The notes under the pieces: generated by a model
What the model saw: only the letters and a program-made list of their open reading frames with translations
Told to the model about the DNA's origin: nothing
Databases searched by the model: none
DNA from: Pseudomonadota bacterium
GTDB lineage: Bacteria > Desulfobacterota > Desulfobacteria > Desulfobacterales > JBDRRP01
Reading direction: 5' to 3'
Assembly: GCA_043825735.1 (NCBI GenBank)
Contig: JBDRRP010000041.1
Location: 62,001-108,693 of the forward strand
DNA length: 46,693 nt
Position numbers and translations under genes: made by a program
Shown here: positions 1-46,693 of the stretch, one piece after another
Numbering within the stretch: position 1 is the first letter of the stretch
Layout: the number at the start of each line of letters is the position of its first letter

Positions 1-769
1 GCCCCCGGGATCCCACACACTGGATCCAGGCGATTTTTTGCGGCGTGGCCCCATCGGACGGTCTCACCAGGCGTCCCTGGGTGGGCCCTGACGCCGACAG
101 GATCCGCTCGTACTCAAGACTGGTTAGAACGTCCGGCTCCCTGCCGTAGGCAAAGTAGTCCAGCCCTCCGGGATCGAATATCGATGCCCCCGGCGAGAGC
201 ACCACCGCGCCGAAACGCCGCTGCACCCGCCGCTCCCGGTCGTCGGGGACGATGGCCCCGGCCGGGCAGCAGGCCGCCAGGGCTTCCGGATCGCTGCAGG
301 CGCTCATGTCGATGGCATAGGCCTGCGGCGTGGCCTGAGGATAGCGCATACACGTTGGCGCCCGGTGGTCGAGACCCGGGTTGAAGGCGACGCACTGCGG
401 AAACTGTTTACGACACTCGCCGCAGGCCGTGCATCGGTCCATGTCGATGTAGCGCGGGCGCGTCACCAAGGTGGCCGTGAAGTCACCGGCATCGCCGCCC
501 AGCGTCTCGATGCGGGTCAAGGTCATGAGTTCGATATGACGGTTGCGACTGCCTTCCGATATATTGGGCGCGATGGTGCACAGGTCGCAGTTGTTGGTGG
601 GAAAGGTGCGGTCGAGCTGGGTCATGAGTCCGCCGATGGCGTTGGCCGTGTCGATGAGCACCACCTTCTTACCGGCGTCCGCCAGGTCCAGCGCGGTCCG
701 CATGCCGGCGATGCCGCCGCCGACGACCAGAACCTTATCGGGCGTTTGAAATCGTGCTGTGGGTTCCAT
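1..769 (-). CDS. hdrA: Heterodisulfide reductase subunit A-like FAD/Fe-S protein, 5' part only (runs off left edge; absent from ORF track)
   Basis: Manual translation from ATG at 769 (RBS AAAAGGA): MEPTARFQTPDKVLVVGGGIAGMRTALDLADAG...GGLMTQLDRTFPTNNCDLC...CTACGEC...LEYERILSASGPTQGRLVRPSDG...KIAWIQCVGSR; these are hallmark HdrA motifs. Confidence 0.9.
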   Translation of the reverse strand, partial: MEPTARFQTPDKVLVVGGGIAGMRTALDLADAGKKVVLIDTANAIGGLMTQLDRTFPTNNCDLCTIAPNISEGSRNRHIELMTLTRIETLGGDAGDFTATLVTRPRYIDMDRCTACGECRKQFPQCVAFNPGLDHRAPTCMRYPQATPQAYAIDMSACSDPEALAACCPAGAIVPDDRERRVQRRFGAVVLSPGASIFDPGGLDYFAYGREPDVLTSLEYERILSASGPTQGRLVRPSDGATPQKIAWIQCVGSRG

Positions 770-847
770 AATATCCTTTTTCCGTTGTCCGGGGCGAAAG
801 CCGATAGCGGGAGGCAAGCCGTCCGAATCAAAGCACCGACGCCTTGA

Positions 848-980
848 CAGGCTGTTGAAAAACGGCGCCTCGCACCCTGATCCTGCGTTCTCGTCTCGGG
901 TCAATCTTCGCCGTAGCGCCGCGCAACGCCTGCGGTTGCCCAATCGGCTGCGGCCACGATGCTTGTTTTTCAACAACCTG
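848..980. repeat. 133-bp REP/MITE-like element with 16-bp terminal inverted repeats
   Basis: CAGGCTGTTGAAAAAC (848-863) versus GTTTTTCAACAACCTG (965-980), 15/16 match; abuts the metF stop codon. Confidence 0.65.
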
Positions 981-1853
981 CTATAGACCGGCGATATCGA
1001 GAATGACCGGCAGGCGGTGTTCCCATCCCATGGTCTGGATCAATACACCCCGGGCCATCTCCCGCAGCCGCGCCACGATTTCTCCGGCGATCTTGACCCC
1101 CTCCATCTCCCGGTCGGCAGACTTGCGCATGCGCCGGATCATGTCCTCTGAAATGAGGCAGTCCGCCTCATGGGTGGCGATATACCGGGCCACAGCGACC
1201 GACTTGATGAGAAACACGCTTGGGATGATCGGTACGTCCAAAAAAGCGGCGGCCTCCAGAAACCGCGCGAACCGGTCCGTGTCGAATACCGGCGGGGTGA
1301 TGATAAAGCGCGCCCCGGCCGCCACCTTCTGCCCGGCCGCATCGAGCTCTTTTTCCACAGAGGCGCCGTCGGCCCAGGCGCCGATGCTGCAACCGACGGT
1401 GAATTCGGGGCTGCCGTCCAGGTCGAATCCGCCCAGGTCCTGCCCTTTTTGCAGGCTGTCGATGGCGCCGAGCAGTCCCATCTCGTCCAAGTCGTCCACC
1501 GGCTTGGCATCCGCATGATCGCTCTGGTCCATCTCTTCGCCCTGGACCACCACGATGTTCTGGATGCCAAGAACATGGGCGGCCAGCAGATCCCCTTGAA
1601 CCGCCATACGGTTGCGGTCCCTGCCGTAGCAGTGAATCATGGGCTCGAGCCCCTGCTGGAGCGCCAGCACGCCCCCGGCCAGGGCGCTCATTCGCATGAC
1701 GCCGTTGTCCATGTCCGGAATGACGACGGCGTCGACCCGCCCCTTGATGCGTCTCGCGTCGGTCACAAAGCGAGAAATGTCCACGCCCTTGGGGGTGTTC
1801 ATTTCAGCGATGACGAGAAATTCTCCAGATTGCAGTCGTTTGCGAAAACTCAT
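981..1853 (-). CDS. Methylenetetrahydrofolate reductase (MetF) family protein, divergent
   Basis: AE..TPKG, VMRMSAL, RDRNR..QGDLL, DH..AKPV.DLD and KVAAGARF motifs of MTHFR-family proteins. Confidence 0.85.
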   Translation of the reverse strand: MSFRKRLQSGEFLVIAEMNTPKGVDISRFVTDARRIKGRVDAVVIPDMDNGVMRMSALAGGVLALQQGLEPMIHCYGRDRNRMAVQGDLLAAHVLGIQNIVVVQGEEMDQSDHADAKPVDDLDEMGLLGAIDSLQKGQDLGGFDLDGSPEFTVGCSIGAWADGASVEKELDAAGQKVAAGARFIITPPVFDTDRFARFLEAAAFLDVPIIPSVFLIKSVAVARYIATHEADCLISEDMIRRMRKSADREMEGVKIAGEIVARLREMARGVLIQTMGWEHRLPVILDIAGL

Positions 1854-1877
1854 GGGCTTTCCTTCCCTTTCACCTGG

Positions 1878-2138
1878 CTAACGGTTTTCTGGTTCTTTTC
1901 TGAATCGGACCCGCGGCATCTCCGAGGTCCCACGCGGGGCGTCCGCCCGGATGCACTCACAGGAAGCCTTGGGCAGCAGCCGCAACAGATCCTGCTGCAT
2001 CTCTGCATCACAGCCGAGTATTTCCAGGGTTTCGAGCGGCTTCATCTGCTCGAAGACGAGCGAGACCTTCAACAGGGAAAACGGGGTGATGGCCCCTCTT
2101 ACATCCACCGTATAGTCAGAGCTGTTTTCCAAACGCAT
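1878..2138 (-). CDS. TusA/SirA-like sulfur-carrier-fold protein lacking the CPxP cysteine
   Basis: VDVRGAITPFSLLK...MKPLETLEIL..D pattern matches the TusA fold; ATG at 2138 with GAGGGG RBS. Confidence 0.7.
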   Translation of the reverse strand: MRLENSSDYTVDVRGAITPFSLLKVSLVFEQMKPLETLEILGCDAEMQQDLLRLLPKASCECIRADAPRGTSEMPRVRFRKEPENR

Positions 2139-2172
2139 GCCACCCCTCGTTCGTGTGAAGGGATGGCAAGAG

Positions 2173-2189
2173 AGCACGATACGGGCCAA
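2173..2189 (-). promoter_or_regulatory. Sigma-54 (-24/-12) promoter for the tusA-like/metF/hdrA operon
   Basis: Minus strand TTGGCCCGTATCGTGCT = GG-N10-GC, 35 nt upstream of the ATG; AT-rich tract at 2209-2232 and a divergent enhancer-binding protein gene nearby. Confidence 0.65.
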
Positions 2190-2319
2190 CGCGGCGCCGC
2201 AGCAGGTCGATTTTTAAAATAAAATGATAATCCGGGATGTTACCGCCGCTCGTGACGGTTTGGTGATATAACGCTTGCCATCGAAGTGTTAAACTGCTAA
2301 GCCCCAAACCTTTTTCAGG

Positions 2320-2334
2320 TGTAAAGCTTTAACA
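2320..2334. promoter_or_regulatory. Palindromic candidate upstream activator site
   Basis: TGTAAAGCTTTAACA near-palindrome ~130 bp upstream of the sigma-54 site; similar half site TGTTAAA at 2287. Confidence 0.35.
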
Positions 2335-2346
2335 GGGTGCCTTTAC

Positions 2347-3756
2347 ATGGTTGATCAGGAGCTGGATCTTTACTGGAAGACGGTAGTCAACACCATCCGC
2401 GACGGCATTATGATCGTCAATCCGCAGGGCGCCATCGTCTCGGTCAACCGGGCGCTGGAGACCATGACCGGTTACCGCCGCGAGGATCTCATCGGCCGCA
2501 CCTGCGATTTGCTCGACTGCGAGGCCTGTCATCGGCACAAACACGCCGATGCCCCCTACTGGTGCGACCTGTTCCGGGACGGGCAACTGAACACCCGCCG
2601 CTGCCAGGTCCGGAAAAAAGACGGCAACTACCTTCACGCCATCCGGAACGCATCGCTGCTCAAAAACAGCACCGGCAGCATTATCGGCGCCGTCGGCACA
2701 CTCACCGACATTTCCGAAATCATCCAAAAAGACATCCAGCTGGAAGCCTATCAGCGCGAACTGCGCAGCCAGGACGGTTTTCACGGCATCATCGGCAACG
2801 CCGCCCCCATGCAGCAGGTGTACGACCTCATCGAGAACGCGGCCCGCTCCGATGCACCGGTGATCGTCTACGGTGAAAGCGGCACCGGCAAGGAGCTGGT
2901 GGGCAGCGCCATCCACGACATCAGCGAGCGAAAGCGCGGCCCTTATGTCAAGGTGAACTGCGCCGGGCTTTCCGATTCCCTCCTGGAAAGCGAGCTGTTC
3001 GGACACGTCCGTGGTGCTTACACCGGCGCCATCCGCGATCGGGAGGGGCGGTTTGAAAAGGCATCGGGCGGCAACATTTTCCTCGACGAAATCGGCGACA
3101 TGCCGATGTCCACTCAGGTAAAAATGCTGCGCGTCCTTGAGGAAAAAGTGATCGAACGGGTCGGCGCCAGCACCCCCATCAGCGTGGATGTGCGCATCAT
3201 CTCAGCGACAAACCGGGATCTTCAGCGAATGGTGGAAGAAGGAAAATTCAGAAACGACCTGTTCTTTCGCGTGAACGTCATCCCCATCCACCTGCCGCCG
3301 CTGCGTGAGCGCATCGAAGATATTCCCCTGTTGGCAGCGGCCTTTTTCAGAAAAATCCGCCTGAAAAGCGACAAGGATCTCAAGGGAATCAGCAACGAGG
3401 CCATGGCGTCCTTTATGAATTACCAGTGGCCGGGCAATGTCCGAGAGCTCAAAAGTGCGCTCGAATACGCCTTTGTGACCTGCCACAATGCATTGATTCA
3501 GCCCCACCATCTGCCCCAGAATATCTACCGGGGCCGGCGGCCGCTGACGGGAACAAAGCGGCGCGCCCTCGATCTCAAGGCCATCGAAAAACAGGAATTG
3601 ATCGAGATGCTGGAAAAGACAGGGGGCAACCAGTCGCAGGCGGCGCAACTGCTGGGCGTCTCACGGGTGACCATCTACAACCGGATGAAACGCCATGGGA
3701 TCACCGCGAAAATGAAAGTCGTAGTCGAAGAAAAGCGAACGTTGAACATCGAATGA
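2347..3756 (+). CDS. PAS-domain sigma-54-dependent transcriptional activator (Fis-type HTH)
   Basis: N-terminal PAS; GESGTGKE Walker A, ESELFGH, GAYTGA (GAFTGA), FLDEIG, WPGNVREL, C-terminal HTH. Confidence 0.95.
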   Translation: MVDQELDLYWKTVVNTIRDGIMIVNPQGAIVSVNRALETMTGYRREDLIGRTCDLLDCEACHRHKHADAPYWCDLFRDGQLNTRRCQVRKKDGNYLHAIRNASLLKNSTGSIIGAVGTLTDISEIIQKDIQLEAYQRELRSQDGFHGIIGNAAPMQQVYDLIENAARSDAPVIVYGESGTGKELVGSAIHDISERKRGPYVKVNCAGLSDSLLESELFGHVRGAYTGAIRDREGRFEKASGGNIFLDEIGDMPMSTQVKMLRVLEEKVIERVGASTPISVDVRIISATNRDLQRMVEEGKFRNDLFFRVNVIPIHLPPLRERIEDIPLLAAAFFRKIRLKSDKDLKGISNEAMASFMNYQWPGNVRELKSALEYAFVTCHNALIQPHHLPQNIYRGRRPLTGTKRRALDLKAIEKQELIEMLEKTGGNQSQAAQLLGVSRVTIYNRMKRHGITAKMKVVVEEKRTLNIE

Positions 3757-3783
3757 TGATGGCCCTGTAAGGAGTCGGGATCT

Positions 3784-3863
3784 CTCGCAAAGCCGCAAAG
3801 ATCGCAAAGCTAAGACATTGATGTTAATAATGTTTTTCTTGGCCTACTTGGCGCCTCAGCGAG
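3784..3863. repeat. Intergenic palindromic repeat with tandem CGCAAAG units
   Basis: CTCGCAAAGCCGCAAAGATCGCAAAG, AT-rich spacer, then degenerate arm CTTGGCCTACTTGGCGCCTCAGCGAG; lies between convergent genes. Confidence 0.5.
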
Positions 3864-3885
3864 GGTACGGGTTTTCATTCGCTGT

Positions 3886-4521
3886 TCAGCGTTCGAGGTC
3901 GAGACCACGGTAGAGGATCTCGAAGGCGGTTTCGAGGGATTCGCGCAGGGTGTAGCGCTCGGGGTTGATCATCTTCTTGGTTTCTTCCCAAAGCACCGCG
4001 CCGGTGAACATGGACCAGAAGATATCTGCCACGGCGGTGGGGTGGTAGCGGTGGATGACCCCTTCTTCCATTCCGGTGGAAAATACGCCGGTGATCATCC
4101 GCAGGGCCTTGCGCGACAGGGCATTGATTTCGTCCAGAATATCGTCGCCGAGTTCTTTGAGGGTCTCACTGCTCTGGAGGTGAAACATGTTGTTGAGGAT
4201 GACGGCATCGAACTCGTAAATGTCGAACATGGCCTCCAGCAGCTCTCTTTTGCGATCTGCATATGACTTGGAGCCGTCCTCCATGGCGTGCTCCAGACGA
4301 ACGGTCATATACTGCAAAACCCGCAGGGTCAGGGAAGCGTAAAGGGCGTCCTTGTTCTTGAAGTAAAGATAGAGCGTGCCGGGGCTGAGTTCCGCCTCTT
4401 TGGCGATGTCCTCCATGGTGCTGCGCTCGTAGCCCTTGGCTGAAAACACCCGCTTGGCCGCCATCATGATGGCCTGCCGCCGGCGCTCCCGCTCACGTTC
4501 TTTTCTTTCCTGTATCCCCAT
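3886..4521 (-). CDS. TetR/AcrR family transcriptional regulator
   Basis: AAKRVFSAKGYERSTMEDIAKEAELSPGTLYLYFKNKDAL TetR HTH. Confidence 0.95.
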   Translation of the reverse strand: MGIQERKERERERRRQAIMMAAKRVFSAKGYERSTMEDIAKEAELSPGTLYLYFKNKDALYASLTLRVLQYMTVRLEHAMEDGSKSYADRKRELLEAMFDIYEFDAVILNNMFHLQSSETLKELGDDILDEINALSRKALRMITGVFSTGMEEGVIHRYHPTAVADIFWSMFTGAVLWEETKKMINPERYTLRESLETAFEILYRGLDLER

Positions 4522-4623
4522 CGATAAATTCCTTCGGAAAAAGCGCTCAATTCAAGCGTTTAAGTACCTCTGCCGCCCCCCCGCTGTCAAGCCAACAAAA
4601 GACCCTGGCGCGGCGCGCCTTCC

Positions 4624-5130
4624 TTACGGGTCGCCCGTGAACGCCGCGCTCATGGCGTCGTTCACGGCGTCGGCGGAAAAACCCCGGGAGTAGAGATACC
4701 GGTATGTCTTTTCCCGAAGCGCCCGGTCGGCCTTCTTTCCCGAAAGGCTTTTTCGTTTCTTGAGCGCCATGCGAAGGGCCGCGTCAGTCTCTTCGGCCGG
4801 CGGGTAGCGCCGGGTAATGCCATCGTCGATAAGCGCCTCGTCGAATCCTTTTTTCTGCATGGCGAAGCGGATGTGCCGGCGGCCATACCCCTTGGCCTTG
4901 AGCTCGTCGATGTAAAACAGCGCGGTCTCGGCGTCGTCCACGTAACCGAGTCGCTCACAGGTGGCGATCACCGCGGCGGCGGTGTCTTCGCCAACACCAC
5001 GGCCCGCCAGTTTGCGCGCGAGTTCCCATCGGGTGTGCCGCCGGTTGGTGAGCAGACGCACCGCCGTGTCCATGGCCGTGCGGTACCGGATTTCCTCTTG
5101 TGGCACGCGGGTATCGTCATTCGGATTCAT
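4624..5130 (-). CDS. recX: Regulatory protein RecX
   Basis: AVRLLTNRRHTRWELARKL...GYVDD...GYGRRHIRFAMQKKG...YLYSRGFS; start at ATG 5130 is inferred. Confidence 0.85.
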   Translation of the reverse strand: MNPNDDTRVPQEEIRYRTAMDTAVRLLTNRRHTRWELARKLAGRGVGEDTAAAVIATCERLGYVDDAETALFYIDELKAKGYGRRHIRFAMQKKGFDEALIDDGITRRYPPAEETDAALRMALKKRKSLSGKKADRALREKTYRYLYSRGFSADAVNDAMSAAFTGDP

Positions 5131-5271
5131 GGTCACCTTAAGCGTACGTGTTGTGCAGATCCCTGATAGCACAATTCATTGCAGTTAAGAAACCGAATGG
5201 CGGCCTATTTCCAAGCCGGCCGATTGGTGGTAAGCACCCTCACCATCAAACCGTACCCGAAGGAGTTGGCC

Positions 5272-6183
5272 GTGTCCCCCCGTGTCCATGGATGGCTGCC
5301 ATTCATCAGTCTATTCGTTGCGAGCCTGCTGTGGGCCAGCAGCTTCATCGCGCTGAAACTGGCGTTTGCCGCCTACGACCCTATGGTCGTCATTTTTGCA
5401 CGCATGGCCCTGGCCAGCCTGTGCTTCATTTTCTTTCTGGGTCGCTTCGCCCCGGTGGATTACCGCCCCGGCGACCTCAAATACCTTGCCTTCATGGCCT
5501 TCTGTGAGCCCTGTCTGTACTTCGTGTTCGAAGCCAAGGCCCTGGAACTCACCACGGCCTCACAGGCCGGCATGATTACGGCCATGCTGCCGCTTATGGT
5601 GGCCGTCACCGCGCGGTTTTTTCTTCGCGAACGGATCTCCCGGCGCACCGCCACCGGTTTTGTCCTGGCCATTGCCGGCACCTGCTGGCTGAGCCTGGCA
5701 GGGGCGCCGGCGCCGGGAGCGCCCAACCCGATCCTCGGTAATTTCCTCGAGTTTCTGGCCATGGTCTGCGCCGCCGGCTACATCATCACGCTCAAGCACC
5801 TTACCCGCCGGTATTCGCCGGTTTTCCTCACGGCGGTGCAGGCCTTCGTCGGCAGCCTGTTTTTTTTCCCCATCCTGTTTTTGCCGCAGGTCACCCTGCC
5901 GCAGAGCCTATCCCCCCTGGCTGCCGGGGCCGTGATCTATCTGGGGACTGTCATCACGCTGGGTGCCTACGGCCTATATAACTTCGGCGTCAGCCGGATA
6001 CCGGCCAGCCAGGCCTCGGCATTCATCAATCTCATCCCGGTATTCACGGTGATCATGGGCTGGTCGATCCTTGGTGAGACGTTCACCCCCCCCCAGTATG
6101 CCGCTGCGGCCCTCGTACTGTTCGGGGTCTTTTACAGTCAGGACCGTCAGAAACGACGGCCGGCGCCGGTGCCGTGCCCCTGA
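5272..6183 (+). CDS. DMT/EamA family transporter
   Basis: LLWASSFIALK, two EamA repeats, ~10 TM segments; GTG start after AAGGAG. Confidence 0.9.
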   Translation: MSPRVHGWLPFISLFVASLLWASSFIALKLAFAAYDPMVVIFARMALASLCFIFFLGRFAPVDYRPGDLKYLAFMAFCEPCLYFVFEAKALELTTASQAGMITAMLPLMVAVTARFFLRERISRRTATGFVLAIAGTCWLSLAGAPAPGAPNPILGNFLEFLAMVCAAGYIITLKHLTRRYSPVFLTAVQAFVGSLFFFPILFLPQVTLPQSLSPLAAGAVIYLGTVITLGAYGLYNFGVSRIPASQASAFINLIPVFTVIMGWSILGETFTPPQYAAAALVLFGVFYSQDRQKRRPAPVPCP

Positions 6184-6375
6184 TACGCAGCCCGGGAGGT
6201 CATTGTAAGGCGTTGCGACAACCCAAAAACCGGTCCTCGCGCAGAGGCGCACGCCAGAGACGCCAAAAATTGCGGAAAAAAATATAGGTTCCATTGTCCA
6301 TCCGTTCGACTGGCCGCCGGGGGCCGATTGTGGTAATCTGCCGGCGTCATCACCACCCAAAAAGCGGAGGAAGAT

Positions 6376-6582
6376 ATGACCCACTGCCTGACCGAAGCGA
6401 ACCTGAGGCGTTGCAACTGCACCTACGAACCCTGCCCGAGAAAAGGCAACTGCTGCCAATGCCTGGAATACCACCTGGGCAGCCGGGAGCTGCCGGCCTG
6501 CGCGTTTCCCGCCGAGGCCGAGCGCACCTTTGACCGCAGTTTCGCACACTTCGCCCGTTTGGTCCAAAGCGGCCAGGTGTAA
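6376..6582 (+). CDS. Small Cys-rich protein (DUF6485-like)
   Basis: GGAGG RBS; CNCTYEPCPRKGNCCQCLEYH...ELPAC. Confidence 0.75.
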   Translation: MTHCLTEANLRRCNCTYEPCPRKGNCCQCLEYHLGSRELPACAFPAEAERTFDRSFAHFARLVQSGQV

Positions 6583-6583
6583 G

Positions 6584-7111
6584 ATGACGGCAAGCGATAC
6601 CATGATCCCCGACGCGCATTCTATTAAGGAAGTTTTCAATTTCGACGTGTCCAGAGATTGCTTCGGCTGCGGGCCGGACAACCCGATCGGGCTCCACATG
6701 CGGTTTTTCACCGACGGTGAAAAGCTCGTGTCTTTTCTGCAGGTGCCCCGGCACCACTGCGGATGGTCCAGTATCGTGCACGGCGGCATCGTCACCACCA
6801 TCCTCGATGAGACCATGAGCTGGACCGCACACCACCTCATCAAAAAGCTCATTCTCACCAAGTCGATTCACATCGATTTCCACCGGCCCGTTCACGTAGC
6901 GCGGGACATCCGGTGCGAAGGCCGCATCAAGGCCGTCAACAGTCCGCGGGAAGCCGTCATGGACGCGGTGATCTATGACGATTCCGGGAATAAATGCGCC
7001 ACCGGTCAGGGCACCTTCGCGCTGCTCACCCCGGCCGTGGCCCGCCGGCTGGGCGTCATCGAAGAGCGGGTCGTGAAAAACTTCGAGAACTTTATCTTAA
7101 AAAACAGTTGA
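6584..7111 (+). CDS. PaaI/hotdog-fold thioesterase
   Basis: CFGCGPDNPIGL, HGGIVTTILDETM. Confidence 0.9.
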   Translation: MTASDTMIPDAHSIKEVFNFDVSRDCFGCGPDNPIGLHMRFFTDGEKLVSFLQVPRHHCGWSSIVHGGIVTTILDETMSWTAHHLIKKLILTKSIHIDFHRPVHVARDIRCEGRIKAVNSPREAVMDAVIYDDSGNKCATGQGTFALLTPAVARRLGVIEERVVKNFENFILKNS

Positions 7112-7174
7112 TCCCGGTCGCTACCCCGCCGGGACACCGTGATGGATGATCCGATCTCTGAGAGGAGGGTTGCC

Positions 7175-7720
7175 ATGTCGACAGCGCTATTGCTCGTAGA
7201 CATTCAAAACGATTATTTCCCAGGAGGGCGCATGACGCTCGTGGGAATGGATGCGGCGACAGCGGCCGCGGCAGTGCTGCTGGACCGGTTTCGAAATAGC
7301 GGACTGCCGGTGATCCACGTCCGGCACGAATCCCTCCAGCCGGGGGCGACGTTTTTCCTGCCGGAAACCGCCGGGGCCGCGATCAGCGACAAGGTGCTGC
7401 CCATTTCAGGCGAACCGGTCATCACCAAACACTTTCCCAACAGTTTTCGGGATACCGACCTGCTGGCTCGCCTCCGGGCGGCGGCAGTGTCCCGGGTGGT
7501 GATCTGCGGGGCCATGAGCCACATGTGCATCGACGCCACCGCCCGGGCCGCGGCCGATCACGGATTCTCCTGCACGGTGGCATCGGATGCCTGTGCCACC
7601 CGGGACCTTCAATTCGAAAAACTGACGGTACCTGCCGCCCAGGTGCATGCCGCGTTCATGGCGGCACTGGCGGCCGCCTATGGCCGCGCGGTACCCGCCG
7701 GCAAGATATCCGTCGGCTGA
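7175..7720 (+). CDS. Isochorismatase-family cysteine hydrolase
   Basis: LLLVDIQNDYF, ITKHFPNSF, GAMSHMCID (D-K-C triad); GGAGG RBS. Confidence 0.92.
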   Translation: MSTALLLVDIQNDYFPGGRMTLVGMDAATAAAAVLLDRFRNSGLPVIHVRHESLQPGATFFLPETAGAAISDKVLPISGEPVITKHFPNSFRDTDLLARLRAAAVSRVVICGAMSHMCIDATARAAADHGFSCTVASDACATRDLQFEKLTVPAAQVHAAFMAALAAAYGRAVPAGKISVG

Positions 7721-7857
7721 TGTCGGCGGCGCACTGACAGTCCCTATACCCTGACTTGAATTTCCGCCGAATCTCCACTAAAAAGAGTGATGCCGCTTCA
7801 AACCATTCGGCGGCATTCCCCCGCACCCAGCCCTTTTCACAAAAAGGAGGACATCTC

Positions 7858-8076
7858 ATGAGCGCGTTCGGAGAACGGATCAAGACCTTGAGAACGGAAA
7901 GACACCTGTCCCGGACCGCCGTCGCCGAACAGACCGGCATTCCGATTTCCCGGTTAAGCGAGCTGGAGCGCGGCGTTCGCATCCCCGTCGACAGCCAGAC
8001 GGCAAGAATCGAAGCTTTTTACGAGCTTGGCACCGGTGAGTTAGCAGCGCTGGTGCGCCAACGGCCATCGGCTTAA
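7858..8076 (+). CDS. XRE-family HTH protein
   Basis: FGERIKTLRTERHLS...LSELERG; AGGAGG RBS. Confidence 0.85.
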   Translation: MSAFGERIKTLRTERHLSRTAVAEQTGIPISRLSELERGVRIPVDSQTARIEAFYELGTGELAALVRQRPSA

Positions 8077-8137
8077 TCCATCGATTCGTAAATTCAAGAA
8101 CGAATTGATTGCACAAGATTCGCAATTAATGAAGGGT

Positions 8138-8217
8138 TCACCACGAAGGTCACGAAGAAAAACGCTTAACAACAGTGGGTTATAAATACTTCGTGTGCTT
8201 CGTGAACTTCGTGGTGA
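8138..8217. repeat. Palindromic repeat with 9-nt-period CACGAAG/CTTCGTG units
   Basis: TCACCACGAAGGTCACGAAG ... CTTCGTGTGCTTCGTGAACTTCGTGGTGA; a solo arm recurs at 10042-10068. Confidence 0.7.
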
Positions 8218-8268
8218 TCACAGCGCGGCAAAAGGAATTGACCGTTGAGACGACACGGGAGCGCCATC

Positions 8269-8631
8269 ATGATCACACACGTCACCACCCCGACACGCAT
8301 CGCCGCCGCAGGGAACAAGCCCAAGGTGATCGAAGAATTCATCGGCCGGGTGAACACCGGCACCGATGGCATCAGCCTCGCCCGGATGACCAGCCCGCAA
8401 GGGTGGGTCGAACCGGGCCAGGCGCCCGAGTTCGATGAGTATACCCTCGTTCTCGAGGGCTGCCTTCAGGTCACCACCCGTGAAACCACGGTCCTGGTGA
8501 GGGCCGGCGAGGCGGTGATCACCCCTGCCGGTGAGTGGGTCCAGTACAGCACACCGGAGCCCGGCGGCGCACGGTATATCGCCGTCTGCCGGCCCGCCTT
8601 TTCACCTGACATCGTCCACCGCGACGAGTAA
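8269..8631 (+). CDS. Cupin domain protein
   Basis: PGQAPEFDEYTLVLEG...AGEAVITPAGEWVQYSTP. Confidence 0.85.
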   Translation: MITHVTTPTRIAAAGNKPKVIEEFIGRVNTGTDGISLARMTSPQGWVEPGQAPEFDEYTLVLEGCLQVTTRETTVLVRAGEAVITPAGEWVQYSTPEPGGARYIAVCRPAFSPDIVHRDE

Positions 8632-8698
8632 GGCGGTATCCGGCCTTCATCGTCAGCGACGGCGGCCTTCGGGCGCAATAACAACTGCAAAAATATTT

Positions 8699-8724
8699 GA
8701 CAGGATTTACAGGATAAACAGGAT
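8699..8724. repeat. Tandem 9-nt ACAGGAT repeat
   Basis: GACAGGATTTACAGGATAAACAGGAT. Confidence 0.5.
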
Positions 8725-8855
8725 ATTGGAGTCCTCGCGGTTCAATGTTTTTTTGCTTTTTTCTTTCGGGCAACCAAAGGAAAGAACGTTCTTTCGTGGT
8801 ATTGGTAAGACATGCGCTATAAGGCGCTCTGCAATTACGTGAAAAGGAATTTAGC

Positions 8856-9596
8856 ATGGGCAGATCCATTCTCATCACCGGCGCCTCATCGGGCATCGGC
8901 AAAGCGCTGGCACTGGAAATGGCCGGCAGAGGCTATCACCTGGGGCTTGCCGCACGCAACGTGGCGTCCCTGCGCAGCATCGAGCAATCCATCGCAGAAC
9001 GCTTCCCGCAGACACAGATCGTGGTGAGCGAATACGACGTGACCGACACTGCCGGCGCCCCGGCATTGGTTCGGCACACGGCCGACGCACTGGGAGGCCT
9101 GGACATCCTCTTCGCCAATGCCGGTATCGGACTGGGAGAGAAAATCGGCCGGGGCGAGTTCGAAAAGGCCCGGCAAACCATCATGGTCAATCTCATCGGC
9201 GCCATGGCCACGGTAGACGCCGCCGTTGCCCATTTTCTCGAACAGGGCCGCGGCCATGTGGTGGGAACCTGCTCTGTGACCGCCTTCCGCGGCATGCCCC
9301 GCGGATCGTCCTACAGTGCGTCGAAAGCGGGGTTCGCCGTCTACCTGGAAGCGCTGCGGGCGGAAACCTTTGGCAAAGGCATCGATGTCATGGTGCTCTA
9401 TCCCGGCTACATCGACACCCCGTTGAACCAGATGCTCAAAAGCCGGCCCTTCGTCATTCCGGTGGAAAAAGGTGCCGCCATCATCGCCGATCTCATCGAG
9501 AAAAAGAAAAAACGGTCCACCGTGCCGGTGTTTCCCTGGAACCTCATCGGACCGTTGCTGAAGATGCTTCCCACGCGGGTCATCGCCCGCATGTAA
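8856..9596 (+). CDS. SDR family oxidoreductase
   Basis: TGASSGIG, NAG, YSASK. Confidence 0.95.
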   Translation: MGRSILITGASSGIGKALALEMAGRGYHLGLAARNVASLRSIEQSIAERFPQTQIVVSEYDVTDTAGAPALVRHTADALGGLDILFANAGIGLGEKIGRGEFEKARQTIMVNLIGAMATVDAAVAHFLEQGRGHVVGTCSVTAFRGMPRGSSYSASKAGFAVYLEALRAETFGKGIDVMVLYPGYIDTPLNQMLKSRPFVIPVEKGAAIIADLIEKKKKRSTVPVFPWNLIGPLLKMLPTRVIARM

Positions 9597-9654
9597 ACGC
9601 ATCCGCACGCTTGTTGGTTGGACACCACACACCGTGGCTGAAAGTGAGCGTATC

Positions 9655-9975
9655 ATGCGCGGCGGCAATCTCTTCGAGGACATCCCTGAAGACCTGACGA
9701 AAGAGCGCTTCGACACGATCCTTGAAAAGGGCGGCCTGCGCTTGGAGCGTATCGTCTCCCGGGGCCACGCCACGGCCGAGGACCAGTGGTACGACCAGCC
9801 CTCAGACGAATGGGTAACGCTCCTTCAAGGCGGCGCCGCCATCGTCATCGACGGCCGGAAGGCCCCCGTGGTGATGAGGCCGGGCGACCACCTGTTGCTG
9901 CCGGCCCGCTGCCGGCACCGGGTGGCCTGGACCGACCCGGACGTGGACACCGTTTGGCTGGCCCTTCACTTCTGA
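9655..9975 (+). CDS. Cupin domain protein (start could be GTG 9634)
   Basis: NLF..IP, LERIVSRGH, WYDQ..DEWV, HRVAWT...TVWLALHF. Confidence 0.85.
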   Translation: MRGGNLFEDIPEDLTKERFDTILEKGGLRLERIVSRGHATAEDQWYDQPSDEWVTLLQGGAAIVIDGRKAPVVMRPGDHLLLPARCRHRVAWTDPDVDTVWLALHF

Positions 9976-10041
9976 TGTTTCTGTAAAGGGAACGCCTTTA
10001 TTTTTTGAGGTCGGTTCTTATACTGAAAGGACTCTTTCAAT

Positions 10042-10068
10042 CTTCGTGGCCTTCGTGTTCTTCGTGGT
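10042..10068. repeat. Solo arm of the CTTCGTG 9-nt repeat family
   Basis: CTTCGTGGC CTTCGTGTT CTTCGTGGT. Confidence 0.6.
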
Positions 10069-10112
10069 AACGCGGTTGCCGATGGGAAGCGCACAGGCCT
10101 CAGGGAGGCGCC

Positions 10113-10976
10113 ATGACCGATCGCATCCGCACCATCAAAACGCGCATCACCCCCCGGCCCGTCATCGAAGGCGCCGGAGTGAGACTCAAACGCAGCATCG
10201 CCTTGCCCGAACTGGACCACGTGGACCCGTTTCTGCTCTTCGATCACTTCGGCTCGGACAACCCGGCGGACTATCTGAAGGGATTTCCCTTGCACCCCCA
10301 CCGGGGCATCGAAACCGTGACGTACATGATGGCCGGAAAGGTCGATCACAAAGACAGCATCGGCAATGCCGGAAGCATCTTTGCCGGCGACGTCCAGTGG
10401 ATGACATCGGGCAGCGGCATCATGCACGAGGAAATGCCCCAGCCGGTGGACGGCCGGATGGAAGGGTTTCAGCTCTGGGTGAATCTGCCGGCCCGGCTGA
10501 AAATGAGCGATCCCAATTATCAGGAATTCACCGCCACCCAGCTGCCGGTGGTGACGCTGGAAAACGGCACGCGGATCACCGTGATCGCCGGAGCGGTGGA
10601 CGGGGTCCAGGGGCCGGTCACCCAGATCGCCATCGCCCCGGTCTATATCGACGTCACGCTGCCGGCCGGCGCCGGGTTCAGCCATCCGGTCACGGCCGGG
10701 CACACCGCCATCGCCTACGTTTTCAAAGGCGGGGGCCGGTTTGCCGACGGCAATGTCCTGGCCCTGACCATGGCGGTCTTCGACGACGGGGACCGTGTCC
10801 AGGCCACCGCCGGCGATGCCGGCATGCGTTTTTTGCTCATGTCGGGCGCGCCCCTGAACGAGGCCATCGCCCGCTACGGCCCCTTCGTTATGAACACCCG
10901 GGCCGAAATCGAGGAGGCCCTTCAGGAATTGCGAAACGGCACCTTCGTCAAAATAAGCGCGGTGAGGAACAGATGA
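10113..10976 (+). CDS. Pirin family protein
   Basis: DPFLLFD, GFPLHPHRGIETVTY, QWMTSGSGIMHEE, GPFVMNT. Confidence 0.95.
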   Translation: MTDRIRTIKTRITPRPVIEGAGVRLKRSIALPELDHVDPFLLFDHFGSDNPADYLKGFPLHPHRGIETVTYMMAGKVDHKDSIGNAGSIFAGDVQWMTSGSGIMHEEMPQPVDGRMEGFQLWVNLPARLKMSDPNYQEFTATQLPVVTLENGTRITVIAGAVDGVQGPVTQIAIAPVYIDVTLPAGAGFSHPVTAGHTAIAYVFKGGGRFADGNVLALTMAVFDDGDRVQATAGDAGMRFLLMSGAPLNEAIARYGPFVMNTRAEIEEALQELRNGTFVKISAVRNR

Positions 10977-11015
10977 CCGAGCATGAGTCAAACAGAAGCA
11001 TGGAGGTAGTCAATA

Positions 11016-11486
11016 ATGGAAACGACGGGAATCCCGGTTCGGACATGGCGATGGGCGTTGATGACTGCGGTCCTGGTGTCCGTGGCGGCATCGGGATGCA
11101 TGGGTACTTACGGAAAAGTGAAGCGCGATGCCGATCTGCCGGGCCGGTTCTTGGCGGGTGAAGTGCCGGCCGATTACAAATATTATTTTAACGGAAGGGA
11201 TACCATGCCCTACGCCATCGTGGGGATAAAGCCTGAATATGAACTGGTTTCCAGATTCTGGACACCTGTTCCCCCCAACACGGAGGCGTTCAAAAAGATG
11301 GCCCGCAACGCCTGGACCACCCCCCCATACGAACCCCCGGTGGCCGGTACCATGCTGTCGCCCGAAGACGTCGAAATCGGTCTCTGGTACTCGTATTACC
11401 CATGGGCGGTCATCAAGATGGAAGGCGGCAACGCCGTATCCATCAGCTCTCCCTATAAACCGGACAGTTCAATGGCCGGCGACTAG
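11016..11486 (+). CDS. Putative lipoprotein
   Basis: GGAGG RBS; hydrophobic signal ending AASGC (lipobox-like). Confidence 0.7.
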   Translation: METTGIPVRTWRWALMTAVLVSVAASGCMGTYGKVKRDADLPGRFLAGEVPADYKYYFNGRDTMPYAIVGIKPEYELVSRFWTPVPPNTEAFKKMARNAWTTPPYEPPVAGTMLSPEDVEIGLWYSYYPWAVIKMEGGNAVSISSPYKPDSSMAGD

Positions 11487-12958
11487 CGGCGGATGCGTTT
11501 TTCGCTGGCGGCGATTTCGGGAGAAATGCGCCAGGTCCACAGGGGGGAAACGAGATAGATGCCCGTGCACAGCAGGGCATAATAGCCGAAAAACGGGGTG
11601 AGCAGCATCATCAGGGTCGACACCAGGATGGCGCCCACCATCAACGGCCGGCGGTTCATGAAGCGGCCGAAGTGCAGGTAGCGCAGCGGATAGACATTCA
11701 TCAGCACCGCCACCAGCACCATGAGCCCCACACAGAATTGCCCCCAGCCCACCACCGCCCCGGACGTGTCCACCGCGCGATAGAACATCATCAGGGGGGC
11801 CGACACCAATAGTGCCGCCGCCGGTGTGGGCAGCCCCTTGAAAAAACCGGGGATGGGGTTTGTATCCAGGGTGAAATAGATGAGACGTCCGATGCCGGCC
11901 ACGGCATACACCCAGGCGATGGCGGTGACGGGCAGTTTCTGCAGCGCCGGGTGCGATGCAGCGGTCATGACGATGTAAAAGATCCAGGCCGGCACGATGC
12001 AGAAGCTGACCCCGTCGGAGATGTCGTCGAGGACACCGCCCAATGTGATGCGTTTTGGCGGCGCCTCGGGATCCAGCGGTTCGGTCAGCCCCAGCCGCCT
12101 TGCCAGCGCGCCGTCCAGTTTGTCGAAAAGGGCGGCACCGATGAGCAGCAGGTAGGCTTCCTGAATGCGCCCCTGGTATGCAAAAAACACCGCGAGCAAG
12201 CCCATGAGGGCATTCATCACCGTCAGGGTGTTGGGAAACAGGGTGAGGATCTGCCGCCGCAGCCGCTCCTCGCCCAGACAGATCTCATCCAGGCAGACGG
12301 TGCCGTACTTGCGGGTATACCCGGCAATGGAGCCCAGGTTGATGATGAGAAACGTTATCTCGATGATGAAAAAACCGCGCAGCGGCATGTTTCCCAGCCA
12401 GGAGACCCAGGCATAGATCCGCGAAGAAGGCCCTTCCGGGATGTAAAAGGCGTAGGCGTAGAGCAGCGCGCACACGGGCGCGGCCACGACCGTGCGCAAG
12501 CGGTTGAGTTCGCTGGCTTCGGGCTCCTGACCCTGGCGGATGGCGATTCCCCGCATGAAATGAGCGAAATTGTCGCGGATCAGCACCGTGATGCACAAAA
12601 TGAGCATCAAAATGGCATGAAGCAGTTCCGCGCGGGTGAACTGGGGCGAGACCACATCCAGTCGCCACATCACCCCCACGGCAATGAGGGGAAACATGAT
12701 GGAGTACACCACGCGGTCCAGGATGCGGTCCGCCACGTGGGCCAGGTTCGGGTCCGGGTAGAACCGTGCGGCAAACCATCCGTCCACCAGGTCAAAGGTC
12801 ATGGAGATCAGCAGCAGGGTGGTGCCCAGTGTATAAAAAACCGGATTGTGCGTCCACATCACGACGATGGCGCACAGTAATCCGCCAAAAACGAGAAACG
12901 GCCGCGTATAAACGAGAACGGCCGTCAGTTTTTTAGGGATCTGCAGCGATTTGGACAT
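11483..12958 (-). CDS. Tandem double CDP-alcohol phosphatidyltransferase (C-terminal half PssA-like)
   Basis: Two DxxDGxxAR...DxxxD motifs: DLVDGWFAAR..DRILD and DKLDGALARR..GGVLDDISD; C-terminal FFKGLPTPAAA. Confidence 0.85.
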   Translation of the reverse strand: MSKSLQIPKKLTAVLVYTRPFLVFGGLLCAIVVMWTHNPVFYTLGTTLLLISMTFDLVDGWFAARFYPDPNLAHVADRILDRVVYSIMFPLIAVGVMWRLDVVSPQFTRAELLHAILMLILCITVLIRDNFAHFMRGIAIRQGQEPEASELNRLRTVVAAPVCALLYAYAFYIPEGPSSRIYAWVSWLGNMPLRGFFIIEITFLIINLGSIAGYTRKYGTVCLDEICLGEERLRRQILTLFPNTLTVMNALMGLLAVFFAYQGRIQEAYLLLIGAALFDKLDGALARRLGLTEPLDPEAPPKRITLGGVLDDISDGVSFCIVPAWIFYIVMTAASHPALQKLPVTAIAWVYAVAGIGRLIYFTLDTNPIPGFFKGLPTPAAALLVSAPLMMFYRAVDTSGAVVGWGQFCVGLMVLVAVLMNVYPLRYLHFGRFMNRRPLMVGAILVSTLMMLLTPFFGYYALLCTGIYLVSPLWTWRISPEIAASEKRIRR

Positions 12959-12993
12959 TCACCCTTCCTTTGAGCACACGCCGGAGGTGCACC

Positions 12994-13548
12994 TCAGTTT
13001 TTCCCGATACTGGCCACCACGGGAAGCCCCATCATATCTCCTACCCTGCCGGCCAGTTCCCGAGCCCCGGCCTCGTTGATAGCCCCGGAAGGACACGTGC
13101 CGATGCGAAAGTATCCACCGTCTCTGGACACGATCTCGATCATGAGGCTTCGATCCCTGCGCCTGCCGCCGGTGTGCGTCCGGGGATAGTAGACGCTGAT
13201 ACTGGCGAAATCTGCAAATGGCTTTTCCCACACCTCGTTTCGGGCCAGGGATTTCTCGGCATATCGCACGCTGCCCCGGCGCTTGTCAATTTCCATGCCC
13301 CGCACGGTCATCGCACTGTAAACGCTCGCAGCCGCCAGGACAAACCCAAACAAGGCAAAGACGCCAAAATGGACTGCAAAACCGCTTTGCCACCACAGAA
13401 ATCCGGCGGCCAACAGCAGCCAGGCGCTCATGGCACCGGTGACCCAGGCCCATTTTTTCCCCTGGAACTGGAACAGCAACCGGTGCTCATCGGCCTCTGC
13501 CAGGACCATGGCCGGCGGGATGCGTCTGTTATTCTGGATCATTGTCAT
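12994..13548 (-). CDS. Hypothetical membrane protein (2 TM plus soluble C-terminal domain)
   Basis: Two hydrophobic segments; co-oriented 35 nt upstream of the CDP-AP gene. Confidence 0.6.
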   Translation of the reverse strand: MTMIQNNRRIPPAMVLAEADEHRLLFQFQGKKWAWVTGAMSAWLLLAAGFLWWQSGFAVHFGVFALFGFVLAAASVYSAMTVRGMEIDKRRGSVRYAEKSLARNEVWEKPFADFASISVYYPRTHTGGRRRDRSLMIEIVSRDGGYFRIGTCPSGAINEAGARELAGRVGDMMGLPVVASIGKN

Positions 13549-13723
13549 TTGCTGTCGGTGACAGATCTCCCAAGGTGCTGTGTCCAGCGGTTGTCATCCG
13601 GACATCAGATATCAGAAGTCTCGCCATTCGTCGAGGTGCGCCTATGGTGCATATCCGGGTTTCCCTAAAGATTACGACCGATCAGGCGAATATACACAAT
13701 AAGGATTTCCTGCAATGGGACAG

Positions 13724-13739
13724 GCAAACACCCTGCCAA
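13724..13739 (-). promoter_or_regulatory. Candidate sigma-54 promoter facing the 13548/12958 genes
   Basis: Minus strand TTGGCAGGGTGTTTGC, close to the TGGCAC-N5-TTGC consensus. Confidence 0.5.
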
Positions 13740-13801
13740 AGCGGGTAGCGCAAAGAATGCCGCCAAAGGACGAAATCTCTTATTAAAGAGTCACAGGATG
13801 G

Positions 13802-14740
13802 ATGGTCATGTCGATTGGTCAATCACAGGAATTTTTCCCGGCGCGCCAGTCCCAGCTGCCATTTTACCGGGATATCCCCCTTTACCGCAATGCCACCGAC
13901 GGGGGCTTCGTGCTCTACAAGCCTGAGGGCCAGAGCCTGGCGGAAATGCGGTTGGCCGAGGGGCTGCTCCCTGAGCAGCTCTATATCAACAGCAGCGACA
14001 AGCTCAAAGGCCTTCAGGAGGTTCAAAAAATCTTCAACCGGCAGCTTACGGAGGACATCCGGGCCAACAATCCGTCAAAAGTCAAGGATACCATTGTCGC
14101 CATCATGACCGAGACCCTTTCTGAGCCGAGAAGCGGGAGTCTGGAAGGGGTGGTAAAAACCGTCGATATCCTGGTAAGCGGTTATGCCACGGAATCGGAC
14201 GTCATCAAGAATCTGCTGTTTGTCTCCACAAAGGACTACACCACGGTATTGCATTCCATCAACGTCATGGCGCTGGCCCTGGTCTATGCGTCATACGCCG
14301 GCTTTTCCCTGGCGCGCAAGCGGGTGATCGGCCTTTGCGCCCTGCTCCACGACGTGGGCAAAACCCGCATCGACACCGATCTGCTCACCGCCCCGAGAAA
14401 GCTCACCAACGAGGAATTCGCCGAAATCAAGCGTCATCCGGTCCTGGGCTACGACATCCTGAGCCGCTGCCGTTTCGGCGACCCGGAGATCAAGCGCGCA
14501 GCCCTGGAACACCATGAAAAACTGGACGGCAGCGGCTACCCGCGGGGCCGCAAGGACACCGCCGAGACGTCCCAGATCATCGCCTTCATCGACTGCTACG
14601 AGGCGCTGACCAACAACGATCGTCCCTACCGCAGCGCCATGGACCCCGCCAGAGCCCTGTTTCTCATCAAGGACGATGTGATGGCCGGCAAATTCAGCCG
14701 GGACATCTTCCGGACCTTCACCAGAAGCCTGAATAAATAG
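13802..14740 (+). CDS. HD-GYP domain phosphodiesterase
   Basis: HSINV, LHDVGK, HHEKLDGSGYP, DCYEALT..RPYR. Confidence 0.93.
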   Translation: MVMSIGQSQEFFPARQSQLPFYRDIPLYRNATDGGFVLYKPEGQSLAEMRLAEGLLPEQLYINSSDKLKGLQEVQKIFNRQLTEDIRANNPSKVKDTIVAIMTETLSEPRSGSLEGVVKTVDILVSGYATESDVIKNLLFVSTKDYTTVLHSINVMALALVYASYAGFSLARKRVIGLCALLHDVGKTRIDTDLLTAPRKLTNEEFAEIKRHPVLGYDILSRCRFGDPEIKRAALEHHEKLDGSGYPRGRKDTAETSQIIAFIDCYEALTNNDRPYRSAMDPARALFLIKDDVMAGKFSRDIFRTFTRSLNK

Positions 14741-14949
14741 CCGGTGGCCCCCCGTTCAAATAGTGCGAAAACCATAAGTTATCTCCCCGCCCCGCCCCAT
14801 CCTCCAACTGCAGACACGTAGAGAATGTCATGAAATTGGCGTTCGCCACGCAGCCCACCGGGAAAAAGAAGTTTCCATTCCTCTTTTTTCACCTTAACCC
14901 ACAGCAATAATGCTTCCTGCGCGATCCTATCCAGACGGCCAACAACCCG

Positions 14950-16143
14950 CTAATGGCCGATCTGAGCCAGAACTACCGGCAGCATCGCTTCCGCCATTTT
15001 TTTTGCGCCATCGTCTGAAAAATGGACACGGTCGACGAACCATCGATCGTCGTGAGGTATGGCCGCGGCCGCATCCACCAATGTGATATCGGCGGCATCG
15101 GCGATCTGCTTTAATTGCTCATTATACTCCCTGATGCCCCAAAGGATGCCGCCAAGCGTCAAACCTGGAATAAAATGAAGCATTGGTGCAAGGTTTTCTT
15201 GCTGAAATGGCGTCAGGCGCGCCATCGCCTCGGGCCTGAGGGTATCCAGAAGGGGATCGTGAAGGGTGGCAAAGGACGCCAGGATGACCTTGCTGCCCGA
15301 TGCGGTGGCAATCGCGACAAGACTTTCCATATGTTGCTTGAAAGCCGCTGCTGCCGCTGGTGGCGGCCGGTCGAGCCTCTGGCCGCCCTGGCGCTCTTTA
15401 CGAGCCTGTTCAAACGCCGCTTTCTTCATACGGTATTCCCTCAACTGATTTCGCAATCTAACGAAAAACATGCTTTTGCCCATCCACCGGATGAACATGC
15501 CGGGCTGCGGTTGATGGCCATAGGGCGCTGTATGGATATGGCTATAGTCCGCACGGAACGATAACTCCGGACGAACGGCCTTCAAATCATTGTAGGCATG
15601 GTAAATGATGACCACGTCGGGTTTGAAAGGAAGCACCCTGAGCGCCAGATTGCCGATGCTCTGGCTAGTGTCGAATCCAGGCACGCCGGCGTTGATGATG
15701 CGTATTGTTTTGCCTGAAATGGCATTTTTGAGCAACTGCCCGAGATACCCGGGCCATGTCTTTTCAAATGGCAGGTTGATGCAGGCCGTCGTTGATCCGC
15801 CGATGGCGGCGATCCGTATTTCCGATTCGGGCTTTTCCAGGATCAGTTCTTGACCATCGCTCAGAAAACCGTATTGATCGGTATAGATGTTAGCCTGCTC
15901 CCGCTGGTTCGGGTGCCCTGCGATCAGGTTTGCGTCGGGCTTGAATGTGAACCCTGTAAACGGATGCCACTGGTAGATGTCTCGAATGGCGCGGTCACCG
16001 GGGTCGCGCTCATGAAGCTGAAGCTGCCACCCGCGCCCCGTGGCCGCTGAGTACAGACGTGTGCCGATTTCCAGAAAGCCGGCAAAAACCAGGCTCATCA
16101 CTATGACCACAACCGCTTGATAACCGAAACGCCGCATTTTCAT
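14950..16143 (-). CDS. Membrane-anchored SGNH/GDSL hydrolase
   Basis: GGSTT block I, NAGVPG, YHAYND, FVDRVH; N-terminal TM; start at 16143 inferred from GGAGAGG RBS. Confidence 0.85.
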   Translation of the reverse strand: MKMRRFGYQAVVVIVMSLVFAGFLEIGTRLYSAATGRGWQLQLHERDPGDRAIRDIYQWHPFTGFTFKPDANLIAGHPNQREQANIYTDQYGFLSDGQELILEKPESEIRIAAIGGSTTACINLPFEKTWPGYLGQLLKNAISGKTIRIINAGVPGFDTSQSIGNLALRVLPFKPDVVIIYHAYNDLKAVRPELSFRADYSHIHTAPYGHQPQPGMFIRWMGKSMFFVRLRNQLREYRMKKAAFEQARKERQGGQRLDRPPPAAAAAFKQHMESLVAIATASGSKVILASFATLHDPLLDTLRPEAMARLTPFQQENLAPMLHFIPGLTLGGILWGIREYNEQLKQIADAADITLVDAAAAIPHDDRWFVDRVHFSDDGAKKMAEAMLPVVLAQIGH

Positions 16144-16508
16144 CGGTGGCCCTCTCCGGGTGTTTATCATGATTCAGACTTACAGCCCCGTTACCGGGAG
16201 AAAAACGCCTGCGGGGCATCGCACCGGTTATCGTCAGTTCTCCTGCAGTGACATATTGACCGAGCGGGCGGTCTTCTGTCAATAGACTCTGTGCATTCCG
16301 CTGGCACACCGTATTCCGACGCGACGCAGCCACGGTTTTTTTGGCTCCGGAAGTGTGATATCATGCCACCAGCGCATTTCGGTAAACCGGCGGATACCAT
16401 CGGCTATTGCCTCCAGGACACGGCGCAACGCACCGGCAATCAGCATACCAACCATTACGCAGGAATCACGCTGCACCAGCAGGCGCAAAAGGCCAAGAGA
16501 CCAGGCCC

Positions 16509-16892
16509 ATGAAAACTGCCACAGGGGGGAAAAAACAAGCACGAGACACCGGAATGGCGGTCGTTCTGGGGCTGCTCCTTTGGTCCTGGCTGGCCGATTC
16601 TCCGTTCCTCGTGCCCATTGCCATTGCCGCTCTGCTGATTGCAATGACAGCACCGGCCGCTTACCAGTCGCTGGCGGTGGTATGGTTCGGGCTGTCTGAG
16701 GTCATGGGCAAGCTGGTTTCCACCATCCTCCTGAGTGTCTTGTTCTTTCTGATCCTGTGCCCCGTCGGTCTGGTTCGCCGGCTGACCGGGGCCGACCCCA
16801 TGCAACTGAAGCAATGGAAGGCCGGCGGCGAATCAGTATTCCATCACAGGGAGCACCGGTTTGATGCCGAGGATCTGAAGAACCCCTTTTGA
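16509..16892 (+). CDS. SxtJ-family membrane protein
   Basis: WFGLSEVMGKLVSTILLSVLFFLILCPVGLVRRLTGADPMQL...KNPF; directly upstream of the DUF5989 and carbamoyltransferase genes. Confidence 0.8.
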   Translation: MKTATGGKKQARDTGMAVVLGLLLWSWLADSPFLVPIAIAALLIAMTAPAAYQSLAVVWFGLSEVMGKLVSTILLSVLFFLILCPVGLVRRLTGADPMQLKQWKAGGESVFHHREHRFDAEDLKNPF

Positions 16893-16909
16893 CCGAAAAA
16901 GAGAACGGC

Positions 16910-17059
16910 ATGGATTTTCTGAAAGATTTGTGGAGATATCTTCAAACCCGGAAAAAATACTGGCTGCTGCCGATCATCATCTGCTTGCTGTTTTTCGGCG
17001 CCCTGATTGTTCTGACCAGTGGTTCCGCCGTGGCCCCTTTCATTTACACGCTGTTCTAG
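16910..17059 (+). CDS. DUF5989 / SxtK-like 49-aa membrane peptide (absent from ORF track)
   Basis: Manual translation MDFLKDLWRYLQTRKKYWLLPIIICLLFFGALIVLTSGSAVAPFIYTLF*. Confidence 0.85.
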   Translation: MDFLKDLWRYLQTRKKYWLLPIIICLLFFGALIVLTSGSAVAPFIYTLF

Positions 17060-17078
17060 CCTGAGTCTAAAGCGACGC

Positions 17079-18947
17079 ATGCTAATTCTCGGAATATCCG
17101 CATTCTATCACGACAGCGCCGCGGTCCTGCTTTCCGGCGGAAATATCGTCGCTGCCGCCCAGCAGGAGCGATTTTCCCGTATCAAGCACGATGCGGGCTT
17201 TCCGATCGATGCCATCCGGTACGTCCTGGCCGAAGCAGGGATCTCCTTAGAGGATCTTGATGCCGTCGCCTTTTACGACAAACCTTTTTTAAAATTCGAA
17301 CGGCTTCTGGAAACCTACCACGCCTTCGCTCCCCGCGGGCTGAAGAGTTTTCTCTCGGCTATGCCGGTATGGATCAAGGAAAAGCTGTTCATGAAAAAAC
17401 TGCTTCGGAATGCTCTTGAAGGGTTCCGCAAGAGGGCCGACGGTCGCATGCCGCTGCTGCTCTTCCCCGAGCATCACCTGTCCCATGCTGCCAGTGCCTT
17501 TTATCCGTCCCCCTATCTGGAAGCCGCCATCCTCACCGTGGACGGCGTAGGGGAATGGGCAACGACCACCATTGGCCAGGGGCGAGGAAACGAAATCACG
17601 ATTCTCCGGGAAATTCACTTCCCGCACTCCCTGGGCCTGATGTATTCCGCCTTCACGGCCTACTGCGGATTCAAGGTCAACAGCGGAGAATACAAGCTGA
17701 TGGGCCTCGCCCCCTATGGGAATCCGGACAGTGAACGCACCCGCCGATTCGTCGGCATCATCCGCAATACGCTGATTGATATCCGGGAAGACGGCTCGTT
17801 TCTGCTTAACATGGACTGTTTCGACTACCCCGCCGGACAGACCATGTACAACCGCCGCCGGTGGAACGCGCTGTTCGATCTTCCCCGGCGATCGCCCGAA
17901 AACGAGATCACCCAGCCTTACATGGACATGGCGCTGGCGGCACAGCAGGTCACCGAAGAAATCGTGTCCCGGCTGGCCCGTACCGCCCGCGCGCTGACGG
18001 GCTACCGGCAGCTGGTCATGGCCGGCGGAGTAGCCTTAAACTGCGTGGCCAATGCAATCCTTCTCCGGCAGAACACCTTCGAGGATATCTGGATTCAGCC
18101 GGCTGCCGGCGATGCCGGCGGCGCACTGGGTGCCGCCTATGCCGCATACTATATTCATGGGAAGAAGAAGCGGACCGTGATGACCAAAAGCCCGGACGCC
18201 ATGCACGGCGCCTATCTCGGGCCGGAATTCAAGGCCCCGGTGGTAGCGGCCATGGCTGTGAAATACGCGGCCGAGCATACCCGGTATGACGACTTCGAGC
18301 GTCTGTGTAAATCAGTGGCGGGACAGTTGGCCAACGGCAAGGTGGTGGGATGGTTCCAGGGGCGCATGGAATGGGGGCCCCGGGCGCTGGGCAACCGAAG
18401 CATCCTGGGAGACCCGCGCCATCCTGAAATGCAAAAACGGCTGAATTTGAAAATCAAGTACCGTGAGGGGTTCCGCCCGTTTGCCCCGTCGGTGATCATG
18501 GAGGATGCGCCGACGCTGTTCGATATAGATGTCGCCTCACCCTACATGCTGCTGGTCGCTCCAGTTCGGGAGCAACACCGCCGCCCCCTGCCTGACAACT
18601 ATGCGGACATGGGAATATCCGACCGCCTCCATGTGCAGCGCTCCACACTCCCGGTCATCACGCATGTAGATTTTTCCGCACGCATCCAGACCGTGCACAA
18701 AGAGACCAACGAGCGATACTGGCGGCTGATCCGTGCCTTCAAGAACATCTCCGGTTTCGGACTGGTGGTCAACACCAGTTTCAATGTCCGCGGCGAACCT
18801 ATTGTCTGCACTCCCGAGGATGCGTACCGCTGCTTCATGCGCACAGAAATGGATTGTCTGGTCATCGGCGATTTTGTCTTTTTCAAACCCGATCAGCCCG
18901 AGTGGCTCGACAAACACCACCCCCAAGAGATCTTTGCGCCGGACTGA
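17079..18947 (+). CDS. O-carbamoyltransferase (NodU/CmcH/SxtI family)
   Basis: ILGISAFYHDSAA, EHHLSHAASAF, GEYKLMGLAPYG, GPRALGNRSIL, FRPFAPS, NTSFNVRGEPIV. Confidence 0.95.
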   Translation: MLILGISAFYHDSAAVLLSGGNIVAAAQQERFSRIKHDAGFPIDAIRYVLAEAGISLEDLDAVAFYDKPFLKFERLLETYHAFAPRGLKSFLSAMPVWIKEKLFMKKLLRNALEGFRKRADGRMPLLLFPEHHLSHAASAFYPSPYLEAAILTVDGVGEWATTTIGQGRGNEITILREIHFPHSLGLMYSAFTAYCGFKVNSGEYKLMGLAPYGNPDSERTRRFVGIIRNTLIDIREDGSFLLNMDCFDYPAGQTMYNRRRWNALFDLPRRSPENEITQPYMDMALAAQQVTEEIVSRLARTARALTGYRQLVMAGGVALNCVANAILLRQNTFEDIWIQPAAGDAGGALGAAYAAYYIHGKKKRTVMTKSPDAMHGAYLGPEFKAPVVAAMAVKYAAEHTRYDDFERLCKSVAGQLANGKVVGWFQGRMEWGPRALGNRSILGDPRHPEMQKRLNLKIKYREGFRPFAPSVIMEDAPTLFDIDVASPYMLLVAPVREQHRRPLPDNYADMGISDRLHVQRSTLPVITHVDFSARIQTVHKETNERYWRLIRAFKNISGFGLVVNTSFNVRGEPIVCTPEDAYRCFMRTEMDCLVIGDFVFFKPDQPEWLDKHHPQEIFAPD

Positions 18948-19041
18948 TGCCAGAGGGCGCCAAGGCAGGTTGTTTCTTCGAATTCAAAAACCGGATGGCA
19001 GGGGTGCTGGCTATTCCGAGTAGACACGGAGGCGCAAGAAA

Positions 19042-19914
19042 ATGACGCAACGCATCGGATTTATCGGACTGGGCATCATGGGCGGCGGCATGGCCGCCAA
19101 CCTGCTGAAAGCCGGCCACCCGCTGGTGGTCACCAATAGAACGAAAGCCAAGGCCGACGTGTTGGTGGCTGCGGGCGCCCGGTGGGCCGATACGCCGCGG
19201 GCCGTGGCCGAATCGGCGGATGTGCTGTTCACGATGCTGAGCACGCCGGCCGTTGTGAGAGAAACCGCGGTAAGCCCAGAGGGTTTGCTGAACGGGCTCG
19301 CGCCCGGCAGTTTGTGGGTGGACTGCAGTACGTTGGACCCGGCATCTTCAAGAGAAATGGCCGCAGCGGCAGCTGCGCGCGGCATCCGGTTCGTGGACGC
19401 CCCGGTGGCCGGCAGCCGCGTTCCGGCCCAAAAGGGCGAACTGGTTTTCTTTGCCGGCGGAGACGCGGCCGATGTGAACCGGTGCCGTCCGTTTTTCGAG
19501 GCGATGGGAAAAAGGACCGTTCACGTGGGCGGCGCCGGCATGGGAGCCGCCATGAAGATGGTCTTCAACCTGATGCTCGGAATTTCCATGGGCGCCTTCG
19601 CCGAGGCCCTGTCCCTGGGCGCGGCCCTGGGCCTTTCCCGCGAGCAGCTCATGGACACGCTCATGGGCTCGCCGGTAGCGGCGCCGTTCATTGCGCTCAA
19701 ACGCCCCAAAATCGAAGCCGGGGAGTACGCCCCTGACTTTCCCCTAAAATGGATGCACAAGGATCTTCAACTGGTGGCCCAGGCCGCAGTCGACGCCGGA
19801 ACGTCCCTTCCCATCGAAAAGGCCGCCAAGACGCGCTTTGGCGACGCGGTCAGGAAACGTCTGGGCGAAAACGATTTCTCCGCCATTTGCAGCCTGATGC
19901 AGAAAATGTCTTGA
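19042..19914 (+). CDS. Beta-hydroxyacid dehydrogenase (3-hydroxyisobutyrate DH family)
   Basis: GFIGLGIMG, DAPVAGS, MKMVFN, KDL. Confidence 0.93.
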   Translation: MTQRIGFIGLGIMGGGMAANLLKAGHPLVVTNRTKAKADVLVAAGARWADTPRAVAESADVLFTMLSTPAVVRETAVSPEGLLNGLAPGSLWVDCSTLDPASSREMAAAAAARGIRFVDAPVAGSRVPAQKGELVFFAGGDAADVNRCRPFFEAMGKRTVHVGGAGMGAAMKMVFNLMLGISMGAFAEALSLGAALGLSREQLMDTLMGSPVAAPFIALKRPKIEAGEYAPDFPLKWMHKDLQLVAQAAVDAGTSLPIEKAAKTRFGDAVRKRLGENDFSAICSLMQKMS

Positions 19915-20125
19915 TCGTGGCCGGGTGGTCCTTCAAACAATGCCGTCAATCGTCATCACGGACGTGATCCGGCATCCAGCGCCGCCATTCAAGGGGCGAA
20001 ATGACGCTCAGGCACTGCGCTGCCGGCTTGTAAAAGTGGCTCTGGGCCAACAACGTTTTTCTTTTTTTCCAGCCGGCAATTTCTCTGCAAGCCCATAACC
20101 ATGGGGCAAGGGAGCCTTATCCCGG

Positions 20126-22183
20126 ATGCATTACCTGGACATCTTACTGGCATTGATCACCCATCACCCGGTGCTGGCCTACGGGGCGGTGTTTCTGGTC
20201 AGCCTTTCCGAATCCCTGGCCTTGGTGGGGTTGTTCATTCCGGGCACGGTGGTCATGTTCGGTGTCGGCGCGATCGTGGCAACGGGCAGTCTCGGACTGG
20301 TCCCCGTACTCGTTCTGGCCGCTGCAGGGGCCATTGCCGGCGACGGAATCAGCTACTGGCTCGGCCGTCGATACAAGGAAACGCTGAGAGGCCTGTGGCC
20401 GTTCTCCCGTTATTCGGGCATGCTGGACAAAGGCGAGGTCTTTTTCCGCCGCCACGGGGGTAAAAGTGTTCTTCTGGGCCGTTTTATCGGTCCGATCCGC
20501 CCGGTCATTCCGGTGGTGGCCGGGATGCTCGGCATGGGGCCGGTGGCGTTTGCCGTGGTTAACGTGCTCTCGGCCATCGGCTGGTCCCTGGGCTACATCA
20601 TGCCCGGCGTCCTTTTCGGCACCTCACTGGCGGTGGCCGGAACGGTCAGCACGCGACTGGCCGTGCTGGTGTTCATGCTCGTGGTCACTATCTGGGCCTT
20701 TATCTGGCTGGGCCGCAAACTGGTCTCCCTGGTCGCCTACACCGTGCCGGCCGGGCTGGCCGCCCTGGAAGCGTGGGCCGCCAGAGACGCGACGTCCCGC
20801 GGGGCGGTGCGCCGCATCAAACACTTTCTGTCGGACCCGCGATTGCGTCACCAGGGCGAGCATTTGTTCTTCGCCTTTCTGGTGCTGCTGCTGCTGGTGG
20901 CCGGGTGGGGGTTTTTTGTCGTCCTGGAGGATGTCCTGGCCAGAGACCCGCTGGCGCTCGCGGATCAATCGGTTTATCGCTTTTTTCAATCCGTGCGGAT
21001 CTCCTGGTGGGACGACGTGTTCGTGACCATCACCGAACTCGGCGACGCCTTTGTGAATACTGTTCTGATCAGTGCGCTGGTCGTTGTGCTACTGGCCAAA
21101 CGCTGCTACCGTGCCGCCGGGTTCCTGGCGGCGACCGCGGTGGGGGGCATGCTGGTCGTGCAACTGCTCAAATGGGTCATCCACTTGCCGCGCCCCGTTG
21201 ACATCTACCACGGGGCATCGGCCTTCAGCTTCCCCAGCGGCCACGCGACCATGAGCGTCATCTGCTACGGGTTTCTCGCCATCCTGCTGGCCAGAGGGCT
21301 TTCCGGCCTATGGCGCTGGGGGCTGCTCACCGGCGTATTCGTCATCGCCTGCATGGTCGGAATCAGCCGTCTGTACCTGGGCGCCCACTGGCTCTCGGAT
21401 GTCGTCGGTGGCATCTTCTTTGGCGCGACCTGGGTGGCCGTTTTCGGCATCGCCTACCTGAAAGGGCCTGGAGACCGCATTCCACGAAGGCTTCTGGTAC
21501 TGACCGCGGCGCTTGTCATCCTCATCGCCGGCGGCTGGCACGTGTTCCAGCGCCACGACCGGGATCTCGCCTTTTACGCGCCGCAGCACAAAATAAGAAC
21601 GATGTCACTGGCGGCCTGGCAGGACGGCGGGTGGCGTCTGCTCCCGGCCGGGCTCATTGACATGACGGGCAGCCGCAAGGCACCGCTCAGCCTCCAGTGG
21701 GCCGGATCCCTCGATGCGCTGGCCCGGTATCTGCTGCTCCGCGGCTGGCAGTACCCGACGCCACTGAGCCTTAGAAATGCACTTGGGATGCTCTCTCCGG
21801 ATACGCCCATCGAAAAACTGCCGACGCTGCCGCGGCTTCACAGGGGCCGCCCTGAGCGCCTGCGCCTCGTTTACCGCGATCAGGGCCGGCGATGGGTGCT
21901 GCGGCTGTGGCCCGCCGATGCCACCATTACCGAAACCGGCAGCCCCGTCTTTCTGGGAACCATCACCGAGCAGCGACGCAGCAAGCTGACCGGGCTGATC
22001 TCCGCGGCACAGGACACGGACAATCCGGATCTGCCGCTGAGCACGCTGGGACAGATGCTCCAGGATAGATTTTCAGTAAAACTGGTCAGTCGGGCGGACA
22101 AGGAGATCCAGGTCAATCACGAAAACGCGCAGTTGCACCGTCGTGGGCGTGTGCTGCTGGTATGGGAGAAGACGTTGAAATGA
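20126..22183 (+). CDS. DedA + PAP2 phosphatase fusion with LssY-like C-terminal domain
   Basis: ESLALVGLFIPG/GRFIGPIR (DedA); K..I..PRP, SFPSGH, SRLYLGAHWLSDV (PAP2). Confidence 0.9.
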   Translation: MHYLDILLALITHHPVLAYGAVFLVSLSESLALVGLFIPGTVVMFGVGAIVATGSLGLVPVLVLAAAGAIAGDGISYWLGRRYKETLRGLWPFSRYSGMLDKGEVFFRRHGGKSVLLGRFIGPIRPVIPVVAGMLGMGPVAFAVVNVLSAIGWSLGYIMPGVLFGTSLAVAGTVSTRLAVLVFMLVVTIWAFIWLGRKLVSLVAYTVPAGLAALEAWAARDATSRGAVRRIKHFLSDPRLRHQGEHLFFAFLVLLLLVAGWGFFVVLEDVLARDPLALADQSVYRFFQSVRISWWDDVFVTITELGDAFVNTVLISALVVVLLAKRCYRAAGFLAATAVGGMLVVQLLKWVIHLPRPVDIYHGASAFSFPSGHATMSVICYGFLAILLARGLSGLWRWGLLTGVFVIACMVGISRLYLGAHWLSDVVGGIFFGATWVAVFGIAYLKGPGDRIPRRLLVLTAALVILIAGGWHVFQRHDRDLAFYAPQHKIRTMSLAAWQDGGWRLLPAGLIDMTGSRKAPLSLQWAGSLDALARYLLLRGWQYPTPLSLRNALGMLSPDTPIEKLPTLPRLHRGRPERLRLVYRDQGRRWVLRLWPADATITETGSPVFLGTITEQRRSKLTGLISAAQDTDNPDLPLSTLGQMLQDRFSVKLVSRADKEIQVNHENAQLHRRGRVLLVWEKTLK

Positions 22184-22476
22184 CACGGCCGCCATTAACC
22201 GCCTGGTTCAGAAAACGTCTGGATAGCGGTCTGATGGTCTTCCTGGCTTTCCCAGCTTTTCCTTAAACGGCACATTTTGGCCCCGAAAACATCCCTTTAA
22301 GCGCAGAAAAAGCCTCTGATTTTCGGCTGAACCACTGATAATAAGGCATCCAGCATGGCCCGGCCCCCGGCTGGCCCCCCAAAAAGAGGCTGGCGTGAAT
22401 TACCTAAGGGTGGTTTTTGAAAAAGTAAAAAGAATCCAGAGCAATATACTGATGACGAGTAGTAATTCAAGAATTC

Positions 22477-22537
22477 GCCTAACCAAGCAAATTCAGCCGA
22501 CGCCAAAAAGCGGCGCGGCTGATTTGCAACGTTGGCC
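22477..22537 (+). mobile_element. Integron attC site 1
   Basis: R'' GCCTAAC (22477-83), imperfect hairpin GCAAAT(T)CAGCCG(A)CGCC-AAAAAGC-GGCG-CGGCTG-ATTTGC with two extrahelical bases, R' GTTGGCC (22531-37); 61 bp. Confidence 0.85.
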
Positions 22538-23287
22538 ATGACTCATGACACGAGATTAGCCATGACACACGAAGCATCACAAGGCGGCAGGATAGACCGC
22601 ATATGGCTGGCGTTCCTGGTGGTCGCAGGGGGTGTCTTGAGCGCGTATCTTGCAACGAGTGCTTTCGACGCAACTGTCTCTCTGTCTGGCATTCTTTGCG
22701 TTGGCCTTATCGCAATTGGCCGCCGGGAGGGGTACCTAATTGGCCTTTACAACAGCCTTTCTTATTCGATTCTGGCCTATGGCAACGGACTCTATGGAGA
22801 GGTCTACCTGAACCTTCTGTTCTTCGTCCCAACTGGCGTCATCGGTTATGTGATGTGGTCTCGCCACACGAGGCAGGACAGAACGGTTGAGATGAGGCAA
22901 CTTGGCTGGAAGCAACGGTTTGCCGTGGCAGTCATCTGCATCGCGTCCACAGTCGGACTTGGGCTCCTACTCGGGCTGAATCCTCGCCAGAATACGCCTT
23001 TCATTGACGCCACCACCAACGTGCTGTCCGTCGTGGCTACATTTCTGATGATGTGGCGGTACAAGGAGCAGTGGCTCCTGTACATCCTGCTCAACATTGT
23101 CACAATTGGTATGTGGTTTCTGCGCTTCAGAGCTGGGGGCGCAGCAGGAGATTTGATGATCCTGATGTGGTCGCTGTTCCTCTTGAATGCTCTATTTGGG
23201 TGCTGGCGTTGGCACGTGGGCACGAAGAGCCCACGGGTGGCGGCCCCCTGTGTGAACCCTGAGGGAGAAACATGCAACGTGGCCTAA
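22538..23287 (+). CDS. pnuC: Nicotinamide riboside transporter PnuC (cassette gene)
   Basis: ~7 TM; LYGEVYLN, IDATTNVLSVVATFLM..RYKEQWLLYI..N; ATG immediately after R' of attC1 (alternative ATG 22562). Confidence 0.88.
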   Translation: MTHDTRLAMTHEASQGGRIDRIWLAFLVVAGGVLSAYLATSAFDATVSLSGILCVGLIAIGRREGYLIGLYNSLSYSILAYGNGLYGEVYLNLLFFVPTGVIGYVMWSRHTRQDRTVEMRQLGWKQRFAVAVICIASTVGLGLLLGLNPRQNTPFIDATTNVLSVVATFLMMWRYKEQWLLYILLNIVTIGMWFLRFRAGGAAGDLMILMWSLFLLNALFGCWRWHVGTKSPRVAAPCVNPEGETCNVA

Positions 23288-24417
23288 CGCTGGGCAAGTT
23301 CGCCCCATTCCATCGAGGGCACCAGATGCTCGTGGAGACCGCTCTGGCCGAGGTGGACGAACTCGTCGTCATGGTCTACGCCACTGACGTGATCGACGTG
23401 CCTCTTCAGGTCCTCGCCCGATGGATACTAGAGCTTTACCCGGCAATCCGGATCATCGAGGCATGGGACGGTCCAGACGGCTACGGTGACACCCCGGAGA
23501 TCTGTCGCGAGCAGGAAGACTACATTTTCATGAAGCTCAACGGGCTGCGCATTACACATTTCTACTCCAGCGAATTCTATGGGGACCACGTCAGCCGGGC
23601 TCTTGGCGCGGTCGACCGCAGAATTGACGAGGCACGCACAGTCGTGCCTATCAGCGGGACGACTCTCCGAGAGGACTATTTTGCTGGTCGGCAGTACCTC
23701 GCCCCTGCGGTGTATGCCGACCTGATCACGAAAGTGTGCTTCATGGGCGCACCCTCGACAGGCAAGACAACCCTCGCCCGAACGATGGCTGAACGGCACA
23801 ATACCGTGTGGATGCCGGAGTACGGCGCAGAGTATTGGCTTGAGCACCATGTTGACCGACGGATCTCTCTGGATCAGTTTGAGGAAATCGCACCAGAACA
23901 CAACAGCAGGGAGGACGCGCTGACGTTGGAGTCCCGCAAGTACCTCTTTTGTGACACGAGCCCGATCACAACGTATGTCTTTGCGAAGGACTACCATGGC
24001 GTCGCCGGTCCGATTTTGACCCGATTGGCGATGGAAGCGGAGAAACGGTACGACTTGTACTTCCTCTGCGACACGGATATTCCTTATGCGGACACATGGG
24101 ATCGCAGCGGGGATCAGAAAAGGAAGTGGTTTCAGGATCAGATCGTCGGCGACCTTGCCGAAAGGATGGTACCATTTTTCAGAGTCAGCGGGACGATAGA
24201 TGAACGAGTTTTGCAGGTAGACGAAGTGCTTCGACAGTACCGGAAGTTCGGCAACGTGCTGGACATCCGACAAAGCGTGTCAGCGACGGACTGTCACCGA
24301 TCAAGACGACAGACAAGAGTGGCCAATCGGGTAGCCGGGGGTTTTTCTCCCCCAGTCCCCACACCACCTATTAAGCGGGTCCGCACTAGGCGGTTCCCAA
24401 AGAACATCGAGCCGTAG
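23272..24417 (+). CDS. nadR: NadR-like NMN adenylyltransferase / ribosylnicotinamide kinase without HTH; its last ~30 codons are read from the antisense intron
   Basis: GKFAPFHRGH (HxGH), ISGTTLR, GAPSTGKTT P-loop, PEYG, LFCDT, YDLYFL; GAGGGAG RBS. Confidence 0.85.
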   Translation: MQRGLTLGKFAPFHRGHQMLVETALAEVDELVVMVYATDVIDVPLQVLARWILELYPAIRIIEAWDGPDGYGDTPEICREQEDYIFMKLNGLRITHFYSSEFYGDHVSRALGAVDRRIDEARTVVPISGTTLREDYFAGRQYLAPAVYADLITKVCFMGAPSTGKTTLARTMAERHNTVWMPEYGAEYWLEHHVDRRISLDQFEEIAPEHNSREDALTLESRKYLFCDTSPITTYVFAKDYHGVAGPILTRLAMEAEKRYDLYFLCDTDIPYADTWDRSGDQKRKWFQDQIVGDLAERMVPFFRVSGTIDERVLQVDEVLRQYRKFGNVLDIRQSVSATDCHRSRRQTRVANRVAGGFSPPVPTPPIKRVRTRRFPKNIEP

Positions 24418-24676
24418 CTGGATAAAGTGTAGGTCACAGATCTTTGAAAAGACGGTGGCAGCTGATCGTTACACGCGGCAACGCCCTCTTGACCTGCGAA
24501 GCTTTGGCGAAGCGGGTTGCCGTCAGCTAATGTTTGTGCCTATGTCTCACGACATTGGCAGGGTTCACACATTGGGGGCTTGCTCCCCATAAGTTCACGC
24601 CCATGCCGGGCGTACACAATTCACTGGTGCTGACCCGGCCAAAAAGCGGCCGAGCTGCACAGTTCAGCCGTTCTAC
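24319..24676 (+). mobile_element. Integron attC site 2, split by the intron (24319-24325 + 24616-24676)
   Basis: Rejoined TGGCCA|ACAATTCACTGGTGCTGACCCGGCCAAAAAGCGGCCGAGCTGCACAGTTCAGCCGTTCTAC; TGGCCAAC is the exact complement of the cassette-start GTTGGCCA; shares the CCAAAAAGCGG loop with attC1. Confidence 0.8.
24326..24615 (-). mobile_element. 290-nt ORF-less group IIC-attC intron derivative
   Basis: 5' end GTACGCCCGGCATGGGCG after exon TTGT; 3' end DV GAACCGCCTAGTGCGGACCCGCTTAATAGGTGGT (CGC triad) and DVI GGGGACTGGGGGAGAAAAACCCCCGGCTACCCGAT, then exon T. Confidence 0.88.
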
Positions 24677-24713
24677 TCATTTAATTGAGTACAAGGAAAA
24701 AAGGAAGGGAGTA

Positions 24714-25115
24714 CTAACTGACCCAGTTTTCAATCTTTAAGTTCGGTACGCGATTGAATTCTTTCTCGTTATTCGTGATCAGTGTGCTGGAAAGTGAAAT
24801 TGCGTGAGCCGCGATCAGCATATCCAGAGACCCAATCGGCGTACCCTGTATTTCTAAGTGAGTTCTCAGGTCACCATAATACTGCGCGGCTTCACCGCCG
24901 AAAGGCATAATTTCCAATGGCGCAGCAAATTGTGTCAACGCCATAAGGTTCTGCTCGGGTTTTGAGCTTTTTGAGACACCGTAAAAAAGTTCACTCAAGG
25001 TAATGGATGAAATGGAAATTTCTGAAATATCAGTTTGTCTGAAACGCTCTAATACAACGGCAGGTTTCTGTTTGATGAGATAGATGCAGATATTCGTGTC
25101 GAGCATATATTTCAT
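24714..25115 (-). CDS. vapC: VapC PIN-domain toxin
   Basis: YMLDTNICIY, ITLSEL, IGSLDMLIAAHA, TNNEKEF. Confidence 0.95.
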   Translation of the reverse strand: MKYMLDTNICIYLIKQKPAVVLERFRQTDISEISISSITLSELFYGVSKSSKPEQNLMALTQFAAPLEIMPFGGEAAQYYGDLRTHLEIQGTPIGSLDMLIAAHAISLSSTLITNNEKEFNRVPNLKIENWVS

Positions 25116-25342
25116 TAAATATTATCCCTTGGATCTTGGTCGGGCTGCTCTCTGTTTTCCATAAAGTCATCGGTAAACTGATCAAGGCTGTTGACCAGTG
25201 AGGACCAGGGGTCGTCTTTTGGCAGCAAGACTACCATCTTACCGATTTTTTTGATAAAAACATCATTATCCGTAAACCTGAAATCTTTAGGTAACCTTAC
25301 GGCCTGGCTACGCCCATTTATAAATATTTTTGCGGTTTCCAT
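25115..25342 (-). CDS. vapB: VapB (AbrB/MazE-type) antitoxin
   Basis: TAKIFINGRSQAVRLPKDFRF; 1-nt overlap with vapC; GGAGG RBS. Confidence 0.95.
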   Translation of the reverse strand: METAKIFINGRSQAVRLPKDFRFTDNDVFIKKIGKMVVLLPKDDPWSSLVNSLDQFTDDFMENREQPDQDPRDNI

Positions 25343-25359
25343 GTTGCACCTCCAGCTTG

Positions 25360-25399
25360 ATAGATACCAAAGTCTATACCTTTAGGGGCGGGTTGTCAA
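25360..25399 (-). promoter_or_regulatory. vapBC sigma-70 promoter with overlapping operator-like repeats
   Basis: TTGACA (25399-25394), 17-nt spacer, TAGACT (25376-25371); GTATAGAC-N4-GTATCTAT overlaps the -10. Confidence 0.7.
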
Positions 25400-25409
25400 A
25401 GCGTGGACA

Positions 25410-25500
25410 CAGGAGGCCATCGAGATTTTCGCACTGAGGGTCAGCGCTTATAGCCTGATGAGCACGCACGATCACCTTTTGGTGCAAACACCGGATGCAA
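25410..25500 (+). pseudogene. Fragment of a REP-associated tyrosine (Y1/HUH) transposase
   Basis: QEAIEIFALRVSAYSLMSTHDHLLVQTPDA resembles the RAYT core 'AYCLMxNHxHLL.TP'; rest of the gene is absent. Confidence 0.7.
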
Positions 25501-25553
25501 AGTTTGGTCCTTATCTACTTAAGCCTGATGGCTTCGTAAAAAGTCCCAAAGTT

Positions 25554-25767
25554 CGTCACCCCGGCGACCTGTCCGCCATATTTTGCAACTGCTGAAAATC
25601 CCTGTGAGTTTTTGTACTGGAAAGGATAGGGTATCGGGCGATCTCAATGCTGATGGCGGGAGCCCTATCCGCGGTCCCATATTCTCAAGCTTCCCGGCCC
25701 CCGGCCCCCGGCCTTCCGCCGCCGAAGCTAAGGCGGATGACATGGCGGACAGGTCGTCGGGGTGACG
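25554..25767. repeat. 214-bp REP/MITE-like element with 26-bp inverted repeats
   Basis: CGTCACCCCGGCGACCTGTCCGCCAT (25554-79) versus ATGGCGGACAGGTCGTCGGGGTGACG (25742-67), 25/26 match. Confidence 0.7.
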
Positions 25768-25787
25768 GTTTTATGAAGCGTTTACGC

Positions 25788-26906
25788 TTAAACGAACCTC
25801 GCCTTCCACGCCTTCATTTTCTCCGGCGGCCACTGGACGCAAAAGGCCGGCCGGCCCTTCATGACCATCTGCACGCAGGCATCGCCGCAGTCGGGGTTGC
25901 AGTGGATGATGTCGGCCTCACGGCCCGCTCGCACCTTCCGGGGCCACTCGGGATCGGCCCAGAGCACCCGCGCCAGACCGATGAGATCCGCCTGACCGCC
26001 GGCAAGCGCCTGCTCGGCCACGGCCCCGTCGCTGATCCGCCCGGCCGCCACCACCGGAATGGAAACGGCTTTTTTGATGCCTTCAGCCAGATCCAGCATG
26101 TAGCCCGGCGCTTTTGACTTTTCCACGATGTGGGGCAAAAAGAAGGACTCGTAGGTGCCGCCCATCACCGACAGGTAGGCGATGCCCGCTTCGGCCAACG
26201 CCTTGGCGACAACGGCGCTTTCGGCCGTCTCAAGACCGCCGGGCAGCCATTCATCGGCCAGAAACCGGTAGCCCACCGGAAGCGCTCCCAAGGCAGCCTT
26301 CACCGTTGCCGCCACCTCCAGGGCAAAACGCTGCCGGTTTTCCAGAGAGCCGCCGTAGCGGTCGTTTCTCTGATTGGTGTGCGGCGACAGAAACTGGGCC
26401 AGCAGGTATCCGGTGCCGCCGTGCAGTTCGATCATGTCAAAGCCGGCCTGCTTGGCCCGCCGGGCGGCGCCAGCGAACTTTTCGACAATAAGGGCAATTT
26501 CTTCTTCAGCGAGCGCCCGCGGCGTTCGCTCGAAGGCGGCAACGGCCGACGGCGCCACCGGCTCGGCTGCGGCGTGGGCAAACCGCCCCGCATGATTGAG
26601 CTGAAGACAGGCCAGGGCGCCTTCATCTTTGATGGCGCGCGCCAGTTTTTTCAGCCCGGGCAGGTTATCCTCGGTGTCCGCCCTGATGGTGCGGCGGGAA
26701 CCGCTGCCCCCTTCGAAATCGACGGTGCAGTTTTCCACCACCACCATGGCCACGCCGCTTTTGGCCATGAGCCGGTAATGATCCAGCAGCATAGGGCTCA
26801 CCGTGCCGCCGTCGCCGGCGTAGCCCAGATAGGTGGGCGCCATGATGAGCCGGTTTTTCAGCGTCAAACCCCCGACGCGCAATTCTGAGAAAAGTGTTTC
26901 GTACAT
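25788..26906 (-). CDS. NADH:flavin oxidoreductase (Old Yellow Enzyme family)
   Basis: LKNRLIMAP, QLNHAGR, AGFDMIELHGGTGYLLAQFLSP..NQRND.YGGSLENR, ADPEWP.K. Confidence 0.95.
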   Translation of the reverse strand: MYETLFSELRVGGLTLKNRLIMAPTYLGYAGDGGTVSPMLLDHYRLMAKSGVAMVVVENCTVDFEGGSGSRRTIRADTEDNLPGLKKLARAIKDEGALACLQLNHAGRFAHAAAEPVAPSAVAAFERTPRALAEEEIALIVEKFAGAARRAKQAGFDMIELHGGTGYLLAQFLSPHTNQRNDRYGGSLENRQRFALEVAATVKAALGALPVGYRFLADEWLPGGLETAESAVVAKALAEAGIAYLSVMGGTYESFFLPHIVEKSKAPGYMLDLAEGIKKAVSIPVVAAGRISDGAVAEQALAGGQADLIGLARVLWADPEWPRKVRAGREADIIHCNPDCGDACVQMVMKGRPAFCVQWPPEKMKAWKARFV

Positions 26907-27018
26907 GACATTCCCTCCTTAGTGTCCATCCCCATGACGGTATCGAAAAAAGTCAGGGCGCACCGGTCGCGGCGCTGATGCGCAGTGAAAATCGCTCACG
27001 CAATTTTTTCCTGCAGTT

Positions 27019-27560
27019 CTCTGCGTCTCCGCGGCTCTGCGCGAAACATATCTTCGGGTTGATCATCATTGTGGCCGAAACCGGCGCCGTTGACAAGAGG
27101 TGCGGCATGCGGTTTGCGAGACAGTCCATAACCGACAGAAAATACTGGATCCCGGATCTCGCTTCACTCGTCCGGGATGACGGTTTTTGGTGTTGTGACA
27201 CAGCCTCCTTCGCCGGGATGACATATAGCAATTGTCATAAATACGTTCCGTTTGCACAACAACGCCTGGTGAACATCGAAATCGAAATCGCTATCGGTAT
27301 CGGTATCGGCCTTAAAAACATCGATTCCGATACCGATTTCGATACCGACCCCGATGGGATCTTGGGGATGAATCAGGACATTATTCTGACAAGTACTATA
27401 AAAAACTTTCTCTGCGCCTCTTCGGTGAAATGCATTTTAGTTGAAGCACTGCAGCGACTGATCATCCCATCCGCGAATTCCGGGATACGCTTATGCATAA
27501 AGCTCCAGTTGGTCTTTTCCCAAAGTGATGTTGAACCAGTCACGGAGGACACGGAGATTT
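27019..27560. repeat. Mosaic of several REP-like/short-period repeats in a long intergenic region
   Basis: CTCTGCGTCTCCGCGGCTCTGCG (27019), GATCCCGGA..TCCGGGATGAC (27146-81), CCGGGATGAC (to 27222), ATCGAAATCGAAATCGCTATCGGTATCGGTATCG/CGATTCCGATACCGATTTCGATACCGACCCCGAT (27275-27355), CACGGAGGACACGGAG (27541). Confidence 0.6.
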
Positions 27561-27662
27561 ATGGCATTTCTGCGTTTGATTTTCCTTTACAATCCGTCGT
27601 AGTGTTCACGCCGTGAATAACAGTGTACTGACAGACGGACTTCCACAAACAGGTCAGCCGCA

Positions 27663-28385
27663 ATGAATCCCTTAAACAGACCACCGCACAGCGGTACTGC
27701 GCTGCGCGTCATCACTATCGTGGCCGTGCTCACGGGCGCCGGCCAGATCGTTGCCGACTACCTGGGCCCCCCCGTGGTGGTCTATGCGCTCAAACCGCTC
27801 ACCATGGTGCTCATTATCGCCATCGCCGCGAGCGCCGTTCGCCGCCCGGAGTGGTTTTACCCGGCGGCCGTCACCGCCGGGCTCGCCATTTCCCTGGTGG
27901 GCGATGTCTTTCTCATGCTGCCGGGCAATTACTTCATCCCCGGATTGGTGAGCTTTCTTCTGGCCCACCTGGTCTACATCGCCGCGTTCTCCGCAGCCCT
28001 GCCCCTTCGGTTCAGCATCGGCAGCATCCTGCCGTTTGCCGCTTACGGGGCACTGGTTTTCGCCCTGATCGCACCAGGCCTGGGCGGCATGACCGTCCCC
28101 GTGGCGCTCTACCTCGTGGTCATCCTGGTGATGGGCTGGCGGGCCGTGGAGCGATGGCACGCCCTCGGGAGCCTGTCCGGCCGGCTGGCCGCCATGGGGG
28201 CACTGCTGTTTCTCGCATCGGACACGGCCCTGGCCGTGAACCGCTTCATGTCCTCTTTTGAAGCCTCAGATCTGGTGATCATGACCACCTACTACACCGG
28301 ACAGTGGCTCATCGCCGTCTCCGCCGTGGCGGCAGCCGTCAACCACAACCGCCCGTCCGGATCGGAAAGGGATACTCCCACATGA
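27663..28385 (+). CDS. YhhN/lysoplasmalogenase family membrane protein
   Basis: LKPL, SLVGDVFLM, GLVSFLLAHLVY, GALLFLASD, TYYTGQ. Confidence 0.9.
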   Translation: MNPLNRPPHSGTALRVITIVAVLTGAGQIVADYLGPPVVVYALKPLTMVLIIAIAASAVRRPEWFYPAAVTAGLAISLVGDVFLMLPGNYFIPGLVSFLLAHLVYIAAFSAALPLRFSIGSILPFAAYGALVFALIAPGLGGMTVPVALYLVVILVMGWRAVERWHALGSLSGRLAAMGALLFLASDTALAVNRFMSSFEASDLVIMTTYYTGQWLIAVSAVAAAVNHNRPSGSERDTPT

Positions 28386-28873
28386 ACCGAAAAAGCATCG
28401 CCGCCGCACTCGGAATGGCGGTAATACTGGCCGCCGGCTGCGCCCCCAAGGCCGTGAAGACCATTTCCTTCGGCACCGACACGGCGGCAAAACGCGTACT
28501 CATCGCCACCGAGCAAAGCGACTTCAAGGACGCCGTGATTTCCTCGGTGACCGGTGCCCTTGACCCCGCCACCGTCCATGTCAAGGTCATCGATATCAAG
28601 CGCCTCTCCGCTGAGGCGCCCGCATCCTACGATGCGGTGATTCTCATCAACACGGTCTACGCATGGCAAATGAACAAGCAGGCCGCCGCCTTTCTCAAGA
28701 ACGACACCGCCCGGCAGCGGGTCATCCTGCTGTCGACCGCCAACGGCGAGGACTGGGAAGCCGGCATTGACGGCGTCGACGCCATCACCTCGGCCTCGGA
28801 GGCGGCCAAGGTGCCGGCCGTGTCGGCGGCGGTGAGTGCCAGGCTGCAGCGCATACTGGCAACGCCCAATTGA
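28382..28873 (+). CDS. Lipoprotein with flavodoxin-like alpha/beta pattern
   Basis: Lipobox LAAGC; ATGA overlap with upstream gene. Confidence 0.7.
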   Translation: MNRKSIAAALGMAVILAAGCAPKAVKTISFGTDTAAKRVLIATEQSDFKDAVISSVTGALDPATVHVKVIDIKRLSAEAPASYDAVILINTVYAWQMNKQAAAFLKNDTARQRVILLSTANGEDWEAGIDGVDAITSASEAAKVPAVSAAVSARLQRILATPN

Positions 28874-29418
28874 TGCACCGTAACCATGGAAAACCGATCC
28901 CGGCCGTGGAGGCCATCCTTGAGCCCTGGGGCCCTGCGCTGGGCCCGGACCGCAGGGCCTACCGCAACCATGTCTACCGGGTCATTCACTTTTGCGCGGT
29001 CCTTTCGCCCCTGTCCGGGGTTGATTTCCAGCAGGTGTTGGTAGCCGCCTGTTTTCATGACATCGGCATCTGGCTGGACAAGACCTTCGACTACCTCGCG
29101 CCGTCGCGCGAAAGGGCCCGCCGGTTCCTGGCCGATCTGGGCCGCCCGGGATGGACGCCGGCGGTGGAGGCCATGATCGCCTGGCACCACAAACTGACCC
29201 CGGTGGAACCCTCGCTGGCGCCACTGGCGGAAGTCTTCCGCCGGGCCGACTGGATTGACGTGAGCCTGGGCAGCCTGCGCATGGGGTTGCCGCCGGCGCG
29301 GATTTCAGCTATCCGAAGGGCATTTCCAAACGCCGGATTTCACCATCGGCTCGCCGTATTGAGCCTTCGCCGGTTGGCCGAAGCCCCCCTGGACCCACTG
29401 CCCATGATGCGGTGGTAA
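28873..29418 (+). CDS. HD-superfamily-like hypothetical protein
   Basis: YRNHVYRV...FHDIGIW...WHHK...ADWID. Confidence 0.7.
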   Translation: MHRNHGKPIPAVEAILEPWGPALGPDRRAYRNHVYRVIHFCAVLSPLSGVDFQQVLVAACFHDIGIWLDKTFDYLAPSRERARRFLADLGRPGWTPAVEAMIAWHHKLTPVEPSLAPLAEVFRRADWIDVSLGSLRMGLPPARISAIRRAFPNAGFHHRLAVLSLRRLAEAPLDPLPMMRW

Positions 29419-29425
29419 AAGGGAA

Positions 29426-29623
29426 GGGTTCAAGGGGTCGAGGGTCCAAGGGGCCGAGTGAAGGCCATGGTGTTTTGATGATGTTCAGGATGATGGCAGC
29501 AGCGGCCAGTTGGTTCAAAACACGTCATTGACGCAACTAAAACCAGTGCTCACGCAGAGACGCAAAGACGCAAAGACGCAGCGTAAAACGAAAGTTGAAC
29601 ATCGAACACCCAACGTCGAATGA
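29426..29623. repeat. Cluster of three short tandem-unit repeats
   Basis: GGGTTCAAGGGGTCGAGGGTCCAAGGGGCCGAGTGAA (29426-62), CGCAGAGACGCAAAGACGCAAAGACGCA (29553-80), TTGAACATCGAACACCCAACGTCGAATGA (29595-623). Confidence 0.5.
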
Positions 29624-29637
29624 CGATAAAAGGAGAA

Positions 29638-30390
29638 ATGCGATTTTTTATGGCAACGCCACCTAACGACATCTCTTTGAAAAGACGGCTGCGCGCCTGG
29701 ATCATCGTCACTCTCGGCACGATAATGTTTCGGCTATGGTTTGCCACGTGCCGGGTGCGCCTGGTGGGAGAAGACATCTACCGCCACTACACCGAAGCCC
29801 GATTGCCCGCCGTGGTGGCCACCTGGCACCGCGGGGCGGTTTTCATTGTCTGGCAATTCAGGCGCGTGAGGCCCATGATCATGTTCAGCCGGTCCAACGA
29901 CGGTGAGCTCATCGCCCGGTTTGCCGAAAAACTGGGGGTCATCCCGGTGCGGGGTTCTTCCAGCCGCGGCGGGGGGCAGGCCCTGCGCACCATGTTGAAA
30001 TTTCTGAACGGCGATGGCAGCCGTATTGCCGCCACGGTGCTCGATGGCCCGCGCGGTCCGCGGTTCGAAGCAAAAAAAGGGCTCCTCTTTCTGTCCAGAA
30101 TCAGCGGCGCCCCCCTGGTCCCCGTGGTCGTCTCCGCATGGCCGGCCCTCACGTTGAAAAAGTCCTGGGACCGCACGCTGATTCCCCTGCCCTTCAGCCG
30201 GGTAACGGTGATCATCGGCGAGCCTGTTCCCGTCCCGCCGGACACCGACAGCGCCGGCCTTGACGTTATCCGTCTAAAAGTGGAAAACACGCTTAAAGAA
30301 ATGATGCGCGCAGCGGACGCGGACACCGGCTACATCCGCGAGTGGCCTAATATTTATGACCCCGCAGACACAACGCCGAAGCAAGCGTAG
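29638..30390 (+). CDS. DUF374 / lysophospholipid acyltransferase-like protein
   Basis: TWH, SRSNDGELIA, VRGSSSRGG, DGPRGP, SWDR..IPLPFS. Confidence 0.88.
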   Translation: MRFFMATPPNDISLKRRLRAWIIVTLGTIMFRLWFATCRVRLVGEDIYRHYTEARLPAVVATWHRGAVFIVWQFRRVRPMIMFSRSNDGELIARFAEKLGVIPVRGSSSRGGGQALRTMLKFLNGDGSRIAATVLDGPRGPRFEAKKGLLFLSRISGAPLVPVVVSAWPALTLKKSWDRTLIPLPFSRVTVIIGEPVPVPPDTDSAGLDVIRLKVENTLKEMMRAADADTGYIREWPNIYDPADTTPKQA

Positions 30391-30475
30391 GCTCATGATA
30401 CGACTTGCAGCCGGTCAAAAAGCGCCCGACTTCACCACCAAAGGTTTTTTGCCGGGGAAAACGGAAAGCGTCAAT

Positions 30476-30946
30476 ATGCGCATCACCTGGTCCTGGCAGT
30501 CTTTCGATGCCCTCGCGGCGGCGGATCTTTACGACATCCTCCGGCTGCGCCAGGATGTGTTCATCCTGGAGCAGTCCAGCCTTTACGCCGACATCGACGG
30601 CCGCGATCCCGAGGCCTGGCACCTGGCGGGGCATTCAAACGATGGCCGTCTGGCCGCATATATGCGGGTGTTTCCGGTGGTTGCCCAGGCAGCCGAAACA
30701 ACACTTGGGCGCTTCGTGGTGGCCCCCTGGGCCCGCGGCATCGGCCTGGCCCGGGACATGATGGACCGGTGCCTCGGCTGGGTGGCCGGTCATGCACCGG
30801 AGGCCCCCATTCGTATTTCGGCGCAGGCTCATCTCGAAGCCTTCTACCGAGGCTACGGGTTTGCGGCTACCGGGGACGCCTACGACGATGCCGGTGTGCC
30901 GCACGTGGACATGATCCGCGCCGCTTCCGGAGGAGGCATCCCGTGA
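30476..30946 (+). CDS. elaA: ElaA-like GNAT N-acetyltransferase
   Basis: LYDILRLRQDVFILEQ...Y.DIDGRD, ISAQAHLEAFYRGYGF, GVPHVDM. Confidence 0.88.
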   Translation: MRITWSWQSFDALAAADLYDILRLRQDVFILEQSSLYADIDGRDPEAWHLAGHSNDGRLAAYMRVFPVVAQAAETTLGRFVVAPWARGIGLARDMMDRCLGWVAGHAPEAPIRISAQAHLEAFYRGYGFAATGDAYDDAGVPHVDMIRAASGGGIP

Positions 30947-31527
30947 TGACAACGCCCCCCTTTTCCTGGATTCCGGGCCGGCGCCGGCTTCCGGCCTTCA
31001 TCGTCACGACAGCCCTGGCCGTGGTGCTGCTGGCCGCACTCATGGTGCTGGACCGCCCCTTGCGCACGATTGCCGCCCCCGATGGCATCGTCAGCTTCGA
31101 GGTGGCCGGGAGCATGGACAGCGCACGCCGGATATTGGACTCCTGGCCGCCGGAGGCCCGGGTGGCCGCCGGGCTGAGCCTGGGTCTGGACTACCTGTTT
31201 CTGGTGGCCTACGCCGCAGCCATCGCCATGGGCTGCGGCATGGTGGCCGACCGTCTGGCGTCAGAAAAACCGGGGTTCAGTCGCTTGGGGACGATCCTGG
31301 CCTGGGGCCAGTTCGCAGCAGCCGGGTGCGACATGGTCGAAAACGTCATGCTGATTCTGATGCTTCAGGGCCACATGGCGCCGGCCCTGCCCGCCGCCGC
31401 CCTGGGATGCGCGCTGGTCAAGTTCACCGTCATCGGGGCGGGCCTCTTCTATGCCGGCGCCGGCGGCGTGCTGATCCTCGCGGCAAGCCGCGCCGCCCGC
31501 GGCAGTGCGCGCGGAGGTGACCGGTGA
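30946..31527 (+). CDS. Hypothetical integral membrane protein
   Basis: 4 hydrophobic segments, GIVSFE, LDYLF, DMVEN; translationally coupled on both sides. Confidence 0.75.
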   Translation: MTTPPFSWIPGRRRLPAFIVTTALAVVLLAALMVLDRPLRTIAAPDGIVSFEVAGSMDSARRILDSWPPEARVAAGLSLGLDYLFLVAYAAAIAMGCGMVADRLASEKPGFSRLGTILAWGQFAAAGCDMVENVMLILMLQGHMAPALPAAALGCALVKFTVIGAGLFYAGAGGVLILAASRAARGSARGGDR

Positions 31528-32345
31528 ACCGCCCGGCCACTCAGCGCGCCCATTGGCGGCGCGCCCTGCACGAAGTCATTTTCGAGGCCGACACCCCGGC
31601 AGGAAAGGCCTTCGACATCGCCCTGTTGGTATGCATCGTCTTGAGCGTCGGGGCTGTCCTTCTGGAAAGCGTGGCGAGCATCCGGGCGGACTACGGCCCG
31701 GCCCTGCGCACCCTCGAATGGGCCATCACCCTCCTGTTCACGGTGGAATACCTTTTGCGGCTCATCGCTGTGGGCCAGCCGCTGAAATACGCCACCAGTT
31801 TCTACGGGGTGGTGGACCTCATGGCCATCGTGCCCACCTATCTGAGCCTCGTCGTGGCCGGCTCACAATCGCTGCTGGTGATCCGCGCCCTGCGCCTTTT
31901 GCGGGTATTCCGGGTCATGAAACTGGTGCATTTCGTCGGGGAGGCCGCCGTGCTGCGGCAGGCCCTGAGTGCCAGCGCCAAGAAGATCGCCGTCTTTCTC
32001 ATCACCGTGGCGACCCTGGTGCTCATCATCGGTGCAATCATGTACCTGGTGGAAGGAGAAGACAACGGATTTACCAGTATCCCCCAAAGCATTTACTGGG
32101 CCATAGTCACCCTGACCACCGTAGGCTACGGCGACATCGCCCCCCATACGGTGCTGGGAAAACTGCTGGCCTCGGTGGTGATGATTCTGGGCTACGGCAT
32201 CATCGCCGTTCCCACGGGCATCGTCACCGTGGAACTCTCCGATGCCAAGCGAAAAATGGTCGCCACCCAGGCCTGCCCCGAATGCGCCGCCGAGGGTCAC
32301 GACGCCGATGCGGCGTTCTGCAAATACTGCGGCAGCCGGCTATAG
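31524..32345 (+). CDS. 6-TM voltage-gated K+ channel-type ion transporter
   Basis: S4 RALRLLRVFRVMK, filter TTVGYGD, C-terminal CPEC...CKYCG. Confidence 0.93.
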   Translation: MNRPATQRAHWRRALHEVIFEADTPAGKAFDIALLVCIVLSVGAVLLESVASIRADYGPALRTLEWAITLLFTVEYLLRLIAVGQPLKYATSFYGVVDLMAIVPTYLSLVVAGSQSLLVIRALRLLRVFRVMKLVHFVGEAAVLRQALSASAKKIAVFLITVATLVLIIGAIMYLVEGEDNGFTSIPQSIYWAIVTLTTVGYGDIAPHTVLGKLLASVVMILGYGIIAVPTGIVTVELSDAKRKMVATQACPECAAEGHDADAAFCKYCGSRL

Positions 32346-32504
32346 AAAGCGCACCGTTGCCAAAGAGGGGCGCATGACCAAAGAAGCCGGCCCGAACCCA
32401 AAGCCCCCATTGCACTGCGACAGATTTCCGATTAAGTCTAAAGCCTTGGCCTCAGTACCGCCGCCCCCGGAAGATGTTCTTTACCCGTTACAGGAGCGCT
32501 TGCG

Positions 32505-35500
32505 TTGTCCTTACCAAAGCTGACTCACCATTTCCGCCGTCAACTGCTCATCGGCGCAATGTCAGCCGTCGCCGCCCTGTGTCTCGTGATACTGGGTGCC
32601 TGGATGTTTCGCGACACCCTGGCCGGTCCCCGGCTGGCCGCCTATCTGGAGCGCACCCTGACCGATGCGCTGGACATGAAGACCAGCGTCGGCGCCGTCA
32701 CCGGATCCTACCTGGGGGGCATCGACATCGCTTATCTGCGCCTCGAGGCGACCGCCGCCGATGCCCCCCTGAAGCGGTTGACCACCGGTCCTGTGCACGT
32801 TCGGTATTCTCTGGGCAAACTGCTGCTGGGAACGGCGGCCTTCGTACGGCAAACGACCGTAACCGTCGCAGAGGCCCGAGTGGCGCTGTCACTGGGCAGC
32901 GACGCCTCGCCGCCCGCCTCCCCGTCCGAGCCTCTGGCCGCGCTGATGATTTTAAAGGACCTTCCCCCGCTGCCGTCGATACGGTTGACCGGTGCCACCG
33001 TTTCGGTCAGCGGCGCCGGGGGATCGGGAACCGTGGGACCGGCGGGAATACGATTTTACGATGACGCGGGAGGCACGCGCCGTCTGGGCGTCGACATCAC
33101 CGGCGGAAATTGGATGACAGATACCGATACGGTCATCATCCCTCCGATCGCCTTCGACCTGACCGCCACAGCCCGCGCGCTGCGTCTGAAACCGGTCACC
33201 GTAGGAGACGGGCTGATCACGGCCGATGCGCAAATCGATCTGGACAGGATCCCCGAAGCCATCCCGTTTACCGTAACAGGGGCGCTGGCCGGGGCGCCGG
33301 TAACGGTTGCCGGCGCCTATGGCTCAACCCGCTTTGCCGTGGATCTCAACGCCAAGGGGATCGATTTGGGCGCCGTCCTGCTTAAAAGCGGCTTGAGGCT
33401 CCCGCAGACCGTTTCCGGATTCCTGAATATCGACGGGAAATTCGACATCCCGGTACACGACCCGCAACACATGGCGGCCACACTGAAGCTGTCAATCACC
33501 GACGGCAGCTACGGAGGCGCACGGATTTCCGGCGTCACTGCCGTCATACGGTCCGACGCTGAGAGTCTTTTCGTAGACCGCGCCGAGGTGACCGCCCCAG
33601 GAAATCGTTTGATCCTTACCGGGCTACGCCTGCCGCTGGCCCCGCTGCTGGATGCTGATCCCGACGCGCTGGCGGCAACGGCAGAAGGTCGATTCGAATT
33701 GGTCGGCACGCAAGCCGCTGTGCTGCTTCAACCGGCGTCCGTGTCAATTGTGGATATGGCGGATCTTCCCGCCCACGACTACCGGCTCAGCGGTGCGCTC
33801 TCCAGCGGCACGCTCACCATTGAAGAGGGACGACTGGTCGCCGGCGGCGGCGCGCTGAAAGTTTTACCGTCGGTGGTGACGCTGCCCCGGCCATTGGAAG
33901 AAACCGGCACCACCGGTTTCGAAATCCGTGCCACCGTCGATTTTCCCGACCTTTTACCGGTGTCGCAAATCCTTTCCCTCCCGATGACCCTATCCGGGCG
34001 GATGCGCGGGAAGCTCGCTGTGACGGGCACTCTTAAATCCCCGGAAGGGTTGTTGTCGCTCACCGCCGGAGCACTGCGCCTTGACGATCGTGACATGGGC
34101 GCGCTCAGTGCATCGGTTTCGGCTGCGGCCGGCATGCTCAGCATCCAGACGCTGAACTGGAAAAACGGCAATGACCGCATCCTTGCAAAAGGGGATGTCC
34201 ACATCGGCGAGCGACGGGCGAATGCCGTCACCGTAAGTTTTTCCATCACAGATCCCTTGCACTACGTTCCTCATAACTTTTCCGGACAGGTTCCGGCTGC
34301 GCTGACACGGCTGGATCTGAAAGGCACGGCGAGCGGCACGATAGGCATCGACGGCCTGCTGCCGGCCCCGCGCATCGCGCTGGACGCCCGGCTGCACAAT
34401 CTCCGGGCCGGCAATCAGTCTCTGGGCGAGTTCGCGGTGAAAGGCAGGATCGAGGGCCGCCGCATCATTATCGGCAGGGCACTGCTGGTGAACGGAAAAG
34501 ACCGGATGCGCCTGGCTGGCGCGGTTGATGCCGATCAGGACCAACTCGAAGCGGTCAGCGCGGAGATAATGCTCGACGATGTGGCACCGTACCTTGCACT
34601 GATCACCGAGGCACCGGCCGCCCTTCAGGGCGATCTCCGGGCGACACTGTCCGCCAGCGGAAAATGGCAAACACCCGACGCGCACCTTTCGGCAGTATCG
34701 GAGCATCTCGATACCGCCGCCGGCCCCCTGAGGTCACTAACGATCGTGGCCGCCGCCACACCCGACCGACGCCTTCAGATCACCGAGCTGCGCGCCATGA
34801 TGGCCGATACCCTTCTGGCCGCTGCCGGCACGCTTCAATGGCCCGCAGCCATGGACGCGCTCACCCTTCGGCTGACCGCGCTGTCCGCCGAGCGCAACGG
34901 CACCGACCTGCGGCTGAAGACCCCGTCGGTCCTGATCATTGACACCGGCGGCCGGTCGTCGCTCACCCCGCTGACACTCATCGGATCCGCCGGTACGATA
35001 ACCCTGGCCGGCCGCCTGGATCCGGCGGGCGCGGTGGCGGTGCAGGCACACGTCAGCGATCTCAACGGCAAGGGCTGGCTGCCCGATCTCACCGGAGGCC
35101 GTCTCGATGTGGACGCTCTCAATGCCACCCTCACGGTGTCGGGGACATGGCGCGCACCGCGCATTGCCCTTGCCGCGTCTACCGATGCCGTCCGCAGCCC
35201 CTTTCTGCCAGTGCCCCTGGCAGGCCGAATGGCCCTGGATTATGCCGATGCCCGCCTGTCTATCAGCCAATTCGACTGGTCGTATACCGACGGCTCGCGG
35301 ATCCACATCACCGGCGACATCCCTTTTCAGGCCCAGTGGAAAGACATCCGGCCGGAAGCGCTGGTGACGCTGTCCGCCGAGATTGAACTTCCCCAGGCAG
35401 GAGTACTCAACGCCTTTCTCGGCAAAAACCGTATCTCGGCCGGAAGCCTTTCGGTCGCGGCAACGATCACCGGCACCTGGGAAAACCCCGAAGGCAATGC

Positions 35501-36962
35501 TCGGCTGGACGGCGCCGATGTGATGCTTGAAAACGGCAGCCTGCCCCTGCCGCCCGGACCGCTGGCCTTTTCGGCAAAGGCCCGATACGGGGAGCGGACC
35601 ATCGTGCTGGAACACTTCCGACTGAATGCACCGGCCGTCATCATTGCCGGCCAAGGTTCATGGAAAAACCTCCCGCCGCCATGGCTGGCCCCCCTCGCGG
35701 CCGATGGCGGCGCCGTCTCCATGGATGCGACGGTGTCAGCCACCCGCCTGGATTGGGCGGCTGCGGGCATACCCGGCGTGCGGGCCACTGACGGACAACT
35801 GTTGGCCAACGTTCATCTTCGCGGGTCCCTGAGCCAGCCCGAGATCACGGCAACGCTGTCGGTAAAAGATGGCCAGATCCGGGCTGAAGCGCGCCTGCCG
35901 GCCATAGAAGCGATCAACCTGCAGGCGGATATCACGGCCGGGGATCTCACCATCTCTGAGCTGAGCGCACAGATCGGCGCAGCACCGCTCACCGCGACCG
36001 GCCGCGTCACCGACGTGATGGGCCCGGACCCCGTCATGGACCTGCGGCTCAACGGGAACAACTTGCTGCTCTACCGTGACCCCGGCCTGCGGGTTCGCGG
36101 CAATACCGCACTGGTGCTCACCGGCCCGGTGAGCCGCCTGCAGCTCACCGGAGATGTGGTGATCACCGACGGTCTGTTCAGCCGGCGTATCGATTTACTG
36201 GGAAGTCTGAAGGCGAGCGACCGGCCGGAAAGCGGTGATCGCGGGCTGCGCCTGTTTTCCATCCGCCAGCCCCCATTGCGCGACATGCGGCTGGATGTCG
36301 GCATCTCGGCGGCCAGCCCCTTCGTCATCCGCAGCAATCTCGTCCGCGGCGAAGTGAAACCGAGTCTGCGCCTCACCGGCACCGCCGAAGTCCCGCTCCT
36401 GGTGGGCAAGGTCCTGGTGAGCACCGCCAAGCTTCGCCTGCCGGCCGGCAGAATGCTCATCGAAAACGGGTTGATCCAATTTCCCAACGCCGATCCCGAA
36501 CGACCGGTGATCGATCTGCTGGGAACGAGCAAGCTATTCGGCTATGATGTCCGCCTGATTGCCGAGGGCCCCTATGACGAGCCCGTCATCACCCTGAGCG
36601 CCACGCCGCCGCTGGCCAGCGAAGACATTTTGCTCATGCTGCTGACCGGCGCACCGCCGTCAAAGGACATCACGGCGGGCGACATTCGCCGTCGCAGTCT
36701 CAACGTGAGCATGTTCATCGGCCAGGATCTGATCTCCCGATGGTTCGACAGTGGCGACAGTGACTCCGGAGAATCAATAATGGAGCGTTTCGACGTGCAG
36801 CTGGGAAGGGAAATCACCCAGAAAGGGGAAGAAACGGTGGAGGCGCAGTTCAGGCTGGCGGACAACGTTTTCCGGCAGGGCGACACCATCTACCTCACCG
36901 GGGAAAAGGACGCTTACGACTACTATAACGCCGGGGTCCAATTTGTCTTCCGTCTGCGATAA
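32505..36962 (+). CDS. tamB: Translocation and assembly module TamB (DUF490)
   Basis: 1485 aa; N-terminal TM, repeated beta-taco segments (G....P..), DUF490-like C-terminus. Confidence 0.85.
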   Translation: MSLPKLTHHFRRQLLIGAMSAVAALCLVILGAWMFRDTLAGPRLAAYLERTLTDALDMKTSVGAVTGSYLGGIDIAYLRLEATAADAPLKRLTTGPVHVRYSLGKLLLGTAAFVRQTTVTVAEARVALSLGSDASPPASPSEPLAALMILKDLPPLPSIRLTGATVSVSGAGGSGTVGPAGIRFYDDAGGTRRLGVDITGGNWMTDTDTVIIPPIAFDLTATARALRLKPVTVGDGLITADAQIDLDRIPEAIPFTVTGALAGAPVTVAGAYGSTRFAVDLNAKGIDLGAVLLKSGLRLPQTVSGFLNIDGKFDIPVHDPQHMAATLKLSITDGSYGGARISGVTAVIRSDAESLFVDRAEVTAPGNRLILTGLRLPLAPLLDADPDALAATAEGRFELVGTQAAVLLQPASVSIVDMADLPAHDYRLSGALSSGTLTIEEGRLVAGGGALKVLPSVVTLPRPLEETGTTGFEIRATVDFPDLLPVSQILSLPMTLSGRMRGKLAVTGTLKSPEGLLSLTAGALRLDDRDMGALSASVSAAAGMLSIQTLNWKNGNDRILAKGDVHIGERRANAVTVSFSITDPLHYVPHNFSGQVPAALTRLDLKGTASGTIGIDGLLPAPRIALDARLHNLRAGNQSLGEFAVKGRIEGRRIIIGRALLVNGKDRMRLAGAVDADQDQLEAVSAEIMLDDVAPYLALITEAPAALQGDLRATLSASGKWQTPDAHLSAVSEHLDTAAGPLRSLTIVAAATPDRRLQITELRAMMADTLLAAAGTLQWPAAMDALTLRLTALSAERNGTDLRLKTPSVLIIDTGGRSSLTPLTLIGSAGTITLAGRLDPAGAVAVQAHVSDLNGKGWLPDLTGGRLDVDALNATLTVSGTWRAPRIALAASTDAVRSPFLPVPLAGRMALDYADARLSISQFDWSYTDGSRIHITGDIPFQAQWKDIRPEALVTLSAEIELPQAGVLNAFLGKNRISAGSLSVAATITGTWENPEGNARLDGADVMLENGSLPLPPGPLAFSAKARYGERTIVLEHFRLNAPAVIIAGQGSWKNLPPPWLAPLAADGGAVSMDATVSATRLDWAAAGIPGVRATDGQLLANVHLRGSLSQPEITATLSVKDGQIRAEARLPAIEAINLQADITAGDLTISELSAQIGAAPLTATGRVTDVMGPDPVMDLRLNGNNLLLYRDPGLRVRGNTALVLTGPVSRLQLTGDVVITDGLFSRRIDLLGSLKASDRPESGDRGLRLFSIRQPPLRDMRLDVGISAASPFVIRSNLVRGEVKPSLRLTGTAEVPLLVGKVLVSTAKLRLPAGRMLIENGLIQFPNADPERPVIDLLGTSKLFGYDVRLIAEGPYDEPVITLSATPPLASEDILLMLLTGAPPSKDITAGDIRRRSLNVSMFIGQDLISRWFDSGDSDSGESIMERFDVQLGREITQKGEETVEAQFRLADNVFRQGDTIYLTGEKDAYDYYNAGVQFVFRLR

Positions 36963-39105
36963 TCGGCATCCCGGGCAGCCACGGCGCCGCCGGATCGCTG
37001 TACGCGGCTTGCGTGCGGCCGTTGCCGCCATACTGCTGTGGGCGCTTGCGGCCACCGGAGCAATGGCTGCGCCGCCGCAGTGCCCCCACGAGATCGCCTT
37101 TACGGGAAACACCGCACTGAGCGATCGGGTGCTGAAAAAAGCGGCCGCCCAGGAGCTCACCGCGTTTGGCGAGAATGCCTGCCGGCGCGCGGACATCGAT
37201 GACGCCGCCTTCCAGATGGAAACGGCCTACCGCGCCAAGGGATATGCCTTTGCCGGCATCTATTACAATATCGCGCCCTCGCCGGAGACCACGGCGGTGA
37301 TCTTTGAGGTCACGGAAGGCCCTCAGGTCACCGTCGAAGCGGTTCGCCTTTCCGGCAATGCCCATATGGATGAACAGTCGCTGATGGCCATGTTCCACTG
37401 GCAGAACACTTCCGCTGGCGATTCCCCGATGCCGGTTTTCACCCAGGCCGAACTCGATGAGGCGATCTCCAGCATGGAAGCGGCCTATATCGCCAACGGC
37501 TTTCTCGATGTGGCCATCGCCGCGCCGACACTGGAATTCAGCGAAACGCGCAACCGGGTGACCGTTACAGCGACCATCACCGAGGGAACCCGATATGTCA
37601 TCAAAGAAATCCGGACAATCCTGGCGCCCGGCGCCAAACCGGCGGACTGCAGCCCCACGCTGTGCACGGAACTGATCGATCAGCCCTACTACCGGAGAAA
37701 AAAAGCCCTGCTGCGCAGCGCGCTGGTCAGCAGCTACCGCAACAGGGGCTATGCGTGGGCGGCGGTCGATGTCGCCGAAACCGACGGTAGCCATCCCGGG
37801 GACATTATCTTGACGGCCACCATCACACCCGGGCCTCAGGTTCGCATTGACGGTATCGTCATCAAGGGAAACACAAAAACCCGAGAGGCCTTCATTCGCA
37901 GTCGCATCCAACTGCGCCCGGAATCGCTTTACAGCGAAGAAAAAGAACGCGACAGTTTTCAGGAGCTCTACCGCACGGGGCTGTTTTCAACCATCGACAT
38001 GGATCTTGAACCCGCGGCAGAACACGACCGCGCCACCCTGGTCGTTACAGTGACCGAAGCGTCATTGACAGAACTTTACATAGAGCCCGGCTGGGGCTCC
38101 TATGAACTGCTGCGGCTCAAAGTCGGTGCCCGGCAACGGAACCTTTTTGGCACCGGCATCATTTTCAACCCCGAAGCCGCCGTTTCGGTGAAAGACGACC
38201 GCCTGACCCTGCGGCTCACCGACCCCTGGTTTTTGAACACGTCGCTGACCGCCGATCTTCCGGCGTATTACCACTACCGGGAAGAGCCCTCTTTTACCCG
38301 GAAAGACATCGGGTTCTCGGCGACCCTCTCAAGAGCCTTCGGTCATCATTGGAAGGGATCGGCTGGCTATGGCCTCAGGAAAACGGATATCACCGATCAG
38401 GCGACGCTGCAGCAGATCGACCCAGCGCCCACAAACTACGACCTGGGAAGCATGACCGTCCAGGCCACCCGCGACACCCGAAACGATATTTTTTTCCCCA
38501 CCAGCGGTCACCGGCTGTTTCTTGCCGCCGAGCACGCGGACAGCTTTTTCGGTAGCAGCATCACGCTGAGCCGTCTCACGGGCGGCTGGCGATATTTTCT
38601 TCCCGTCGCCAAGACAACCGTCATCGGCCTTCGCTACACCGGTGGCATCGTGCTGCCCGGGCCATCGGATGTGACGCTTCCCATATCGGAACTATTTTTC
38701 AACGGCGGGGGAAACAGCGTGCGCAGTTTCACGGAATCGCAACTGGGGCCGCGGGACACTAACGGCGATCCGGTGGGCGGCTACGGCTACAATACCGTCA
38801 ATGTGGAACTCCGCCAGCGGCTTTACGGCAATCTGATCGGCTCGGTCTTCTATGATGTGGGCAACGTATCGCCCAACCAGACGCGTGATGCACGGGGGCT
38901 TGCCCCCTACACCAGCAACACTGAAGTCATTTCCGACACCCTCGAAACCTTCTTTGAGGGATTTCGCTACGGCATCGGTGCTGGCCTGATGTACGTGCTG
39001 CCCATCGGCCCCCTGAGAGCCGATCTGGCATTCAACCCCGGCGCCGACACCGACCGTGGCGAAAGCGCCATGGTGTTTCACTTCAGTATCGGCGCGGCAT
39101 TCTAG
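36943..39105 (+). CDS. Omp85-family outer membrane protein (TamA/BamA-like); start uncertain
   Basis: POTRA repeats (GNTAL, GNAHM, GNTKT), FFNGGGNSVRSF, terminal FHFSIGAAF. Confidence 0.9.
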   Translation: MSSVCDNRHPGQPRRRRIAVRGLRAAVAAILLWALAATGAMAAPPQCPHEIAFTGNTALSDRVLKKAAAQELTAFGENACRRADIDDAAFQMETAYRAKGYAFAGIYYNIAPSPETTAVIFEVTEGPQVTVEAVRLSGNAHMDEQSLMAMFHWQNTSAGDSPMPVFTQAELDEAISSMEAAYIANGFLDVAIAAPTLEFSETRNRVTVTATITEGTRYVIKEIRTILAPGAKPADCSPTLCTELIDQPYYRRKKALLRSALVSSYRNRGYAWAAVDVAETDGSHPGDIILTATITPGPQVRIDGIVIKGNTKTREAFIRSRIQLRPESLYSEEKERDSFQELYRTGLFSTIDMDLEPAAEHDRATLVVTVTEASLTELYIEPGWGSYELLRLKVGARQRNLFGTGIIFNPEAAVSVKDDRLTLRLTDPWFLNTSLTADLPAYYHYREEPSFTRKDIGFSATLSRAFGHHWKGSAGYGLRKTDITDQATLQQIDPAPTNYDLGSMTVQATRDTRNDIFFPTSGHRLFLAAEHADSFFGSSITLSRLTGGWRYFLPVAKTTVIGLRYTGGIVLPGPSDVTLPISELFFNGGGNSVRSFTESQLGPRDTNGDPVGGYGYNTVNVELRQRLYGNLIGSVFYDVGNVSPNQTRDARGLAPYTSNTEVISDTLETFFEGFRYGIGAGLMYVLPIGPLRADLAFNPGADTDRGESAMVFHFSIGAAF

Positions 39106-39143
39106 ATGAATTGCGGGCCGGCGACAGCCGGCCCGCAATTCAT
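39106..39143. terminator. Perfect 17-bp hairpin between convergent genes (probable bidirectional terminator)
   Basis: ATGAATTGCGGGCCGGC-GACA-GCCGGCCCGCAATTCAT. Confidence 0.7.
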
Positions 39144-39148
39144 TTGGG

Positions 39149-40609
39149 TCAGTTCTCGATGCTCACTGCAACGTAGCCGGCGCGCGGCCGACGGAGCAGC
39201 ATCTCCACGGTGTCGGCCTTTTTGGCTTTAGCCACCAGACGCTTGAAATCCGCCAGGCTCGCCACCTTCTCGTGACCGATTTCCTTGACAACGTCGCCGG
39301 CATGAATGCCGGCATCTTCGGCTTTGCTGCCTTGGGCCACTTCAGTGATGAGCACTCCGGTCTCGCCCTCTTCCAGTCCCAGTCGTCTGGCAGTCTCCGG
39401 CTTGAGTTCGGTCACCTGAAGCCCCAGCTCTTCCCGGCTCTCTGGTATTCCGGTGGAAGCGCGCAGGGTGCCGTCGTCGCGCTTGCCAAGGGTAACGGTC
39501 TTTTGCATTGGCTTGCCGCCACGCAACAGCTCCAGCCGCGCCTTGCTGCCCACATCCAGACCGGCCACGGTCCTTGACAACTCCCGACTCGTCGACACAC
39601 TCTTGCCGTTCACCGACACGATGACATCGCCTTCACGAACGCCGGCCTTGTCGGCAGGATCGCCCTCGAAGACCTTGGATACCAGAACCCCGCTGTCGCC
39701 CTTGATCTTATAGTAGTCCTTCAATTCGGCGGAAAGATCCTGAATGCCGACGCCGAGCCAGCCGCGGGTCACTTCACCGCCGGTTTTCAGTTGGCTGATA
39801 ATATCACCGGCCATGCTGATGGGAATGGCAAAACCGATTCCTTGACCGCTGGCAACGATGGCCGTGTTGATACCCACCACCTGTCCGCTCATATTGATCA
39901 GTGGCCCGCCGCTGTTGCCCGGGTTGATGGAAGCGTCGGTCTGGATGAAATCATCGTAGGGACCCGAACCGATAATGCGCCCCTTGGCGCTGACGATACC
40001 GGCGGTCACCGTCTGCTCGAGGCCGAAGGGGCTGCCGATGGCAACCACCCAGGAGCCCACCTGAAGCGTGTCACTGTTTCCAAGCGGCAGGGGCACCAAG
40101 TCTTTAGCCCCCTCGATTTTGATCAGCGCCAGGTCGGTGTTTGGATCGCGCCCGACGATCGTCGCCTTGAATTCCTTTTCATTGGCGAGCTTGACCGTCA
40201 CTTCGTCGGCGCCTTCGATAACATGGTTGTTGGTGACGATGTAGCCGGCCTTGTCAATGATAAAACCGGAACCAAGGCTGCGCTGCTTAAAATCCCGGGA
40301 GGGGCCTTCCTCGAAGGGCCCGAAGAAATCCTTCGGCCCTTCCTCGTCGCCAAACGGGTTCGGTCCGCGACGGTTGAAAGGACCGAAAAAGTGCTCGAAT
40401 ACCCTGCCGCCGCCTTTTGTGATTTTGACGGTCCGGATGTTGACCACGGCAGGACGTGCCGCGTCCGCAATGGCGGTGAAACTGGCCGGCACCATCGGCA
40501 CCGGGACATCCGTTGGCGCGGCCAGAACCGCGTCAACCGGCACCATTGTCGCAAAGCCGGTCAATAGGATAATGGCTACTGCGGTCATCCATCGATTTGA
40601 AAATTTCAT
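39149..40609 (-). CDS. degP: DegP/DegQ (HtrA) serine protease with two PDZ domains
   Basis: GSGFII, TNNHV, DLAL, QTDASINPGNSGGPL; signal peptide. Confidence 0.93.
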   Translation of the reverse strand: MKFSNRWMTAVAIILLTGFATMVPVDAVLAAPTDVPVPMVPASFTAIADAARPAVVNIRTVKITKGGGRVFEHFFGPFNRRGPNPFGDEEGPKDFFGPFEEGPSRDFKQRSLGSGFIIDKAGYIVTNNHVIEGADEVTVKLANEKEFKATIVGRDPNTDLALIKIEGAKDLVPLPLGNSDTLQVGSWVVAIGSPFGLEQTVTAGIVSAKGRIIGSGPYDDFIQTDASINPGNSGGPLINMSGQVVGINTAIVASGQGIGFAIPISMAGDIISQLKTGGEVTRGWLGVGIQDLSAELKDYYKIKGDSGVLVSKVFEGDPADKAGVREGDVIVSVNGKSVSTSRELSRTVAGLDVGSKARLELLRGGKPMQKTVTLGKRDDGTLRASTGIPESREELGLQVTELKPETARRLGLEEGETGVLITEVAQGSKAEDAGIHAGDVVKEIGHEKVASLADFKRLVAKAKKADTVEMLLRRPRAGYVAVSIEN

Positions 40610-40695
40610 GTCGAGATCTCCTTCATTGGGTTAGGCTGATCAGTGTCTTTCATGCACACCATAACGCATCAACTTTACCCCAGCATGATCTCAAG

Positions 40696-40711
40696 ATTAC
40701 CGATTGGTAAT
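40696..40711. promoter_or_regulatory. OmpR-family (Cop/Cus-box-like) operator upstream of degP
   Basis: ATTAC-N6-GTAAT palindrome 87 nt upstream of the degP start, directly downstream of the two-component genes. Confidence 0.5.
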
Positions 40712-40717
40712 TAACAA

Positions 40718-42136
40718 CTATTTCTTCGGTCCGCTGCAGGGCAGGGTGACGGTGAAAGCGCTCCCGCGACCCGGCGCGCTGTCGACATGGATGGCGCCGC
40801 CGTGAGAGGTGGCGATCGCCTGCACCAGACTCAGACCCAATCCGGAACCGCTGTGGGTGCGACTCTGATCGCAGCGATAGAACCGTTTGAAGATATGGGG
40901 AAGATCCTGCGGGGAAATACCCACGCCGGTGTCAGCCACTGTAATAAAAACGGCGTCATCGCGGGTGGCACCGGTGGCGACGGTGACCGTGCCCCCGGTG
41001 GGGGTATACTGGAGGGCATTGTCCAGCAGATTGGCCACCATCCGCTGGACAAGACGCATATCCGCCACGCAGACCGCTGGCGCCGGGGCCTTGCAGTGCA
41101 GCGTGAGCCCCTTGTCTTCAGCACTGGGTGCCATCAAGTCACAGGCGTCCATTGCCACGACAGACAGGTCCACCGACTGGGCCTCCACGGGCGATACTCC
41201 GGCTTCGGTGCGTGAAATGACAAGCAGGGTGCTGATCAGACCCAAGAGGCGGTCGCATTCTTCCACCGTGCTGGCAGCCATGGCCTCAAATTCGGAGACC
41301 CCCGGTCGGGTGGTCAAGGTCACCTCTGCCAAGCCCCGTATTCGGGTGACCGGACTGCGCAAATCATGGGCAATGTTGTCGCTCATCTCCCGGGTACCGT
41401 TGACCAGGTCCTGTATCCGGTCGAGCATGGCATTGAACGTGATCGCCAACTGATCAATCTCATCTCCCCTGGGTTTCACCGGCACACGCCGATCGAGGGT
41501 GCCTGCCGCGATGGTCCGGGCGGTGCGGGTCACAGCGGTCACCCCGGCCAGTGCCCGTTGGGCCATGAACCACCCGATCAGTGCTGCAATGGCCAGCACA
41601 CCACCCGTAGTGAGCACGAAAATGCGCTTGAAGGCCGCCAGGAGCCGGTCGTAGGTTTCCATGGATTGCCCGACCTGGACAATGATACCGGGCCCGATAA
41701 ATTCATAGATGACGCGGACCCGGTGAATACGCCCCCGGGTCCTGACCGTTCGTCGAACGGCGCTGCCCCCTTCCAAAAGTTGACGGATGGCGCTGCTGTC
41801 CACGGTGATATGCTGCCAGTACGACATACTCGATGAAGAAAAAATTTCGCCGCCCGGGGCCAAAAACCGGTAAAACACCTGGGCCTCTCCGGCCGCCTGG
41901 GCGTCCAGTACGGCCGCCTCCTTCACGGCGTCGATACCTTTGAGCGCGTAAAGTGTGGAAAAGTGACTGATCTGCCGGGTTAGACCGCCATCCACACGTT
42001 CCTGGATGGCATCGGTGATAAGCAGGTAAAAGAGAAAGAACACAGCCGCGGCCATGACAGCGAACGTTCCCGCGTACCAGAGGGTCAGCCGAAAGGCCAG
42101 GGATCGGAAAAAACTAGGCAACCGGTCGAAGGACAT
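40718..42136 (-). CDS. HAMP-domain sensor histidine kinase (CusS-like)
   Basis: 2 TM, HAMP, AHDLRSP, NLLDNA, DTGVGI, GSGLGL. Confidence 0.95.
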   Translation of the reverse strand: MSFDRLPSFFRSLAFRLTLWYAGTFAVMAAAVFFLFYLLITDAIQERVDGGLTRQISHFSTLYALKGIDAVKEAAVLDAQAAGEAQVFYRFLAPGGEIFSSSSMSYWQHITVDSSAIRQLLEGGSAVRRTVRTRGRIHRVRVIYEFIGPGIIVQVGQSMETYDRLLAAFKRIFVLTTGGVLAIAALIGWFMAQRALAGVTAVTRTARTIAAGTLDRRVPVKPRGDEIDQLAITFNAMLDRIQDLVNGTREMSDNIAHDLRSPVTRIRGLAEVTLTTRPGVSEFEAMAASTVEECDRLLGLISTLLVISRTEAGVSPVEAQSVDLSVVAMDACDLMAPSAEDKGLTLHCKAPAPAVCVADMRLVQRMVANLLDNALQYTPTGGTVTVATGATRDDAVFITVADTGVGISPQDLPHIFKRFYRCDQSRTHSGSGLGLSLVQAIATSHGGAIHVDSAPGRGSAFTVTLPCSGPKK

Positions 42137-42791
42137 AGCCGACCCCGCGGATGGTGTGGATCAGTTTCTCATCAAAGCCCTTTTCGATTTTTTCCCGCAA
42201 ACGGCAGATGCGCGCCTCCACCACGTTGGTCTGCGGATCAAAATGATAGTCCCACACGTGCTCCATGATCATCGTCTTTGAGACCACTTTGTCAGCATTC
42301 CGCATGAGGTATTCCAGCAAAGCGAACTCGCGGGGCTGAAGATCGATCCGTCGATCTGCGCGGCGCACCTCGCGGGTGATCAGGTCGAGGGACAGGTCCG
42401 AAACAGTGAGCCGGGAAGGGTCAACGGAACCGCTGTTTCGGCGTATCAACGCCTGCACACGGGCCAGCAGCTCTGAAAACGCGAACGGCTTTGTGAGATA
42501 GTCATCGCCCCCGGTCTGAAGCCCGCGCACGCGGTCGTCAATCGTGTCTTTGGCGCTGAGAATGATAATGGGCGTGTTGATCCGCTCGGAGCGCAGCGCC
42601 TTGATGAGCGTCAGCCCGTCCATCTTGGGCAGCATGATATCGACAATTGCTGCGTCGTAGGGTTCTACCAGGGCCAGGTCGCGTCCGGCGACACCATCAG
42701 AGGCGTGATCCACGCTGCAGCCGGCCGCTTTCAACCCTTTGGTGATAAAAGAGGCGATCTTGAGGTCGTCTTCGATGAGCAGTATGCGCAT
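42114..42791 (-). CDS. OmpR-family response regulator (CusR-like)
   Basis: MRILLIEDD, DIMLPKMDG, DDYLTKPF, TIRGVGY. Confidence 0.95.
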   Translation of the reverse strand: MRILLIEDDLKIASFITKGLKAAGCSVDHASDGVAGRDLALVEPYDAAIVDIMLPKMDGLTLIKALRSERINTPIIILSAKDTIDDRVRGLQTGGDDYLTKPFAFSELLARVQALIRRNSGSVDPSRLTVSDLSLDLITREVRRADRRIDLQPREFALLEYLMRNADKVVSKTMIMEHVWDYHFDPQTNVVEARICRLREKIEKGFDEKLIHTIRGVGYVLRPVA

Positions 42792-43194
42792 GGTCGTCCG
42801 CGTTGAGCGGCGACGGACAATCCCGTCGCAGCAGTGCGCTGCGCCCCTGATGTCAGATCCCGACGACAAGGGCGGCGCAATGGCCAATCAATGCCTGACG
42901 CCTGATCCAAGCCCCGGCAAGAGCGGAAATGCCGGCCAGCGTCAGAGCCATGTCAATCCAGAGCGATCGTCGATCGTTTCTGCAATATAGGAAAAGGGAC
43001 GCGCAGATGCAAGCCACCCGTGGCATAGACACCGCAATATGCCCTGGGGCAATCATCGCCGTGTATCCGATGGGCTCCGACGTGGGCATCACGCCCAAGC
43101 GCGATATTGACAGCCGCCTTCACGGCTGCTAACAAGAACAATTACCATTTAGATAGTTATCTTGGTTTGATTTTTCTAAATTTCGGCATTTCAA

Positions 43195-43662
43195 ATGACA
43201 ATTGTGACCAAACCCATTGCAACAGCCGCCTATCGCATGACCAAACAGCGCCAGGTCATCCTTGATGTGATCCGCGCTTCGCAGGCTCACCCCAGTGCTG
43301 ATGAGGTTTACTCAATGGTCCGCACACAATTGCCGCGGATCAGCCTCGGAACCGTATACCGCAATCTTGAAATATTGACGGAGCAGGGAAAAATACAACG
43401 GTTGGAGCTGAGCGGAACTGCAAAACGCTATGACTGGAATCCTAACAAACACTACCATATTCGGTGTATGCACTGTGGCCGTATGGACGATGCGCCGGTG
43501 GCACCCCTGGACCGCATCGAAAACGAACTTTACGGGGCAACGGTATTTACGATTATCGGCCACCGTCTCGAATTTGAGGGGTTTTGCCCTGAATGCACCA
43601 AACGCCTACCGCTCGACCAATTCCCCACCGCGGATATGTCGTTAGAGCCTCAGGATCTATAG
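43195..43662 (+). CDS. Fur-family transcriptional regulator
   Basis: RMTKQR, HPSADEVY, TVYRNL, HYHIRCMHCG, CPEC. Confidence 0.92.
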   Translation: MTIVTKPIATAAYRMTKQRQVILDVIRASQAHPSADEVYSMVRTQLPRISLGTVYRNLEILTEQGKIQRLELSGTAKRYDWNPNKHYHIRCMHCGRMDDAPVAPLDRIENELYGATVFTIIGHRLEFEGFCPECTKRLPLDQFPTADMSLEPQDL

Positions 43663-43670
43663 GAACCGAA

Positions 43671-44183
43671 TCAGGCTGTCTGGCTTCTTTTCCCCTGCCG
43701 CAGTTCAGCCACTTCATTTCTAAGAGCAACCAGCTCCTTCGTGGTGACCCGTAGCCGGTATGCAAGGATTTCTGAAAACCCGCGAAAAACCATGTAGCGG
43801 AAAAGAAAGAGATTATCTCCGGCTCCCGCTTCCAGTTCCGATATATCCAATTCCACGCAAAGGGTTTCTCCCAGTGCAACCACCGATGCCGTACGTGCCC
43901 CTCCTTCAATGGCACCGATTTCGCCGAAAACATCCCCGGTTCGCTGGAGCACCATGAGCTCTTTTCGGTCTTTGACAATCTTTACTTTACCGCTGATGAG
44001 GTAATACACCCGCCGGCCATGCACGCCTTCCTCAAAAATGAGATCCCCTTCTCCAAATCGGCGGATTCGACTCATTCGAAGCAAGGCCCGAAGCTCGGCC
44101 TTTCCAAAAGATTTCAGGGCTGGAATTTGTAACAATCGCCGGATGAGTTCGTCATTGTCCTTCAACAGATCCTCGGTCATCAT
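43671..44183 (-). CDS. Cyclic nucleotide-binding domain protein
   Basis: IFEEG, LISGKVKI, GDVFGEIG...RTASV. Confidence 0.85.
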   Translation of the reverse strand: MMTEDLLKDNDELIRRLLQIPALKSFGKAELRALLRMSRIRRFGEGDLIFEEGVHGRRVYYLISGKVKIVKDRKELMVLQRTGDVFGEIGAIEGGARTASVVALGETLCVELDISELEAGAGDNLFLFRYMVFRGFSEILAYRLRVTTKELVALRNEVAELRQGKRSQTA

Positions 44184-44205
44184 CACCGCCTTTTCTCCAT
44201 TTTCG

Positions 44206-44721
44206 TCATGCCGGGTTCTCTTTAACGCCTTGGCGGCATTCATCGAGCCGTCGAGAGGCATCAACCACCAACTGCAGGGTGTTGAGTTTCACCACGACCA
44301 TCCAGCTCAGGTTGATATGCGTGTCGTTGTAGCTAAACTCACCGTCATCCCATAAAAACAGGTTGTAAATGATTTCCTCAACCTGTTTATATATGTAGCG
44401 CTCAAGGATTTCGATAGGAATGACACCCTCCTCTACGAGGATACGGCCCACCGCCTGTTTCTTAACGCGGGCAATGGCCAGGCATTTGTCCATCTGAGCG
44501 GAAGTGGCCAGGCCGTCCCGGATCAACAACGTCCCCAGACGGGCCTCTTTTTTAGATTGGATGGCGTAGATGATGGCGCCGTCGAGATAATAAATCTGGT
44601 ACTCTTCATTTTGACCTCTGAGAGTCACCCGCAGGATACCCGATTTGTTTTCGCGGCACAGCAACTGAAGAATCCCAGCGAGAGAAACCGTTCGAATGTG
44701 TCCATTGAGCGCCATTGTCAT
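44206..44721 (-). CDS. DUF4388 domain protein
   Basis: LNGHIRTVSLAGILQLL...KSGIL...G.IIYA...RLGTLL...WDDGEFSY. Confidence 0.8.
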   Translation of the reverse strand: MTMALNGHIRTVSLAGILQLLCRENKSGILRVTLRGQNEEYQIYYLDGAIIYAIQSKKEARLGTLLIRDGLATSAQMDKCLAIARVKKQAVGRILVEEGVIPIEILERYIYKQVEEIIYNLFLWDDGEFSYNDTHINLSWMVVVKLNTLQLVVDASRRLDECRQGVKENPA

Positions 44722-45416
44722 TCCTTACCAATGCCAGAATTGGTGAACGAGCGGCGGGATCCCTTAATCGCCAAGTAGCGCCGGGCAGGGGCGAAGTCGT
44801 CGTTGGGACGGGTAACGACCAATGTCACGGCAACAGTTGATTGCGAGGTTATTTATAATGTGATCGACGATACCATGACTTAAAAGTGAACCCCGACACC
44901 ATAACGAATTTTGTTTTTGATGTCAAAATATGGCAGCGCAGGCTGATGCATCCTACCCGAATCGTGAATCCCAATCCTAAGAACGCTCTAAGACCGCACT
45001 GCAATCCCTCCTTATCGCTGTCACAACCAGTGATTGCCATCCACAAATGGGCTGTCTCATAAAGGCCGTGGTGCGATACACAAGTGCCCATTCGGGAACA
45101 CTTTATCGGATTATCCACACGGCCAGGCTCTCACTGCAGGATTCATTTAATATTCGACCGCCAACAAATTTATCACAGATAGTAATTCTTCCGAGAATAC
45201 GCGATAAAAGCGCCGCTTACACCGAACATTGTAGTGGTTTTCAAGGCGCACCAACAAATTTTGGAGAATCCATCCAGCCCTTACTATTTGTATACGTCAC
45301 CGCTGAGGCCCTGTTTTGTTGGATTTTGATGAAATAATCAGAAGGCTGGCCAAAAAATGGGGACCTTATTCCCTACTTTTACGGAGATTAAAAAATTTGA
45401 TAGCAATTGCCGGAAA

Positions 45417-45432
45417 TGGCACAAATTTTGCT
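45417..45432 (+). promoter_or_regulatory. Sigma-54 promoter
   Basis: TGGCACAAATTTTGCT, near-perfect TGGCAC-N5-TTGCW, ~95 nt upstream of ATG 45528. Confidence 0.75.
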
Positions 45433-45527
45433 TTGTTCAGATAATGAATTATATTTATTGGCGTCCCTTTTTGGCCCATTGCAAAGGCTCCACACACGCT
45501 CATCCTTAATAAATTAAAGGAGGCGAT

Positions 45528-45743
45528 ATGTACACAAGACCAGCTACCCCAGCAGCATTTGATTTCGAGTTAGGAAGCCTGATGGAAAGCCCTTGTAAAC
45601 GATGCCATATGAAAGCCTGTCTTCCGGAATGCACCGATGGCTGCAAGCTACTCGATTCTATACAGAAATTACTTGCAGGCGGTATTTCAAGTGTTAAAAG
45701 TTACTCGCCCTGCGAGTCATATTCGCTGCTAATCGGCGATTAA
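45528..45743 (+). CDS. Small Cys-rich hypothetical protein
   Basis: Strong AAGGAGG RBS; SPCKRC..KACLPEC..GC. Confidence 0.7.
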   Translation: MYTRPATPAAFDFELGSLMESPCKRCHMKACLPECTDGCKLLDSIQKLLAGGISSVKSYSPCESYSLLIGD

Positions 45744-46098
45744 GCAGCCAGCAGCCGTTCCGAACTCTTGGCAATCGTTAATCCGTTGTAGAATCGGATC
45801 TTCCGATCCTATTGTGGAGATCCGCTCATTAACCCCGCGACACGACTTGTCGGTGATTTCAAGTCGTACAAAGGCCGGTATTCCATTCTGGCGCGTGTCA
45901 ATCCAACTGTCGCCTTAGCGTTTTCAGGTCTCCCGCGGTGCGTTCCGCCGTGTTGATATAAAGCACCGGGGCCCACCTCCCCACAATGGTAGCACGCCAC
46001 TGCCGCCCACCTCTGGCAATTATACTGACAATGCATATAATTATTAGACGCTGAAAGCCTTTTTTAAGAAATGCTCCCCACAACAACGCTGAGGATAT

Positions 46099-46552
46099 AT
46101 GGATCCACAGTTTAAAACACTTATGGAACAGATCGGCACGGTCGTTCTCGGTAAGAACCGTCAGATTCGTCTCGCGATGGCCTGCCTATTTGCCAGTGGC
46201 CACCTACTCATTGAGGATCTGCCGGGAATCGGCAAGACGACCCTGGCAAAGGTATTGTCCAAATGCCTTGGGCTTAAGTTCCAGCGCATTCAGTGCACCA
46301 GCGACATGCTTCCCGGAGATATCCTCGGAGTATCGATTTTTGACAGAAAATCCAGTGGTTTCAATTTTCACTCCGGTCCGATTTTTACCCAGGTATTGCT
46401 GGCCGACGAAATAAACCGTGCAACTCCAAAAACCCAAAGCGCTCTTTTAGAGGCCATGGAAGAACGTCAGGTGACCATCGACGGCAAGACGCGCCCCTTG
46501 CCACTGCCGTTTTATGTCATTGCCACGCAGAATCCACAGGAACAGTCAGGCA
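46099..46552 (+). pseudogene. moxR: MoxR-family AAA+ ATPase, interrupted after ~151 codons (absent from ORF track)
   Basis: Manual translation GHLLIEDLPGIGKTTLA, RIQCTSDMLPGD, LLADEINRATPKTQSALLEAMEE, IATQNPQEQSG; then loses the expected TFPLPE.QLDRF. Confidence 0.88.
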
Positions 46553-46693
46553 TGTCAATGATCGCCATATACGAGCCACCCATGATCGCCGTAATGGAGC
46601 CAGTTGAAAGCGGCCAAAAAACGGTTCTCGGACCGGCTTCAAACTATGGTTTTTCACCCCCTTTCAAACGGTCGTTTTTCACTGGTTTGGAAG
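46553..46693. mobile_element. End of an IS21-family-like insertion sequence (partial)
   Basis: Begins TGTCA exactly where MoxR homology stops; tandem 21-nt repeats ATGATCGCCATATACGAGCCA (46558-78) and ATGATCGCCGTAATGGAGCCA (46582-602). Confidence 0.72.

What the first reader, a model, noticed from the sequence alone, without database searches (positions are those of the whole stretch)
24326..24615. Miniature ORF-less group IIC-attC intron inserted precisely in the attC R'' box
Seen: on the bottom strand, TTGT|GTACGCCCGGCATGGGCG ... DV (CGC triad) - DVI - CCCGAT|T. Removing it restores GGCCAAC of attC2. At only 290 nt it has no RT ORF, but 24448-24407 reads FKDL*PTLYPATAR, which I recall resembles the C-terminus of IIC-attC intron proteins (unverified). 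Known: IIC-attC introns target attC bottom strands at TTGT/T. Inference: an internal-deletion derivative keeping both ends, either a relic or a non-autonomous element mobilised in trans. By breaking the AAC it would lock pnuC-nadR to the downstream vapBC.
Basis: partly seen in the sequence, partly recalled or inferred. Interest (0 to 1): 0.85.

Follow-up and report, generated by a model that had tools for sequence, protein, structure and literature searches.

The report
Dead attC-intron stump in a cassette
This is the 290-base leftover of a mobile group II intron that once jumped into an integron recombination site; it has lost its enzyme gene and most of its catalytic RNA, so it is best read as an ordinary dead relic rather than a new kind of mini mobile element.

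Summary
Window 24615->24326 (- strand, 290 nt) has the 5' end (GTACG...), domain V with a CGC triad, domain VI with a bulged A, and the 3' end (...CCCGAT) of group IIC-attC introns. It sits at TTGT|T in the R'' box of the attC that follows pnuC-nadR. Removing it restores GGCCAAC, the exact complement of G plus the cassette's first six bases.

It is a single internal-deletion derivative. About 152 nt of 5' domain I is joined to the last 135 nt. Most of DI, all of DII and DIII, and the RT are gone. Rfam's DI-DIII models hit a known intron and 7 of the other 11 loci scanned, but not this element.

The 3' part is closest to an ORF-less intron lineage of 604-938 nt. This scan has noted such lineages on other DNA.

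I found no second copy and no shared junction in its own genome, in 400 genomes of its order, or in two exact junction scans each of genome and metagenome collections. Other short copies (215, 307, 394 and 491 nt) each have a different junction. DV carries changes at two columns that are invariant in 18 of 18 relatives. No cognate RT was found in the genome.

Verdict: a dead relic, not a trans-mobilised mini-element. It probably disables the cassette's attC. The claimed "lock to vapBC" is not supported, because I found no third attC.

The parts
24326..24615 (-). Whole 290-nt relic of a group IIC-attC intron (5' end at 24615, 3' end at 24326)
   Evidence: It has the same termini as a 1914-nt intron in a class 1 integron (L038) and as 13 other both-end elements.
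24464..24615 (-). 5' segment (element 1-~152): the start of domain I, including a lineage-specific extra hairpin (element ~99-128) and a degenerate first hairpin of the DI core
   Evidence: Element 1-99 is 76-87% identical to the 5' ends of introns in relatives. Element 99-142 aligns with L044, L045 and L046.
24461..24475 (-). Deletion junction zone (element ~141-155). Everything between the first DI-core hairpin and the last ~135 nt is missing, about 450 nt relative to the 705-nt L011.
   Evidence: Two junction patterns gave 0 exact matches in the genome and metagenome collections.
24326..24460 (-). 3' segment (element 156-290): tail of DIV, DV and DVI
   Evidence: 89% identical to ORF-less L011. 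In element 156-213 it matches L011 at 51 of 58 positions, against 25-30 of 58 for the RT-bearing L012, L028, L016 and L038.
24407..24448 (-). Degenerate remnant of the last ~15 codons of the intron RT gene, with a stop inside
   Evidence: Nucleotide alignment with the RT-coding 3' regions of L012, L028 and L016. No significant tblastn match.
24363..24394 (-). Domain V: 10-pair lower helix with the CGC triad, 2-nt bulge, 3-pair upper helix, 4-nt loop. One pair is broken.
24371..24372 (-). Two substitutions in DV at columns that are G and C in 18 of 18 relatives. One breaks the G-C pair next to the bulge; the other turns U.G into U-A.
   Evidence: invariant columns G31 and C32; pair table; pair flagged non-standard.
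24328..24361 (-). Domain VI with a bulged A at 24332 (the putative branch site). There is an A.C mismatch at 24356.
   Evidence: In one search the family copies in two metagenomes read the other base at 24356 (4406.4 of 4412.4 depth in X1; 3019.5 of 3019.5 in X2).
24321..24325 (+). Left part of the split R'' box of attC2 (GGCCA)
24616..24676 (+). Rest of attC2: the AC of R'', then L'', the loop, L' and R' (G at 24670, TT at 24671-24672)
   Evidence: The bottom strand folds as a hairpin with extrahelical bases. The central loop motif is shared with attC1.
22477..22537 (+). attC1, an intact attC upstream of pnuC. Its R' is GTTGGCC, so the cassette starts at 22532.
   Evidence: Best attC-like hairpin in the window (-20.4 kcal/mol, 61 nt). 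Related sites exist in G033.
22538..23287 (+). pnuC (nicotinamide riboside transporter), first gene of the cassette
23272..24417 (+). nadR-type NMN adenylyltransferase / ribosylnicotinamide kinase. Its frame runs 92 nt into the relic (antisense). The conserved part ends near residue 323.
24714..25342 (-). vapC (24714-25115) and vapB (25115-25342), downstream neighbours on the other strand. Not shown to be a cassette.

Best explanation
A group IIC-attC intron of a lineage that had already lost its RT gene retrohomed into the folded bottom strand of the attC of a pnuC-nadR cassette, at TTGT|T in R'' and antisense to the genes. That lineage now occurs as ORF-less copies of about 600-940 nt.

One later internal deletion of about 450 nt removed the rest of domain I, which in such introns carries the exon-binding sites, together with domains II and III. 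What remains is ~152 nt of 5' DI joined to the tail of DIV, DV and DVI. Alternatively, the deletion arose at the time of insertion.

The stump cannot fold into a ribozyme, so it can neither splice nor reverse-splice, with or without a helper protein. It is now drifting.

Its lasting effect is on the host. It splits the R'' box of the attC, which probably stops integrase-mediated excision of the pnuC-nadR cassette. It also replaces the non-conserved C-terminal tail of NadR.

Shown here: identity, boundaries, target site, what is missing, single-copy status and the private substitutions. Inferred: the order of events, the catalytic death, and the effect on recombination.
For: (1) The ends and target are those of IIC-attC introns.
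- 357 plasmid records match element 212-290 beside RT/maturase genes.
- L038 is a 1914-nt intron behind blaGES-24, antisense to it, with the same ends.
- The 5' flank is TTGT in 7 of the 10 both-end elements listed, and T follows the 3' end in 10 of 10.
- The TTGT/T consensus in R'' of the attC bottom strand is stated in PMC7923331 (passages read).

(2) The core is missing.
- Rfam finds RF02001 (134.8 bits), RF01998 (61.4) and RF00029 (49.3) in L038.
- RF02001 is above threshold in 7 of the 12 sources scanned, and RF01998 in 5 of 12. Neither hits the window's own locus L001.
- Alignments show one gap between element ~152 and 156.

(3) The parent was ORF-less. Element 156-213 matches ORF-less L011 at 51 of 58 positions, against 25-30 of 58 for RT-bearing relatives.

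(4) It is single and unique.
- In its own genome the only other significant match is a 46-nt 3' fragment on another contig.
- 17 of 60 relatives and 95 of 400 genomes of the order match the ends. None matches colinearly over 1-290.
- Two junction patterns each gave 0 matches in genome contigs and in metagenome contigs.
- The other short copies (215, 307, 394 and 491 nt) have different junctions.

(5) It is decaying.
- Two DV columns that are invariant in 18 of 18 relatives are changed, and one DV pair and one DVI pair are broken.
- At the DVI site the environmental family reads the consensus base.

(6) No helper was found. The three GIIM-bearing RT genes in the genome sit in introns of another structural type (RF02005).
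Against: DV and DVI are still well kept: 89.4 bits, with 24 of 26 model pairs intact. Both termini are exact. So the copy is young, or the ends are under some constraint.

The structure rests on one metagenome-type assembly of 160 contigs.
- In the only run that holds the flanks (X1), the public contigs break at the intron termini, and none covers 24433-24555.
- One 358-nt contig is identical to 24375-24428 and then runs on unlike the window. A longer sibling, or a longer allele at this locus, may therefore exist in the sample.

Limits of the searches:
- One search scored only 2 candidates per genome.
- One search scored 150 of 2948 candidates.
- The junction scans were for exact matches only, and the own-genome records are excluded from them.
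- No empty-site allele was found for direct comparison.
- No splicing, RNA or recombination data exist.
Confidence: 0.84

Rival explanations
1. It is a non-autonomous miniature intron that is still mobile. It keeps just the ends, DV and DVI, and is spliced and reverse-spliced with protein, and perhaps RNA, supplied in trans by full-length relatives.
For: Both exact termini, DV, DVI and the branch A are kept. Several other both-end short copies exist in relatives, at 215-511 nt. ORF-less introns mobilised in trans are documented in Thermosynechococcus (PMC2882425, passages read).
Against: The documented ORF-less mobile introns keep the whole ribozyme and share one breakpoint in DIVb (PMC2882425). 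Here the DI core, DII and DIII are gone. The junction is unique, and each short relative has its own junction. Invariant DV positions are mutated. No cognate RT or intact copy was found in the genome.
Confidence: 0.04
2. It is an assembly artefact or a minor allele. The organism really carries a longer intron here, for example a ~700-nt ORF-less one, and the 290-nt form arose from mis-joining repeated intron sequence.
For: The intron termini are about 100-fold deeper than the flanks in the metagenome (about 2,600-2,800 against 20-25), so they are repeats for an assembler. No public contig covers 24433-24555. One contig is identical over 54 nt and then diverges.
Against: The two sides of the junction share no long word that a graph assembler could mis-join (read; inference). 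A false join between copies would be at homologous positions and would give a full-length chimera, not a deletion. The 5' 152 nt is one continuous natural DI segment. The contig is long and the flanks are identical in X1. The tool itself warns that a hole in contigs proves nothing.
Confidence: 0.07
3. It is a retained, useful relic. The stump is kept because it blocks the attC and so fixes pnuC-nadR in the chromosome, or because it supplies a transcription signal such as the outward promoter described in IIC-attC introns.
For: The R'' box is split. Outward promoters in the first 200 nt of IIC-attC introns are described in PMC3001079 (abstract and passages read), and the stump keeps the first ~152 nt.
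Against: No sigma-70-like promoter was found in 24200-24800 on either strand. There is no conservation of this form elsewhere to indicate selection. The private substitutions look neutral.
Confidence: 0.05

Closest known systems
Group IIC-attC introns (S.ma.I2 type; here represented by the 1914-nt intron behind blaGES-24 on plasmid AP022422, locus L038)
   Same: Same 5' and 3' termini, DV with a CGC triad, and DVI with a bulged A. Same insertion at TTGT/T in the R'' box of the attC bottom strand, antisense to the cassette gene (PMC7923331 and PMC3001079, passages read).
   Different: Lacks the RT/maturase gene, most of DI, and all of DII and DIII. It is 290 nt against 1914-1971 nt.
ORF-less IIC-attC-type introns of ~600-940 nt in relatives (L011 705 nt, L015 765, L049 809, L030 938, L051 604). 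Earlier notes of this scan describe such families on other DNA.
   Same: The 3' 135 nt is 89% identical to L011 and shares that lineage's non-coding DIV tail. Same ends and same target.
   Different: Those copies keep parts of the ribozyme core that Rfam recognises: RF02001 in L011, L015, L049 and L051, and RF01998 in L011, L015, L049 and L030. This one does not.
Truncated or fragmented group II introns in integrons and CALINs (UHB.F1, H.ha.F1 and H.ha.F2; Sonbol & Siam 2021, PMC7923331)
   Same: A degenerate intron remnant inside a cassette array. That paper notes that fragmented introns outnumber full-length ones in bacteria (passages read).
   Different: Those are 5'-truncated and keep part of the RT. 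This one keeps both ends and lost the middle.
Trans-mobilised ORF-less introns of Thermosynechococcus elongatus (Mohr et al. 2010, PMC2882425)
   Same: Derived from an ORF-containing intron by deletion, with remnants of the ORF terminus still discernible.
   Different: There, 17 copies share identical breakpoints, the deletion is confined to DIVb, the ribozyme is intact and helper proteins are present (passages read). None of these holds here.

Membership tests
Group IIC-attC intron | 5' terminus homologous to the family (GTACG/GTGCG start) | tested here: met
   Element 1-99 matches the 5' ends of introns in relatives at 76-87%. It matches L038 positions 1-42 at 86%.
Group IIC-attC intron | Domain V with a CGC triad and a 2-nt bulge | tested here: met
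   Custom model R1 scores 89.4 bits, and the triad is in register with the Rfam-annotated DV of L038. One pair is broken and two invariant columns are changed. Rfam RF00029 itself gave no hit.
Group IIC-attC intron | Domain VI with a bulged adenosine a few nt before a 3' AU/AY end | tested here: met
   The bulged A is at 24332, 6 nt before the terminal U. There is one A.C mismatch.
Group IIC-attC intron | Insertion at TTGT/T in the R'' of the attC bottom strand, antisense to the cassette | tested here: met
   The arrangement is the same as in L038. The consensus is as stated in PMC7923331.
Group IIC-attC intron | Complete ribozyme (DI core, DII, DIII) | tested here: not met
   No RF02001 or RF01998 hit, although both hit L038 and relatives. 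Alignments show the deletion.
Group IIC-attC intron | Intron-encoded RT of the IIC-attC clade | tested here: not met
   No tblastn match to the L038 RT or to closer RT C-termini. Only a ~15-codon remnant is visible in the DNA alignment.
Group IIC-attC intron | EBS1/EBS3 able to pair with TTGT/T | tested here: inconclusive
   The EBS were not mapped. The DI region covered by RF02001, where they lie in such introns (established knowledge), is absent.
Non-autonomous (trans-mobilised) ORF-less group II intron | Several copies sharing the same deletion breakpoints at different sites | tested here: not met
   (no second copy). (0 junction matches).
Non-autonomous (trans-mobilised) ORF-less group II intron | Deletion confined to DIV; ribozyme intact | tested here: not met
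Non-autonomous (trans-mobilised) ORF-less group II intron | Cognate helper RT in the same genome | tested here: not met
   The 3 GIIM matches lie in introns with RF02005-type DI. There is no further R1 match. The assembly has 160 contigs, so absence is not proven.
Integron cassette / attC (CALIN) | attC with R''/R' inverse cores, an imperfect hairpin and extrahelical bases | tested here: met
   attC1 is intact. attC2, once the insert is removed in silico, also fits. The R'' is complementary to G plus the cassette start.
Integron cassette / attC (CALIN) | Integron integrase next to the array | tested here: not met
   None was found among the 17 ORFs scanned between 11.5 and 31.5 kb of the window. 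The two TIGR02249 matches above cut-off lie on other contigs.

The most novel reading that the evidence does not exclude
Short copies that keep both ends, like this one (215-511 nt in five genomes, each with its own junction), may not be slow in-situ decay products. They could be made at the moment of retrohoming, by the RT jumping from the 3' part of the intron RNA to its 5' part. A subset that keeps DV and DVI could still be spliced with RNA and protein supplied in trans. That would be a bacterial counterpart of the degenerate mini-introns of Euglena plastids.
Probability: 0.04. Interest if true: 0.6.

Novelty: new member of a known kind. Interest (0 to 1): 0.2.

Why it matters
Mostly housekeeping. 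It shows that an apparent 'miniature intron' is a decayed copy of a known attC-homing intron lineage, so it should not be counted as a new mobile element.

It has two modest uses:
- It is a clean natural example of an attC split in R'' by a stump that can no longer leave. This is a plausible route by which a two-gene cassette (pnuC-nadR) becomes fixed in a chromosome.
- Together with the other short copies, it documents a decay series from ~1.9 kb, through ~0.6-0.9 kb ORF-less forms, down to 0.2-0.5 kb stumps that keep both termini. That series could be mined to ask how such deletions arise.

Tried and rejected
- **Rfam on the window.** There were 0 hits at gathering. Around the site there was only a spurious HCV_5BSL1 hit, E 1.8. 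I did not take this as evidence against DV, because RF00029 also misses L011 and L015 while it does find L038.
- **tblastn of RT proteins.** I ran the L038 RT and three closer RT C-termini against the element. There was nothing significant on the intron strand.
- **Exact junction scans.** Two patterns were each run on genome contigs and metagenome contigs, with 0 matches.
- **Search for an empty site.** G001, G002 and G033 lack the cassette at the DNA level. NadR homologues occur in 25 of 400 other genomes of the order. The closest (G295, 88%) ends at about residue 339 and has no attC behind it. So there is no intron-free allele to compare with.
- **Crude attC scan of the window**. It returned 12 candidates. 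Only attC1 (found on both strands) is convincing, and none lies after vapBC.
- **Promoter and terminator scan of 24200-24800**. It found 0 promoter-like sites and one weak terminator-like site that spans the 3' junction.
- **Sequencing runs**.
  - Only X1 holds most of the stretch (0.76 of words).
  - The small-share runs laid (X2, X3, X21) lay mostly on the intron termini; X2 and X3 also cover short stretches at 24786-25100.
  - There were no joints, no empty site, and no cover of 24433-24555.
  - The RNA-library contigs cover only the family-wide termini and say nothing about expression here.
- **Earlier notes of this scan**. There was nothing for this place. Several notes exist on ORF-less attC introns elsewhere.
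- **Paper look-up**. It failed on a badly formed term and was not repeated.
Full report
**Observation**

On the - strand the window reads ...AATTGT | GTACGCCCGG ... GGCTACCCGAT | TGGCC....

Rfam gave nothing for it. There were 0 matches at gathering thresholds over the whole window. Within 24000-25000 at E<=10 there was only a spurious HCV_5BSL1 match.

Homology nevertheless settles its identity.
- blastn against plasmids found 357 records. None covered 80% of the query. All matched element ~212-290, at 77-80% in the 30 rows listed. The matches lie under or beside genes annotated as group II intron RT/maturase, in class 1 integron contexts.
- The best record gave locus L038. It holds a 1914-nt intron (1666-3579) with an RT gene (2179-3510). 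The intron lies directly behind blaGES-24 and antisense to it.
- That intron has the same GTACG... and ...CCCGAT ends and the same TTGT|T flanks.
- As a control, Rfam recognises it with RF02001 (134.8 bits), RF01998 (61.4) and RF00029 (49.3).

**Relatives**

In the window's own genome the only other significant match is a 46-nt 3' fragment on another contig, G000:C83:42852-42897 (91%, E 2.8e-10). The seven remaining rows are at most 28 nt long, with E >= 0.04.

Matches to the 5' ~99 nt or to the 3' ~100-140 nt occur in 17 of 60 sampled relatives at E<=0.001. They also occur in 95 of 400 further genomes of the same order at E<=1e-8. In that second search only two candidates per genome were scored.

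Pairing the 5' and 3' matches gave 13 other elements with both ends. Their sizes in nt are:
- 215, 307, 394, 491 and 511
- 604, 705, 765, 809 and 938
- 1276, 1462 and 1914

The 5' flank ends in TTGT in 7 of the 10 elements listed, and in the 215-nt element. T follows the 3' end in 10 of 10.

**Anatomy**

Multiple and pairwise alignments show one deletion.
- Element 1-~152 is a continuous 5' piece of domain I.
- It includes a ~30-nt extra hairpin (element ~99-128) that also occurs in L044, L045 and L046.
- It also includes a degenerate copy of the first hairpin of the region that Rfam models as RF02001.
- Element 156-290 is the tail of DIV plus DV and DVI.
- Everything in between is gone. That is about 450 nt relative to the 705-nt L011, and it comprises the rest of DI plus DII and DIII.

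In line with this, I scanned 12 loci with Rfam.
- RF02001 is above threshold in 7: L011, L015, L050, L032, L051, L048 and L049.
- RF02001 is below threshold in L031 and L023.
- RF01998 is above threshold in 5: L030, L015, L011, L032 and L049.
- The window's own locus L001 has neither.

RF00029 was reported only for L023 (33.1 bits, below its cut-off). It was not reported for L011 or L015, whose DV looks intact. So the lack of an RF00029 hit on the window is not informative.

**DV and DVI**

I aligned the last 77 nt of 18 relatives (alignment A1).
- RNAalifold gives a DV with a 10-pair lower helix, a 2-nt bulge, a 3-pair upper helix and a 4-nt loop.
- It also gives a DVI with a bulged A.
- 5 of the 26 pairs show compensatory changes.

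A covariance model from A1 (R1) finds the window at 24326-24402 (-) with 89.4 bits, E 1.2e-19.

The CGC triad is in register with the AGC position of Rfam's DV in L038.

The copy is not pristine.
- At two columns that are G and C in 18 of 18 relatives, the window has A and A (24372 and 24371). One change breaks the G-C pair next to the bulge.
- DVI has an A.C mismatch at 24356.
- At 24356 the family copies in two metagenomes read the consensus base, at 4406.4 of 4412.4 depth in X1 and 3019.5 of 3019.5 in X2.

**RT remnant and parentage**

tblastn with the L038 RT, and with three closer RT C-termini, found nothing significant on the intron strand.

The nucleotide alignment does show homology. 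24448-24407 aligns with the last ~15 codons of RT genes in L012, L028 and L016, for example ...IKQLWVGIHYPATA... in L016.

In element 156-213 the window matches the ORF-less L011 at 51 of 58 positions and L047 at 41 of 58. It matches the RT-bearing L012, L028, L016 and L038 at only 25-30 of 58.

The parent was therefore already ORF-less. This scan has noted ORF-less attC-homing IIC families on other DNA. I saw the 604-938-nt forms independently.

**Is it a mobile mini-element?**

The documented trans-mobilised ORF-less introns keep the whole ribozyme. They share identical breakpoints within DIVb across 17 copies, and they have helper proteins (PMC2882425, passages read). None of that holds here.
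- There is no second copy in the genome (in one search, 150 of 2948 candidates were scored).
- There is no colinear match in 460 other genomes.
- Two junction patterns gave 0 exact matches in genome contigs and in metagenome contigs.
- The other short copies have their own, different junctions. Two of them (307 and 491 nt) even lack the 5' strand of DV.
- The genome's three GIIM-bearing RT genes lie in introns with RF02005-type DI, not the RF02001 type of this lineage.

An RNA without the DI core, DII and DIII cannot form the active site or the exon-binding sites. This rests on established knowledge of group II introns and was not tested here. A helper protein alone could therefore not move it.

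**Context**

An intact attC (attC1, 22477-22537) lies just upstream of pnuC. Its R' is GTTGGCC, so the cassette starts at 22532.

Removing the element in silico gives an attC2 whose bottom strand folds as an imperfect hairpin. Its R'' is GGCCAAC, the exact reverse complement of G plus the cassette's first six bases. That is what a circularisable cassette should show. The two attCs share the central loop motif, and related attCs occur in G033.

The cassette (22532-24670) carries pnuC and a nadR-type gene.

No integron integrase is near. None of the 17 ORFs scanned between 11.5 and 31.5 kb is one. The two TIGR02249 matches above cut-off are on other contigs. This is therefore a two-attC cluster without an integrase.

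A crude attC scan found no attC after vapBC. The statement that the insert 'locks pnuC-nadR to vapBC' is thus not supported. The more defensible inference is that a split R'' disables attC2 and so immobilises the pnuC-nadR cassette.

The nadR frame runs 92 nt into the relic. The part matched by family models ends near residue 323 of 381. The closest homologue (88%, G295) stops at about residue 339, in another context and without an attC. Only a non-conserved tail is affected.

**Reads**

One run (X1) holds 0.76 of the sampled words, and its flanks are identical to the window.
- Its public contigs break at the intron termini.
- The termini are about 100 times deeper than the flanks (about 2,600-2,800 against 20-25).
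- Loose ends start at 24325 and at 24616-24620.

The boundaries of the element are therefore also the boundaries of an abundant environmental repeat.

No contig covers 24433-24555. One 358-nt contig is identical over 24375-24428 and then diverges. This leaves room for a longer sibling or a longer allele, and it is the main caveat. I judge a mis-join unlikely, because the two sides of the junction share no long word. That judgement is inference.

**Verdict**

The element is a dead, single-copy stump of a known attC-homing intron lineage. It is of low interest in itself.

The decay series, and the ORF-less 0.6-0.9-kb relatives, are the more interesting background. This scan has already noted them elsewhere.

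The supplements of the cited papers were not consulted. Léon & Roy 2009 and Quiroga 2008 were not read; I know them only through citations in PMC7923331 and PMC3001079.

Noticed in passing
G000:C83:42852-42897 (L010 4853-4898, - strand): A second relic of the same intron lineage in this genome. Only the last 46 nt survive (the 3' strand of DV plus DVI), at 91% identity and R1 41.1 bits. T follows the 3' end, and AT-rich, cassette-like genes lie beside it.
   Followed up: partly
L011 931-1635, L015 1599-835, L049 2704-1896, L030 5389-6326, L051 1298-1901: ORF-less IIC-attC-type introns of 604-938 nt in five genomes. They keep parts of the ribozyme core that Rfam recognises: RF02001 in L011, L015, L049 and L051, and RF01998 in L011, L015, L049 and L030. 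L011, L015 and L030 share a conserved non-RT DIV. This looks like a spreading non-autonomous lineage. Earlier notes of this scan describe the same on other DNA.
   Followed up: partly
L048 2225-2439; L031 2091-1785; L023 1206-1599; L032 1872-2362; L050 1941-1431: Five further short both-end copies (215, 307, 394, 491 and 511 nt) in other genomes. The four compared in alignments (215, 307, 394 and 491 nt) each have a different internal junction. Retention of both termini recurs, and how such deletions arise is open.
   Followed up: partly
window 24310-24391 and 24556-24637: In groundwater and marine-sediment metagenome contigs, the intron termini are about 100 times deeper than the flanking genes. 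The loose ends begin exactly at the intron boundaries. The family is very abundant in these samples.
   Followed up: partly
window 24375-24428: A 358-nt contig of run X1 (depth 32) is identical over these 54 nt and then runs on unlike the window. This could be a longer sibling copy or allele that is not in the assembly.
   Followed up: no
window 24255-24417: The nadR-type frame has no stop where its closest homologue ends (about residue 339). It reads on through the attC half-site into the relic, giving a 381-residue product with an unrelated tail.
   Followed up: partly
window 25458-25595: A short frame reading ...LMSTHDHLLVQTP... recalls the conserved core of IS200/RAYT-type Y1 transposases. 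This is recalled from memory and was not searched. It may be a gene fragment marking the edge of the cassette cluster.
   Followed up: no
G000:C147, C51, C24 (L052, L053, L054): Three other group II introns with RT genes in the genome belong to a different structural type (RF02005 in L053 and L054). The one on C24 gives its RT match in three pieces in different frames, so it is probably broken.
   Followed up: partly
L010 4229-4338 (G000:C83): A TPP riboswitch (75 bits) upstream of an ABC-type transport operon. An ordinary feature.
   Followed up: no
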